A stretch of DNA of 55,050 nt, taken from NCBI GenBank assembly GCA_903859365.1, contig CAIOMD010000001.1, positions 1 through 55,050 on the forward strand, given 5' to 3'. Made by a program: the position numbers and the translations under genes. The notes beneath the pieces are model-generated. The model saw nothing but the letters and a program-made list of their open reading frames with translations. It had not been told where the DNA came from and did not search any database. Below, one piece after another: positions 1 through 55,050 of the stretch (positions are counted from its first letter, which is position 1; the number at the start of each line of letters is the position of its first letter). Origin of the DNA: an uncultured Candidatus Saccharibacteria bacterium. GTDB taxonomy: Bacteria > Patescibacteriota > Saccharimonadia > Saccharimonadales > CAIOMD01.

Positions 1-1
1 A

Positions 2-151
2 CGAAGAGGTAAGAAAGAAAAAGCTATTATTGATTTAGATAAACTCGAAGACTTATTGGCAGCTTCCGATCCTGCTTATCTCAAACTCATAAAAGAAGCT
101 CGGGAAAGCAAGGATTACTTTAGTCATGATGAGGTTTTTGGGGACATATAA
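2..151 (+). CDS. Phd/YefM-type antitoxin, 3' part (5'-truncated by window edge)
   Basis: Manual translation RRGKKEKAIIDLDKLEDLLAASDPAYLKLIKEARESKDYFSHDEVFGDI*; its TAA overlaps the toxin ATG (TAATG at 149-153); C-terminal SHDEVF is typical of RelE/YoeB partners. Confidence 0.7.
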   Translation, partial: RRGKKEKAIIDLDKLEDLLAASDPAYLKLIKEARESKDYFSHDEVFGDI

Positions 152-414
152 TGGCAAGCTATATCATTGTCTACACAAAGACGGCAGTTAAATCTATCCA
201 AAAATTAACACCACAAATAAGAAAAAGACTTCGTTTAAGGTTTGAGTATTTTATTAGCTTGGAAGAACCTCTTTCATTAGCTAAAGCTTTAACCCGGCCT
301 GCCGATGCACAATACAGGTATCGTATTGGGAATTATCGTGTACTTTTTGATGTTGAGGATAAGCAAATAATTATTCTACTGGTTCAGCATAGAAAAGATA
401 TTTATCGCAAATAA
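151..414 (+). CDS. RelE/ParE family type II toxin
   Basis: 87 aa basic protein with YRYRIGNYRVLF and C-terminal HRKDIY motifs; translationally coupled to the upstream antitoxin. Confidence 0.88.
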   Translation: MASYIIVYTKTAVKSIQKLTPQIRKRLRLRFEYFISLEEPLSLAKALTRPADAQYRYRIGNYRVLFDVEDKQIIILLVQHRKDIYRK

Positions 415-445
415 AAAATACTATAAAATAATTTCATAGTATTTG
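415..445. terminator. AT-rich hairpin between convergent toxin gene and tRNA-Gln
   Basis: Inverted repeat aaatactat...atagtattt. Confidence 0.4.
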
Positions 446-452
446 CAAATCT

Positions 453-526
453 TGGCTGGGGATGAGGGATTCGAACCCCCGATCCTGGGACCAGAACCCA
501 GTGCCTTACCGCTTGGCTAATCCCCA
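453..526 (-). tRNA. tRNA-Gln(CTG)
   Basis: Reverse complement folds as a cloverleaf; anticodon arm ctggg-tt-CTG-gt-cccag; GGTTCGAATC T-loop; CCA end. Confidence 0.95.
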
Positions 527-619
527 TTAATGGAACATGCACTAGTATAACAGGGATGAGTTAAAATTTTAAGCTTACAAATATAGTCATAATCTATTTT
601 TTAGCTTATTGTAAGTAGA

Positions 620-1549
620 GTGAAAAAAATTACTATTACCAATAAACCCTCTTTTGCATTTTCATTCATAACCTACCTTCTTGCAATTCCATGTGTAGTT
701 CTTCTGTGGCTCTTCCTAACTTTCACGAATACTAATAATTTTGTAAAAACAATTGCCCCGATTTCTAGAAATCCGAATGTACAAAAATATATAAGCGAAA
801 CAGCTGCAAACAGAATTATTAATAACGTTACTCTTACTGATCTCACAACTGCCCTGAGCGGGAATAGTGAATTTAGTGCAATTAATCCTCAGTGGATAAA
901 GATTATAGTGCAGCCAGTCATTGAAAATGGCGTTAATCAAATTATTTCTAGTAATCAGTTTTACGATGTTTTCGTAAAATCATTAACATTCGTTCATAAA
1001 ACCACTCTCAAAGAATTGAACGTTCATACTTCAGGCCTTTCATTGAATTTTCATCCCCTTGTTATTTCTGCAGTTACAGCGCTTAATAATACAAGTATCT
1101 CAAAAGTTACTAATTCATTAAACGTTACTCCAAGCACTGGCATCATAAAGTTCAATACTTCGAAATTAGATAAACTTCGCCAAAATTACCAACACTCTGT
1201 ATTCATTGCTAAGGTCGTTATCATCTTACCGATAGTCACATTCATTATTTCTATCATTTTATCCAAGAGAAGAATTAGAACATTCAGTAACACTTACATT
1301 TATTCATCAATTCTTTTATTTATCTTTATAGTAGCACTGCTTTTCGCACCTTATTTCGTGAATACGGCAAATCTAGATCAAACTGCAGCGATTCGAAGTG
1401 TAATTTCAAATATTACGCATAGCCTCATAATGGATACAACTGCACTCGCAGTAGTATTACTGGTCGCAGGTATCGGAATTCGAAGATATGAGAAGCAGAT
1501 CGGTTCTCTTCTGAGTAGCCTATATTTGAAACTAAACAAAACCAAATAA
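620..1549 (+). CDS. Hypothetical integral membrane protein
   Basis: 309 aa; one N-terminal TM segment, a soluble domain and about 3 C-terminal TM segments. Confidence 0.7.
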   Translation: MKKITITNKPSFAFSFITYLLAIPCVVLLWLFLTFTNTNNFVKTIAPISRNPNVQKYISETAANRIINNVTLTDLTTALSGNSEFSAINPQWIKIIVQPVIENGVNQIISSNQFYDVFVKSLTFVHKTTLKELNVHTSGLSLNFHPLVISAVTALNNTSISKVTNSLNVTPSTGIIKFNTSKLDKLRQNYQHSVFIAKVVIILPIVTFIISIILSKRRIRTFSNTYIYSSILLFIFIVALLFAPYFVNTANLDQTAAIRSVISNITHSLIMDTTALAVVLLVAGIGIRRYEKQIGSLLSSLYLKLNKTK

Positions 1550-1554
1550 TTTTT

Positions 1555-1833
1555 TTATTTTGCTTTAAAAGTTTTAATTACAACACCAATAAGGGAAGAG
1601 TAGGGAACTGCGCCAAAGCTGCGGCTATCGGTGCTTGCTTGTTCATTATCTCCGAGTAAAGTATACAGGGCAGGGGAGCCGATTTTCGTAACCCTTTTTA
1701 CCACTTCCCTATCATTCACGTTTGCGATTACTATATCCCCAACTTTTGGTTTTTTTCGAACAGCAAAAACTAAGTCCTTCTCATACAAAGATGGCTCCAT
1801 AGATGCACCAACAACTCTTCTAAGAAAAAACAC
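1555..1833 (-). CDS. sodX: Nickel-SOD maturation protease (S26 peptidase)
   Basis: V-x-G-x-S-M-x-P catalytic Ser, VKR Lys and GDN..S.DSR.FG motifs; directly downstream of sodN; start reassigned to GTG at 1833 after an AAGG RBS. Confidence 0.88.
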   Translation of the reverse strand: MFFLRRVVGASMEPSLYEKDLVFAVRKKPKVGDIVIANVNDREVVKRVTKIGSPALYTLLGDNEQASTDSRSFGAVPYSSLIGVVIKTFKAK

Positions 1834-1840
1834 TGTTACC

Positions 1841-2242
1841 TTATTTTTTTGAATCAGCAAACATAGCTGCAATTTTTTCAACCATTACGGTGAGTTTTTG
1901 ACATTCCTCTTCACTGACGTGCTGTTTTACTGCACTTGCTTGTTTAACTGTTTGCCAAAAAATTGTGTGCAGATTTGGAAATTTCTCAAGGTGCTCTGGC
2001 TTAAAATAGTCACTCCACAAAATGTAGAGCTGATCTTTTACTTTTTGTGCGTGCTCTTCTTTAATTTGAATGGCACGGATGAAATTATTATTTTTTTCTG
2101 TGGAATCAATTTCTCCGTATGAAAGGATTTTTTCAACCATCTTTGCACACGTAGCGGTCGCATGAGTCATTGTATCGGTTTCATATATACCACACGGCAG
2201 ATCACAGTGCGCGTAAACGGGCTTTAAAAAATTTCTTAACAT
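1841..2242 (-). CDS. sodN: Nickel superoxide dismutase
   Basis: Ni-hook HCDLPCGIY after an 11 aa leader; KEEHA and LWSDYFKPEH motifs; GGAG RBS upstream. Confidence 0.95.
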   Translation of the reverse strand: MLRNFLKPVYAHCDLPCGIYETDTMTHATATCAKMVEKILSYGEIDSTEKNNNFIRAIQIKEEHAQKVKDQLYILWSDYFKPEHLEKFPNLHTIFWQTVKQASAVKQHVSEEECQKLTVMVEKIAAMFADSKK

Positions 2243-2281
2243 TTTTTTGGACTCCTTTATGTCAGCTTAGTATAGCAAAAT

Positions 2282-2923
2282 TTATCTGCTATTTTCTTGT
2301 CGCCATTTTTCAATTGCAGCATGATTTCCACTTAGAAGAATATCAGGCACTGCTAAGCCCTTAAAAATCTCAGGACGAGTATATTGAGGAAATTCTCTAT
2401 TTTCTCCATCGCTGAAGCTCTCGATCTCAGCACTCTTCTCTCCCCCCAGCACCCCCGGGAGTAAACGAACGATACTATCAACAACCACCATGGCCGGAAC
2501 TTCGCCTCCTGTAAGCACATAGTGGCCGATACAAATTTGATCATCTACTAGGGCTGTAATACGTTCGTCGTAACCCTCGTATCTGCCACAAATAATAATA
2601 AGATCTTGTTGATTAGTGGCATAACTCTGGGCGTGTTTTTGAGTATAGTCAACACCTCTTGGCGTCATCAATAAAACTTTGGAGTTAGGCGAAGTTTTTT
2701 TACAATGCTCAACTGCAGCAAAAAGCGGCTCTGGCATGAGGAGCATCCCATCCCCTCCTCCATATGGCGTATCATCTACTGTCTTTCGATTACCAATTCC
2801 AAACTGGCGTAAATCCACAACCGATAGTTCAACAATTGCTTTATTTTGAGCTTTCCAGAGCATGCTTGCCCCAAAAACTCCGCCAAACATTTCTGGAAAT
2901 AACGTAATAACTTGTATTTTCAT
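2282..2923 (-). CDS. trmD: tRNA (guanine-N1)-methyltransferase
   Basis: ITLFPE, DDTPYGGG, CGRYEG, VLTGGE, PQYTRP motifs; start at MKIQV (2923). Confidence 0.96.
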   Translation of the reverse strand: MKIQVITLFPEMFGGVFGASMLWKAQNKAIVELSVVDLRQFGIGNRKTVDDTPYGGGDGMLLMPEPLFAAVEHCKKTSPNSKVLLMTPRGVDYTQKHAQSYATNQQDLIIICGRYEGYDERITALVDDQICIGHYVLTGGEVPAMVVVDSIVRLLPGVLGGEKSAEIESFSDGENREFPQYTRPEIFKGLAVPDILLSGNHAAIEKWRQENSR

Positions 2924-2943
2924 ATCTATGAAAGTATACAACA

Positions 2944-2975
2944 AAAAAAGGCTACTCCCATAAGAGTAGTCTTTT
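2944..2975 (-). terminator. Rho-independent terminator after khpA
   Basis: aaaggctactc/gagtagtcttt stem with a poly-T run on the minus strand. Confidence 0.6.
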
Positions 2976-2992
2976 AATTTTATTTCTATCAA

Positions 2993-3391
2993 TTAAACGT
3001 CGAGATCGTCGAGTTCTTCTAACTCTCTTCGAGTATCATTCACGACACTACTTGGAGTTTCTTTTTCTTCATATGAGTTATCTGCATGCGATGATTCTCG
3101 TTCACCTTCTTCTCTTGGAGCTCGCGCATGCTCACCGACTCCATTATCTACAATCTTAAGATTGTAACGAGCCTCATTCTTTGTTCCAAGCGCCCTTAAG
3201 AGTGTTCGGATGCTTTGAGCAGTGGCACCTCTTTTACCTATGACACGACCTAAATCCTCTGGATCGACGGTTAGTTCAAGAAGCACTCCTTTTTCATCAA
3301 CTCTGCGCTCAATTTGAACTGCATCAGGATTACCAACTAGGGACTTAACGATATACTCTACAAATTGAACATCTATGGTTGTATTAGACAT
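2993..3391 (-). CDS. khpA: KH-domain RNA-binding protein KhpA with acidic C-terminal tail
   Basis: DLGRVIGKRG GxxG loop; conserved rpsP-khpA-trmD order. Confidence 0.88.
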   Translation of the reverse strand: MSNTTIDVQFVEYIVKSLVGNPDAVQIERRVDEKGVLLELTVDPEDLGRVIGKRGATAQSIRTLLRALGTKNEARYNLKIVDNGVGEHARAPREEGERESSHADNSYEEKETPSSVVNDTRRELEELDDLDV

Positions 3392-3434
3392 ACTGGAATC
3401 TCCTCATTTACTGTTAATACTCTAAGTATACAAT

Positions 3435-3462
3435 AAAAAAACTCGAGTCAAGCTCGAGTTTT
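3435..3462 (-). terminator. Rho-independent terminator after rpsP
   Basis: aaaactcgag-tcaag-ctcgagtttt perfect stem with T-tract. Confidence 0.7.
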
Positions 3463-3484
3463 AATTTATGGATGCGATTACGTT

Positions 3485-3904
3485 CTACGCTTCGGGAGTC
3501 TCTTCAGTAACTACAGGCGCTTCAGTTTTAACCTCAGCCTCAACCTGCGCTTCTTCAGCAACGGGCTCTTCGATGGCTACTTCTTCAACTGGGCGATTTT
3601 TACGAAGTTTTTCAGCATTCTTTATAGTTTTTTGCTTCTTGTCAGAGGCTAAAGTAACCCAGGAAGGAAGTTCAACGCCTTCTTTTTTCAAGATTGCAGC
3701 AACTCTATTAGAAGGCTGAGCACCATTCTTTAAGTAGAAAGCTGCTTTTTCAGCATCAATTTTAGTTTCTTTAGTATGTGGATTGTAATTACCAAGTCCA
3801 GCAATAACACGACCACTTGATGGTGTCTGTCGGCTGTCTTGTACTACGACACGGAATTGAGCGTGACCCTTACGGCCAGTACGTTGCATACGGATTGCGA
3901 GCAT
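3485..3904 (-). CDS. rpsP: 30S ribosomal protein S16
   Basis: MLAIRMQRTGRK...GNYNP...GAQPS; acidic C-terminal extension. Confidence 0.96.
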   Translation of the reverse strand: MLAIRMQRTGRKGHAQFRVVVQDSRQTPSSGRVIAGLGNYNPHTKETKIDAEKAAFYLKNGAQPSNRVAAILKKEGVELPSWVTLASDKKQKTIKNAEKLRKNRPVEEVAIEEPVAEEAQVEAEVKTEAPVVTEETPEA

Positions 3905-3990
3905 ATCTTTTGTCTAGTCTTTCTTCACTTAAACTTGTTATATATTCTGATAGATTATTCTATCTGTTTTTCTGACAATTGTCAAACCTT

Positions 3991-4695
3991 TTACCCCTTA
4001 GGTTCATAAGTCGTCAATGCAGCTTCTGCGGCACGTTGCTGTGCTATCTGCTTACTTGGGCCAGTACCCTGCCCTTTTGCAACATTATTGACCATAACAA
4101 CAATGGTAAAAATCTTATCATGGTCGGGACCCTCTTCTGATACAACCTTGTAATGAGGTGTTGCGCCATCAACACTTTGAGCAATTTCTTGGAGCCTTGA
4201 TTTTCCGTCCATCCACGAGCCAGTTTCTAAAATTCCTTCAAGTGTTGAAAGAATATTTTTTGTAATAAATACTGCTGCTGCATCATAACCTTGATCAAGA
4301 TAGATTGCACCAATAATAGCTTCAAAACAATTAGCTAAAATTTGTTGTCGAGCTCGTTCACTACCTCTTTTTTCACCCCGAGAAAGTCGTAGATATTCAT
4401 TAAACCCTAAACGCTCACTTGCTGCACTAATACTCTCAGTCCTCACAAGAGCGCTTCTCCAGTTCGTTAAGATACCTTCTGGTTCGGAGTAGGTTTTATA
4501 CAAAAACTCCGTTACAACAAGCTCTAAAACTGCGTCACCAAGAAATTCAAGACGCTCATTATGCTCTTTAACGGATTTTTTATGTTCGTTAAGGTAAGAG
4601 CGGTGCGTTAAGGCCGTTACGAGTAGCTCAGGATTATTAAATTTTCCACCTAATTTTTCTACTGCTAAATCTTGGTAAATACTAAATTCCTGCAT
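3991..4695 (-). CDS. rnc: Ribonuclease III
   Basis: ALTHRS, NERLEFLGDAVL signature and C-terminal dsRBD; probable start MQEFS (4695). Confidence 0.96.
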   Translation of the reverse strand: MQEFSIYQDLAVEKLGGKFNNPELLVTALTHRSYLNEHKKSVKEHNERLEFLGDAVLELVVTEFLYKTYSEPEGILTNWRSALVRTESISAASERLGFNEYLRLSRGEKRGSERARQQILANCFEAIIGAIYLDQGYDAAAVFITKNILSTLEGILETGSWMDGKSRLQEIAQSVDGATPHYKVVSEEGPDHDKIFTIVVMVNNVAKGQGTGPSKQIAQQRAAEAALTTYEPKG

Positions 4696-5185
4696 CTCTA
4701 ACTTTCTTAAGTCCCAAAAGTATAATTTTGCCAATGTCTTCGTATTCAATTTTCTCTAGTGCTTCTTTTGCTGGGAACCAGTCAATACCATTCATCCAAT
4801 CTTCTTTTTTAAGATCATTTGAGTCGCCTTGCGCTACAACGAGATAGATTTGTGTACTCATTAAGATAAGACTGTTCTGGCGACGGTAGCGAAAATTAAT
4901 TTTTCCAAGCCAGGAGAGCACCTTCATTTGCTGAAGTCCAGTTTCTTCTCGAATCTCTCGCTCGGCAGTATCCCGTGGCCCCTCTCCAGGTTCGATATGA
5001 CCCTTCGGTATCGTCCATCTATCCTTGGCGTCTTGAATTAAGAGAATTTCAATTTCTTTAGTTTTTTCGTCACGCCGAACTACCACGCCCCCGGCGGTCG
5101 GTTCACGAACCACTTCAGTTATAGCTGGTTTTCGCTTATTTAAATAATTTTTAAAACCCTTTAAGGGCGTTGGTCTTTTCATCAT
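4682..5185 (-). CDS. NUDIX hydrolase
   Basis: Nudix box GHIEPGEGPRDTAEREIREETGL. Confidence 0.9.
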   Translation of the reverse strand: MMKRPTPLKGFKNYLNKRKPAITEVVREPTAGGVVVRRDEKTKEIEILLIQDAKDRWTIPKGHIEPGEGPRDTAEREIREETGLQQMKVLSWLGKINFRYRRQNSLILMSTQIYLVVAQGDSNDLKKEDWMNGIDWFPAKEALEKIEYEDIGKIILLGLKKVRDAGI

Positions 5186-5652
5186 TTCTTTTCTTTCTTT
5201 TTTTCCGGAGCCTGCCCTTCTTTAGCGGCTTCAAGATTTCTCAAAGCAGTACCAAGGACTCCATTAATAAATTTTGAGGAATTTTCACTGCCAAAAGCTT
5301 TAGCGAGTTCAACTGCCTCATTAATCACTACTTTAGGTGGAACATCTGAAGCGAAGCTGAGCTCAAAGAGTCCAATTTGTAAAACAATTCGGTCTATTCG
5401 AGCGATTTGAGCTAACGGCCACTCAGGAGCAATAGGCTGCAAAGTATCCAGCAGCTCCTGATTTTTATCTGATACTCCGTGAACTAACGATACGATAAAT
5501 TCTTTATCTTCTATAGTCTCACTGTAGCGATCAATATTTCTTTCAAGCACTTCATCAAGATTAAAACTGGTATCCCCACAATCAGCGCGAAAATCCTGCT
5601 CATACAATGTCTGTAGAGCTACAATTCTGCCAAGATGCCGATTTGATGCCAT
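5182..5652 (-). CDS. nusB: Transcription antitermination factor NusB
   Basis: RHLGR..ALQTLY, VPPKVVINEAVELAK, KFINGVLG motifs. Confidence 0.96.
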   Translation of the reverse strand: MASNRHLGRIVALQTLYEQDFRADCGDTSFNLDEVLERNIDRYSETIEDKEFIVSLVHGVSDKNQELLDTLQPIAPEWPLAQIARIDRIVLQIGLFELSFASDVPPKVVINEAVELAKAFGSENSSKFINGVLGTALRNLEAAKEGQAPEKKKEKK

Positions 5653-5707
5653 AATCTTGTCTCGTACCTTAATCTCTTAGAAATAAGAGTTACTTTGTAA
5701 AATAGCG

Positions 5708-5869
5708 CTATTTACTAGCAGCTTCAGTTTTAATCTTACCACTTTCACGCCGTGTAGTATAAGCATGAACTGGAGATTTTGCGTTTACTGATCTCGCCAA
5801 TTTAACTACCAAATGACTCCGACGAGTACCGGTGCGGCGAGGTGTTGTTCTTTTCTTTGGCTTACCCAA
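5708..5869 (-). CDS. rpmF: 50S ribosomal protein L32 (absent from ORF track)
   Basis: Manual translation from TTG: MGKPKKRTTPRRTGTRRSHLVVKLARSVNAKSPVHAYTTRRESGKIKTEAASK*; AGGAG RBS; PKK(R)...RRSH is the L32 motif; lies upstream of nusB. Confidence 0.88.
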   Translation of the reverse strand: MGKPKKRTTPRRTGTRRSHLVVKLARSVNAKSPVHAYTTRRESGKIKTEAASK

Positions 5870-5972
5870 GGTACAAACTCCTATAAGTTATATATAACAT
5901 TTACTAAATAATGATATTATTATAGCAGTTTGCTGCATAAAAACTCAAGAGAAAAGTTATTATGTACAAATT

Positions 5973-6001
5973 TTGACTAAACGTAACCAATATTATAAAA
6001 T
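5973..6001 (+). promoter_or_regulatory. Sigma70-type promoter TTGACT-17-TAAAAT for the 6011 gene
   Basis: Near-consensus -35/-10 with 17 bp spacer, about 10 nt before the ATG. Confidence 0.55.
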
Positions 6002-6010
6002 ATATATACT

Positions 6011-6598
6011 ATGAGTAACCGATACCCCCAAGCCCAGCAGATGCGTCACGAAGAGCATAATAGTGGAAATTTTAATTATTTTACTCCTTCTTTAAAAGAG
6101 AAGCTTTTCGGAAGAACAATAAGGGGAAAAATTGGTCGTCTGATTGCAGTCGTAGCATTAACATATGCTGCTGCAAATGCACTAGAAAGCAATAACCCAC
6201 CAACAATTGACGGAACAGTAGCCGCAACCTTAACTATTGATTCAGGAGTGAATCTTCATTCAGATCCACATATGCCAGATTCCTCAGGCGTAGATGGAAC
6301 AAACGTAGACTACACAGTACCGCAAGGAGCAAAAATTGAAGTATCGAATCCAGTACAAGTAACATCGATGGGTAATACGGGTGAAGAAACGTGGTACGGC
6401 TTTAATGTTCCTGGTGTTAAAGGAACACAATGGATGAACGACTCAGAAGTAGAAGCTCAAGGGCTCGCAACAACTACTTATAGCAGTAATTCGGCTACTC
6501 CTTTAGATACCACTTACAAAAACGGAAATTACTATTTCACTACACAAACTGGACAACAGCAACAAGCCGGTACATCTGAAATCGTCTCAGCGCCATAA
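6011..6598 (+). CDS. Hypothetical membrane-anchored protein, possible SH3b-like extracellular domain
   Basis: Basic N-terminus, TM helix, then VNLHSDP...VPQGAKIEV...WYGF...W pattern reminiscent of SH3b. Confidence 0.6.
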   Translation: MSNRYPQAQQMRHEEHNSGNFNYFTPSLKEKLFGRTIRGKIGRLIAVVALTYAAANALESNNPPTIDGTVAATLTIDSGVNLHSDPHMPDSSGVDGTNVDYTVPQGAKIEVSNPVQVTSMGNTGEETWYGFNVPGVKGTQWMNDSEVEAQGLATTTYSSNSATPLDTTYKNGNYYFTTQTGQQQQAGTSEIVSAP

Positions 6599-6606
6599 AG
6601 GTTTCT

Positions 6607-6975
6607 ATGAGTAATTTTATTTCAAATTCAATCGATACTTATAGCAGTCTAACTAGGCGTGAAAAAATGATTGCCCGTATTGGTGCTGTTGCAATTGTTT
6701 TATGCGGAGCAGGTATGCTCGAAGGTTTTGCAAATAACTATGTTGGCACTGATACTCTTAGCTGTTTTGGATCAACAGAACTAGCTATACCAGCTAATGC
6801 ATCTTTTATTCAAGCCTTGTCAGATTCAGCGAATCGTTTACATACTTCCCCCGCTGATCTTCAGCCAATCCTTATTGCAGAAAACGATAACAATGTTTTT
6901 TTCGGGCCACGAGGTCTAACTTTTAACGTAAGTAGCTCTGCAACCTACCAAAGTCCAACTAATTGTAGTAAATAA
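6607..6975 (+). CDS. Hypothetical membrane-anchored protein
   Basis: 122 aa, one TM helix, small extracellular domain with paired Cys; 8 nt after the previous gene. Confidence 0.6.
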   Translation: MSNFISNSIDTYSSLTRREKMIARIGAVAIVLCGAGMLEGFANNYVGTDTLSCFGSTELAIPANASFIQALSDSANRLHTSPADLQPILIAENDNNVFFGPRGLTFNVSSSATYQSPTNCSK

Positions 6976-6976
6976 G

Positions 6977-9424
6977 CTAAACTACAAAATTAAGTAATTT
7001 ATCTTTGACGTAGATAACTTTGCGTATATCTGAAGACAAATAATCAGCCACATTTTTATTTAATTTGGCTTCTTCTTCGATGACAGATTGTTCTGAGTCA
7101 GCAGCAATTTCGATTTCACCTCTTAGCTTGCCATTAACTTGTATTGCAATCTTTATAGTATGCTTAACGAGATACGCCTCGTTGTGCATTGGCCATGGAG
7201 CAATATGAATTGAACCTTTCTCGGCTAGTTCAGCCCAAAGTTCTTCAGCAATATGTGGTGCAAAAGGAGCTAGTAACTGCGCCATCGATTTGAGCGCAAA
7301 TTTCCAAGTTTTTTTATCTTTAAAGCCTTGCTCTTTTTCTACGACATATAGTTCATTGCAAAATTGCATCAATGCTGCAATTGCAGTATTAAATGACATA
7401 ACTTCAAGATCTCTGCTAACTTTCTTGATAGCTCCGTGGGTTGCGCTCATAAGTGCCCCCTCGGACTCAGAATTGGTTTCGTTATTTTCTGATTCAATAT
7501 ATCTTTGGGTCAATGTCCATACTCTTTGAAGAAAACGAAATACACCAGCTAATCCTTCGTTACTCCAAGGAGTAGACATATCGAATGGTGCGAGAAAGAG
7601 TACGATCAAACGAAGTGCATCTGCTCCATAGCCTTGCTCGATAATTTCTTCAGGCTTAATATCATTGCCCTTGCTTTTGCTGATCTTTTGTCCATCAGCA
7701 GCAAGAAGCATTCCTTGATTTCTCAAAGCTTTAAATGGCTCATCAAAGTTAATAAGCCCAGCGTCATGCATAACCTTCGTCCACATACGTGCATATAAAA
7801 GATGCATCACTGCATGTTCTGCACCACCAACATAAAGATCTACTGGAAGCCAATAAGCTGCTTTTTCTTTTGAAAAAGGTGCTTCAGTGTTATAGGGATC
7901 TGCGAACCGTAAAAAATACCAACTACTACAAGCAAAGCCATCCATGGTATCGGTTTCTCGGCGCGCTGGACCACCACAAGTAGGACATTTCGTTTCTACC
8001 CAATCTTTTGCTCGAGCAAGCGGGGATTGTCCATCACCACTTGGTTGAAAATCATCCATTACAGGTAATTCAAGAGGTAAATCTTTTTTAGGGACAGCAA
8101 CCGCACCATCTATAGGACAATGGATTATCGGTATTGGTGCGCCCCAATATCTTTGTCGACTTATAAGCCAGTCACGTAATTTGTAATTTACTTGCTCTTC
8201 ACCAATCTTCTTTTTTACCAAGTCGGCAACAATTTGTTCCCTTGCTTCAGCACTCGATAATCCATCATATTTTCCGGAGTTTATCATGATGCCTTCGCCG
8301 CTATAACATCCACCATGGTGAGGAGTAGTTGATGAGACAACTTCAATAATTGGAATAGAGTATTGGTTTGCAAATTCAAAGTCTCTTTCATCGTGAGCCG
8401 GCACAGCCATTATAGCCCCTGTTCCATAGCCCATAAGTACATAGTCTGCTATCCAAATCGGAATTCGTTCATTATTTATTGGATTGAGTGCATACGCTCC
8501 AGTGAAAACTCCCGTCTTCTTTTTTGCAGCTGCTTCTTGTAATTCAATTTCATTTTTTCGCGCTGCTTTTTCGACATATTTTTCAACATCCTTTTTTTGT
8601 GCTTCAGAAGTAATCTCAGCTACAAGTGGGTGTGTTGGTGCAAGCACTATATAGGTTGCCCCAAAAAGAGTATCTGGGCGCGTCGTGAAAACTTCAATAG
8701 TCCTATCTTTTTCGGCTACAGCAAAAGATAGTTTGGCACCTTTGCTTTTACCGATCCAATTTCTCTGCATTAGCTTTATGCCTTCAGGCCAATCAAGACC
8801 ATCAAGTCCTGCAACTAGATCATCTGCATAATCGGTAATCTTAAAGAACCATTGTTTCAACACTTTTTTACTCACTGGAGTGTCTTCATGCCGCCAGCAA
8901 CAGCCGTTTACTACCTGTTCATTTGCGAGCACCGTTTTACAAACATCACACCACCACTGAGGGCTCTCCTGCTGATAGGCGAGACCACGTTCTAGGAGTA
9001 ATAGGAAAAACCACTGCGTCCATTTATAGTAATCTGAATCCGTAGAACCAAATTCACGGCTCCAATCTATTGAAAGTCCTAGTTTCTTACATTGTTCTCT
9101 AAAGTTATCGGTATTTTGTTTAGTGGTGATTTGCGGAGAGATTCCTGTTTTAATCGCATAATTTTCACCTGGTAAGCCAAAACTATCCCATCCCATCGGT
9201 TGCAGTACGTTATGTCCCTGCATCCTCTTATATCTTGCGACTACATCCGTAATTGTAAAATTCCGCGTATGGCCAATATGTAGGCCGATACCACTCGGAT
9301 AGGGGAAAAAGGATAGGGCGTAATACTTTGGCTTAGCATCATTATCTAGAGCTTCATAGATTTTTGAATCAGACCATTCTTTTTGCCACTTCTTCTCAAT
9401 TGCTCTTGGATCGTAACGTTTCAT
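6977..9424 (-). CDS. leuS: Leucine--tRNA ligase
   Basis: FPYPSG.GLHIGH, CP1 editing FTTRPDT/GTG, WLISRQRYWG, KISKS. Confidence 0.98.
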   Translation of the reverse strand: MKRYDPRAIEKKWQKEWSDSKIYEALDNDAKPKYYALSFFPYPSGIGLHIGHTRNFTITDVVARYKRMQGHNVLQPMGWDSFGLPGENYAIKTGISPQITTKQNTDNFREQCKKLGLSIDWSREFGSTDSDYYKWTQWFFLLLLERGLAYQQESPQWWCDVCKTVLANEQVVNGCCWRHEDTPVSKKVLKQWFFKITDYADDLVAGLDGLDWPEGIKLMQRNWIGKSKGAKLSFAVAEKDRTIEVFTTRPDTLFGATYIVLAPTHPLVAEITSEAQKKDVEKYVEKAARKNEIELQEAAAKKKTGVFTGAYALNPINNERIPIWIADYVLMGYGTGAIMAVPAHDERDFEFANQYSIPIIEVVSSTTPHHGGCYSGEGIMINSGKYDGLSSAEAREQIVADLVKKKIGEEQVNYKLRDWLISRQRYWGAPIPIIHCPIDGAVAVPKKDLPLELPVMDDFQPSGDGQSPLARAKDWVETKCPTCGGPARRETDTMDGFACSSWYFLRFADPYNTEAPFSKEKAAYWLPVDLYVGGAEHAVMHLLYARMWTKVMHDAGLINFDEPFKALRNQGMLLAADGQKISKSKGNDIKPEEIIEQGYGADALRLIVLFLAPFDMSTPWSNEGLAGVFRFLQRVWTLTQRYIESENNETNSESEGALMSATHGAIKKVSRDLEVMSFNTAIAALMQFCNELYVVEKEQGFKDKKTWKFALKSMAQLLAPFAPHIAEELWAELAEKGSIHIAPWPMHNEAYLVKHTIKIAIQVNGKLRGEIEIAADSEQSVIEEEAKLNKNVADYLSSDIRKVIYVKDKLLNFVV

Positions 9425-9459
9425 TACAAATAGTATACCTTATAACACCTTGAAAGCTA

Positions 9460-10356
9460 TTAGCTTCTTGCTAGAGCAAGCTTTACCAATGTATCAACTA
9501 ATTGAGACATGGAGAGCCCCGCTTGCCTCGCAGACAAAGGTACTAGGCTGTTATCGGTCATACCGGGTAAAGTATTAATTTCTAGACAAAAAATGTTTTG
9601 ATTTTTATCAACAATCAAATCGGTTCTTGAAATATCCCTACATCCCATTAGATTGTGCAGTTTAATAGCTATTTCTTGAGCCTTTTTTTGAGTCAATTCA
9701 CTGACTAATTTTGGTGGGCAATTTTCCGCCGTTTCGCCATTATATTTATTTACGAAATCAAACTCTTTTCCTTCTGGAGGGATAATTTCTATAACAGGGA
9801 ATGCTTGCTCACCAATGATTGGGACTGTTATTTCAATACCTTCAATCAATTCCTGAAGGAGAAGCTCATTGTTATATTTGGGAAATATAGTTTCTAGAAT
9901 TTCATAATTAAATTTACTCGGATCTCGAACTATAAAGGTATCTACACTTGATCCCTCAGCCCTTGGCTTTATTACAAAAGGATTTTTTAATAATTCCGAA
10001 TTTTCAAAGGTATCCTTGGATATAACTTCAGATTTGGGAAAAACTATACCGCTAGCTAGCTGAGCGGTACGTAATTTGTCAAAACAATTTGCAGATGCCT
10101 CAGAACCAGAACCCACAAATTTGACTGAATTTTCTTCAAGTATTTTCTGCAAATCACCACTCTCTCCCTTACCGCCGTGCAGAATTGGGAAAACTACATC
10201 AATATCGTTAATGTGCTCTAAGATATTCTCGTGTAATGGATCACAATAACTTACTTCATACCCAGCCTCTGAAAGTGCCGTACCGACGGCTGTACCTGAT
10301 TTTAAAGATATCTCTCGTTCTGCTGAATCACCTCCAAGAATAACTAATACTTTCAT
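9460..10356 (-). CDS. ddl: D-alanine--D-alanine ligase
   Basis: GGDSAEREISL, LHGGKGESG, GSS, EINTLPG motifs. Confidence 0.95.
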   Translation of the reverse strand: MKVLVILGGDSAEREISLKSGTAVGTALSEAGYEVSYCDPLHENILEHINDIDVVFPILHGGKGESGDLQKILEENSVKFVGSGSEASANCFDKLRTAQLASGIVFPKSEVISKDTFENSELLKNPFVIKPRAEGSSVDTFIVRDPSKFNYEILETIFPKYNNELLLQELIEGIEITVPIIGEQAFPVIEIIPPEGKEFDFVNKYNGETAENCPPKLVSELTQKKAQEIAIKLHNLMGCRDISRTDLIVDKNQNIFCLEINTLPGMTDNSLVPLSARQAGLSMSQLVDTLVKLALARS

Positions 10357-11633
10357 AAATTATCTCCAAACTGTTTAATCTTTATCTTCATCCAATAGTT
10401 TGACTGCCGTACTAAGTTTATCTCATCTTCACTGTTAAGGAGAAGTTTCTTAACTACCTCCTCTGCATAAACCCCATTTTGGGATCCTTTTACAAGAACG
10501 ATTCCATTATCTTTAAGGTTTTCTTTTACTGCCCTTGCGGCTGCTTGAGGAGCTGATGTTTCTATAACTTTGCATCCATTGGCTGCGGCTACCGGAGCTG
10601 TATAGAAATTAGCGTGTTCACCTAGGGTGATAACAAGATCAATTGATTCTGGCGTGCAAAGCTCTCCCATAATTTCATGCTCTTTTTTTGAACTTTCACC
10701 AAGTTCATTCATCATTCCCAGAACAACAATTTTTTGAGGGGCTTTTAAATTATTCAGCACTTCAAGGGAAGCTTTAACAGCAAGGGGACTTGAATTATAC
10801 GTATCATCAATAATTATAGATTTATTAATCCCTTTAAGGATATTCATCCTGCCTGGATTTGGCATAATTTTCTTGATCCCGGCTTCGATCTCGTCATTGC
10901 TTAAACCCATTTGATCGCTTACTGCAGCTGCAGCAGTAATCGCTTTTGCGAAAGGTGCTCCGAATACAGCAGTCTGTGAAATAAACGAATTACCTACATT
11001 CTTTATAGTGACTTCCATTTCGTTGTTTAAAATTTTATACGTACCGGAATAATTAGCATCTGACTTCAGGCTATAGGTTAAATACTTAGTACCACCGATG
11101 TATTTAGTGATGAATTGAGACTTTATGTCGTCACTATTTAAAATTACATTTTTACTAAAAGATGAAACCGATAGTTCTTCGGCCGCTACAGCCTCTATAG
11201 TTTTAAACTGGGCCATATGCTCAGGGCTCACCGCGGTAACGACACTTACCTCAGGATGGAGGTATTTATTAAATGCAATGATATCACCTGGTCTATCGGC
11301 TCCCAGCTCCACTACGACTACATCGTAATAAGTTGTCTCTTTCAAAATTCGTCTTCCGCTTAAATATGCTTTTATCCATTTTGCTATTTCAAAAGGATTA
11401 GGCTGGGATTGTTCTAGAAAAATAAACGGCACACTGAGTAATGTGTTGTAGTTGCCCTTCTGAAAACCAACTTTATATTTCTCTGATAAAACCTGCGCTA
11501 TAGCAAGTTTAGTGCTGGTCTTGCCGACACTTCCAGTGACTGCAACAATTTTTACATTATGTTTTTCAATTATCTTTTTAGCAAGATTTCCGAAAATTAA
11601 TGTCAGTATATTTTTTGAAATCTCTTTCAACAT
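10353..11633 (-). CDS. murF: UDP-MurNAc-tripeptide--D-Ala-D-Ala ligase (N-terminally reduced)
   Basis: VTGSVGKTSTK P-loop, DDTYNSSP, LGMMNELG, LVKGSQ; adjacent to ddl. Confidence 0.88.
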   Translation of the reverse strand: MLKEISKNILTLIFGNLAKKIIEKHNVKIVAVTGSVGKTSTKLAIAQVLSEKYKVGFQKGNYNTLLSVPFIFLEQSQPNPFEIAKWIKAYLSGRRILKETTYYDVVVVELGADRPGDIIAFNKYLHPEVSVVTAVSPEHMAQFKTIEAVAAEELSVSSFSKNVILNSDDIKSQFITKYIGGTKYLTYSLKSDANYSGTYKILNNEMEVTIKNVGNSFISQTAVFGAPFAKAITAAAAVSDQMGLSNDEIEAGIKKIMPNPGRMNILKGINKSIIIDDTYNSSPLAVKASLEVLNNLKAPQKIVVLGMMNELGESSKKEHEIMGELCTPESIDLVITLGEHANFYTAPVAAANGCKVIETSAPQAAARAVKENLKDNGIVLVKGSQNGVYAEEVVKKLLLNSEDEINLVRQSNYWMKIKIKQFGDNL

Positions 11634-11636
11634 TTT

Positions 11637-13118
11637 TTATACAATTCCGCCTAGATGATGAATTTCACAGACATGAGAAGTGTTCATAAGCCACTCACAT
11701 CCATGGGTTTTTGCAAATGCTGTTGCTTTTGCAGGCCCCCATGTTCCTTTATCATATTCATAAAGATGTTTATTATCTTTTTCCCAAGCGCTTAAAATGG
11801 GCTGGAGAATTTTCCAGCAACGTATCACTTCATCACTGGTTGCGAATAAGCTTTGATCACCCGTTATGGCATCCACGAGAACTCGTTCATAGGCGTCCGG
11901 CTGAATATCCTTAAAGGAAGTTTCGTAACAGAAATCCATATCTACTGGTTCTAGTTCATTTTTAAGACCAGGTTTTTTTGCAAGTAGCCGTATACCGATT
12001 CCTTCATTTGGTTGAATACGAATAGTTAGCATATTCGGTGTGATTTTTCGTCTTGTTCTGTCTTTGAAAACAAGTGTGATTTCAGTGGTTTTTTCCTTCA
12101 AGGCCTTACCGGTTCTGAGTAAGATTGGCACACCTCCCCATCTAGAATTATTAACCGTAAGATGAACCGCGGCATAGGTCTCAATATTCGAATGAGCATT
12201 TTTTACTTCATCTCTATATCCTGCATATTGACCTCGAATGGCAATCTCATTAACATGTCTTTTTTTAATTGGTTTAACGGATTTAAGAAGTAAGAGCTTC
12301 TCCTTATGAAGATCTTTGGCTTTCATTGGTTGAGGAACATCCATCATGGTAAGAGCCATAAGTTGTAGTAAATGACTCTGTATGAGGTCACGCAGCGCTC
12401 CCATCCCTTCATAAAATACTGCACGCCCCTCTATATCAACTTCTTCAGCAGCAGTGATTTGAATATAGTCAACGAATTGACGATTCCAAATTCCTTCAAT
12501 TAAAGGATTACTGAAACGAAAGGTAAGTAAATTCTGTGCCGTTTCTTTGGCAAGGTAGTGGTCAATACGATACACCTGATTTTCTTTAAAATATTTTTTT
12601 ATAAAACCTACTAGATCTTTAGCACTTGCTAGATTAGTCCCAAATGGTTTTTCAACTAATATTCTTTGGGAAATATTTCCAGATTCCTTGTTCAGCCCAG
12701 CATTCGCAAGACAAGTAATAACACTCTTGAAAATCGATGGTGGGACTGCGAGATAATAAAGATGGTTTAGCTTTTCACCATTTTTTCTATCAATCTCCTG
12801 AAGTACGTTCTTTAATAAGAAGAAATCTTCGGGGTTTTCACTATCTAGTGTTAATACTCTCGATCTATTCTTAAAAAGATCAGTTACTTCTTGTATATTT
12901 TGCTGTCCTTTGCGCATTGGTTCATCATCAATTTTCTTTAGTATTGATTCTTTTGTTACGTCAGGATTTCTAGAAACGAAAATTATTTCAAACTTTTCAG
13001 GGACGAGATTGCCTTTGAGAAGATGATATATCGCTGGAAGTAATTTATTCTGAACAAGATTTCCGGTAGCACCAAAAATCACTAAGACAGTTCCGTTTGA
13101 ATTATTCGTTAATGCCAT
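11637..13118 (-). CDS. zwf: Glucose-6-phosphate 1-dehydrogenase
   Basis: IFGATGNL, EKPFG, RIDHYLAKE motifs. Confidence 0.96.
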   Translation of the reverse strand: MALTNNSNGTVLVIFGATGNLVQNKLLPAIYHLLKGNLVPEKFEIIFVSRNPDVTKESILKKIDDEPMRKGQQNIQEVTDLFKNRSRVLTLDSENPEDFFLLKNVLQEIDRKNGEKLNHLYYLAVPPSIFKSVITCLANAGLNKESGNISQRILVEKPFGTNLASAKDLVGFIKKYFKENQVYRIDHYLAKETAQNLLTFRFSNPLIEGIWNRQFVDYIQITAAEEVDIEGRAVFYEGMGALRDLIQSHLLQLMALTMMDVPQPMKAKDLHKEKLLLLKSVKPIKKRHVNEIAIRGQYAGYRDEVKNAHSNIETYAAVHLTVNNSRWGGVPILLRTGKALKEKTTEITLVFKDRTRRKITPNMLTIRIQPNEGIGIRLLAKKPGLKNELEPVDMDFCYETSFKDIQPDAYERVLVDAITGDQSLFATSDEVIRCWKILQPILSAWEKDNKHLYEYDKGTWGPAKATAFAKTHGCEWLMNTSHVCEIHHLGGIV

Positions 13119-13132
13119 CTTATAACCCTTCT

Positions 13133-14035
13133 TTAGGACTTATTAATACTATGCCCACCGAATTTGTTTCTTAATGCTGCTAAAATTTGTGTTGCGTAAG
13201 ACACTTCACCATTTTGGCTATCAAATCTTACTTTTAACGCATCTTCAAGCACTGGCATTTTAACGTTGCTCTTGCGTGCAGAATCAAGCGTCCATCGGCC
13301 TTCACCAGAATCAGCTACATAGCCGTCAACACCTTCAAGACTTGGATTTTCCTGATAAATCTCAACCATAAGTTTATTGAGTGTCGATTCTACGATGCTG
13401 CCATGCTGCCAGACTTCTGCTATCTTTTCCATATCGAGGCCTTCCATCGGGCCCTCTTTTAAGAGCTGATAGCCTTCTGCCATAGCTTGCATAACTCCGT
13501 ATTCTATTCCATTGTGAACCATCTTAACGAAATGACCACGACCTGATTCACCCATATAGGCATGCGCACCTTTGGGTGCAGCTAAAATATCAAAGGCTGG
13601 TATCATTCTTTCGTAATTTGCTCTGGATCCGCCAACCATTAAGCTAAAACCATTACTGAGTCCCATAACGCCGCCACTTGTCCCTACGTCCATCATATCT
13701 ATATTTTGAGCTGCAAGTTTCTCGGCATGGCTCATGGTTTCATTGAAATTAGTATTTCCGCCATCAATTAAAAGAGCGCCTTCAGGCAAGAGAGGTAGGA
13801 AGGCGTCAATTTCGTCTGAAGTGAAGTTTGAAGGAATCATAAGCCATATAACCGGATTCTCTCCAAGCATAGTTACCAATTCTTGTCTGCTTGTGGCAGC
13901 TTTAGCGCCACTTTGTACTGCTTTTTCAACGGCCGTCGAATCTACATCAAGTACAACCATTTCGTGACCAGCCTCAGAAAGTTTCTTTACGATCTGATAA
14001 CCCATTTTTCCGAGTCCAATAAATCCTATTTTCAT
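13133..14035 (-). CDS. gnd: 6-phosphogluconate dehydrogenase (decarboxylating, short type)
   Basis: GLGKMG, IDGGN, GTSGG, GHFVKMVHNGIEYG, LRNKFGGH. Confidence 0.95.
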   Translation of the reverse strand: MKIGFIGLGKMGYQIVKKLSEAGHEMVVLDVDSTAVEKAVQSGAKAATSRQELVTMLGENPVIWLMIPSNFTSDEIDAFLPLLPEGALLIDGGNTNFNETMSHAEKLAAQNIDMMDVGTSGGVMGLSNGFSLMVGGSRANYERMIPAFDILAAPKGAHAYMGESGRGHFVKMVHNGIEYGVMQAMAEGYQLLKEGPMEGLDMEKIAEVWQHGSIVESTLNKLMVEIYQENPSLEGVDGYVADSGEGRWTLDSARKSNVKMPVLEDALKVRFDSQNGEVSYATQILAALRNKFGGHSINKS

Positions 14036-14694
14036 TCTAGTTTCCCCTTGTTATAAAGTATCTCATATTGTTTTGCATTTTTGATAAGTTGCGATGGATA
14101 ATCTACTGGATCATGAACTTCGGAAACCGCCATAACAGCAGATTCTTTTTCATCACCTTCAATATATGCAAAAATCATATCAATTGAGCTAATGAAATGT
14201 GGGCTGATAGAAATTCTCTCAAACGTGTCTGAGGAATAATCAACCACAAGATTAGTAGAATCATTAAAGTTGATTCCTGGCAATATTCCTGCTGTATGAT
14301 TATCGGCACCAATACCCAAAACTGCGATTATATAATCTGAGATTTCTACAATACTTGCTAGCTTGCTTTCATAGTTCTTTGCCGTTTGATTGCGATTAAT
14401 CCCAGCATTCACTTCCAATATTTCTTCGAATTTAGATACATAATTTAGTAACCCGAGTGTCTTAAGCAAGTGAGCGTTTGAGTCTTCGGAATCGTAGGGA
14501 ACAAATCGTTCATCAACCATAGCGACTGACATATTTTTTCTCACTGAATCATCGAGCATGCTCAGGGCAGCTACCCCTATCGAAGCACTTGAACCGCCAC
14601 TCAAAAGATATAGAATTTTTTTTGAACTATTTTTTTTTATTTCTTCAGCAACTCTGCGCTCTGCTTCAGTTTTTGTTACGTTTTGCATTACCAT
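14032..14694 (-). CDS. pgl: 6-phosphogluconolactonase
   Basis: LSGGSS, DERFVP...SN, LGIGADNHTAG; first gene of pgl-gnd-zwf. Confidence 0.85.
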   Translation of the reverse strand: MVMQNVTKTEAERRVAEEIKKNSSKKILYLLSGGSSASIGVAALSMLDDSVRKNMSVAMVDERFVPYDSEDSNAHLLKTLGLLNYVSKFEEILEVNAGINRNQTAKNYESKLASIVEISDYIIAVLGIGADNHTAGILPGINFNDSTNLVVDYSSDTFERISISPHFISSIDMIFAYIEGDEKESAVMAVSEVHDPVDYPSQLIKNAKQYEILYNKGKLE

Positions 14695-14772
14695 TAGTAT
14701 AATCTATGAGCCTCATCTTTTACTAGAGTAGTGTTGTTTGAGAAGTCTGCTTTAGCTATAATTACAAACCAC

Positions 14773-14849
14773 GGGGCATTGGCGCAGTTGGCTAGCGCGC
14801 TTCCATGGCATGGAAGAGGTCAAGGGTTCGAATCCCTTATGCTCCACCA
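14773..14849 (+). tRNA. tRNA-Ala(GGC)
   Basis: Cloverleaf; anticodon arm cttcc-at-GGC-at-ggaag; G3:U70 pair; CCA end. Confidence 0.96.
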
Positions 14850-15202
14850 TTGTCATGTTTCAGATTTTCTGGGACAGACGAACCCTCGCACGATATCTAA
14901 CCGTCGAGGCTGGTTATCAATCGTTGCGCCAACCGTGAGGGTGCCTCAGGCTTGAGGTGTGCGCCCACCATGAAGAGGCACCTTGGCGGCCTCTGACCCT
15001 CGTGAGATTGTCCAGGCCTTGGTGTGGGCTTGGACAGCGTCGGATACGTGGAGCGCTGGCGTGCGGACCCGAGTCACCGTGAAGGGCAACTCCTGGATCT
15101 CGACCTTCTCCTTCGGCTCGTGAAGCAATGACTCGAAACGAGCGAAGGGGATGGACCGAGGTCCGATGCCTTCTGGTGATGGGTTAACGAACGTTGCGAG
15201 CG

Positions 15203-15715
15203 TCAGGCCGAAGTGGCCGCTGCGTTGTAGGCGTCGAGTTGTCCGGACGCTTCGATGTACTCCTCGACCCAGCGGGCCATGACCGCACTGGTCTTCTCGA
15301 CCTTCTCGAACTGACCGACAACTTGACCGACGGGGTTGAAGGCGACGTCCACGGTCTGGTCAGGCCACTTGTGGGTTGCCGAGACCGCCATGCCCGACAC
15401 CATGTACTGCAGCGGCATGCCGAGGGGCTCTGGATTGCCTTCGGCCGCCCAGGCTTCGTTCCAGTCGTTCTTGAGCATCCGGCAGGGCTTGCCCGTAAAG
15501 GAGCGGCTACGCACCGTGTCGCGGGACGTGGCCTTGATGTAGGCCGCTTGCTGGACGGGGGTGTTCTCGGCCTCTTCGACCATGAGCCACTGCGAACCCG
15601 ACCAGGCACCTTGGCACCCGAGGGCCAGAGCTGCAGCGATCTGCTGGCCGGAGCCAATTCCGCCGGCAGCGAGAACAGGACGAGGGGCCACGGCCTTGAC
15701 GACTTGGGGCCACTG
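15203..15715 (-). pseudogene. Nitronate monooxygenase (2-nitropropane dioxygenase-like), C-terminal half only
   Basis: WPQVVKAVAPRPVLAAGGIGSGQQIAAALALG..GAWSGSQWL...SRSFTGKP resembles mycobacterial Rv1894c-type NMO (recalled, not searched); upstream of about 15715 the frame is antisense to another gene and shows no NMO N-terminus. Confidence 0.8.
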
Positions 15716-15722
15716 CACTAGA

Positions 15723-16031
15723 ATGGAAGACATGTTGTGGATTGTGTTGCCCATCGCCATCGTGCTCATCGCCGTCGTTGGTTCAGTTCTGCTCACCCGA
15801 AGAAATGGGGGAACGGGCAACGACGTGATCGTCGAGTGCAGCGATGGCCATACGTACACGACCACCTGGATCCCGGCGGTCTCCTTCAAAGCCGTGCGCC
15901 TTGGTCCCACGCGAGCGCAGTACTGCCCCGTGGGGCGACACTGGACCAAGGTTCACCAGGTTGATCCCACCACCCTTGATGAAGAGGTGCTCGCAACGGC
16001 GCGCACCGTGCACGACCTCCGCATCCCTTAA
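15723..16031 (+). CDS. Small membrane-anchored protein with Cys/His (putative Zn-ribbon) motif
   Basis: MEDMLWIVLPIAIVLIAVVGSVLL TM helix, then C-x-x-G-H...WIP..S.K..RLG...CPVG.HW; high GC3 codon usage; resembles an actinobacterial hypothetical family. Confidence 0.7.
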   Translation: MEDMLWIVLPIAIVLIAVVGSVLLTRRNGGTGNDVIVECSDGHTYTTTWIPAVSFKAVRLGPTRAQYCPVGRHWTKVHQVDPTTLDEEVLATARTVHDLRIP

Positions 16032-16045
16032 GCCGGATTCGCTAC

Positions 16046-16501
16046 CTACGAAACTATTTTTTCGGCTACTGCTTCTTTGATTCCATATTTTGCCTGCTGA
16101 GCCAGACCGTTTGCAACAACCTGCGTATCTTCATAAACATCAAATTTATATGCTTTACCCCACCGGATGGAAATAAAATGGACGCCTGGATTTACATATT
16201 TTTGTCCATTAATAAGCTTGGTCGTCGCCACCCATCTGGCAATTACTAATGTATTCCAAGGAAAACCTTTTACTACAACATCGTTAACCTGGAATGTAAG
16301 CTTAGGTAGAACTCTGCCTAATCTTTCAAACCATTTTCTTAAGGCATCTTTATCATGACGAGTTCCACCTAATGCATGATCACCAGCAAAATGATGAATT
16401 ACGTTACTACTGATACCCCCAAGAACTTTATTATAATTATGATTTTGTACATCAATAAATGTATCTCTGACTTTCTTCGTAATAATCCTTTTATATATCA
16501 T
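16046..16501 (-). CDS. SnoaL-like/NTF2 family protein
   Basis: HHFAGDHALGGTRH...WFERL...GFPWNT...YEDTQ pattern; 151 aa. Confidence 0.8.
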   Translation of the reverse strand: MIYKRIITKKVRDTFIDVQNHNYNKVLGGISSNVIHHFAGDHALGGTRHDKDALRKWFERLGRVLPKLTFQVNDVVVKGFPWNTLVIARWVATTKLINGQKYVNPGVHFISIRWGKAYKFDVYEDTQVVANGLAQQAKYGIKEAVAEKIVS

Positions 16502-16513
16502 GGTTTATTATCC

Positions 16514-17341
16514 CTATTTTAAATGTACGAATTGAGCAGACTGATCCCATAATGATTTTTGAATTGATGGTTCAAGTGACTTTTCATCAACTTTATTCGA
16601 TATCTTTTTCTTTATATAGTATTCACCAGACTTCCAATCTAAATCTCCAGATTTATCCGCAAGCCACACTAGGGTCTCCGCACCTTTGCTTACAGAAATT
16701 AAAAACATTTTTTTAATTGGTGTGTGGTAAGCATATTTCATAAGACTAGTGGTATCACTTGCGAAATTACTGGCAACATTACCCGGATGAAATGCAGCAG
16801 TAGTTATTCCTGAATTATGGAAGCGATTATGCAACTCTTTAGTGAAAAGAATGTTTTCAAGTTTTGCATTTCCATAAGCAATCTGTGGCGAATATTTTTT
16901 TGTTAGCTCAAGATCATTAATGTCAAAGTCACTGAGTACTCGATTAGCAATACTTGAAGTATTGATAATCGAAGCATTATTTTTAATTAAAATATCCATC
17001 AGGAGGTTCGTTAATAAAAAATGTGCCAGATGGTTGACTTGCATTGTTTTTTCATGACCGTCTACTGTTAGTTCTCTATTGCCAAAAATACCACCAGCAT
17101 TATTGGCGAGTACATCAATTTTAAGAAAATCTTTTCTTAAATTAGTAGCCAGTTTTCGAACGTCATCTAATTTAGCAAAATCAACTGTGTAAGTATGAAC
17201 TCCGAGTTCTTGGGCCACTAATTTTGTTTTATCAGGTGAGTGACCTATGGCAATCACTTGATGACCAAGCGCATGGAGTTGACGAGCAGCCTCTTTCCCG
17301 ATGCCATCGCTTGCACCTGTTATTACAATTGTTTTTTTCAT
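16514..17341 (-). CDS. SDR family NAD(P)-dependent oxidoreductase
   Basis: TGASDGIG, NNAG, VNHLAHFLLT, YGNAK (YxxxK), HPG. Confidence 0.93.
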   Translation of the reverse strand: MKKTIVITGASDGIGKEAARQLHALGHQVIAIGHSPDKTKLVAQELGVHTYTVDFAKLDDVRKLATNLRKDFLKIDVLANNAGGIFGNRELTVDGHEKTMQVNHLAHFLLTNLLMDILIKNNASIINTSSIANRVLSDFDINDLELTKKYSPQIAYGNAKLENILFTKELHNRFHNSGITTAAFHPGNVASNFASDTTSLMKYAYHTPIKKMFLISVSKGAETLVWLADKSGDLDWKSGEYYIKKKISNKVDEKSLEPSIQKSLWDQSAQFVHLK

Positions 17342-17359
17342 TACTCTTCATTCCTGAAT

Positions 17360-17449
17360 AAATATCGCGCAGGCCCACCCGGCGGCCTTAATATATTCTG
17401 TTTTTTTGGATAGTTTTTATTTTAAAGCCGCGCAGTCTGCGCGAGATTT
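17360..17449 (-). promoter_or_regulatory. Nested inverted-repeat element in the 5' region of the SDR gene
   Basis: aaatatcgcgcag pairs with ctgcgcgagattt; gcggccttaa pairs with ttaaagccgc; GC-rich arms in an AT-rich spacer. Confidence 0.45.
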
Positions 17450-17475
17450 ATAATCCTATATAACGCTTATACTAA

Positions 17476-19479
17476 TCAAATGTCAAGTAGCTTCAAAAAT
17501 GTTTGTTCGTCAATAATTTCTGTTCCGAATTTATCGGCTTTTTTTTGCTTACTTTCACCAATTGCTTCTCCTGCGACAAGATAAGTAGTATTCTTGCTGA
17601 CGGCACTCTGAAATGTTCCACCTCTTTCTCGAATTTTATCTGCTGCAGCTTCGCGTCCCATGCTTTCAAGTGACCCAGTAATAACGAAACTTTTACCACT
17701 TAAATTACCAACCGCTGGCAATCTAACCTCTTGAATAACTACCTTATTTTTATTAAATTTCTCTATTAGTTCTTGGTTCAAGAGTTCACTCGCCCATGCG
17801 GAAATTGATTCTGCAACAACCACTCCGATTCCATCAACTGAAGATAATTCTTCAGTTGTAGCTTGAAGAATATTATCAAGATTTCTAAAATAATTAGCAA
17901 GATCTGACGCTGTTTGTACTCCTACATGACGAATACCCAACGCAAAAATAAATTTAGAAAGTGGTGGATTCCTTTTTTCACGAATTGCTGATATCAAATT
18001 TTTTGCGCTTAATTCCGCAAACCGATCTAGCTTAAGAAGTTGGGCCTCGTTTAACGAATAAAGATCGGCAGCATCGCGTATAAGACCTGCCTCTAGAAGC
18101 GCTTTAACATTTTTCTCGCCCAAACCATCTATATCAAGTGCCTGCTTGGAAGCAAAATGTTCGATGTGCCGCCATGTTCGCGTTGGACAATTGTTATTAA
18201 CACAGCGCCAAACTGCTTCATTTATGGGCTTTTCGAGCTTTGTATTGCAATCAGGGCACTTATCGGGCATAACAAAACGTTTTTCAGATCCATCTCTCAG
18301 AGAAATGACAGCTTCTACAACTTCAGGAATAATATCACCAGCTTTTTGAATAATAACCGTATCACCTATCCTCAAATCTTTCTTCTCAATCTCATCTTCA
18401 TTGTGAAGTGTAGCCATCTGAACGGTACTGCCCGCAACGACTACAGGCTCAAGTACCGCTACTGGTGTCGCTGCACCAGTTCTACCAATACTAATAAAAA
18501 TATCAATCAATTTTGTAGATGACTGTTCAGCAGGGAATTTAAATGCAATTGCACCCCTTGGATTTTTTCCTACTATTCCAAGCCGTTCATACAAATTTCT
18601 GTTGTTTATCTTAAAAACAAGCCCGTCTGTATTGAATGGCAGTTCATGCCTCTTATCACGCCACTTTTCTATAAAATCTTTTATATCTGCAATATTTTTA
18701 AGTTTCCGAGCATCATCATTCACTATAAATCCAAGGTGCTTAAGCGCTGCATAGGCAGCTTCTTGAGTCATAATTTCTGCAATTTCTTCTCTCAAAAGAT
18801 CATAAGCTCGAAAATAAAGTTTACGACTCGCTGCTACAGCTGGGTTAAGTTGACGAATAGTACCTGCTGCTAAATTTCGCGGATTAGCGTAAGTAGCTTC
18901 ATCATTCAAATTTAACTTTGCGTTTAGTTCTTCAAAATCCTTTTTGTACATTACGATTTCGCCACGTACTTCAGTTCTTCCCCTTGAAAATAAATTATCA
19001 CCGTGTAATTTAAGTGGAATACTCTTAAGGGTTTTACAGTTCGCTGTAACGTCTTCACCTATAAATCCATCACCACGTGTCACCGCTTTCTTTAGGAGAC
19101 CGTTTTCGTAAATAAGTGAGCATGCCAGCCCATCCATTTTTATATCACCCCAGAATTCTGCAGTTTCGGAGGCCGCTTCAAGCTTTGTGATTCGCTGGAC
19201 CCATTTATTTATTTCAGCGTCTTCAAAAACATCATTAAGACTTACCATGCGGGTTCTATGTTCTACTTTTTCAAATGAATCAAGTGGTTGCCCACCTACC
19301 CTTTGCGTTGGTGAATCTTCGGTAATATATTCTGGATATGCAACTTCTAGTTTCTTTAGCTCAGAAAAAAGTGTGTCATAAACTGCGTCAGGAACAGATG
19401 GTTTATCGAGAACATGGTATTCGTGAGAATAAGTATTAAGTTTGTCCCGGAGTTTTTTTATTTTTTCTACTTCATTCAC
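17476..19479 (-). CDS. ligA: NAD-dependent DNA ligase
   Basis: KMDG adenylation motif, TRGDG, NPRN, Zn finger, HhH and BRCT domains. Confidence 0.97.
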   Translation of the reverse strand: MNEVEKIKKLRDKLNTYSHEYHVLDKPSVPDAVYDTLFSELKKLEVAYPEYITEDSPTQRVGGQPLDSFEKVEHRTRMVSLNDVFEDAEINKWVQRITKLEAASETAEFWGDIKMDGLACSLIYENGLLKKAVTRGDGFIGEDVTANCKTLKSIPLKLHGDNLFSRGRTEVRGEIVMYKKDFEELNAKLNLNDEATYANPRNLAAGTIRQLNPAVAASRKLYFRAYDLLREEIAEIMTQEAAYAALKHLGFIVNDDARKLKNIADIKDFIEKWRDKRHELPFNTDGLVFKINNRNLYERLGIVGKNPRGAIAFKFPAEQSSTKLIDIFISIGRTGAATPVAVLEPVVVAGSTVQMATLHNEDEIEKKDLRIGDTVIIQKAGDIIPEVVEAVISLRDGSEKRFVMPDKCPDCNTKLEKPINEAVWRCVNNNCPTRTWRHIEHFASKQALDIDGLGEKNVKALLEAGLIRDAADLYSLNEAQLLKLDRFAELSAKNLISAIREKRNPPLSKFIFALGIRHVGVQTASDLANYFRNLDNILQATTEELSSVDGIGVVVAESISAWASELLNQELIEKFNKNKVVIQEVRLPAVGNLSGKSFVITGSLESMGREAAADKIRERGGTFQSAVSKNTTYLVAGEAIGESKQKKADKFGTEIIDEQTFLKLLDI

Positions 19480-20336
19480 TCCAAGCTCCTATACAGTTCA
19501 TAAAGATATACTTGGCTGAATAAGAATATGCCAAATACTAGAACGAATAGTACGTAAGGAATCAAACTTGTACTAATCACTGCAAACAGGTAAAGCACCA
19601 CAAGAAATAAAGAAATAAGTGTAATAAAAAGAAGTGTAATTCTTCCTAATACCTTTGTTCTTCTTAATTTTGTAAGAGCAATCGATTGCTTAAGGGCTTT
19701 CATCGGACGCACTCGAGTTGTAGCGCTTATGTAAAATGCCGGCCATAGCATCGTAAAAAGCAGGAGTCCGAAGAAAAGAGTTAGCGCAGATAAGAGAAAG
19801 ACGAGCGTAGTTTCCATTGATGATCCACTACTCTTTAGCGCAACACTCAAAAAAGCTCCAGCGAATAGTGCAGGAATAAGTGAAAGTACAAGTACTGTCG
19901 CTACAACTAGGGTAGGGATGAAATGCGCTGTTCCCTCATAGAATGCATCCAGCACCTTAACATTTTTGCCTTCTCCAAGATTCTTAAGCAGCCAGATTAT
20001 GGCCATAACAGCAATCAAAAATAACAGTAATTGGGTTAATACTACTGCATCCGATTGACTATTGCCGTTATACATATTAGAAATAGCATAAGAAAGTAGA
20101 GTGCTCGTTTGGTTTATTTTTGACGTGCTACTATTCACCGCACTACCCATGCTTGAAGTAAGTGAAAAGCCCATGACAAAAACAAAATAAAGCACTGCAT
20201 AGACGAGGATCACTCCTAGTAATTTCTTCCTATGAAGCAACATAGTCCCGTAAGATTTTTGAAACAACTTTCCTGTTCCAATAACAGATCGCGGAACTGA
20301 TTTTATAACCGGCTTAGTAGCTTTATTTTTAGCCAT
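19476..20336 (-). CDS. Hypothetical polytopic membrane protein
   Basis: About 6 TM segments; probable start MAKNK (20336). Confidence 0.7.
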   Translation of the reverse strand: MAKNKATKPVIKSVPRSVIGTGKLFQKSYGTMLLHRKKLLGVILVYAVLYFVFVMGFSLTSSMGSAVNSSTSKINQTSTLLSYAISNMYNGNSQSDAVVLTQLLLFLIAVMAIIWLLKNLGEGKNVKVLDAFYEGTAHFIPTLVVATVLVLSLIPALFAGAFLSVALKSSGSSMETTLVFLLSALTLFFGLLLFTMLWPAFYISATTRVRPMKALKQSIALTKLRRTKVLGRITLLFITLISLFLVVLYLFAVISTSLIPYVLFVLVFGIFLFSQVYLYELYRSLE

Positions 20337-20380
20337 GTATTTTACCCATTTAATACTTCTAGTATACAACTTTTAAACTA

Positions 20381-20408
20381 AAATAACCCGGCTAAAACCA
20401 GGTTATTT
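20381..20408 (-). terminator. Terminator downstream of tRNA-Leu
   Basis: aaataacc..ggttattt inverted repeat with T-tract on the minus strand. Confidence 0.5.
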
Positions 20409-20411
20409 ATA

Positions 20412-20496
20412 TGGTGGGCAAGGAGGGACTCGAACCCTCAAGCCTTGCGGCAACGGATTTTAAGTCCGTCGCGTATACCAATTCCGCCACTCACCC
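20412..20496 (-). tRNA. tRNA-Leu(TAA)
   Basis: Anticodon arm acgga-ct-TAA-aa-tccgt, long variable arm, CCA end. Confidence 0.95.
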
Positions 20497-20522
20497 ATTT
20501 CTGTGCTATCTATTATAGCAAT

Positions 20523-20596
20523 TGGAGGCGCCTACCGGAATTGAACCGGTGTAAAAGGTTTTGCAGACCTCCACGTAACCACTCCGCCAAGGCGCC
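20523..20596 (-). tRNA. tRNA-Cys(GCA)
   Basis: Anticodon GCA, acceptor stem ggcgcct/aggcgcc, U73-CCA end. Confidence 0.95.
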
Positions 20597-20645
20597 AGCA
20601 ATGTAGATTATAACAGAGAACATGCGTGACGATAAAACAACATTG

Positions 20646-22037
20646 CTAAAACTCTTCCAATTCAGCCTTAGTGCTGTATGGATCGTCAAAACGATAGTAG
20701 TCTCCATTTTTAGTTTTTAAATAGTTCCAACTAGCATTTTTTTCACCATGATTATCCCTAATCATACTTCCACGGGCGGTCGCACGTGTGCATGGAGGAG
20801 TATTATAAAGTTTTAAGATTTCAGAATAAGATATATAGGGAGATTCGATTTTATCCCAATACCGCATGGCAGGCCCTGAAGGAGAAATACGATCCCACGT
20901 TAAGGTTGCGGCGACAACATCTGCGTTAAAACTATTTATCTGATTTTCATCAAATCTTTTTCTCAAATAAAAATGACGTATGGCAAAATCCGCAAGTTCA
21001 AGTAGTCCTGCGTATTCACCCTTATCTAAGTCTGCTAATTTTAATTGATCGATTACGTGGCCCCATAGCGGCAAAGCTATTCGTTCGTCTTCTGGTAATT
21101 CAATATTCTCATTTAAAATATATGCCTGTTCTAGTAAAATTTCCTGATAATTAACAGCAGATATTACATTTCCGTCTAGGGTCTCCATGGTTTTCGTAAA
21201 CCCTAAATCTTTAGAAAATGATTCCGCTGCATAGCCTGGACTTTCAAATGATTTTCCTATTAATACATCATTATTAAGCTTATCTTTGTGTTCCACGATT
21301 CTAAGCATGAGCGAAGTTGTGGCAAGATCCAAAAAATTAATTGTTTTAGAAAAATTTGCATCCGCAAAACGCACTTCAAGCCTCGCGTAATCCCCTCCTG
21401 GAGTTACAGTGTCCTGGTCAGCCCTCTCCGGAGGTACAATTGCCATTGGCTTAGACCCGTGCGTTATGCGTTGTGAAAGTTCACCCGTAATAGTTTGAAA
21501 ACCAATGCCTGAAATCTTTTGAGATAACTCAAAACGATCATTAACTATTCCAGCACCGGACCATACTCTTGAAGCCCAGAGTGAAGGAAGAATTGTCATA
21601 AAGTCTATATCAGCAGTAATCGATCGAGGTATTAAATAATTTTCATGGTACCCCGTCGTATCCGAAACACCTTTAATAACAGAACCTGTATTTCTGAATA
21701 AACCTTCATGTTCAAGATTAGAGGCTGAGATTATATCTACGATTTGCAATATTCCAGCGTAATCAGCCGCTGCAGCCTGTCTAGGGCCAAGACATTCTGC
21801 GGTTGCGATCTCTAAGTTTTGCATGTCAAGGTAGGCTCTACCGCCAGAATCTAAATAACCATATCCTGCACAACTGAATCCTGCGTCGCGAATTACTTGA
21901 TCATTCAAAAATCGATTTTCATCGTTGAATAATTCGCTATCAGGGTTTATTTGAATTGTTATTTCAGATTCAACTCCAATAATACGATCGGGTGGTGTTT
22001 CGGAAAAAAAATCCTTAACAGTAATGTCTTTTTCCAT
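20646..22037 (-). CDS. Pup-protein ligase/deamidase (PafA/Dop) family protein
   Basis: RIIGVESE (GhExE), GGRAYLD, EIATAEC, GYHENYL, GAG, LSQK, RLEVRFADAN, C-terminal PP.TRA.ARG...W...DPY, all collinear with PafA/Dop motifs. Confidence 0.85.
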   Translation of the reverse strand: MEKDITVKDFFSETPPDRIIGVESEITIQINPDSELFNDENRFLNDQVIRDAGFSCAGYGYLDSGGRAYLDMQNLEIATAECLGPRQAAAADYAGILQIVDIISASNLEHEGLFRNTGSVIKGVSDTTGYHENYLIPRSITADIDFMTILPSLWASRVWSGAGIVNDRFELSQKISGIGFQTITGELSQRITHGSKPMAIVPPERADQDTVTPGGDYARLEVRFADANFSKTINFLDLATTSLMLRIVEHKDKLNNDVLIGKSFESPGYAAESFSKDLGFTKTMETLDGNVISAVNYQEILLEQAYILNENIELPEDERIALPLWGHVIDQLKLADLDKGEYAGLLELADFAIRHFYLRKRFDENQINSFNADVVAATLTWDRISPSGPAMRYWDKIESPYISYSEILKLYNTPPCTRATARGSMIRDNHGEKNASWNYLKTKNGDYYRFDDPYSTKAELEEF

Positions 22038-22051
22038 ATTCAGATGCTTTC

Positions 22052-22483
22052 CTATAGAGACGCTTGTGGCTCTACGGCTACGCTGAATGTGTTTACAGTT
22101 TTTCGATAGCTAGTCTGAGAAAAAATTTTGCGCTGAGATAACGATTTTTGAAAATATGACATGATTAGCAGCGCTGGCTTCACTGGTTCAATTCCTTCAA
22201 AATTTGCGTCTATAGCTTTGAGTAAAGCGGCTCGAGCAGTTGTATCTCCATCCATTTCAGTACTTACCAGTCCTCCGATTGCAGTTGAAGTGACTATGTT
22301 GGGAATAATATCTGTATATTTATGTAGTGCTTCTTCCAACAAAAAGAAACCTTCCGAAGGATTAGCGAGGGAAAGTTTTTCAAAGGTATTGCCATATTCT
22401 TGAATAGTAGATTCATTGATTGTTTTGAAATCATCTTTTTCGAAAGTCACTATATGTATCAGAGAGTTAAGATTATTGTGCAT
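22052..22483 (-). CDS. Hypothetical protein upstream of the pafA-like gene
   Basis: 143 aa ORF, same strand, 14 nt gap to the pafA-like gene. Confidence 0.6.
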   Translation of the reverse strand: MHNNLNSLIHIVTFEKDDFKTINESTIQEYGNTFEKLSLANPSEGFFLLEEALHKYTDIIPNIVTSTAIGGLVSTEMDGDTTARAALLKAIDANFEGIEPVKPALLIMSYFQKSLSQRKIFSQTSYRKTVNTFSVAVEPQASL

Positions 22484-22622
22484 AAAAAATACAATACCAC
22501 AATTTATTAAAAAAGATAATAAATGGTGGAGTATGGTTTATTGAAGTCTGTCTATATTATCGCCGTAGTAACAAGTACCATAACCATAAAAGGCCGATAG
22601 TTAAGTCCAAAATCAGGCCAAG

Positions 22623-22653
22623 AAAAAAGCCACCGCTTAGGGTGGCGCTTTTC
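22623..22653 (-). terminator. Terminator downstream of tRNA-Gly
   Basis: gccacc/ggtggc stem followed by a T6 tract on the minus strand. Confidence 0.65.
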
Positions 22654-22654
22654 A

Positions 22655-22731
22655 TGGTGCGGGTTAAGAGACTCTAACTCTCGACCTCTTCCTTGGCAAG
22701 GAAGCGCTCTAAACAACTGAGCTAAACCCGC
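22655..22731 (-). tRNA. tRNA-Gly(GCC), T-loop variant
   Basis: Anticodon arm cttcc-tt-GCC-aa-ggaag; CCA end; T-loop reads TTAGAGT instead of TTCGAGT. Confidence 0.9.
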
Positions 22732-22784
22732 ATATTACAAGGGAATATTATAGCTAATAACATCTTCCCTTGCAACCTCAAGAC

Positions 22785-24392
22785 TTATTCAGCGATTATT
22801 GGTTTACTGTCAGCATGTTTGCGCAATGGAATTTCTTTTAAGAAAAAAACTGTTACACAGGCAATCACCAATACGCACGCGCCGACTAAGAACACGTGTG
22901 TCAGCGAAGTTGCAAGTGCTGTACGAGCTGATTCAATAAAACCATAAAAAGAGTTCGTTAGCTCAACATGGTTAGGAGCTTTTGAGATAGTTTTTAAAAT
23001 TGTAGTTTGATTAGAGGGCGAAAGTAATTGCTGCAAACCATTGGCGTTCAAATTTGTCACTGGATGACCAGCCTTACTCATCGTTTGAGCAAAAGCTGAA
23101 TTGGAAAGCGACCCCAGCTTTGTATTTAACTGACTATTCAAATAGGTGCCCATTAGTGCGACACCGACAACAGACCCAATTCCTCTAAAGAGTTGTGATG
23201 ATGAACTCACCACTCCAAGAAATTTCTGCTCAAAAGCATTTTGAATAATTAAGGTGAAGAGCGGCATAGTAATTCCAATACCGACTCCAAGTGGAATCAT
23301 TCTAATAATAAGTTGCAGATGTGAGGTATTGGCAGAAATTGTTGAAAGCCAAAAGAGGGACCCCGTCATTAGAAACGCACCCAAAATAGCAATTTTTTTA
23401 TATTTACCAGTGCGAGCAACAATTTGGCCCGAAGCGATACTCGTAAGTGCTAGTGAAAACACCAGCGGAAGCAATATGATTCCTGAGTTTGTAGCTGAAG
23501 CACCCTGAACCACTTGAGCGAAAAGTGGCAAGTAAATAATTGCTCCGAACATCGCAATACCAACTAAAAACAGCATGATTATTGAGACCCTGAAGATACT
23601 ATTCTTAAAAATCATGAGAGGAATTATCGGATCCTCGTGTCTGCTTTCCCAATATACGAAGTAACCTAGTAGCGCAAAGCCAAGTGCAAATAGACCGTAT
23701 GATTGCATAGAGCTCCAGGCAAATTTGTCACCGCCCAAATTGAGTACCAAAAGAAGCGCTGCGAGTCCCGCCGCAATAAGGGCTGCTCCCCCAAAATCGA
23801 TTTTCTTTTCAGCACCCTTAGCAATAATTGTTGGCAAGTACATAAAAATAAGTCCAAAAGCGATGATGCCAAAAGGAACATTAACGTAAAAACACCAACG
23901 CCATGAAGCATGGTCTGTTAGAAATCCGCCAAGTAACGGGCCTACAACAGAAGAGAGCCCCCATACTGCTCCAATAATTCCCTGCCACTTAGGTCGTTCA
24001 GCGGGTGTAAAAAGGTCACCAATAACTGCAAAAGCACTCGAAAAAAGAATTCCTCCACCGATACCCTGTATTGCTCTAAAAACAATAAGTGATGTCATAT
24101 TCCAGGATAATCCTGTAAACATAGAACCTATAACGAAAATAAGTATTCCGGTTAGGAGCATTTTTCTTCGTCCAAAGATGTCTGATAATTTTCCACTAAT
24201 TGGAATAGTAATCGTTGAGCTCAAAAGATATGCAGTGACCACCCAACTAAGTTCAGAAAGGCCATGAAACTGATTAACTATCTTCGGCAGTGCTGTTCCA
24301 ACAATAGACTGATCAAGCGCAGCCAAAAAAAGACCCGACATAACCGCAACCATGACAAATATTTTTTGTCGTATAGAAATGTGATGTAACAT
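22785..24392 (-). CDS. MFS DHA2 (EmrB/QacA-type) drug efflux transporter
   Basis: LAALDQSIVGTALP, WVVTAYLL, GKLSDIFGRR, GPLLGG..WRWCFYVNVP; about 14 TM segments. Confidence 0.93.
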   Translation of the reverse strand: MLHHISIRQKIFVMVAVMSGLFLAALDQSIVGTALPKIVNQFHGLSELSWVVTAYLLSSTITIPISGKLSDIFGRRKMLLTGILIFVIGSMFTGLSWNMTSLIVFRAIQGIGGGILFSSAFAVIGDLFTPAERPKWQGIIGAVWGLSSVVGPLLGGFLTDHASWRWCFYVNVPFGIIAFGLIFMYLPTIIAKGAEKKIDFGGAALIAAGLAALLLVLNLGGDKFAWSSMQSYGLFALGFALLGYFVYWESRHEDPIIPLMIFKNSIFRVSIIMLFLVGIAMFGAIIYLPLFAQVVQGASATNSGIILLPLVFSLALTSIASGQIVARTGKYKKIAILGAFLMTGSLFWLSTISANTSHLQLIIRMIPLGVGIGITMPLFTLIIQNAFEQKFLGVVSSSSQLFRGIGSVVGVALMGTYLNSQLNTKLGSLSNSAFAQTMSKAGHPVTNLNANGLQQLLSPSNQTTILKTISKAPNHVELTNSFYGFIESARTALATSLTHVFLVGACVLVIACVTVFFLKEIPLRKHADSKPIIAE

Positions 24393-24485
24393 ATTTTCCT
24401 TTTCTTTAATTCCTAGGTTATGGAATTTTTACTTTTTACCTATTACTCAAATCATATCATATTTCGTATTCACCTATAGCTTAAT

Positions 24486-24514
24486 TTGCTAAAACAATCT
24501 CTGTTATGTACAAT
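24486..24514 (+). promoter_or_regulatory. Sigma70 promoter TTGCTA-17-TACAAT for tRNA-Phe
   Basis: Near-consensus hexamers 16 nt before the tRNA. Confidence 0.6.
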
Positions 24515-24530
24515 TATTAAGCATTTGTGC

Positions 24531-24606
24531 GGCGCCTTAGCTCAGCTGGTAGAGCAGAGGCCTGAAGAGCCTTGTGTCCCCAGTTCGAGTCTGGGAGGCG
24601 CCACCA
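24531..24606 (+). tRNA. tRNA-Phe(GAA)
   Basis: Anticodon arm gaggc-ct-GAA-ga-gcctt; CCA end. Confidence 0.95.
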
Positions 24607-24611
24607 CAATG

Positions 24612-24652
24612 TTCTCACTATAATTTCTCACTATAATTTAGTGAGTTTTTTT
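24612..24652 (+). terminator. Terminator after tRNA-Phe with a duplicated left arm
   Basis: ttctcactataat occurs twice in tandem; ctcacta/tagtgag stem followed by T7. Confidence 0.55.
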
Positions 24653-25619
24653 ATGTCCGCGCAACATCCGATTCATCTTCAATCTCATGTCCAATAATTT
24701 CTTCTAATAAATCTTCGATAGTAACAATTCCGACTATTTTGTCATTTTTTTCTATTGCCATAAGGTGAGTATGCGCAGCTATGAATTTCCTAAACATAGT
24801 ATCGAGCGCAGTTCTTGCACCCACGATATGCAATTTATGTACGGGAAGTTCGCTAACTAAATAAGAGCGTTCGTCAAAATCTATATCAACAAGATCCTTC
24901 ATTAAGAGAATCCCCCCTGGCTCATCAATAGATGTGCCAAGGATTGGAATTCTACTAAAACTCTCTTCTTTAATTCTATCAATCATGTATTCATCGATTA
25001 CACTATTTTCTTGAAGTGAAAAAACCTTTTTAATTGGTGTCATTATGTCAGAAACATGCGTTTCGCTCAGTTTTAATGCACCCCTTATAATTTCTACTTC
25101 ATCCTCATCAAGTTCACTTTCCTTATGTCCTAAATGCTCAGAAATAATAAGCCCGAGTTCTCGCCTGGTATGTAGCGCACCTTTTTCTTTACCAAAAAAA
25201 TGATCCAACAGCCATGCAAGTGGTCGAGCAATAGGATACGTAACAATTATCATTATCCTAAGAATTGGGGCACACAAAGCAGTTATAAATAATGCATTCT
25301 TCAAAAAATATGCCTGGGGAAGAATTTCTCCAAAAACAACAATCAATAGTGTGCTCACTATTCCAGCTACTAATCCGCTGTATCTGTGACTTAACACAAG
25401 TGATGATGATGAGATGACCGCAACATTAGTGAGCAAAATACTCGCTAAACTTAAGTGGGGTTTCACTCTCAATGGATACACCACAGAGGCTTGGATATTG
25501 CCAAGCTCTTTTTTTCTTTTTAAATCTGCAACGTCTAGAGACATTAAAGAAACATTAAGACCTGAGCAAATTGCCGAGAATAAGACTAAAATAAGAACAA
25601 TAATAATGGTTGCGTACAT
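24651..25619 (-). CDS. CNNM/DUF21 + CBS domain protein (CorC/HlyC-like)
   Basis: SAICSGL, FGEILPQ, IMTP, FSRIP, GIVTIEDLLEEIIGHEIEDE; probable start MYATI. Confidence 0.9.
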   Translation of the reverse strand: MYATIIIVLILVLFSAICSGLNVSLMSLDVADLKRKKELGNIQASVVYPLRVKPHLSLASILLTNVAVISSSSLVLSHRYSGLVAGIVSTLLIVVFGEILPQAYFLKNALFITALCAPILRIMIIVTYPIARPLAWLLDHFFGKEKGALHTRRELGLIISEHLGHKESELDEDEVEIIRGALKLSETHVSDIMTPIKKVFSLQENSVIDEYMIDRIKEESFSRIPILGTSIDEPGGILLMKDLVDIDFDERSYLVSELPVHKLHIVGARTALDTMFRKFIAAHTHLMAIEKNDKIVGIVTIEDLLEEIIGHEIEDESDVART

Positions 25620-25681
25620 GTGTTTAGGGAAGCTATTGTACGATAAAAAAAATAATTCCACAACAGATTATGGAATTATTA

Positions 25682-25758
25682 TGGTGGGTGATGAGGGATT
25701 CGAACCCCCGACCCCCTCGGTGTAAACGAGGTGCTCTAGCCAACTGAGCTAATCACCC
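25682..25758 (-). tRNA. tRNA-Val(TAC)
   Basis: Anticodon arm cctcg-tt-TAC-ac-cgagg; CCA end. Confidence 0.95.
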
Positions 25759-25774
25759 ATATCTTTTAAGCGCG

Positions 25775-25861
25775 TGGTGCGCGAGAGAGGACTTGAACCT
25801 CCACAGCCTTTCGGCCACTACCACCTCAAGGTAGCGTGTATACCAATTTCACCACTCGCGC
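25775..25861 (-). tRNA. tRNA-Leu(GAG)
   Basis: Anticodon GAG, long variable arm, CCA end. Confidence 0.95.
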
Positions 25862-25921
25862 AAAAAATGCGATACGTCACATATAGTACCTAAAATAAGC
25901 CTAAAACTCAAGTTGTAGTTG

Positions 25922-27553
25922 CTAGTTTCTAGGCAAATGAGTGAAAAAATGAGAGAGTGAATAGCTTTGTCGCATATTTTGTAACAGATCTTTCTCTAGA
26001 ACATCAATTTTAACGCCAGGATTTAAGGTGTTGTAGGGATCAAAAATTTGCTTCACTTTTCTGAAGATCTGATACATCTCTTCACCATACTGTAGACGTA
26101 TGTATGGCCCACGCACCCTTCCATCATTGTACCCTCCAGAAATAGACCCATCACATGAAACAACTAACTGATAAAATTCTTCCATTATTTTTATTAATTT
26201 TTGTCGATCGCCAACTTCGTTTAGATCGAAGAAGGGTTGCATATGAATATTTCCATCGCCTGCATGTCCCCACATCGGAACATCAAGATAATTAGCAGCA
26301 AATAGTTCTTGTGCTTTTTTTAAAAATTCGGGCAATGACTTGAGCGGCACTACACTGTCATCAATTGCAGGAATTGCTTTTTTTGTTCCCATCGATTCCC
26401 ATAACACTGCTGAGGCACTTTGCCTTATTTTGAGTAAACGCTCTTGCTCTACTAGGTCAAAAGAGACCTGTTGGTGATAGGAGAATTTTTGAAGTATTTT
26501 TTTTGCTTTTCTAATTTGTAGATGTTGCGTTCGAGATGCTCTGTTATCGAATTGGACAAAAACGATGGCTTGAGGAGCACTTTCATCAAGTAGTATTCCC
26601 TTTAAAAGGTTTGGAGAAGTTTTATGAACAAAAGATAGTAGACTGCCGCCTACGATTTCAAGTGATGATGGTATAAGTTTCTTCAGCGCTACTACAGCTT
26701 CCCCCGCTTTTTCTAAGTCATCAAAATAACCTATAGCTAAAGATTTCTTAGGGTTGTAGGAGGCCGCTTCGACTATAGCCTCAGTAATAATGCCAAGTGT
26801 TCCTTGTGACCCAACAAACAATTGGCTGAGATCCACAGACCCGTCCTTACTCATTACATTCTTTAGGTCATAGCCAGCATTATTAATTGAAGTGCTGGTT
26901 TGCGATTTCAAAAGATCTTTATGATCACTCAAGAGTCCAGTGAGAGCTCTATATACCTCACCTTCAAAAGTTGATTCGCCCATCTTTTTATTCACTTCTT
27001 TTTTTGAAAGTTTTTTTGCTTCAATTATTTCACCGTTCGCAAGTACTACTCTTAGTTGGCGCACGTAGTCTTTCATTACTCCATATTTAACCGATTGATC
27101 TGATGATGCATTATTAGCAAGTGCTCCTCCTATTGTTGAATATTCTAAGGATGCTGGTGCGGGGGGTAAGTGAAGACCATGAGTTTGTAATGTCTGTTGA
27201 AGGTGCCCAAAGTTAAGCCCTGCCTGCACTGTCACTACTCCCCTACTAGAATCAAGTGTCAATATCTTATTAAGATGAGCTGGAAAGGCTAGAATGATAC
27301 CTCGACCAATTGCTCCGCCGCCTAAATCGCTGCCTCCACCTCGTGAAGTAATAGAGATTGCTTTACCTCTTTCTGCGAGTTGCCAGGTAAATCGAGCAAC
27401 TTTTCTTATGTCCTGTTCGGTTCGAGGATAAACAACCATCTGAGGAGTGACTTTAAAAATACTCGCATCTGTCGAGAAATAATCTCGCACATCCACAGAT
27501 GCCACGACCTCTCCTTCGAGATGATTTTGCAAGTAATCAGTTGCTTTGCTCAT
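25922..27553 (-). CDS. FAD-binding oxidoreductase (GlcD/D-lactate dehydrogenase-like)
   Basis: TDAS, RGGGS, TIGG..ANN, GSQGTLG, GHAGDGNIH, FDP...LNPG. Confidence 0.85.
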   Translation of the reverse strand: MSKATDYLQNHLEGEVVASVDVRDYFSTDASIFKVTPQMVVYPRTEQDIRKVARFTWQLAERGKAISITSRGGGSDLGGGAIGRGIILAFPAHLNKILTLDSSRGVVTVQAGLNFGHLQQTLQTHGLHLPPAPASLEYSTIGGALANNASSDQSVKYGVMKDYVRQLRVVLANGEIIEAKKLSKKEVNKKMGESTFEGEVYRALTGLLSDHKDLLKSQTSTSINNAGYDLKNVMSKDGSVDLSQLFVGSQGTLGIITEAIVEAASYNPKKSLAIGYFDDLEKAGEAVVALKKLIPSSLEIVGGSLLSFVHKTSPNLLKGILLDESAPQAIVFVQFDNRASRTQHLQIRKAKKILQKFSYHQQVSFDLVEQERLLKIRQSASAVLWESMGTKKAIPAIDDSVVPLKSLPEFLKKAQELFAANYLDVPMWGHAGDGNIHMQPFFDLNEVGDRQKLIKIMEEFYQLVVSCDGSISGGYNDGRVRGPYIRLQYGEEMYQIFRKVKQIFDPYNTLNPGVKIDVLEKDLLQNMRQSYSLSHFFTHLPRN

Positions 27554-27616
27554 TATTTATTTCCCTCAAATTACAGATTAATAATACCATAAGTAGAAAG
27601 ACCTTTGGTATGTTGT

Positions 27617-29389
27617 TTAAAGGTCTTTTGTTCGCACGGTTTTCACCATCCACTCATTAATATTATTAAATCTATCAGCAGGTACGTTAAGAGGAGTGTG
27701 CGAATTGTATCCGTATACCTGTTGGTTTGAAATATATAAATATCTCGGTTGATATAATCCAATCGCAGGTGCATCACTTTGCCAAGCTTGTAAAAATGGC
27801 TGATATTTTGCTGCCCGCAAATCAATGTCAGTATTGATTCTTGCTCCTTCTATGGCAAGATCAGCAACCTTAGATGAATATTCAGATAGGTTGAGGTGTA
27901 TGGGCGTCTTCTTGCCTATTTGACTAGAGTCCCAATACGCAAAAACATCTGGATCGGCTCCTATATTAATTCCATAAAGCAAGACATCGTATTGATGTGT
28001 ATCTAAAAATTTAGGGGCTGCTGAAGTATCTTGCCCGATGGTAATATTGACATGCACTCCCAGGCTTGACCATTCTTGCTGCACAACATCTATAATTCGA
28101 GCAAGTTCGTCATCCTGCTGATACGTTATATTGAGGGTAAGGTCTTGCCCATTTTTTTGTCGATAGGCCTTACCAGGCACTACAATCCATCCAGCTTTAT
28201 CTAGTAAGCTTTTTGCTTGATTCTCGTCGTAAGGACTTTGAGAATAGATTGGATTATAGCCAATCTGGCCCTTTAATATCGGTTCTCGAACGGGAACCCC
28301 CTTATAGCCAACTGCCTGCATTATGCTTCCTATATCTGTACCTGCAGTTAAGGCTTTTCGAACATTAACGTCACTGAGTATAGATGAAGAATTATTGAGA
28401 AAAAGCATGTTCGCACTCATAAGATTAAAACTATTAATAAAATACTTACTGGGAATTTGACTATCCTTTGTTATGAGTCCAGCTGCTGAGATAATTTGTT
28501 TTTTAGCTAAAGCTGAAAGTAAAGCATCAGAACTTGAATAAGTACGAAATGTTATTGCATCAAGTTTTGCTACCCCCCTGTAGTAATTATCAAATTTCTT
28601 CAATTCAATAATTTGCCCCTGACTGTTAGTGGATATACCACTGAATTTGAAGGGACCAGATCCTACGGGATTCGTTGTATTAAAACTAATGCTTCTCATC
28701 TGAACAGGAGCTACTTTAGATAAAAGATGTTGTGGCAAGATTCCAGTGGTTAAGGAATTCAGAAATGGTGCATAAGAATTAGACAGCGTAAATTTAATAG
28801 TTCTTTCATTAATCTTGGTGACGGTGACGCCACTCCAGTTTCCTATATAAGGAGATTGCGCATCAGGATTTTGCATCATTTGATACGTAAACACCACATC
28901 ATCAGCAGTTAACTTTTGTCCATCCTGCCACTTTAGATTAGGTTTCAGGATTATAGTATATTCTGTTGCGCTGGAATTAACTTGCCAAGACTGCGCTAAA
29001 TCCCCCACTAATTTATTACTGCTATCGTAAGTTACTAAGCCACTGAATAATAGTTTTGAAATTGCGGTATCAACTGCGCTGCTTGCATATATGGGGTTTA
29101 CATTACTAAGCGTTCCCACCATTCCTTCACTATAGAGACCTCCTGGAACAGGAGTTGGTGTTAGATAGTAGCTACCTAAAGAACGTATCTGAACACCTAG
29201 AATGATAATTAGTAAAATTAGTAGACTTATCCAACTCGTAGCGAATCTTTGAGATGATTTTACATTCTGCCAACGTCTAAAAATATGTCTATCGAGTTGT
29301 TTGTTTGCAGAAAAACTGAAAGCAGCAAGCTGTCTCTTTTGGCTACGTATCTTCCTTTTTAGAATCAACCGCTTAGAAGGTTTTGACAT
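27617..29389 (-). CDS. Peptide ABC transporter substrate-binding protein (SBP family 5), membrane-anchored
   Basis: LFSGL, DLAQSW, WQDG..LTADDVVFT, PVGSGPFK, VRKAL. Confidence 0.9.
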   Translation of the reverse strand: MSKPSKRLILKRKIRSQKRQLAAFSFSANKQLDRHIFRRWQNVKSSQRFATSWISLLILLIIILGVQIRSLGSYYLTPTPVPGGLYSEGMVGTLSNVNPIYASSAVDTAISKLLFSGLVTYDSSNKLVGDLAQSWQVNSSATEYTIILKPNLKWQDGQKLTADDVVFTYQMMQNPDAQSPYIGNWSGVTVTKINERTIKFTLSNSYAPFLNSLTTGILPQHLLSKVAPVQMRSISFNTTNPVGSGPFKFSGISTNSQGQIIELKKFDNYYRGVAKLDAITFRTYSSSDALLSALAKKQIISAAGLITKDSQIPSKYFINSFNLMSANMLFLNNSSSILSDVNVRKALTAGTDIGSIMQAVGYKGVPVREPILKGQIGYNPIYSQSPYDENQAKSLLDKAGWIVVPGKAYRQKNGQDLTLNITYQQDDELARIIDVVQQEWSSLGVHVNITIGQDTSAAPKFLDTHQYDVLLYGINIGADPDVFAYWDSSQIGKKTPIHLNLSEYSSKVADLAIEGARINTDIDLRAAKYQPFLQAWQSDAPAIGLYQPRYLYISNQQVYGYNSHTPLNVPADRFNNINEWMVKTVRTKDL

Positions 29390-29395
29390 ATCTTA

Positions 29396-29614
29396 TTATT
29401 TCGAAATAATTCCAAGAACTATTGAGAGAACAAAAATAACTCCAACGATTATTGTCATCTGAAAAATAGTTTTATCAGAACCCCTTCGAACAGTATTAAC
29501 CTCAGCTGAACCTCCGAAACCAGCTCCAAGTGAAGCTCCTCTAGTCTGAAGCAGAATCAAAATTGCCATGAAAACTGATGAACCGATTGTTATATAGTTG
29601 AATAAATTATGCAT
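29396..29614 (-). CDS. secG: Preprotein translocase subunit SecG
   Basis: ILLQTRGASLGAGFGG, two TM segments, 72 aa. Confidence 0.9.
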   Translation of the reverse strand: MHNLFNYITIGSSVFMAILILLQTRGASLGAGFGGSAEVNTVRRGSDKTIFQMTIIVGVIFVLSIVLGIISK

Positions 29615-29981
29615 TGTCTTTTCCTATTAAATCCGTTGCTATTGTTACTATATAGTTTAGCAGGCTTATCACTATACCGACAAGAACCGCTACCCAAAAA
29701 GAATCAATTTTAAGTGGTCTGTAGAGTAGGCTTGTGAGGTAAACAACGAAACCATTGATTACAATCAGAAAAAATCCAAGTGTGAGAGCGATTGCGGGTA
29801 ATGTGAAGATAATTAAAATAGGCTTTACGATCGCATTTAAAATGGAGACGACAAGGGCAGCAATGATTATTTTATATACCCCACCTATTGATGTAATAAA
29901 ATGCAAAACAGAGGCGCAAGCCCATAGGGCACCAATGTTAACAACCCATCTTAGTATAAAAGTATAAAATTGTTTTTTCAT
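29607..29981 (-). CDS. 4-TM phage-holin-like membrane protein (YvlD/DUF360)
   Basis: LNAIVKPILIIFTLP...TLGFF..VING motif. Confidence 0.85.
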   Translation of the reverse strand: MKKQFYTFILRWVVNIGALWACASVLHFITSIGGVYKIIIAALVVSILNAIVKPILIIFTLPAIALTLGFFLIVINGFVVYLTSLLYRPLKIDSFWVAVLVGIVISLLNYIVTIATDLIGKDNA

Positions 29982-29996
29982 AGCAAGCAGAAATCA

Positions 29997-31205
29997 TTAT
30001 AGCAGTGAAATAGAATTATCGCCGATAATTTGAGCACCTTTTTTTGTTATGACGATATCATCTTCTATGCGTACACCTATGCCTTTTTCTTTCCAATATA
30101 TCCCTGGCTCAATCGTAATTGTCATATTTTCTTGAAGTGGCATTTCATAATCCCCGACATCGTGGACATCAAGACCAATAAAATGCGATACTCCGTGCGG
30201 AAAGAAATTAAAAACATCTTCTTTGGAATGTCTTTTATTAAGCGCTCCGATACTGACTAATTGATTTGATATTTCTTGGTGTGTCAATAAAGCAAGTTCC
30301 CTAAAAGTCATACCTGGTTTTATTCTCTGAATAATTTCTTTTTGAATATATGTAACAGCACTAATGACGTCTTTTTCGAATTTTGAGACGTTACCTTTGA
30401 CAAATGTTCGGGATATATCTGCTGCATAATTAGAAACTTCTGCCCCAACATCTAGTAAGATTACTGAGTTATTTTTAATAGGGTGACTGTTTTCAATGTA
30501 ATGCAGGGTGCAACTATTAGCACCACTTGCAACAATAGGCTGGTAAGCATGACCCGAAGCCCCAAGTAAACTAAATTGTTTGGTGATTTCTGCTTCTATG
30601 GATTTCTCCGTTGAAAATGAGTTGAGTGAATTTTCAATTTTTCTGAGTGCTGCGTAGGTTATTGTTGCAGCTTGCGACATCACCTCAAGCTCTTCAGAAT
30701 TTTTGATCATACGAAACGATGACAAAGTTTTTGAAATATTTTCATATTCAAAATTATATTTCTTCAATCTATTAAGACATATGTCATGAAATGGATTATC
30801 TAAAATAGTATCGCTATTATTTTGCCCCACTACTGTATATACGTTTTTTATATTTAGTTTCCCTAGTCGACTCCATCCAGATTCGATATCTAAAATTTCA
30901 TCCACACCACTTTGTTCTTTTATAGATTGCAAGTTTTGGCTTCCGTCGAAAATAGCATGAATACCTTCTCTAATCGGTAAACTAATAAACGTTTCTTTTG
31001 ATGCTAAATCCATTACCAAAAATGCCGACGGCTCATTAACTCCTGTTAAGTAGTAGAAATCACTATCTTGCCGGAAAGGAAAATGTGTGTCACCCGATCG
31101 CTGAAGGAGCGCATTGCCACTAATGAATACGATACCCTTACTTCCAAGTTTTCTTGCTAGCTTATTCCTGTTTTCTGAAAAAAATTCACTAGTAAGTTTA
31201 TTCAT
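29997..31205 (-). CDS. pepP: Xaa-Pro aminopeptidase (M24B)
   Basis: FRQDSDFYYLTG, LHY, DVGAE...DISRT, HFIGLDVHD, EPGIY, GVRIEDD. Confidence 0.9.
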   Translation of the reverse strand: MNKLTSEFFSENRNKLARKLGSKGIVFISGNALLQRSGDTHFPFRQDSDFYYLTGVNEPSAFLVMDLASKETFISLPIREGIHAIFDGSQNLQSIKEQSGVDEILDIESGWSRLGKLNIKNVYTVVGQNNSDTILDNPFHDICLNRLKKYNFEYENISKTLSSFRMIKNSEELEVMSQAATITYAALRKIENSLNSFSTEKSIEAEITKQFSLLGASGHAYQPIVASGANSCTLHYIENSHPIKNNSVILLDVGAEVSNYAADISRTFVKGNVSKFEKDVISAVTYIQKEIIQRIKPGMTFRELALLTHQEISNQLVSIGALNKRHSKEDVFNFFPHGVSHFIGLDVHDVGDYEMPLQENMTITIEPGIYWKEKGIGVRIEDDIVITKKGAQIIGDNSISLL

Positions 31206-31209
31206 TTTT

Positions 31210-32703
31210 TTACCCTTTCAGATATGGCATTAATTTATGGGCTTTTTTCTTGCCAAGAATTTCTGCAATTTGGGTTTCTGTTGCAAGCTTCAGGCCACTG
31301 ACTGAATCAAAATGAATCAAAAGTTTTCGTTTGGTCATTGGACCGATTCCAGGCACATCATCAAGCATGCTCGCTGTCTGTCGGCTCGTTTTTAACACAC
31401 TATGATAACTTACCGCGAAACGATGAGATTCATCTCTTATTCGTTGCAGTAATTTTACAATATTTGCATTATTGGGAATGTCTAAGCGAACAAAATCATT
31501 TGACTCATCAGTTCTAAAACCCCTAAGTTGCAGAAGTTTTTTGTCGTTAATGGTGACAAAGCTTTTTTCTTTATGGACAACAATTTCTTCATATTTCTTA
31601 GCAAGTCCTATCATTGGAACTGTAAGTCCCAGTTTATCTCGTGCGGCGATGGCAGCACCAAGCTGACCCTTACCGCCATCAATGAGCATTATCGCTGGGA
31701 TTCCCCACGCTGCAACATTTTTTTCACTCAACCTTCTTAAGATAACTTCATTCATATGTGCAAAGTCATCATTGCCAGGAATACGCATTTTAAATTTTCG
31801 ATAATTTCGCTTGTCAGCAACGCCGTTTACAAATACCACCATACTTGCGACAGTATCAGTACCTGACATATGACTTATATCAAACCCTTCGATTCGTCTT
31901 GGAGCACTCGAAAGTTTAAAAAGATCCATCATATCTGCAAGCGCGTGATCTTTGGATAAATCAAGCGCCTCTTTGTCTCCAAATAAAACCTGCGCACGTA
32001 AAGAACGTAGTGCTAACAATTTATTACGAAGATAAGCAGCTTGCTCAAATGATTGGCTTTTTGAAGCTTTATGCATTTCTTTTTCAATTTCACTAATTAC
32101 TTTATTTTGCGATCCCTTGATGTAAGCAACAAGTCGTTTTAGATTTTTTATATATTGAGCGCGGTCATACTCTTCAGTTTCCGGACCAGGACAAAGTCCA
32201 ATATGATAATCAAGGCAAGCACGACTCGGAAGTGTGGTATGAGTTGAATAAGGAAAGGCTTTCCTAAGATATCGCAAAGCTTTTCGTACGGGGCCAGATT
32301 GTAGAAATGGTCCGTAATACTCGGCGCCATCGTCATAGGGGCGTCTTGTAACACTAACAAGGGGTGCCTTGTCTTTGAAAGATATACGGATATAGCAACT
32401 AGATTTATCATCACGAAGCAGGATATTGTAACGTGGTAGATATCGGCGCACCATTTCAGCTTCTAAAAATAAAGCATCGACTTCACTATCGACTTCAATC
32501 CAATCAACATCATCAATTTCACTTACCAACAAATCTGTTTTTGTGTCACGAAATCTACTTTCTTGAAAATATTGACGAACTCTATTGCGAAGCACTGCTG
32601 CCTTACCAACGTAGATAATCTGCCCTTCGGCGTTCTTATGAAAATAAACACCAGGAGTCTTTGGCAGTGTAGCTAATTTTTCTTTTAGCTTTGGGCTCAT
32701 CAA
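31210..32703 (-). CDS. uvrC: Excinuclease ABC subunit C
   Basis: PGVY..IYVGKA GIY-YIG, UVR domain, RIEGFDISH, IDGGKGQ, RIRDESHRFA, HhH. Confidence 0.95.
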   Translation of the reverse strand: MMSPKLKEKLATLPKTPGVYFHKNAEGQIIYVGKAAVLRNRVRQYFQESRFRDTKTDLLVSEIDDVDWIEVDSEVDALFLEAEMVRRYLPRYNILLRDDKSSCYIRISFKDKAPLVSVTRRPYDDGAEYYGPFLQSGPVRKALRYLRKAFPYSTHTTLPSRACLDYHIGLCPGPETEEYDRAQYIKNLKRLVAYIKGSQNKVISEIEKEMHKASKSQSFEQAAYLRNKLLALRSLRAQVLFGDKEALDLSKDHALADMMDLFKLSSAPRRIEGFDISHMSGTDTVASMVVFVNGVADKRNYRKFKMRIPGNDDFAHMNEVILRRLSEKNVAAWGIPAIMLIDGGKGQLGAAIAARDKLGLTVPMIGLAKKYEEIVVHKEKSFVTINDKKLLQLRGFRTDESNDFVRLDIPNNANIVKLLQRIRDESHRFAVSYHSVLKTSRQTASMLDDVPGIGPMTKRKLLIHFDSVSGLKLATETQIAEILGKKKAHKLMPYLKG

Positions 32704-32708
32704 AGTCC

Positions 32709-33605
32709 TTACGCTGTTACCAAAGTATTGTTTTTATTTGCACAAATTTTAGAACACGTATCAATAGCCTGATGACATTTTTCACACATGAGTACAAGAT
32801 TATTACATGGCTTGTATGCGCAATTCTCAAAATTGCTCGTATTGCCCTTGCATCGTATACATATACCAATCTTTTTTGCCTTGTCACTAAATTCAAGATT
32901 CATTCTATCGTCAAAAACGTATAGTGAGCCTTCCCAGAAACCTTCATCTGCAAAAGCTTCGCCATACTTAACTATCCCACCATCCAATTGATACACATCC
33001 TTAAACCCTCTTTTTTTCATTAATGAACTAAGGATTTCGCAACGAATTCCACCAGTACAATAAGTCACGACTGCTTTATCTTTGATATCATCATATTTAT
33101 CGCTATCAAGTTCTGAAATAAAATCTTTTGTAGTACGAGTATCAGGAATTACTGCATCTTTAAATTTACCAATTTGCGCCTCGTAAGCATTTCGGCCATC
33201 AAAGAAAACTACATCATCACCTTTTTCTTTTAAAAGATTATGGAGTTCAGCAGGTTTTAAATGTTTTCCCGCTCCGATGACTCCTTTTTGATTAACCTTG
33301 ACTTCATCTGGCACACCGAAAGAGACAAGTTCGGGCCTAACCTTAACTTGCAATTTAGGGAAGTTTTCACGGGTACCATCCGACCATTTAAATTCAGTTC
33401 CTTTAAAACCAGAAAATTGTTTAGTTTCTTTGATATATCGCTTAAGATCTTCTATATCTCCGCCTACTGTGCCATTAATACCATGCTTTGAAATAATAAT
33501 ACGTCCTTTGAGATTAAGCTTTTCACACAAGGTTCTCTGCCACAGCTTTAACACATCCGGATCTTTAATCGGAGTAAATTTATAAAATAAAAGTATCTTT
33601 TCCAT
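32709..33605 (-). CDS. trhO: Rhodanese-domain tRNA uridine(34) hydroxylase (YceA/TrhO)
   Basis: LLFYKF, LKGRI...[28 protein letters not shown]. Confidence 0.88.
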
Positions 33606-33681
33606 TACTGCTATTATATCAGGGGTGGCACTTGTTTAGAATGGCTAAATTAATAATACTTTATGATACAATTAATCCACT

Positions 33682-34368
33682 GTGAAAAATAAAAAAAATT
33701 TACTCATCATTGCAGCAATTGTTTTATTTTTGTTAGCTGGAGCAGCTTACGGCTCAAAACATATTCAAGCTAGTAAAATTATTGAAACTGGTGGTGCTAT
33801 AGCACTATTTGCAATTCTTTTCTCTGAAACGGGGCTTCTCGTTGGATTTTTTCTACCCGGAGATACACTTATATTTGCAGCCGGTTTTTTTGGGTCACAG
33901 GGAAAAATAAGCATTTCGGCTGCACTACTTGCAATGTATGCAGGGTCAGTACTTGGAAATATGCTCGGCTACGAGATAGGTAAACGAGGACTTCACAAAT
34001 TATTTGTGAAAAAAGATTCATTCTTCTTCAAAAAAGAATATTTAGAAGAAGCTGAGGGTTTTTACAAAAAAAATGGAGGTAAGACAATTATCCTCGCACG
34101 ATTTATTCCAATTATCAGAACATTTGCACCGCTTGTAGCTGGAATGGCCGAAATGGAGTATAAGAAGTTCTTTCTATATAACATGTTTAGTGGAGCACTT
34201 TGGGTTGGTGGAGTAACGACTATAGGTTGGTGGGCGGGTAAAGTTTTTGGAAAATTCTTCAATATTGACAAGTATTTATTCCCAGTGATTATACTCGCAA
34301 CTCTTGCAACTTTTGCTTCTAGTGCATGGCATTTGCGTAGTACTAAAAAGAAAAAAGAAATTAAATAA
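33682..34368 (+). CDS. DedA family membrane protein
   Basis: [29 protein letters not shown]. Confidence 0.92.
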
Positions 34369-37171
34369 TTTTCTTTAAAAATTGTCCCGTGTAAGAAGCT
34401 GTTATTTTGCTCACTTGCTCTGGTGTTCCTTCGGCAATAACGTAACCACCGGCATCACCACCTTCTGGACCCATATCAATAATATGATCAGCTGACTTAA
34501 TAACATCTAAATTGTGCTCTATAACTACCATCGAATTACCTGCATCAACAAGTGCATGAAGCACGTCAAGAAGTTTTGCGACATCTGCAACGTGCAATCC
34601 AGTTGTAGGTTCATCTAGTATATAAAGTGTTTTACCTGTTGGGCGACGAGACAGTTCTGTCGCAAGTTTAATTCTTTGTGCTTCTCCTCCACTGAGTGTA
34701 GTTGCTGATTGCCCTAATGTAATATACCCAAGCCCAACGTCCACTAATGTTTGAAGTTTACGATTAATCGATGGGATATTCTCAAAAAATTCAAGTGCCT
34801 GTTCGCATGTCATTGCGAGCACATCACTGATAGTTTTACCTTTGTAATGTATTTCAAGTGCCTCGCGATTATAGCGCTTTCCGTGACACTCTTCGCAAGG
34901 AACATAAACATCTGGAAGGAAGTGCATTTCAATCTTTATAATTCCATCACCCGAACAATTCTCGCACCTTCCGCCTCGAACATTAAAGCTAAATCTACCT
35001 GGACCATACCCCCTAAGTTTTGCTTCTGGCATGGCTGCAAAAAGTTCTCTTATTGGGGTGAAAAGACCCGTATAGGTAGCAGGGTTACTTCGAGGAGTTC
35101 TTCCAATAGGAGATTGATCAATAATTATAGCTTTGTCTAAATTTTCAATTCCTTTAATATCTTCATGATGGCCCGAAACAGTATTTGCTCGATGTAATTG
35201 AGCTGATAATTCTTTAGCCAAAATATCATTAATAAGACTCGATTTTCCTGATCCACTTACGCCACTCACTACAACAAATTCACCAAGTGGGATTGAGACT
35301 TCAACATTCTTAAGATTATTTTCTGTTGCGCCAACAATGATAATTTCCTTACCATTGCCTTTTCGACGCTTTTTAGGAGTTTGAATTTTCTTAGTCCCTT
35401 TTAGGTACTGTCCCGTAATGCTCTTGGCGTTGTTCTCAACTTCCTTGGGTGTGCCATGCGCCACAATCTGCCCGCCATGAATACCCGCTCCTGGACCTAT
35501 ATCTACTAAATAATCCGCCGTTCGTATTGTATCCTCGTCATGTTCTACGACAATCACACTATTTCCTAAATCCCTGAGTCTTTTGAGTGTTTTTATTAAT
35601 CGTTCATTATCCCTTTGATGCAACCCGATTGATGGTTCATCGAGAACATACAGAACCCCCGTAAGCCCTGAACCAATTTGAGTTGCAAGTCTAATCCGCT
35701 GCGCTTCGCCGCCACTGAGAGTAACAGCACTTCGTCCCAGACTTAGATAGTTAAGACCAACGTCTTGTAGGAAAATAAGTCGAGCATCAATTTCTTTACG
35801 TATTTGATAAGCAATTTTTGATTCAACTTCATTTAGCTCCAAACCTTTAAAGAAAAGAACGGCATCGTCAATTGATAAATCACAAATATCTATGATTGAA
35901 AAATTACCTACTGTCACTGCAAGTACTTCTGGCTTAAGGCGCCTACCGCTACACGCATGACAAGGTCTTTCTTGCATGAATTTTTCAATATCTTTTCTAA
36001 CAAATTCACTGTCTGTTTCTTTATGGCGTCTCTCAAGATTTGGTATTACACCCTCAAAAGTTGTTTCAACAGAGCGACCCCCACCGAGTGGCACTCTGTA
36101 AATCTGTTTACCAGTTCCATAAAGTACTTTTTGCATCTGCTCGTCTGAAAGCTCTCCTGTTGGAACGTGTGTGCTAAAACCATTTGCCTCTGCCATCACT
36201 TCAACTTTTTTAAGATACCAGCCATCGATACGAATTCTGTTCCATGGACGCACAGCACCCTCGGCGATTGTCAGTCTGCCATTTGGAATTACCATTTCAG
36301 GATCAACTTCAAGTCGATTGCCGAGCCCCGTGCAGACACTACAAGCGCCATGTGGAGAATTAAAGCTAAATGTCCGGGGTTCAAGCTCTGGAATTAGAAT
36401 ATCAGGATGATCGATACAGGCGTAATTAAGAGAGTAAATAGTTTCTTTATTTGTGTCAGCATTAATAATAAGAAGTCTTCCCTCGGCTATATCAAGTGCC
36501 TGCTCAATAGATTGGCTAAGTCTTGATGCTCCGTCATCATTTACCACCATTCTATCAACAACAAGTTCAATGCTGTGCTTCTTTGCTTTATCTAGCTCAG
36601 GAAATTCATCAAGGGAATATACGACTTCATCAACTCGAACTCGTGCAAATCCAGCTCTTTGAAATTGTTCAGGAATATGCTCAAAAGCACCCTTTTTATC
36701 TACAATAATTGGAGCAAGGACTGAGATTCTATTATCTTTATTTTCTTTTGACACTTGGTCAACGATAGCTGTTGGTGTTTGACGCGTAACAGATTTTCCA
36801 CAGATTGGACAATGTGGAACTCCGATTCTAGCAAATAAAAGTCTTAGATAATCATATATTTCGGTTACCGTTGCAACAGTTGAGCGAGGATTTCGACTTG
36901 TAGACTTTTGATCAATAGATATTGCAGGGCTAAGTCCATCAATTTGATCTACATCGGGCTTTTCCATTAAGCCTAGGAATTGTCGTGCGTAGCTGCTAAG
37001 ACTTTCTACATACCTTCTTTGCCCTTCTGCATAAATCGTATCAAAAGCCAGACTCGATTTTCCTGAGCCTGATAAGCCTGTTATGACCACTAATTGATTG
37101 CGCGGCAAATCTACACTAATATTTTTTAGATTATGCTCGCGAGCACCTTGAATACGTATAAAGTCTTGCAT
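34361..37171 (-). CDS. uvrA: Excinuclease ABC subunit A
   Basis: GAREHNLKN, two Walker A motifs ([16 protein letters not shown]), LSGGEAQR twice, Zn fingers. Confidence 0.98.
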
Positions 37172-37229
37172 AATATAACACTGTATTCTAGCGCATTATG
37201 AGCTTTTTTTCTAGTGTTTGCAGCAATCT

Positions 37230-38027
37230 TTATTCTATATATGAATCGTATTGATGGCGATTTTGTGCTTGATCCTGAACAGCAGTAATAGCTTCTATAT
37301 GATTCGCAAGAACTGGATGCGGTATATGATATGTCTTTCCGATAGTTATCGGCTCCACTGAAACTTTAGAAAGTTGCATTAATTCACGCTCTTCTTCAAA
37401 TGCATCAAGTAGCTGGTTCGCATGTCGTGATCCTATTGTCATTCCATCACCACTCTGCCCATATTTTAAGAAAGTCATGTGCATATTTCGAGGATCGCTT
37501 ACAATCTGGAATAGACCTTCTTTAGCAAGCTGCTGGGCAATAATACTATACTGTCTTTCAAGTATTTCCTTTTCTTCCGTATCAGCAAATTCAAAAACTA
37601 CATTTCTCCGATCTTTCTTCATTTCTGGCGTAATCCCTAACCATGCAATTCTACCTATCTCAAGAGTCAGCGGATTTTCAACAAAATGTTCTTCGAGCGC
37701 GGTCACCATCCTATGCATTTCAAACCCATTTTGTAGCGCTGAAGCTAACTTAGTTTTAATAACTTTCACAGGTGCAATAGTAATGCCATGCCCGTCCTCA
37801 AGTATTCTTAGAGGGGCAGAAACCGGACGCATTTCCGATAACAAGTCTTCACCCGTTATGCATGCTCTAAGTGCAAAATCTCCCAGGCAGGCTTCAGTCT
37901 CCTCTGTTGCTGGACGATAGATACCAAATCGATTTTCGTATGCTTTTGATGCCATTCTTTTCTGCCTCTTATTTGCATCGAGGGAACCTCGAATATTCGG
38001 CCCACCCACAGCCGAGAAACGTTTCAT
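37230..38027 (-). CDS. Hypothetical cytoplasmic protein
   Basis: 265 aa ORF with GAGG RBS and an upstream TTGACA promoter-like site; single HxT motif (HMTF). Confidence 0.65.
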   Translation of the reverse strand: MKRFSAVGGPNIRGSLDANKRQKRMASKAYENRFGIYRPATEETEACLGDFALRACITGEDLLSEMRPVSAPLRILEDGHGITIAPVKVIKTKLASALQNGFEMHRMVTALEEHFVENPLTLEIGRIAWLGITPEMKKDRRNVVFEFADTEEKEILERQYSIIAQQLAKEGLFQIVSDPRNMHMTFLKYGQSGDGMTIGSRHANQLLDAFEEERELMQLSKVSVEPITIGKTYHIPHPVLANHIEAITAVQDQAQNRHQYDSYIE

Positions 38028-38111
38028 ATTTTTCCTCTCTTTATTTTTTTAATAACTTTTTCAAAAACTTGATAAATTCACATTACACCCCACCAAGACT
38101 AATTGTCAAAC

Positions 38112-39554
38112 TTACAAGTCGTATGGGATTATGCTCTGGGCATAAAGAGAAAGCTCTTCCAAAAGATATTGTTGATGCTGAGTTAATCCATTATTCTTTA
38201 AAGCTGCTTCGATTTGCTTGCCATATGAAGCAATCCGACTCATGTCGCCTCCACCTAGGAGTCGTTGACTAATATATTCATTCCAGGTGGTTTGTTCTTC
38301 GTGTGAGAGACTTTTTGGAAATTGACGTGCTTTATATAGAAGTACTAATTTCTGTAATCGATCGTCGTTAAATTCAGGGTGAAAATCTGCAATTGTGTTT
38401 GCATCACGATTACGTACATCTTTCATAAGATGCTTATCGTGATCGCCTACGAATCCTTGATAAAGCATTCCATCCACTTCTTGGTATGACACCTCCAGTG
38501 ATATCTGAAAGGGCTTTTCGTTCAGGGAGTACGCTTCAGAAAGTTCTATTAAAAATCCTTTTTCCTTTTCCAGTATTTTTAAATGTTTCTCACATTTTTT
38601 TATATCAAGAGAAAGTCGATTACTATCAGCTTCACGCATTACACTTATGGGTGCGACAGCTGGACATTTATTTAATTGAATTTGATACGCTGGAAAACGC
38701 TCCTCGCTATCCTTTAGCACTCTGTATGTCATTTTTTCAGCAAGATCTTTTGCCTTTAGTTTAAGGAACGGAGTCGGATCAACATTTAAATCATATACAA
38801 CAATGTTACCCGGTCGATTAGGGTGCTCGAACAAAGTGTACGCAATAGTTGTTTTCTCAGTTTTAGAAGATAAAGAGCCGGAAGTGTAGATATAGGGGGC
38901 CCCTGATCGTATTATTTTTTCGGCTTCTTTTTTATCCCTAATGCTTAGTAGAAACTCAAAAAGCTTTGGTTGTTTGTTATGAATTAATTTTGCGATTGCG
39001 ATTGTTGCTTTAACATCACTGAGCGCATCATGAGCTTTTTCATGTAGCAGTTTATTTATACTTGTTAAAAGCTCTAAGCGATTAGAGGATTTACCGTCAG
39101 GGCCAACTGGCCATTTAATTCCTTCAGGTCTAAGGGCGCGGCACATACGAACTAAGTCAAGAATATCCCACTTACTTCGACCATCAAACCATTGCCATTC
39201 ATATGCATCATAAAAATTTCTATAGTTTGTAAATCTAATAAATTCATCGTCAAATCGTATTGAGTTGAATCCAACAAAAATAGTACCAGGAGTTGCAATC
39301 GTTTTATGGAAATATTCTAGAAATTCTTTTTCTTTTATTCCTTCTAGTAAAGTTTTTTGAGGAGTTATACCGGTAATTAAAATTGCTGAAGGACTTGGCA
39401 AAACATCAGCAGTTATTTTAATTAAAATATCGTCCGGCTCTCCAAGTGGTTCCAGATTAAGATCTGTTCTTTGCCCAGCAAATTGCATTATTCTTGCTGT
39501 TTTGGGATCGAGGTCTGATGTTTCAAGATCATAAAAATAAAATGATTGTGCCAT
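38112..39554 (-). CDS. sbcB: Exodeoxyribonuclease I
   Basis: FYDLET, QFAG.RTD, GFNSIRFDDE, ALRPEGI.WP, AHDALSDV.AT. Confidence 0.93.
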   Translation of the reverse strand: MAQSFYFYDLETSDLDPKTARIMQFAGQRTDLNLEPLGEPDDILIKITADVLPSPSAILITGITPQKTLLEGIKEKEFLEYFHKTIATPGTIFVGFNSIRFDDEFIRFTNYRNFYDAYEWQWFDGRSKWDILDLVRMCRALRPEGIKWPVGPDGKSSNRLELLTSINKLLHEKAHDALSDVKATIAIAKLIHNKQPKLFEFLLSIRDKKEAEKIIRSGAPYIYTSGSLSSKTEKTTIAYTLFEHPNRPGNIVVYDLNVDPTPFLKLKAKDLAEKMTYRVLKDSEERFPAYQIQLNKCPAVAPISVMREADSNRLSLDIKKCEKHLKILEKEKGFLIELSEAYSLNEKPFQISLEVSYQEVDGMLYQGFVGDHDKHLMKDVRNRDANTIADFHPEFNDDRLQKLVLLYKARQFPKSLSHEEQTTWNEYISQRLLGGGDMSRIASYGKQIEAALKNNGLTQHQQYLLEELSLYAQSIIPYDL

Positions 39555-39572
39555 CTGTAATATCTTCCTACG

Positions 39573-42210
<2,638 letters not shown>

Positions 42211-42249
42211 TCATTATAGGTGCCAGAGAGATAATCAGCAACTAATCTG

Positions 42250-43197
42250 TTAACGACCAAATTTTCGGGCAAATGTCATTGCCTTGTATTTAGTGGGTTT
42301 AATAGCCTTTTCCCATGTTCCAGAAAATGCAATATCCATTCCACCGAAGGAACGCTTAAAGACACTAAAGCCTGCCCATTTATGATTTGCATCATCAAGC
42401 GGAGCTATTCCAAAAAAATCGAAACAAGTAAGTCCTTTTTCAATTGCGTCTTTAATCAAAAAAACTACGAGTGGGGCATTGGCCCCGAATTTACGAGCTT
42501 TGTCAAAAGCCCCAGTGTACATGTAGTACCTTGTTTGCGCATCAAAATCATCAAGAAACAAGACACCAACAAGAGATTCATTTGCTTGTTTTGCGTAGGC
42601 TATACCAGCAACTTTGGATGGACCTAATTCTTCAAGCATTTTTTTAAAATATTCACCATTTCTAAACTGCGCCTTTGTTCTATCTGAAGTTGCTCCCATC
42701 ATTTTAATAAAATCATCAAGATCTTTTTCTTCATAAGAAATTGTGAAAGTTATACCGTCACGCTCAACCCTGTTCCACCTGTACCGACTGGAACGATGAA
42801 TACCACTCTTTACTGTTTCAAATCCTGGCGCTAAATCAAGCATCCAAGTTAAAGCGGGTTGAAAGGATTTTGACATTTTATGGTAATCAGCTATCTGCGT
42901 GAGAGCTAATTGGTTCGTTGCTAGCGGTTCTACTCGCACATAATCAATATTATTTTTAGTAGCAAGTTCCTCGAGATCTCTTAGTGCTTCATGTAGGGCT
43001 TGATTTGAGTCATATGAGGGCCCGTAAGGGGTATATAGTCGAGTGAAATGCCGCCCTATTTTTCCATCCCCTTGCTCTAAAATTGCAAGATACCTCCAGC
43101 CCTCACCCTGTCTTTCAAATACTTTTTTTCCTAATTTTTGCTGAAAAAGAGCCCATTCGTGACTTTGGAGAAAATGTCGTTTAGTGAGAGTAATCAT
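42250..43197 (-). CDS. FemAB/FemX family lipid II aminoacyltransferase
   Basis: HFLQS.EW, PYGP, RVEP, FDFFGI, GFSVFKRSFGG; probable start MITLT. Confidence 0.88.
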   Translation of the reverse strand: MITLTKRHFLQSHEWALFQQKLGKKVFERQGEGWRYLAILEQGDGKIGRHFTRLYTPYGPSYDSNQALHEALRDLEELATKNNIDYVRVEPLATNQLALTQIADYHKMSKSFQPALTWMLDLAPGFETVKSGIHRSSRYRWNRVERDGITFTISYEEKDLDDFIKMMGATSDRTKAQFRNGEYFKKMLEELGPSKVAGIAYAKQANESLVGVLFLDDFDAQTRYYMYTGAFDKARKFGANAPLVVFLIKDAIEKGLTCFDFFGIAPLDDANHKWAGFSVFKRSFGGMDIAFSGTWEKAIKPTKYKAMTFARKFGR

Positions 43198-43228
43198 AGT
43201 TATGTCTAGTGTAGCAGAAAGAATTATT

Positions 43229-44368
43229 CTAGCGGTAAATATAACTAGGGTAGGAACTGGTTGACGTAACACGCCAGTCTACAACATCCCATCCGCCACC
43301 TGGTTTCGTGAGTTCTCGATCAAGATAGCCATAGGCATTCATTTCGGAAATAAGCATCGTGCCATTTGGATATACGGCTTCAACAATTCCAACATGCCCG
43401 TCATACCCTACAGTAGTTTGGAAGATTGATCCTGCTACTGGAGTTGAACTCACCGTCCAGCCACTATAACGCGCATAATAGGCCCACGTATTTGCATTTC
43501 CCCAGTTACGAGGGATACTAATTTGAGAGGCAACATACCACGTACAGTAACCAAACGTATATCCATTATCACCGTACTGGGGCAAGAATCCATAAGCAAA
43601 ATTACTCACTGAATCTGTTACTACCGGAACTGTGCCATCTGGCACAAAAATAGTCTGCCCCGTAACTAAGGATTTAATCTCTAAATTATTGAAAGCGATA
43701 ATTTGACTTTGATCGGCGCTAAATTTGGATGCAATCGAAGCTAGCGTATCGCCATTCACAACTTTATAAATAACTCCATTGCGTGGTGGTATTAAAAGTG
43801 AAGTACCGGTGCTTAAAGTGTCAGAATAAAGGCTATTTGACCACTTGATAGTGTTGGAGGTAATGCCAAATTTAATAGCAAGCGATGAGACAGAATCTCC
43901 TTCAACAGTAACGTAAGTTCTAATTGCTGTTATAGAGTCTGCCCCACCATTAACAAACTGCGGTTTTGTAATGATACTTTGGCTTGTAGTCGCTGATCCA
44001 ATTTGAGCATCCTGAGAGTCTGCTAAATTTGATACGTCAACGGATTCAGGAAGGCGTGTTAGATTAGCTATATTTGATGCTATATCAGCTGAGGATATGC
44101 TATCAATAGGAGTAGAGCTTGTTATAGTTGAATTGTTAAAAATAGACAAGGTTGCACCACTTGATTGATAATTTTTTCCGATAGAAATAATTCCAAGAAC
44201 TGCAACAATCAATAACCCATTCACAATTGAAAAACTATTTTTATAAAGTTTTTTCTTCAGTTTCTTTAACTTCTTTTTTCTAAGAAGTTTTTTTTCATTA
44301 CCAACATCATCGAGTAACTCATTGGTAAGTTCATCAAGACTTGGCTTTTTAAAAATAATATTAGTCAC
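43229..44368 (-). CDS. LysM x2 + CHAP peptidoglycan hydrolase
   Basis: YVTVEGDSV and YKVVNGDTL LysM repeats; GYCTWY, WGNA..W, GHVG.VE, SEMN. Confidence 0.9.
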   Translation of the reverse strand: MTNIIFKKPSLDELTNELLDDVGNEKKLLRKKKLKKLKKKLYKNSFSIVNGLLIVAVLGIISIGKNYQSSGATLSIFNNSTITSSTPIDSISSADIASNIANLTRLPESVDVSNLADSQDAQIGSATTSQSIITKPQFVNGGADSITAIRTYVTVEGDSVSSLAIKFGITSNTIKWSNSLYSDTLSTGTSLLIPPRNGVIYKVVNGDTLASIASKFSADQSQIIAFNNLEIKSLVTGQTIFVPDGTVPVVTDSVSNFAYGFLPQYGDNGYTFGYCTWYVASQISIPRNWGNANTWAYYARYSGWTVSSTPVAGSIFQTTVGYDGHVGIVEAVYPNGTMLISEMNAYGYLDRELTKPGGGWDVVDWRVTSTSSYPSYIYR

Positions 44369-44496
44369 TTTACGGATAGTAGCTCCTGGCGATTCAATGT
44401 TTAATTACAATGGGCAGATAGAATATTGAGATCGTGCCTTTAATTATATCTTTTTAACACTTTATTCGTCAAACTATTACTACTTACTTTCATCTG

Positions 44497-45552
44497 TTAG
44501 TAGGTGCTGCACAGCACCTTGCAATAAGCCTGAGTATTGGCATCTTGTTGGGCCTGTGTATTAGCGTAATGAATTGAGCCGTCATCACCTGCCACAAAGA
44601 ACAGATAATTATTCTTTATCGGGTAAGCGACAGCATTCAAGGATGAACGAGAAACGTTGCTTATCGGCCCCGGTGGAAGCCCAGCATAGCGTCGGGTGTT
44701 ATACGGTGAATCTAATGATGGTGACGGTGCCTGGCCCGTCACAATAGCAGCATATTGATAGGTGACATCCGATCCAAGCATCATGCCAATTTTTAAACGA
44801 TTAAGAAATACTTGGGCAACCATTTGCCTGTCGTGGTCATTTGAAACTTCATGTTCGACTATGGAGGCAAGCGTTATGGCCTGAAAGGTATTCAGACCCT
44901 CACCTTGATAAGCATTTATCATTTCTGGTGTCACTATTTTACCCATTTCATCTAAAGATTCCTTCACGATATTCGTTGGAGTTGTAGAGGATGATGTTCT
45001 GAAGGTGTCTGGGTACAAATACCCTTCAAGTGTTGCACCTGCTGGTTTTGAATTTAGTATCGCTTCGTTAGGGTAACTAGTGGGATCAAGTGCTTTGTCT
45101 ACTGCGGCCCTTGAATAGCCCGCATCAAGAAATGCCGTTTTTATTTGATCTAATCTTTGTGCCGGTAAAATTGTAAAGCTGTGAGCATTTATCTTACCAT
45201 CGGTAATAATTCCTATTGTTTGAATAATTGAAGCTGAGGAGTCAAGCGTATACGAGCCTGCCTGAAGATTGGCTCTTAAATTATGGATTCTTAAGTAAAT
45301 ACTAAAGGCAAAGGCGCTTCTTATTACTTTTTTGTCCTGCAGTAATTGAGCTATTTGATCAGCGGTTGATCCAGTTTGTATAGTGACACTAATGGCATTA
45401 GATTTAACTGTTAAGGGACTGAGCTCATTTTCATACCATACATATGAACCAAGAGCGAATACAATCGGAATGGAAAGTGAGAGCGCTACTACAATTAATT
45501 TTTTAAGTTTCGTCTTTTTTTTCTTAGCGCCTGAAGTACTTGAATATCTCAT
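44497..45552 (-). CDS. mltG: Endolytic transglycosylase MltG
   Basis: LEGYLYPDT, LASIVEHE, SPYNTRRYAGLPPGPISN, YLFFVA. Confidence 0.93.
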   Translation of the reverse strand: MRYSSTSGAKKKKTKLKKLIVVALSLSIPIVFALGSYVWYENELSPLTVKSNAISVTIQTGSTADQIAQLLQDKKVIRSAFAFSIYLRIHNLRANLQAGSYTLDSSASIIQTIGIITDGKINAHSFTILPAQRLDQIKTAFLDAGYSRAAVDKALDPTSYPNEAILNSKPAGATLEGYLYPDTFRTSSSTTPTNIVKESLDEMGKIVTPEMINAYQGEGLNTFQAITLASIVEHEVSNDHDRQMVAQVFLNRLKIGMMLGSDVTYQYAAIVTGQAPSPSLDSPYNTRRYAGLPPGPISNVSRSSLNAVAYPIKNNYLFFVAGDDGSIHYANTQAQQDANTQAYCKVLCSTY

Positions 45553-45944
45553 AGTTCCTCCAGATAATCTTCAAGAATTATGACTGCAGCCATTGCATCA
45601 ATGTCCGTCTTCTTATAACCCCTAAAAAGACGTTCTTCTGCAGCCTTAGAACTTAAAGTTTCATCTTGAAAAATGATAGGAAGATTTAATGATGATAAAT
45701 GATTGCCGACATAATCTCTTACATATTTCGTTTGCGCTGTTTCAGCACCACTCATATTACGGGGCAGGCCTATGACTAAGGCATCTATATTTTCAGCTTT
45801 TATAATTTTAGTAATTTCAGAAATAAAATTATTATCATTTTTAAGCGTTGCAACAGGCTGGGGAATTCTGGCAATCATATTGACGCGAGCAACACCAGTC
45901 TTACTCCCACCAATATCTAATCCAAGTACATTATTAGTTGCCAT
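45549..45944 (-). CDS. ruvX: Putative pre-16S rRNA nuclease / Holliday junction resolvase RuvX (YqgF)
   Basis: LGLDIG...GVA, VIGLP, QDETLSS, IDAMAA.IIL. Confidence 0.9.
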   Translation of the reverse strand: MATNNVLGLDIGGSKTGVARVNMIARIPQPVATLKNDNNFISEITKIIKAENIDALVIGLPRNMSGAETAQTKYVRDYVGNHLSSLNLPIIFQDETLSSKAAEERLFRGYKKTDIDAMAAVIILEDYLEEL

Positions 45945-47637
45945 TATTAACAAAGCTAACATTAATCTGTTTAAGGTTTTTGGGTGCGGTAGTTACATAA
46001 AAAGGACTGTAGCTAACCGTTACTGCAGTTACTCCAGGGAGTGCTTGGATGTAATTTTGAGCATCGCCTTTTTTCATTCCTTCAATTCTTTGGGCGATTG
46101 CCTGAGAGTTTTGTTTAATTCCCGTTGTCGCAGTTGAGCTCAGGTTGAACACTATAGTCCCGCTCGCTGGCTGCTCTTTAATTGTTTCCGTAGCACTCTC
46201 TATGCCAGTTGTAAGTACACTCTGCGTGCTTGCTAGGTTTTTTCCAGCAAGCATAGTAATAATCTGAGTCAAGCCATCCGTACTCGCGCCTGTCATTACT
46301 GAACTATATACTATCGTGGCTGTTGCTGTTGATCCCTGCTCCCCTACTGCTGGAGAGCAACTTACTGCACCAGGATTAGCCGCAAATGAATCGAGAAGTG
46401 GCGTAAAGCCTTCTTTATTTAGTTGATTTTGAAGCTGCGTTTTGTAAGTATCAGTCGAGCCATTTAAAATTTCATTACCTGCATTAGTACAGTCATCTTG
46501 GCTTACTATTGTTACTATTTGATCGGTACCTCCGCCCATATCAGATCCATTACCAACGACAGAGCCATAGCCTTTAACTGAATAACTATAATTAGTTGTT
46601 GCAGCAAGGTTATAGGAAGCGCCTCCATTTTGAGCGATAACATTTACTGAAGCTTTTTGATCATATTGACAATTACTGCCATCAAAATTAACTGTACTTG
46701 GCTTAACTGTTACGATAGCTGTAGTTACGAAATTGAAACCTCGCTCGGAAATAACTGTACCCGCAGGAATAGATACTGTGTTGTTATAAAATTTATCTTC
46801 AGGACTACAATCGTAAAGTGCTACCGTTCCTGTTGCTTTTTTTCCTTGGTTTTGATTTCCTGTTGGAGTAAAGGTTTTAATGGCATTGGTTTCAATGGTA
46901 TCAAGCTTACCAGGGACAATCATCTTATCGACGTCAACTGAAGTTTGCTTAACATCTGTAGTGACAACGGTATTTATAACGTTACTCACATTTTGAGTGG
47001 TTATTTTTATCGACACTTTTGGCAGTATGTAGGTCATAATATACCATCCGCCGATAAGTACTATTACTATCGTTGGTATTAGAAAAAGTTTTAGGCGAAA
47101 TGAATCAAAGTTTGGAACTTTATTTTTTTTATTTAGTTTTTCTTTTTTGTTTGGCTTAGTCTCTTCTTCATCATTTTCTTCATCCTTAAACGGCTCATCA
47201 TCCGATCCAAGTGTTATAACATCATCAGATAGTTCGCCTATAGATTTAGATTTATCAACTTCTACGTAATCTTCGTCATCACTAGAATCACCTTCATCAA
47301 TTTCATCGTCATTTTCACCTTCATCATCCAAGTCTTCAATTTGTTTACGTGCAGCTTGAGGCGTAGGAACACTTGGTCGCGCATCCAGGGATTCTGCAAC
47401 CATAACCCCCGCAGCTCCAGCAACCGCCATCAAAGATTGTTCGTTCGATACAAGAACTATGTTTTTTTTGGCACTTTTTGCAGCACGATTAAGAATCTTC
47501 ATATTAATTGTACTTTGTAAAACAGTGCACCGTTTTGGCAACACTAGAGCAATGACTGAGCTTTCAGAAGACTGAACTTTATCAGTTATTGAAGTTATTT
47601 CATCATCGTTGTCTATATAAATTATATCTTTTTTCAT
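45934..47637 (-). CDS. Bitopic membrane protein with cytoplasmic N-domain, acidic linker and baseplate J-like extracellular region
   Basis: N-domain IYIDNDDEIT...LVLPKR...LQS.INMK; D/E-rich linker; single TM helix; KATGTV...IPAGT...V.A...GASYN pattern. Confidence 0.7.
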   Translation of the reverse strand: MKKDIIYIDNDDEITSITDKVQSSESSVIALVLPKRCTVLQSTINMKILNRAAKSAKKNIVLVSNEQSLMAVAGAAGVMVAESLDARPSVPTPQAARKQIEDLDDEGENDDEIDEGDSSDDEDYVEVDKSKSIGELSDDVITLGSDDEPFKDEENDEEETKPNKKEKLNKKNKVPNFDSFRLKLFLIPTIVIVLIGGWYIMTYILPKVSIKITTQNVSNVINTVVTTDVKQTSVDVDKMIVPGKLDTIETNAIKTFTPTGNQNQGKKATGTVALYDCSPEDKFYNNTVSIPAGTVISERGFNFVTTAIVTVKPSTVNFDGSNCQYDQKASVNVIAQNGGASYNLAATTNYSYSVKGYGSVVGNGSDMGGGTDQIVTIVSQDDCTNAGNEILNGSTDTYKTQLQNQLNKEGFTPLLDSFAANPGAVSCSPAVGEQGSTATATIVYSSVMTGASTDGLTQIITMLAGKNLASTQSVLTTGIESATETIKEQPASGTIVFNLSSTATTGIKQNSQAIAQRIEGMKKGDAQNYIQALPGVTAVTVSYSPFYVTTAPKNLKQINVSFVNNGN

Positions 47638-48920
47638 ATCTTTAGCATCCTGTTCAAACGATCTCGAACAGATTTCGAAGAACTCTCATATTGTATCAAG
47701 CTATCCATCCCGACGCGAAGTAATCCCATTGCCGTTATAAAGGTATGATCTTCAATTATTCCGGTTGCATCACTAATGCCTATTACCTGTTCTGGATTTA
47801 TAAGTTGCACTTGAGGCTTTTTAGTGAAAGGAAGCTCGCTATACCAGTCCTTTCTATTAAGTGCATCAACTATCATTTCTAGCCCAGCCCCACCGCCACA
47901 TAGCAGAATTCTGTGCGGTAAATGATCCAGTTTAGGAAATTCTTCTAAACCCAGTTCAACACCATTAAGCCAAACAGTTAGTGTTTTTCGTAGGGCATCT
48001 TCAACAGATTTTCGTCTTGGCTCGGGTGTTCGATCATTACTAAGTCCAAGTTTTAGAGATTCAGCCCTTTCAAAGTCAGTGCCAAGTTCTTTCTCTACAG
48101 ACTTGGTATAGCTTCGGCCTCCTATACCAAACATTTTAGTTCCTTCAACGCCACCTTCATTGACAACAGCAATATCTGTTGTACCGCCACCAATATCTAT
48201 TAATATCGCACTCAAATTTGCGTTAGGATCATCCCCTATAACAGCTCTTGCAACAGCAAAAGGTTCAGCTGCAACAGTAAGCAAGTCAAGGTCAAGCTGA
48301 TGGGCAACTCGTTCTATTGCTCCAAAATGAACTTGCGGCGCAAATGCAGTATAGAGCTGTACACTCACTTCTTTGCCCTGAAAACCAATTGGATTTGTCA
48401 CACTATAGCCATCTATTTCAATTGATATAAGCGCACTGTTCACGAGTTTGATGCCTATTTCCTTACCACCTGTGTCTACCGATAATTCTTTTTTTGCCTG
48501 CTCAAGAGCACGTTCCTGCACATGCATAAATATTGAATCAACTTCAGTCACGTCAATTTCCTTATTCGGATTCTTTCTAGAAAATTTAACAGTTGTCGTG
48601 TTACCCCGCACCAGTTCACCTGCGATACCAACAACCGCACTACGCGCACTTACCCCTGCTTGTTTTTCTGCTTGATTGAGGGCAATGTCACAATTAGCAA
48701 CAACTCCAGCAATGTCAGCTATAGCACCCGCTTGCATATCATGAAGAGTTTGATGAGCTCTGCCTACGCCAAGTATTTCAATGCCGTTATCTTCAGTAAT
48801 TCTAGCAATAAGTGCTTTCACGAATTCAGTGCCTATATCCAAAGAAACTAGAAACTGATCACCTGCATCTTTTTTGGATGTTCTAGCTGTTTTTTTCAAT
48901 CGTTTTATTTTACCAAGCAT
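47634..48920 (-). CDS. FtsA-like actin-fold ATPase
   Basis: SLDIGTEFVK, AEPFA, IDIGGGTTD, GG..YT, AESLK, LCGGGA; no ftsZ adjacent. Confidence 0.8.
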   Translation of the reverse strand: MLGKIKRLKKTARTSKKDAGDQFLVSLDIGTEFVKALIARITEDNGIEILGVGRAHQTLHDMQAGAIADIAGVVANCDIALNQAEKQAGVSARSAVVGIAGELVRGNTTTVKFSRKNPNKEIDVTEVDSIFMHVQERALEQAKKELSVDTGGKEIGIKLVNSALISIEIDGYSVTNPIGFQGKEVSVQLYTAFAPQVHFGAIERVAHQLDLDLLTVAAEPFAVARAVIGDDPNANLSAILIDIGGGTTDIAVVNEGGVEGTKMFGIGGRSYTKSVEKELGTDFERAESLKLGLSNDRTPEPRRKSVEDALRKTLTVWLNGVELGLEEFPKLDHLPHRILLCGGGAGLEMIVDALNRKDWYSELPFTKKPQVQLINPEQVIGISDATGIIEDHTFITAMGLLRVGMDSLIQYESSSKSVRDRLNRMLKI

Positions 48921-48967
48921 ATAGTATTTATTTTACCATAAGCAGAGATTTACAACAGATAAGATTA

Positions 48968-48996
48968 TTGACTATTTTGCATAAAAGTTGTACTAT
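48968..48996 (+). promoter_or_regulatory. Sigma70 promoter TTGACT-17-TACTAT, 7 nt before ATG 49004 (leaderless-type)
   Basis: Direct motif reading. Confidence 0.55.
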
Positions 48997-49003
48997 ATAT
49001 TTT

Positions 49004-49957
49004 ATGTCTGAATCAAAAAAACCAAGTGATCTTCCTGAAGAATTTTATGATCAAAATTTTTTTGATACATTAAATAACTCTGTTGATATTCTTGAAACGC
49101 TTGCTTACGATGAAGAATTTTACGAGTTCATGTTAAAAAATTGGGTTACACGTGATCACATTTTCAGATCATCAGGTTTTCGTATAAATGAACATTTTAT
49201 ACCAAAAGAGATAGCTGACTTCATCTATCTTCCTTCAGTTTCTGATCTAACTAATATAAGTGCTAACGTTTTCGAATATAGAAATCTCGAAAATCCTGAT
49301 GATATTGATTGGCTTGTAACTGTGCAATTTAATTTAAATGATTGCACTTTCGTAATGTCATCAGATAAAAACAGTACTTTGATAGTTGCAAATAATGACT
49401 ATGGTAAAGATTTGGAATTTGAATTTGAATCCGAATTTGCAAGAACAGTACTTTTAGGCATGCTTGAATCCCAGGAAGATTTATCATCTTGGAAATTACA
49501 AGAAATTCATGAAGAATTAGCTTTTAGTAACTATACTGAGCCTGAAGCCATAGCAAGAGTAATGAAATATTTGTCAGACTTTACTGGTAAAGGCACTAAA
49601 AAAATGACCACAGGAGTGATTTCTCGAACCGGAGAAAAAAGTATTGTAGCCCAACGAACGGGAATTAATACTCCGTCGGGAAACAGAATAGCTGTCACAC
49701 TACACACTACTCAAACAAATGAACTCCAAAAAGATTCTGCTTTTGAATTTATGAGCGCCGTTCATGCAACAGGAAGAAATGTAGGTTCTGTAGAAATAGC
49801 AGCAAGAAGAGATTTGTCCACAAGTATTCATGATCTTGAAGTAGATATTCTAAGTAGTTCGAACGAAACAACTCTGATAGACAAAAATAGTGACATCAGC
49901 GCTTACTCAGATGCAATGATTGCAATTGCTTCAGCAATTGCTCAGAACATTAGATAA
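49004..49957 (+). CDS. Hypothetical acidic cytoplasmic protein
   Basis: Long ORF; start reassigned to MSESKK because the promoter overlaps the TTG start in the ORF track. Confidence 0.65.
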   Translation: MSESKKPSDLPEEFYDQNFFDTLNNSVDILETLAYDEEFYEFMLKNWVTRDHIFRSSGFRINEHFIPKEIADFIYLPSVSDLTNISANVFEYRNLENPDDIDWLVTVQFNLNDCTFVMSSDKNSTLIVANNDYGKDLEFEFESEFARTVLLGMLESQEDLSSWKLQEIHEELAFSNYTEPEAIARVMKYLSDFTGKGTKKMTTGVISRTGEKSIVAQRTGINTPSGNRIAVTLHTTQTNELQKDSAFEFMSAVHATGRNVGSVEIAARRDLSTSIHDLEVDILSSSNETTLIDKNSDISAYSDAMIAIASAIAQNIR

Positions 49958-49959
49958 GA

Positions 49960-51858
49960 CTAGTGCTTCATAAGTACAGCTTTTATTCTTCTAATTCCTG
50001 CTGAAGAAGATTCTTCTTTTGTAATTTTGAATCTTTTACCACCTTCAGATAATTCTTTTGTATGATTAACGTGTGGTCCTCCACAAATTTCAAAACTAAA
50101 GGGTTTTTTGTCTGTCTTGGCTTGCATGCGATAAACTTTAACTACATCTCCATATCTGTCACCGAAAGCTCCAAGAACCTGCAAATCTTCTATCGCATGT
50201 TTCGTTGGATGCTCTTCCCAAGTAATTTGTAAATCTTTATCGATTTGTTCATTAACGGAATCTTCGACCAATTTAATCTGTTCTGGCGTCATTTTTTCAG
50301 GATGACTAAAATCAAATCGTAATCTCTCCTCCGTAATATTGCTGCCGTGCTGAATAACATGATCACCTAAAACATTACGCAGCGACTGGTACATGAGATG
50401 AGTTGCGGTATGATATTTTTTATGAATTTCGGTCTGCCCACCAAGCCCACCTTTAAAAGTTCCTTTAGTAGCAGTTTGACTACGAGTTCTTTGCTCATCC
50501 ATATGATTATCAAATTCGAGCTTCCAATTATCGGTGACCTCAAACCCCTGAACAAATGCTTCTTCAACACTTAATTCTGCCGGAAATCCGTACGTATCAT
50601 AAAGGGTAAATATATTCTTTCCGCTCAATTTTCCATTTGTGGCCATCTTCTGTAATTCATTGACGCCTTTTCTCAAAGTCTGACGGAAAATTTTTTCTTC
50701 TTTAATTAATGTTGCGATGATGGATTCTTTTTGAGTAGCCACTTCAGGGTATTCATTTTCATACAAACTAACAATGATTGGGACAATTTTTTCACATAAC
50801 CCCTGTTCTATTCCTAACCCAAAGGCATAACGAATTGCTCGACGCATAAATCGTCGCATAACATAGCCCTGCGTTTTATTACTCGGTATTACGCCATCAG
50901 TTGCCAGGAATGTAGCTGTTCTTAAGTGATCTACAATGACGCGCATTGCCGTAAGCTCTTGATCGTATTTTTTGCCACTTAATCGTTCGAGTTCCTCAAT
51001 TATAGGCCAGAGCAAGCTAACTTTAAACATATCATCGTTATTATTTTTAGCTGCTGCAATTCTTTCTAGTCCTCCACCAAAATCTACATTGGCTTTTGGT
51101 AAGCTTGAAAAAGTTCCATCGACATTTTTAAGATACTGCATAAACACGCAATTACCGATTTCCATATATCGCCCACAGTCGCAATTGGGATGGCAAAGCT
51201 TTCCCCATTTAGTGTCATGCTCAATATGCTCGAATTCATAAAAAATTTCTGTATCGGGTCCACCTGGCTCTCCGGCGGGCATGTTACTTGGTATGCCAGC
51301 TCTGCTCCACCAGTTTTTCTTTGCATCGTAATAGAAGATCCTGCCGTTTTGCATTCCCTTTTCATAGCCATTTTGCTCTGAACCCAAATTAACAACTTTT
51401 GCGTCAATATTTTTTTCTTTGAAAAGTTTTTCCCATACCTCTGCTGATTCAGTATCTTTCTCAATTCCAGCTTCCTTATCTCCGATAAATGCAGTAACGA
51501 ATAGTCTGGCTGGATCAAGCTGTACTTCTTCAGTTAAAAATCGGAAAAACCACTCAATTTGCTCTTGCTTGAAATAATCCCCAAAGCTCCAGTTGCCCAG
51601 CATTTCAAAAAAAGTTGTATGTCGATTATCTCCTACTTCTTCTATGTCCTCAGCCCTAAGACATGTTTGACTATCCACAAGTCGTGTTCCTTCAGGATGC
51701 GGCTCTCCGAGAAGATAGGGCAAGAGCGGCTGCATTCCACTTCCAGTAAACAATGTGGTTGGATCATTTTGAGGAACTAAATTAGCACGCGGTATAATGA
51801 CGTGTTTTTTTGACGTAAAATAATTGAGATAGGCTTTTCTTATTTCTTGTGCATTCAT
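49960..51858 (-). CDS. alaS: Alanine--tRNA ligase (short form without C-Ala domain)
   Basis: DPTTLFTGSGM, RHTTFFEMLGNWSFGDYFK, HTATH and CGGPH editing motifs; ends at GIRRIKA; start MNAQE. Confidence 0.96.
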   Translation of the reverse strand: MNAQEIRKAYLNYFTSKKHVIIPRANLVPQNDPTTLFTGSGMQPLLPYLLGEPHPEGTRLVDSQTCLRAEDIEEVGDNRHTTFFEMLGNWSFGDYFKQEQIEWFFRFLTEEVQLDPARLFVTAFIGDKEAGIEKDTESAEVWEKLFKEKNIDAKVVNLGSEQNGYEKGMQNGRIFYYDAKKNWWSRAGIPSNMPAGEPGGPDTEIFYEFEHIEHDTKWGKLCHPNCDCGRYMEIGNCVFMQYLKNVDGTFSSLPKANVDFGGGLERIAAAKNNNDDMFKVSLLWPIIEELERLSGKKYDQELTAMRVIVDHLRTATFLATDGVIPSNKTQGYVMRRFMRRAIRYAFGLGIEQGLCEKIVPIIVSLYENEYPEVATQKESIIATLIKEEKIFRQTLRKGVNELQKMATNGKLSGKNIFTLYDTYGFPAELSVEEAFVQGFEVTDNWKLEFDNHMDEQRTRSQTATKGTFKGGLGGQTEIHKKYHTATHLMYQSLRNVLGDHVIQHGSNITEERLRFDFSHPEKMTPEQIKLVEDSVNEQIDKDLQITWEEHPTKHAIEDLQVLGAFGDRYGDVVKVYRMQAKTDKKPFSFEICGGPHVNHTKELSEGGKRFKITKEESSSAGIRRIKAVLMKH

Positions 51859-51886
51859 TGCTAATATTGTATCAGATTTATAGGGG

Positions 51887-52918
51887 TTAAATAATAATCC
51901 CACCCCCAACAACTCTCTCATTTTCATAAATTACAACCGACTGACCTGGCGTAATGGCTCGAACAGGATCATCAAGTATTATTTCTGTTATTTTTTCCTT
52001 GAAGCTACCTTTGACGAGAGGCGCACGATAACGTGTTCTCACCATGTATGTTTTTCCTATTTGAGGAGCTTCATTTATCCAGTGTACATCAGTAAGATTA
52101 AGTGTCTTCTTCCATAAAGATTCGTCATCAATTCGTGATGTTACATAGACAGTATTTGTTTTCATGTCTTTTCCCGTTACGTAATATGGCAAGCCACCTC
52201 CTACATCAAGCCCATGCCGTTGACCAATTGTATAGAAAATCGCACCGTCATGTTGACCAATTTTTTTTCCATTCTGATCAATGATATCGCCCGCTTCTGT
52301 ATCAACATATTGCTGCAAAAACTCTTTTATCCCTACTTTGCCGACGAAACAGATTCCCATACTCTCTTTTTTTGTAGCAGTAGCAAGATTCATTTCTTCG
52401 GCCATTTTTCTAACCTGTGGTTTGGTGAAGTCGCCAAGTGGAAAAATAGTTCTCTCAAGAACAGATTCTTTTACGCGATACAGAAAATAACTTTGATCCT
52501 TATTAGTATCTTTTCCTACAAGAAGTTTTCCATTTATTGAACGTGCATAGTGTCCGGTAGCGACAAAGTCTGCCCCTTGTTCAATGGCAGTATTATAAAA
52601 GAGTTTGAATTTCACCTCCTGATTGCACATAATATCAGGATTCGGAGTTCGGCCAGCTTTATACTCTTCTATCATATAATCCACTACTTTTTCTTGATAT
52701 TCTTTTTCAAAATCAAACATCTTAAATTCAATACCAAGTTGCACTGCTATTCTTTTTGCGTCCTGATAATCTTCTTTCCAAGGACAAGCAAATCCAGGAA
52801 GATCCTTACTCCAGTTTTTCATATAGACCCCCACCACTAAAAAGCCCTGTTCTTTCAAAAGAGCTGCAGAGACAGAACTGTCAACGCCACCGCTAAGTCC
52901 TACATAAACTGTTTTCAT
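51887..52918 (-). CDS. mnmA: tRNA-specific 2-thiouridylase
   Basis: LSGGVDS, TPNPDIMCN, ATGHYA, KDQSYFL, GICF, TPGQ. Confidence 0.97.
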   Translation of the reverse strand: MKTVYVGLSGGVDSSVSAALLKEQGFLVVGVYMKNWSKDLPGFACPWKEDYQDAKRIAVQLGIEFKMFDFEKEYQEKVVDYMIEEYKAGRTPNPDIMCNQEVKFKLFYNTAIEQGADFVATGHYARSINGKLLVGKDTNKDQSYFLYRVKESVLERTIFPLGDFTKPQVRKMAEEMNLATATKKESMGICFVGKVGIKEFLQQYVDTEAGDIIDQNGKKIGQHDGAIFYTIGQRHGLDVGGGLPYYVTGKDMKTNTVYVTSRIDDESLWKKTLNLTDVHWINEAPQIGKTYMVRTRYRAPLVKGSFKEKITEIILDDPVRAITPGQSVVIYENERVVGGGIII

Positions 52919-52934
52919 CGACTACTAGTGTACA

Positions 52935-53828
52935 CTACTCGCCGAAAGGATGCTCACCTCTTTGAAGTTTTGACTTAACTGTTTTTGTGCCAAAACCCCG
53001 ACCAAGCCAAAAAGTAACAATGATTGCACTAAAAGAGAAAGCAAAAACTTGCCAAGTAACGGACGATACAGATGGGGTTTTTGTCGTAGAAGCACCTGCG
53101 ACAGAAGATTGAACAACTTGCCCATTAGCAACTCCCGATAATTGCAAAAAAGCTGCAGTTCCGTTTTGATCAACTGCTTTTATGAGAACTTTAAAGACCC
53201 CTGATTGTTGATAGGTATGACGTATAGTAAATTGCCCAACGGAGGTTTGCGAATAAACATCTGACGGTGATAGATCCCCCCAGTCAACACTTACGGCATA
53301 TGGTGCAGTTCCACCACTAATAATAATTGGCCAATCGAGCTCTTGTTTGGGATTGGCACCCCTTTGGCCGAAATTAGAAGTTAGCGTAACCAGTGATGAG
53401 AGCGATGGGTTGGCTACAGTATTAGAATAATTAATTGTCACTACGTTACTGTCAGGCCCGGCCTGATTTAAAGCATCATAAACAGTAGCCTTTAATTCAT
53501 TTTGGCCGCTGAAAAGATCAACTTGTATAGAATAAGATCCATTTTGACAAGCTATCGCACCCCCAAAAACACCATTTTTAAAAATTTTTACTAGAGTGTT
53601 TGCTGGACATGAACCCGTTAGGGTTATCGGCACGTTAGTAAAATTTGCGCCATTTGCAGGACTTACGATAGAGGCAGCTACTGACGGGGGAGGAGCTGAA
53701 ACTTCACCCTGTAGTCCAACTCCATTATTTTGTGGGTTAGTTAGAGCTAGGGCATGATTCAAGACAATAAATGATGTGATGGCCGTGGCCAGCATAACAT
53801 GAAGGAGAAATCTGTAGTTTTTATTCAT
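52935..53828 (-). CDS. Secreted/membrane-anchored Ig-like + PKD-like protein
   Basis: Signal peptide, Ig-like (L.G.C...G.N) domain, VDWGD...HTY...G.F PKD-like motif, C-terminal TM helix. Confidence 0.75.
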   Translation of the reverse strand: MNKNYRFLLHVMLATAITSFIVLNHALALTNPQNNGVGLQGEVSAPPPSVAASIVSPANGANFTNVPITLTGSCPANTLVKIFKNGVFGGAIACQNGSYSIQVDLFSGQNELKATVYDALNQAGPDSNVVTINYSNTVANPSLSSLVTLTSNFGQRGANPKQELDWPIIISGGTAPYAVSVDWGDLSPSDVYSQTSVGQFTIRHTYQQSGVFKVLIKAVDQNGTAAFLQLSGVANGQVVQSSVAGASTTKTPSVSSVTWQVFAFSFSAIIVTFWLGRGFGTKTVKSKLQRGEHPFGE

Positions 53829-53853
53829 CTGTTAGCCTAACAGCCCTAAGACC

Positions 53854-54825
53854 TTATTTCTTTACATGAGCATTATGACGAGGCGAATTTCGTCTTCGCA
53901 TTACGACGTAAGTAATTCCACCTATTATAGATACGAGCGCTATTCCTCCGACGACAAGTATCCAAAAAGGGATTACCCAAAAACTTGTTTTAACTGTCAA
54001 CACTTGCCCTAGTGTGCCATAGCCCAAGTATGCTGTCGCAGAATACCTACCAAAAAGATCTTGTTTTTGGATGTTATAGGTATATTTTCTCGTAGTGCCG
54101 GGCAACACTTCACCTCGTGGGTTAGTATTGTTAAAATTAATCGTCTCAACAACCTTGCCGCCACCATCAGTAATATTTATTTTTCCATTTGGTGCAAGAT
54201 GAATATTTCCTGTATTTTGCAATCTTGTAACCATCTGCAGATTCTTAGAATTGCTAAAGAATGAGGCGGTACTTCCATTTTGGGCAGCAGAAAAATCTAC
54301 TAGTTGTAGTTGTTCAGTGAGTTTACCTGGAACGGTAATAAGAAAAATAGTGCCGACGCTTGCCGAAATAGTAACTGACTGTCCATTTGCTGTATTTACA
54401 GAAACAAATCGAACCGCACCATAGTAGCCTCCAGAATTTGCATTTTGTGGAACAGTGATTGTAACAGGAACGGTCGCAGTTTGTCCGGCATCAATTGTTA
54501 TATCAGGGATTGTTGAAGTAAACGCTCTAAAGCTATTGGCAGGTGCTGGCTGTGAGTTATCTAATATTACGGCTGGAGAACCAGATTCATCATTTGATGC
54601 AGTAAACTCATTTATTTCAGCTTTTGCAGTTATTTGATAACTATTAACATTTGTAACAAAAACATTTTCAGTAACTGAATGACCTTTTTCGATCGTAGCG
54701 TCAATTCGAACTGGTGATAACTTAAAACCGTTTGCTACATTCGAAGCTGCATGTGCATAAGAAGATCCGAGCAATCCAAAGATGCCAATTAATGAAACTA
54801 CCTGTAGTAAAATTCTACTCCGCAT
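53854..54825 (-). CDS. WxL-interacting-like surface protein (DUF916/DUF3324-like)
   Basis: Signal peptide, LSPVR, VP.NA.SGGYYG, NTGNIH..P.G, VLPG..R, FGRY.A, FWVIP followed by TM helix and basic tail. Confidence 0.75.
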   Translation of the reverse strand: MRSRILLQVVSLIGIFGLLGSSYAHAASNVANGFKLSPVRIDATIEKGHSVTENVFVTNVNSYQITAKAEINEFTASNDESGSPAVILDNSQPAPANSFRAFTSTIPDITIDAGQTATVPVTITVPQNANSGGYYGAVRFVSVNTANGQSVTISASVGTIFLITVPGKLTEQLQLVDFSAAQNGSTASFFSNSKNLQMVTRLQNTGNIHLAPNGKINITDGGGKVVETINFNNTNPRGEVLPGTTRKYTYNIQKQDLFGRYSATAYLGYGTLGQVLTVKTSFWVIPFWILVVGGIALVSIIGGITYVVMRRRNSPRHNAHVKK

Positions 54826-54909
54826 CTACACTCTCCTTTAATTTCCTATACTGTAGCAAAAAAATCCAAAACGTTACAGCTTATTTTCACTAAATTATCC
54901 TATTTTTAA

Positions 54910-55050
54910 TTAGAATGTACCTGTAGCTATAAGGCTCTCAGAAGCGGTATAGATACCAGCAGGAGTCGTTAGAGCAGCAGTAGCGGCGAAGTTAAGCTTT
55001 GCCCATGCATCTGACGAAGGAGCAACTGTCGCAATCTGATCGCCAGCACC
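54910..55050 (-). CDS. C-terminus of a WxL-like secreted protein (5'-truncated by window edge)
   Basis: Manual translation GAGDQIATVAPSSDAWAKLNFAATAALTTPAGIYTASESLIATGTF*; terminal PAG.Y...L..T strand typical of WxL-like proteins; lies upstream of the DUF916-like gene. Confidence 0.65.
   Translation of the reverse strand, partial: GAGDQIATVAPSSDAWAKLNFAATAALTTPAGIYTASESLIATGTF

Follow-up and report, generated by a model that had tools for sequence, protein, structure and literature searches.

Directly behind its sole tRNA-Ala(GGC) gene, the chromosome of a bacterium that is likely a member of Saccharimonadia carries a foreign insertion whose joints can be read on assembled contigs; that it is real and derived from Acidimicrobiaceae we hold to be nearly certain. 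All coordinates refer to the window, the whole stretch of 55,050 nt that was analysed, which belongs to the recipient genome G000 (716 kb, 99.9% completeness). For comparison we used G001, a sister species of the same genus, G141, a lake Acidimicrobiaceae genome, and G044, which shares the genus of G141, as well as loci designated by L-numbers. The likely assignment of G000 to Saccharimonadia is based on its size at this completeness, a VirB4-type gene and a flanking orphan protein whose nearest clusters belong to Saccharimonadota. The original prediction described a sharp rise in GC after the CCA of the tRNA, and this is what we find: GC is 61.7% in the insert and ~39.5% on average in the rest of the genome (SD 2.8, maximum 56.6%, 2,335 windows of 1,204 nt), which places the insert 7.9 SD over the genome mean, and GC3 is 0.80 and 0.75 in two cargo frames and 0.25–0.35 in four flanking genes. 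The exact edges were set by comparison with empty alleles. The predicted left edge at 14850, the first base 3' of the CCA, was correct, but the right edge lies at 16053, 8 nt further than the predicted 16045. The tRNA, the insert with its parts and the adjoining host gene are the following:

14773–14849, plus strand: recipient tRNA-Ala(GGC), intact and host-type through its CCA, the landing site (ARAGORN).
14850–16053, no strand: the whole foreign insert, 1,204 bp, in place of 14 bp of host spacer (empty alleles).
14851–14919, minus strand: terminal repeat plus the decayed final codons of an IS481-type element that targets tRNAs (matches at 24 of 25 conserved end positions, defined as those kept in at least 85% of 20 ends).
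14920–15032, plus strand: decayed 5' scrap of an ISL3-family element, with leader hairpin, first codons and a stop at codon 5 (similarity).
15033–15078, plus strand: final codons of the donor locus's flavin monooxygenase gene (identity to L130 87% over 46 nt, to G141 76%; FMO-like Pfam match).
15080–15197, plus strand: probable last codons of the ATPase gene of the donor locus, with spacer (weak match, 76% over 51 nt, E ~1e-5, pairwise search).
15203–15718, minus strand: 3' half (171 codons) of a nitronate monooxygenase-family (NMO) gene, without start or promoter (PF03060, profile 186–272 of 331).
15696–15724, plus strand: predicted sigma-70 promoter of hybrid origin, spanning the internal joint (10/12 consensus match).
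15732–16031, plus strand: intact 99-aa gene, inverted relative to the arrangement in G141 (best match, the gene beside NMO in G141).
16032–16053, no strand: right tail of the insert, which gives the host SnoaL-like gene its last codons and stop (protein-end comparison).
16046–16501, minus strand: host SnoaL-like gene, still 151 aa across the right joint (PF12680; ORF list).

We checked the joints on contigs assembled from 8 of 23 runs (X1 and X3–X9). The entire segment 13500–17500 lies, with 0 differences, in one 17.2 kb contig of X1 (depth 21.4) and in one 19.3 kb contig of X3 (depth 17), and contigs of X4 bridge all three joints, with depths of 52.2 to the left and 51.6 to the right of the insert. 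A second study also bridges joints with 0 differences, the left one by 14500–15165 and the right one by 15985–16400 in X6, and the right one by 15961–16447 in X5, all on contigs of low depth, equal to that of the flanks. X7 and X8 gave partial cover only; an X8 contig that covers 15 nt of host sequence at the left joint and a 204-nt contig of X5 reaching 7 nt over the internal joint were not counted as bridging, and the internal joint is bridged in the first study only. The two insert-carrying studies may be one lake or campaign. Coverage across the joints, to which the original prediction had looked for a sign of mis-assembly, is even with that of the flanks on the contigs that span them. An assembly chimera, in which a Saccharibacterium contig would have been mis-joined at the tRNA to a co-occurring actinobacterium, could appeal to the abundance of such a relative in the carrier samples (a G141-like organism in X4–X8, depth 53–91) and to the fact that X1–X4 may be source samples of the assembly, but it is hardly credible, given that the same outer joints recur at flank depth in independent assemblies, the second study included, that the co-occurring actinobacterium is 5–7% different and its reads cannot yield the insert sequence, that a variant of the SnoaL-like protein made by the right joint is recorded on 11 contigs, and that a mis-join would not lead, 1.2 kb further on, back into the syntenic host gene.

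The empty allele was found in X9, a run of a third study, where 14849 is joined to 16054 via 14 different bases in a strain that differs from the flanks of the window at 18 of 1,350 and 33 of 1,447 bases (~98% identical). The site is likewise empty in G001, with a similar 15-nt spacer. Since both this strain and the sister species are empty, the empty site is the ancestral one. The base after the CCA in the insert differs from that in both empty alleles, and positions 14781–14849 of the tRNA are 100% identical to G001. At the other edge, the SnoaL-like protein ends in IVS in the window and in IES in 10 other variants of its cluster, at equal length. A complete zwf-gnd-pgl cluster (oxidative pentose phosphate) lies immediately upstream of the tRNA, at 11637–14694, with gnd and pgl assigned by Pfam and zwf by cluster name. 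The next-highest GC of the genome (~55%) is found elsewhere, at C4:13100-15200 of G000 (L182), in two orphan ORFs of 259 and 329 aa, the second proline-rich, with no Pfam match above cut-off. The clusters of these ORFs have 16 and 49 members on long contigs, and the observations suggest an older feature of the lineage, not a fresh capture.

The original prediction reported an absence of mobility genes, which holds for intact genes, but it had missed the remnants of two insertion sequences at the left edge. The first is an IS481-type terminus that starts with TGT and carries the conserved motif of its subgroup; the transposase gene is represented by its decayed last codons, and G000 has no rve_3 match. 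The terminus lies 26 nt from the start of the tRNA T-arm motif. Among 20 distinct ends from fetched Acidimicrobiaceae loci, 18 are found after a T-arm motif, 16 of them at 25–26 nt and one each at 27 and 31 nt, and the remaining two (L124, L146) follow sequences without the motif. The tRNAs that carry these ends vary (Ala, Arg, Val, Leu, Thr, Gly and others), and a DNA search with 14850–15200, the tRNA excluded, gave matches in 36 of 201 Acidimicrobiaceae genomes. Loci of the element are L120–L129, L133–L147, L185, L192, L196 and L197, with leftover short ends common among them. Six elements are complete (L121, L128, L140, L147, L196, L197); they measure 1.2–1.35 kb, show a 15-bp duplication of the tRNA end and carry no cargo, and the two more divergent ones come from the genus of G141. 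The transposase of these relatives has HTH and integrase core domains, and among named plasmid proteins the closest to it is an 'IS481 family transposase' (44% identity). A second IS end and the 15-bp target duplication are absent at the right edge of the insert. Within 401 genomes of the recipient's order we detected no transposase above 29% identity (4 at 23–29%), and the pattern of a tRNA followed by an IS end occurs in one of them, G000 alone. Our literature search retrieved no account of tRNA targeting by IS481-type elements, nor is there anything on it in the consulted portions of PMC12500396 and PMC2516522. The tetranucleotide CTAG at the internal joint was considered as an IS481 target and dropped, there being no IS sequence at that joint.

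The second remnant is a scrap of 113 nt with an in-frame stop, 76–79% identical to L114 and L116–L119, and assigned to the ISL3 family through the ORF of L117, a DDE_Tnp_ISL3. It is a 5' scrap alone, with no intact ISL3 element (terminal repeats and transposase) in the insert, and its decay has gone further than that of the NMO piece. In Acidimicrobiaceae it is common to find short IS ends and 5' scraps of ISL3 directly behind tRNAs. ISL3-family elements or their 5' scraps lie shortly 3' of Acidimicrobiaceae tRNAs at L114, L116, L117, L118 and L147, and the scraps of L114 and L118 end at nearly the same point as that of the insert.

The remainder of the cargo derives from a locus of the G141 type, in which the gene order is flavin monooxygenase, ATPase, DUF3024, NMO and the small gene. 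The insert keeps the end of the flavin monooxygenase, the probable end of the ATPase and the 3' half of NMO in the order and orientation of these loci, with ~1.6 kb missing between the first two pieces. The stretch 15080–15713 is gap-free and ~90% identical to one contig of X9. The NMO half had been recognized in the original prediction, and the Pfam profile agrees; lacking its start, it is predicted to be a pseudogene. At 15714–15727, a 6-nt match to the donor NMO resumes past the internal joint after a 3-nt offset. The inversion or deletion at this joint appears to have used microhomology.

By sequence comparison the pieces of the insert are of Acidimicrobiaceae type. The NMO half is 93% identical to G141 in DNA and 98.8% in protein, 93–94% being the best identity of the insert to any sampled genome, and in a tree of 32 rows, built with 31 chosen loci, it forms a clade with G141, L130 and L131 (support 96/96). 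The proposal of a recent, unameliorated acquisition from an actinobacterium is thereby supported, and its source is narrowed to Acidimicrobiaceae, not mycobacteria. A search for the donor thus yielded a close relative, but the exact donor was not found among at least 80 genome loci (among the matches listed), in 301 genomes of the order, 5 of the genus and 201 and 251 of the family, or in metagenome scans, of which one confirmed 0 of 377 candidates and another gave 2 loci, both G141-like. In X4, three short contigs identical to the NMO piece at 15273–15622 have depths of 96–155, compared with 52 for the recipient; this excess may be the summed coverage of collapsed strains or may come from a closer donor population.

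The changes specific to the window in the NMO piece are synonymous in 18 of 20 cases, so most of the divergence would have arisen under selection in an unsampled donor lineage. Two private replacements affect positions that do not vary in any of 88 homologous loci, one of them beside the joint, and drift since the inactivation of NMO seems to be well under 1%. Synonymous window-specific changes comprise 11 GC-to-AT and 4 AT-to-GC, too few to call amelioration. The small gene, on the other hand, is only 56–62% identical to its G141 counterpart, compared with the 98.8% of the NMO piece, which points to a different allele or to more than one donor source. Carriage by a phage or plasmid was considered and rejected: no viral contig has the IS end, the transposase search gave no locus, and the one plasmid match, of 28 nt, is a chance one.

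The small gene is the sole intact gene of the insert, and its relatives are mostly actinobacterial, as had been proposed. Among 251 Acidimicrobiaceae genomes its best match is the gene of G141 that lies beside NMO, and a search of 250 other genomes from the order of the recipient detected it in none. The 99-aa protein has a predicted N-terminal membrane helix followed by a beta-rich, zinc-ribbon-like Cys/His domain, in which C, H, C and H are invariant across 19 sequences. It has no Pfam match, and its structure model (pLDDT 83) gave no Foldseek match at E <= 0.001; the best Z, 3.2, was to ribosomal zinc-ribbon-like folds, from which no function follows, nor is the lack of a match evidence of a new fold. 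Our best guess, based on the model, is that of a membrane-anchored zinc-binding protein.

The predicted promoter of the small gene takes its -35 box (5/6 matches) from the antisense NMO piece, followed by 17 nt, the -10 box and 7 nt to the ATG, a leaderless layout. It is one of three such sites in the window, and promoter-like sites in the region number 2 with 2.1 expected; as there is no excess, the case for it rests on its position. Leaderless starts are frequent among relatives of the small gene: 13 of 22 loci, of which 3 come from near-identical strains, have a -10 box 5–7 nt ahead of the start, and the -35 boxes score 1–4 of 6. The same layout is found in promoters of the recipient: in G000 a -10 motif occurs 6–9 nt before the ATG with 93 counts among 547 crudely called ORFs, the level elsewhere being ~6 per position, and 18 of 24 strong sites are intergenic, pointing to many leaderless mRNAs in this genome, which retains the anti-Shine-Dalgarno sequence at its 16S 3' end. 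The small gene is therefore predicted, from its layout, to be the one part of the insert still expressed. A DNA-directed run search returned no RNA run with the stretch.

Several routes could have joined this DNA to the chromosome. The best explanation, to which we give about an even chance, is recombination in the last 8 nt of tRNA-Ala(GGC) coupled with an illegitimate right joint. The donor would have had a decayed IS481 end and an ISL3 scrap behind its own tRNA-Ala(GGC), and both would have come as passengers when the tRNA-Ala(GGC) genes of donor and recipient, 77% alike, paired. For the acceptor stem to stay functional, the crossover would have had to fall inside the shared last 8 nt, because any exchange further upstream would mispair the stem of the sole tRNA-Ala(GGC); a surviving recombinant should therefore look like the one observed. 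The far end would have been joined 14 nt into the host spacer, with the SnoaL frame kept by luck or selection, and deletions and one inversion, some probably already present in the donor, would have reduced the cargo. Finally, the internal joint would have placed a ready -35 box ahead of the small gene's own leaderless -10 box. The tRNA-Ala(GGC) of the recipient and that of the donor genus match at 59 of 77 positions, last 8 nt included. In the genus of G141, the gene ends in the recipient's 8 nt in 4 of 4 genomes where it was recovered, and is followed by four different sequences; in G044, a decayed end of the same IS type lies behind it. RecA is present in G000, and MutS was detected neither in G000 nor in 3 relatives.

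Some observations go against this route. The two tRNAs share no identical stretch longer than 13 nt, which is short for RecA. The NMO locus of G141 is not adjacent to tRNA-Ala(GGC), and a comparison of 8 tRNA/IS loci with 8 NMO loci of its genus found no shared DNA, so that the donor arrangement it needs has not been seen. Further, the IS end is well preserved and stands at the exact spacing of the element, which transposition would explain directly. A possible but less probable alternative is therefore that the donor's IS481 transposase put a cargo-carrying or composite element behind the recipient tRNA-Ala, and that most of the cargo, together with the far end, the 15-bp duplication and 14 host bases, was subsequently lost by deletion. 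Besides the distance to the T-arm motif, the wholly host-type tRNA, the base after the CCA unlike both empty alleles, and the occurrence of the element at tRNAs in the donor genus all agree with such an event, and transposition from foreign, non-replicating DNA is described for Acinetobacter in the portion consulted of PMC8116780. It requires, however, cargo between two ends and a transposase active in the recipient, while the second end and the duplication are missing, none of the six complete elements carries cargo, and no transposase was found in G000 or, above the identity given, in its order. In addition, plain IS insertions should outnumber cargo-laden ones, yet the tRNA-plus-end pattern is confined to G000 in that order. 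For these reasons we favour recombination at the tRNA end, with the IS remnants as passengers, over transposition.

A quite improbable alternative is the remnant of an integrase-driven island or prophage, in which a recombinase would have placed an element at the 3' end of the tRNA before being deleted itself. A 12/14 match to the tRNA T-arm (16020–16033 and 14829–14842) lies 20 nt inside the right edge; shuffles reach 12/14 in 3 of 2000 cases when confined to the last 60 nt and in 13 of 300 when the entire insert is used, and the match was noticed after the fact. The part examined of a published transfer from Actinomycetota to Saccharimonadia (10.64898/2026.09.16.751625) has recombinase genes beside tRNAs. 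However, the match coincides with the small gene's conserved final codons, off the edge and followed by non-host sequence. Neither the ORFs nor any matched piece of the insert contains a recombinase or integrase remnant, the IS end at the left edge requires no integrase, and no viral contig was found with this end. The match also lies at nearly the distance of a target duplication from the right joint, and the sequence after it is not host-like.

Whichever the joining route, the DNA had to enter the cell. The original prediction gave natural competence as an example of how it did so, which the gene content of the recipient does not support. We did not find comEC in G000 (Pfam, tblastn, custom profile) or in G001, nor dprA in either genome. 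In the family, 18 of 22 other genomes have comEC, directly upstream of yebC in G002, G005 and G009. The syntenic site (C2:13150-16200 of G000, L184; L202 in G001) is mid-contig and contains toxin-antitoxin-like small genes instead, and G000 and G001 have one common comEC-less junction sequence. As this junction is common to both and the insert is absent from G001 and from the 98% strain, the loss of comEC and dprA likely preceded the insertion. Both genomes of the genus thus appear, from their gene content, to be Saccharibacteria without natural competence genes. In another member of the family, G003 (L176, L177), dprA is broken by stops and comEC was not found, which suggests a separate loss of competence. 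Saccharibacteria are naturally competent, and comEC mediates transformation in a cultured Saccharibacterium, according to the sections consulted of PMC10187176; this and the presence of comEC in most of the family would favour natural transformation via ComEC, either before the loss or by way of a competent relative from which the allele was then received. We consider it improbable, on account of the comEC-less mid-contig junction, its presence in G001, the absence of dprA there and the restricted occurrence of the insert. Most likely, judging from these genes, the DNA entered without ComEC. Transfer during cell contact with the donor would be the simplest reading, and transduction or vesicles may also have served as routes. 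A VirB4-type gene is present in G000, and the function of the relaxase-less type IV secretion system of Patescibacteria is not settled in the part consulted of PMC12102498. A fuller account, speculative and rather unlikely as a whole, would be that a competence-less Saccharibacterium takes host DNA during attachment, perhaps via this secretion system, that the host is a lake Acidimicrobiaceae, that the end of a tRNA-homing transposon of the host marks the landing, and that a membrane zinc-ribbon gene was domesticated by the promoter at a deletion joint.

Transfer from Actinomycetota to Saccharimonadia near tRNAs is already known, and stronger evidence for the partners has been published, as far as the consulted parts of the sources go (10.64898/2026.09.16.751625; PMC10031880, PMC12455944). 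The closest case is that from Ca. Phosphoribacter to Ca. Lutisaccharimonas (10.64898/2026.09.16.751625), which, in the portion seen, likewise concerns actinobacterial DNA close to a tRNA on a contig of Saccharimonadia, takes it as pointing to the host and includes checks for mis-assembly. That transfer comprises five genes that are over 99% identical to a sampled partner; it has recombinase genes and is supported by FISH and CRISPR. The insert described here is instead a mosaic of scraps with no recombinase, its filled and empty alleles are resolved, its recipient is without comEC and dprA, and its donor, from the class Acidimicrobiia and matched at 93–94%, is known from sequence alone, not from physical contact. 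Islands described in Patescibacteria (PMC12455944, PMC10031880) are similar in that inter-phylum DNA lies in streamlined genomes and is read as close contact; in the part consulted of PMC12455944 very recent events are not captured, whereas the present insert is variably present in near-identical strains and is known at base resolution.

The comparison extends to mobile elements and to joining mechanisms. The insert is far longer than the microindels of short-patch recombination of the SPDIR kind. Homology-facilitated and double illegitimate recombination (SPDIR; 10.1101/2023.11.22.568220) resemble it, in the part consulted, in that a short host stretch is replaced, with no duplication and with joints at short matches, and DprA, which suppresses such microhomology integration in Acinetobacter, was not found in the recipient. 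These systems, as far as seen, are described in naturally competent cells, and the anchor of the insert is a 77%-identical tRNA. IS481 family members with ~15-bp target duplications (PMC10045372) agree with the TGT terminus and with the domains and duplications of the relatives; the insert keeps only one ~70-nt end, and the consulted part of that source does not mention tRNA targeting. The insert is neither an integrase island nor a complete IS481 or ISL3 element, and it did not come through the Com system that the recipient has at present. What is new is the resolution of filled and empty alleles to the base, the Acidimicrobiaceae donor, the non-competent recipient and the predicted promoter formed at a deletion joint.

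The significance is limited by the fact that the kind of transfer is published, that most of the cargo is dead, that this is a single event and that functions are predicted from sequence only. Leaderless promoters common to donor and recipient would give an actinobacterial gene a simple way to work at once. The hosts of lake Saccharibacteria are largely unknown, and some of these bacteria have been seen unattached (PMC9166423, in the part consulted); our literature search retrieved no report of the class Acidimicrobiia as a host of Saccharibacteria. The donor is possibly the host of the recipient, and the capture names a testable partner in this class. In the literature examined (PMC10187176, in part), the Com system is the only uptake route shown for transformation in Saccharibacteria. 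A recipient that lacks ComEC and DprA therefore raises the question of how foreign DNA enters such cells, and makes a contact-dependent route testable.

Follow-up and report, generated by a model that had tools for sequence, protein, structure and literature searches.

What is a homologue of the Pup ligase and depupylase enzymes doing in a Saccharibacterium whose genome shows neither Pup nor a proteasome? The question is raised by a gene on the minus strand at 20646..22037 of the window (the whole stretch of 55,050 nucleotides analysed here), which starts with ATG and encodes a protein of 463 aa. The answer that we prefer, with a probability of roughly 0.4, is that the product is a Pup-activating ligase that acts, after predicted export, on the Pup of an actinobacterial host.

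An earlier note on this DNA had read the gene as a divergent PafA/Dop homologue from an ordered set of core motifs, and had proposed a profile search as the check. The protein matches PF03136 (E 1.5e-35, 123.5 bits against a cut-off of 25), and the motifs lie in the order described: GVESE (residues 21-25), YLD (69-71), EIATAEC (76-82), GYHENY (129-134), PERADQD (203-209), RLEV (219-222), PPCTRATARG (414-423), W437 and DPY. The scores against the two equivalog models fall far below their cut-offs (PafA, TIGR03686: 86.2 bits against 551.3; Dop, TIGR03688: 76.6 bits against 492.3). Identity to PafA is 22%, and among solved structures, chains of Dop and PafA come closest in sequence (E 4e-13 to 2e-8). 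The gene also has the native-looking composition that had been claimed for it, with a GC of 0.387 and a GC3 of 0.281 compared with 0.397 +/- 0.029 and 0.315 +/- 0.04 for the genome (375 long ORFs). It is real and intact, and encodes neither PafA nor Dop; it is a variant of a known enzyme family, the PafA/Dop-family (PF03136) carboxylate-amine ligases.

Contamination or mis-assembly was considered as a source of the gene and rejected. Independent contigs are colinear with the locus over 6.0-6.5 kb, both in the same species (98%; L105, L108) and in a sister species (77% at the DNA level; L110, L111), and the colinear region spans the enzyme, tRNA-Cys, tRNA-Leu and ligA. The enzyme gene therefore belongs to this chromosome. 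Twenty sequencing runs were listed as holding the stretch; the 16 that were not flagged as its possible source are all freshwater metagenomes, from 14 studies.

We examined the fold in an AlphaFold2 model with 145 sequences as input (mean pLDDT 96.7). Both the GS-fold cradle and the C-terminal region of PafA/Dop are present (model residues 16-463, Dop Z 40-41). The best structural matches are to Dop (Z 37.8-41.0, rmsd 2.1-2.6, with residues 16-463 aligned), compared with Z 33.8-36.9 for PafA, 20.1 for YbdK and 13-14 for glutamine synthetases. The alpha region (residues about 185-195) is predicted as a loop rather than a helix; that of Dop is likewise a loop (PMC7947786).

Residue conservation was counted over 145 aligned relatives and set against 27 PafA/Dop rows. 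The Mg/ATP motif GhExE, defined in Iyer et al. 2008 (PMC2588565), is found at G21-E25 (21963..21977; this and all following features of the enzyme are on the minus strand), with E23 and E25 kept in 144/145 relatives. D71 (21825..21827), the counterpart of the catalytic Asp, aligns with YVD/YLD of Dop/PafA and is D in 133/145 and E in 8/145. Also kept are E76 (145/145), E81 (143/145) and H131 (144/145), and the enzyme has N133 as well, giving HxN. The family's acidic residues in strands 2-3 are present too. In the C-terminal region, the TRAxxR...W motif R418-W437 (20727..20786) retains R422 and W437 in 145/145 relatives and R418 in 143/145.

Other parts of the active site are altered. The PafA/Dop-family signature [QH]x4D is absent from the enzyme, and strand 6 instead carries E221-x-R223-x-x-D226 (21360..21377). 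Relatives have E221 in 143/145 cases and R223 in 142/145, where the PafA/Dop rows have H and I (27/27); a strict ExRxxD is found in 125/145 relatives and [HQ]x4D in 1/145. Because the equivalent of the PafA [QH]x4D elsewhere in the superfamily is Ex[RK]x2D (Iyer et al. 2008, PMC2588565), the enzyme and its Saccharibacterial relatives, referred to below as the ExRxxD clade, carry a synthetase-type motif. The alpha-loop/acceptor-binding region S172-D216 (21390..21524; SQK...RIT..KPM) is remodelled and the NTRDE arginine is absent. PERADQD had been taken for an altered form of the RDEPH motif, but its R is not the kept arginine: in P0002, a relative with 82% identity, the position is occupied by G, and only 15/145 aligned relatives have R[DE] in the equivalent loop.

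The enzyme has no counterpart of the PafA substrate arginine R207/R193 (equivalent to Dop R227), nor of Dop H241. In Dop, R227 and H241 are the residues that bind the catalytic phosphate (PMC8599861), and R227 is essential; R207 of PafA serves target recognition, and the R207A mutant still makes phospho-Pup (PMC10465538). As the phosphate-holding pair of Dop has no counterpart, depupylation of the Dop type is less likely than ligation. The Dop-loop is also missing, with 39 residues from E25 to G65 as in most PafA rows, compared with 69-99 in 14/15 Dop rows; Dop activity does not need this loop (PMC7947786). Residues 78-80 are A-T-A, which is PafA-type according to Table 1 of Hecht et al. (PMC7947786) and is not clade-wide, P being found at position 80 in 93/145 relatives. 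T192 aligns with Dop T217, which binds the last residue of Pup (PMC8599861), and a Thr lies 2-5 residues before K196 in 113/145 relatives. The His conserved after the catalytic Asp is Asn in the enzyme (H74N, in a four-protein subclade). At the level of residues, the pattern suggests an ATP-dependent enzyme in which R223 would have taken over phosphate binding, and a ligase whose range of targets is new appears more likely than a classic depupylase.

Among representatives clustered at 50% identity, 127 homologous proteins had E 1e-30 or better. In a quick tree of 81 rows, the enzyme belonged to a clade of 20 rows (SH-aLRT 100) that was separate from PafA as well as Dop; the other Saccharimonadales homologues formed many long branches, with the deep placement unsure. 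A careful tree of 32 rows, which leaves out these other homologues, placed the clade outside Dop (95/90), on a long stem and at an open node between actinobacterial and Nitrospira PafA. AU tests rejected neither a sister relationship to actinobacterial PafA (p 0.447) nor, narrowly, one to actinobacterial Dop (p 0.064). All named records in the clade of the enzyme are Saccharibacteria. Whether or not the enzyme is exported, the ExRxxD clade probably stands as a third branch within the PafA/Dop family.

The window had been described as lacking pup/UBact, arc and prcAB, and the same is true of the whole genome (716 kb, 13 contigs, 99.92% complete, 0% contaminated), which has one PF03136 gene and lacks the full pup-dop-pafA-arc/mpa-prcAB set. 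Profile searches of the genome returned no 20S subunit (PF00227), no Pup (PF05639), no ARC OB domain (PF16450) and, at E 1, no UBact (NF033388), a model for which no control genome passed the cut-off either. The ARC model TIGR03689 reached only 140.6 bits (cut-off 504.75), on the AAA core of a 624-aa frame, and nearly all relatives are alike in this. Profiles of Saccharibacterial Pups searched against 33,542 six-frame segments gave a best E of 0.06, with nothing at E 1 in a second search; 27 of these segments end in G[EQ], none of them Pup-like. We considered one frame as a hidden tag and rejected it: the only acidic, ATG-started frame ending in G-E (G000:C12:26591-26935, 115 aa) has no NCBIfam match, the ends of its homologues vary (FGE in 5/7, then FNE and FND), and it is also present in the congener G300, which has no enzyme match. 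The earlier note had held that a complete pup/UBact-arc-proteasome set elsewhere in the genome would speak for a housekeeping role; at 99.92% completeness, no such set was found.

The relatives of the enzyme are differently furnished. Outside the species pair formed by the source and its sister, a pup gene lies tail-to-tail with the enzyme, at most 17 bases away, in 11/12 assessable clade loci (L028, L038, L058, L059, L060, L061, L062, L065, L066, L081 and L112), the exception being L063, which has no pup beside the enzyme. A locus was assessable if it had at least 1 kb downstream, and where a genome had duplicate loci these counted as one; the count leaves out L064, L103, L107, L109 and L113-L115, which end too early, and the 64-65% identical relatives P0003 and P0004. 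It includes the Pup of L062, which was detected by its GGQ tail alone, and the locus L081, whose enzyme carries an internal deletion. Among those paired with pup are the nearest outside relatives (46-47% identity). Four neighbouring Pups were tested against TIGR03687 (cut-off 41.45), and three reach or nearly reach it (50.9, 53.1 and 41.4 bits). The clade is thus normally a module of pup and enzyme, so the description of a stand-alone enzyme does not extend to these relatives, which may have an internal tagging role. The pairing supports Pup as the probable substrate of the ExRxxD clade.

In the window, the slot of the convergent pup is occupied by tRNA-Cys (20523..20596, minus strand), which starts 49 bases downstream of the enzyme and lies next to tRNA-Leu (20412..20496, minus strand). 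The same is true of 6/6 assessable contigs from the two species (the window, L105, L106, L108, L110 and L111). The source lineage has lost the pup gene of the clade's two-gene module. The neighbouring Pups of the relatives end in Gln in 10/11 cases. PafA cannot use a Gln-ended Pup with ATP, while the hybrid enzyme of Hecht et al. used Pup-Q with ATP (PMC7947786); a lone enzyme of the clade would therefore also have to deamidate Pup or borrow a Dop.

On the other side of the enzyme, a 143-aa gene of no known family (22052..22483, minus strand; no Pfam or PADLOC hit) lies 14 bases upstream and is possibly co-transcribed with it. The protein is 45% identical in the sister species (dN/dS about 0.2), and the gene is present in 2/301 genomes of the order, with paralogues elsewhere in the genome and in G300. 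An Atlas lead to DUF7207 scored 0.94, but with only 133/256 shared features. We considered the gene as a dedicated partner of the enzyme, which it is probably not, given the paralogue in G300, where no enzyme is matched. Next comes tRNA-Gly (22655..22731, minus strand), followed by a terminator-like hairpin (22629-22646), and the gene content between this tRNA and the 143-aa gene differs among close relatives. A promoter scan of the locus was uninformative (9 sites against 7.1 +/- 2.5 expected), and a profile search found no partner synthetase adjoining the enzyme gene.

The enzyme is under purifying selection without pup, and is not decaying. Compared with the sister species, it has 81-82% identity and a dN of 0.12-0.13 at a saturated pS of 0.78-0.80; LigA on the same contigs has 82% identity and a dN of 0.115-0.117. 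The enzyme is intact in seven full- or near-full-length contigs of the two species.

The family is concentrated in the order Saccharimonadales (PF03136 in 46/300 other genomes), compared with 2/377 genomes of the phylum outside the order. These figures and those that follow are counts, not tests, as kin are not independent. The 47 enzyme-bearing genomes include none with a 20S proteasome, one with a true ARC and 11 with a Pup over the cut-off; a twelfth, G007, has a divergent Pup that genome-wide profile searches missed. Pup is found in 16/301 genomes of the order, and five of the 16, one of them a single contig, have no enzyme match. The ExRxxD clade itself is present in 4/301 genomes of the order and 2/23 of the family, where any enzyme match is limited to 3/23; G300 has none. 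Broken homologues also occur in the order (G096, L081). A first contig scan with the single protein as query gave 110 pattern hits and no relatives. A phage-borne gene and a known defence gene were both considered and rejected: the 215 pattern hits in viral contigs included no relatives, and PADLOC recognised 0/4 proteins. Our main argument for action in the host, albeit an indirect one, is that proteasome-free genomes with the enzyme only, the tag only or both are maintained in the one lineage whose cultured members grow on actinobacteria (PMC9166423).

In the reading that we prefer, the enzyme would activate Pup at its C-terminal Glu/Gln at the expense of ATP and would join it to protein lysines, in the ligase or Pup-transfer direction. 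R223 and E221 would provide the phosphate/metal contacts that Dop makes through R227/H241, an arrangement like that of glutamine and glutamylcysteine synthetases, and with the R207-type arginine lost, the target range would differ from that of host PafA and probably be narrower. The ligase direction is favoured because there is no Dop-loop, because A-T-A is PafA-type, and because R227 is needed in Dop but R207A PafA forms phospho-Pup. As its genome has lost pup, the enzyme would likely use the Pup of an actinobacterial host, whose cytoplasm it is predicted to reach through a type IV secretion system (T4SS). The host's own Pup, Dop, ARC and proteasome would then finish the job, so that chosen host proteins would be destroyed, or Pup would be tied up. 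Parts that are useless as a pathway at home would thereby find their partners in the actinobacterial cell. We hold a broader proposal at a shade under even odds, namely that Saccharimonadales turned pieces of the actinobacterial Pup system (Pup decoys, pup and enzyme pairs, and, in the present case, a Pup-less ligase whose acceptor site is rebuilt) into injected tools that redirect the Pup-proteasome system of the host.

The genome encodes a VirB4-like ATPase over the cut-off (PF19044, 61.6 bits) on contig C11, with two weak TrbC/VirB2 pilin matches nearby that are below the cut-off. T4SS genes are reported to be essential for epibiotic growth in Saccharimonadia (PMC12102498), and what the system delivers in Saccharibacteria is a matter of speculation (PMC12592800, PMC10187176). 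Cultured members of the Saccharibacteria grow on actinobacteria, and one freshwater family of Saccharimonadia is not always attached to other cells (PMC9166423).

Several observations run the other way. Against export, the enzyme gene is far from the T4SS locus on C11, and a scan of the protein found no Sec/Tat-type N-terminus and no membrane or hydrophobic segment. Against the use of host Pup, cells of that freshwater family are not always attached to others, LigA-like conservation is what a housekeeping enzyme would show, and the Pup that most relatives encode themselves would suit an internal module equally well. Against the ligase direction, the AU tests leave descent from PafA and from Dop both standing, the model is somewhat closer to Dop, A-T-A is not shared across the clade, the neighbouring Pups are mostly Gln-ended and the conserved His has become Asn.

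The alternative that survives best, though we find it doubtful, is that the enzyme changed its acyl donor after the loss of pup, and is now a gamma-glutamyl ligase active within its own cell, where it would work on a small molecule, on a peptide or on the C-terminal Glu of another protein. Conservation at the level of LigA without pup would fit this, as would an enzyme without an export signal, the H74N change in its four-protein subclade, and the superfamily-type ExRxxD with the rebuilt alpha-loop. However, clade members that keep pup share the same motif and loop, so these cannot be read as signs of a donor switch. The fold, C-terminal region included, resembles that of Dop/PafA (Z 34-41) far more than that of YbdK/GCS (Z 20), no partner synthetase adjoins the gene, and the genome's one acidic protein ending in G-E does not conserve its end.

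It is unlikely, in our estimation, that the enzyme acts on host Pup in the reverse or a mixed direction, stripping, deamidating or moving Pup as a counter-defence and so shielding parasite or host proteins from the proteasome. Dop as the best structural match (Z up to 41.0 against 36.9), the predicted loop in the alpha region, T192 in the place of Dop T217, the Gln-ended Pups of the relatives and the dispensability of the Dop-loop for Dop activity (PMC7947786) are all consistent with such a role. Set against them are the missing counterparts of the phosphate-holding R227 and H241, the missing Dop-loop itself, and the free tree, which puts the clade outside Dop (95/90). Export is as unproven here as it is for a ligase acting on host Pup.

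We also judge it improbable that the enzyme belongs to an internal, proteasome-free tagging module, regulatory or anti-phage, whose own pup is unassembled or too divergent to be seen. Pup and enzyme do go together in 11/12 relatives, Pup systems without a proteasome exist in Corynebacterium (PMC3511204) and in Plesiocystis and Rhodopirellula (PMC2588565), an assembly of 13 contigs leaves gaps, and profile searches missed the divergent Pup of G007. But the pup of the clade lies within 17 bases of the enzyme end, and this slot is filled by tRNA-Cys in the window and five further contigs of two species; the tail pattern that catches divergent Pups finds none in the genome; the congener G300 also has no Pup match; and neither PADLOC (0/4 proteins) nor the viral contigs (no relative) point to defence. 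Finally, a decaying, functionless relic of a pup module, which the lost partner, the patchy distribution (3/23 family genomes with any match, none in the congener) and the broken homologues G096 and L081 might suggest, is highly improbable for a gene that is intact in seven contigs of two species, has a dN equal to that of LigA at saturated dS, and keeps its catalytic residues in a model with a pLDDT of 96.7.

Among the records listed, our literature search found no report that joins Saccharibacteria or CPR with pupylation, and PMC12592800, PMC10187176, PMC13622651 and PMC9166423 contain no mention of Pup or the proteasome; subscription papers and supplements lay outside the search, and their gene-family tables may list the family. 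Hecht et al. mention sporadic PafA/Dop homologues in other phyla without naming CPR (PMC7947786). The locus adds a pup-less, strongly conserved member to an otherwise pup-paired clade, and so offers a clean test case. As Pup belongs to a host-specific pathway, the enzyme is a concrete and assayable candidate for T4SS cargo, being a single protein within reach of standard pupylation assays and of parasite-host pairs that are genetically tractable. If the broader proposal of injected tools is true, the T4SS of Saccharibacteria would have its first defined cargo, and bacteria that prey on other bacteria would have an equivalent of the effectors with which pathogens of eukaryotes hijack ubiquitin. 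The GS-type motif of the clade, and its usual combination of a single enzyme with a Gln-ended Pup, bear on the origin of the ligase and hydrolase directions, and proximity labelling could gain from the clade a Pup ligase with another specificity.

Among known systems, UBact conjugation, found in Gram-negative bacteria and candidate phyla, employs PafA/Dop homologues outside Actinobacteria. In contrast, the present genome has neither UBact (NF033388, none at E 1) nor a proteasome, and the tags of the relatives score as Pup (TIGR03687). GCS2/YbdK and glutamine synthetase share the strand-6 Ex[RK]x2D and the core fold with the enzyme, but are weaker structural matches (Z 20 and 13-14) that lack the C-terminal region, with no match at the sequence level. 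Pupylation in Plesiocystis, Rhodopirellula and Corynebacterium resembles the usual module of the clade, one enzyme plus pup, in doing without 20S genes (PMC2588565, PMC3511204). However, the ligases of Plesiocystis and Rhodopirellula have four transmembrane segments (Iyer et al. 2008, PMC2588565) whereas the enzyme has no hydrophobic segment, and corynebacteria keep Dop and ARC (PMC3511204) whereas the genome of the enzyme lacks even pup. Dop (TIGR03688; PDB 4B0R, 5LRT, 7OXY, 9CKU) is the best structural match and shares the loop in the alpha region and the Thr matching T217, but the enzyme scores 77 bits against 492, has no Dop-loop and no R227/H241, and in the free tree does not group with the Dop clade. 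From PafA (TIGR03686; PDB 4B0T, 4BJR) the enzyme differs in score (86 bits against 551), in having E-x-R-x2-D for H-x4-D, in the lack of R207, in the rebuilt alpha region, and in a genome without dop, pup, arc and prcAB. With PafA it nevertheless shares the fold, GhExE, the catalytic Asp, HxN, TRAxxR/W, the lack of a Dop-loop and A-T-A at 78-80, and its clade relatives, like PafA, adjoin pup.

Two sites in the window differ in gene content between contigs. Behind the tRNA-Gly gene (window 22655-22731, minus strand), the variable site spans window 22588-22655; at this tRNA, the same-species metagenome contigs L105, L106 and L108 carry other genes that were not found in the window's assembly, including secreted-looking proteins and one product that, judging by its motif, we take to be TatC-like, and L109 has two further genes there. 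A GC-rich insert following tRNA-Ala (window 14850-16050; GC 0.52 in the bin 14001-16000 versus 0.39) holds a nitronate-monooxygenase-like ORF (15203-15949) and is missing from L105, L108 and the sister-species contigs L110 and L111. The window also encodes a nickel superoxide dismutase (PF09055) with an adjoining S26/S24-type peptidase (1555-2242), and an oxidative pentose-phosphate cluster of G6PD, 6PGD and 6-phosphogluconolactonase-like genes (11637-14694).

Among the 301 genomes of the order, the family of the 143-aa gene upstream of the enzyme (window 22052-22483, minus strand) turned up in the source genus only. The source genome holds a paralogue (L152, G000:C7:10363-10707), beside a gene that is, by resemblance, presumably polysaccharide-deacetylase-like. 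Upstream of pyruvate kinase, the same genome encodes an acidic protein of 115 aa that belongs to no known family (L145:3089-3436, G000:C12:26588-26935) and has six homologues at 48-94% identity; it was tested as a conjugation tag and rejected.

Genus g19 has a second module type, in which a divergent pup lies immediately 5' of an RLH-type enzyme of a different branch, both in the same direction (L017:1241-2799 and L019:1136-2748). Broken homologues were found in G096 (L024; frameshift and stop) and at the pup-linked locus L081, whose copy lacks the strand-6 region.

Within the same order, the single-contig genome G272 combines a true ARC/Mpa ATPase, scoring 799.5 bits on TIGR03689, with a Pup and two PF03136 genes (loci L027, L038 and L039, the last at G272:C1:80573-82129). 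No 20S subunit was found in this genome, and its pup-enzyme pair is distant from the ARC gene. G078, also of this order, a single contig and 98% complete, has no PafA/Dop-family match and encodes a canonical Pup with a GGE end (L049, G078:C1:516199-516405; TIGR03687, 61.5 bits), possibly a decoy Pup.
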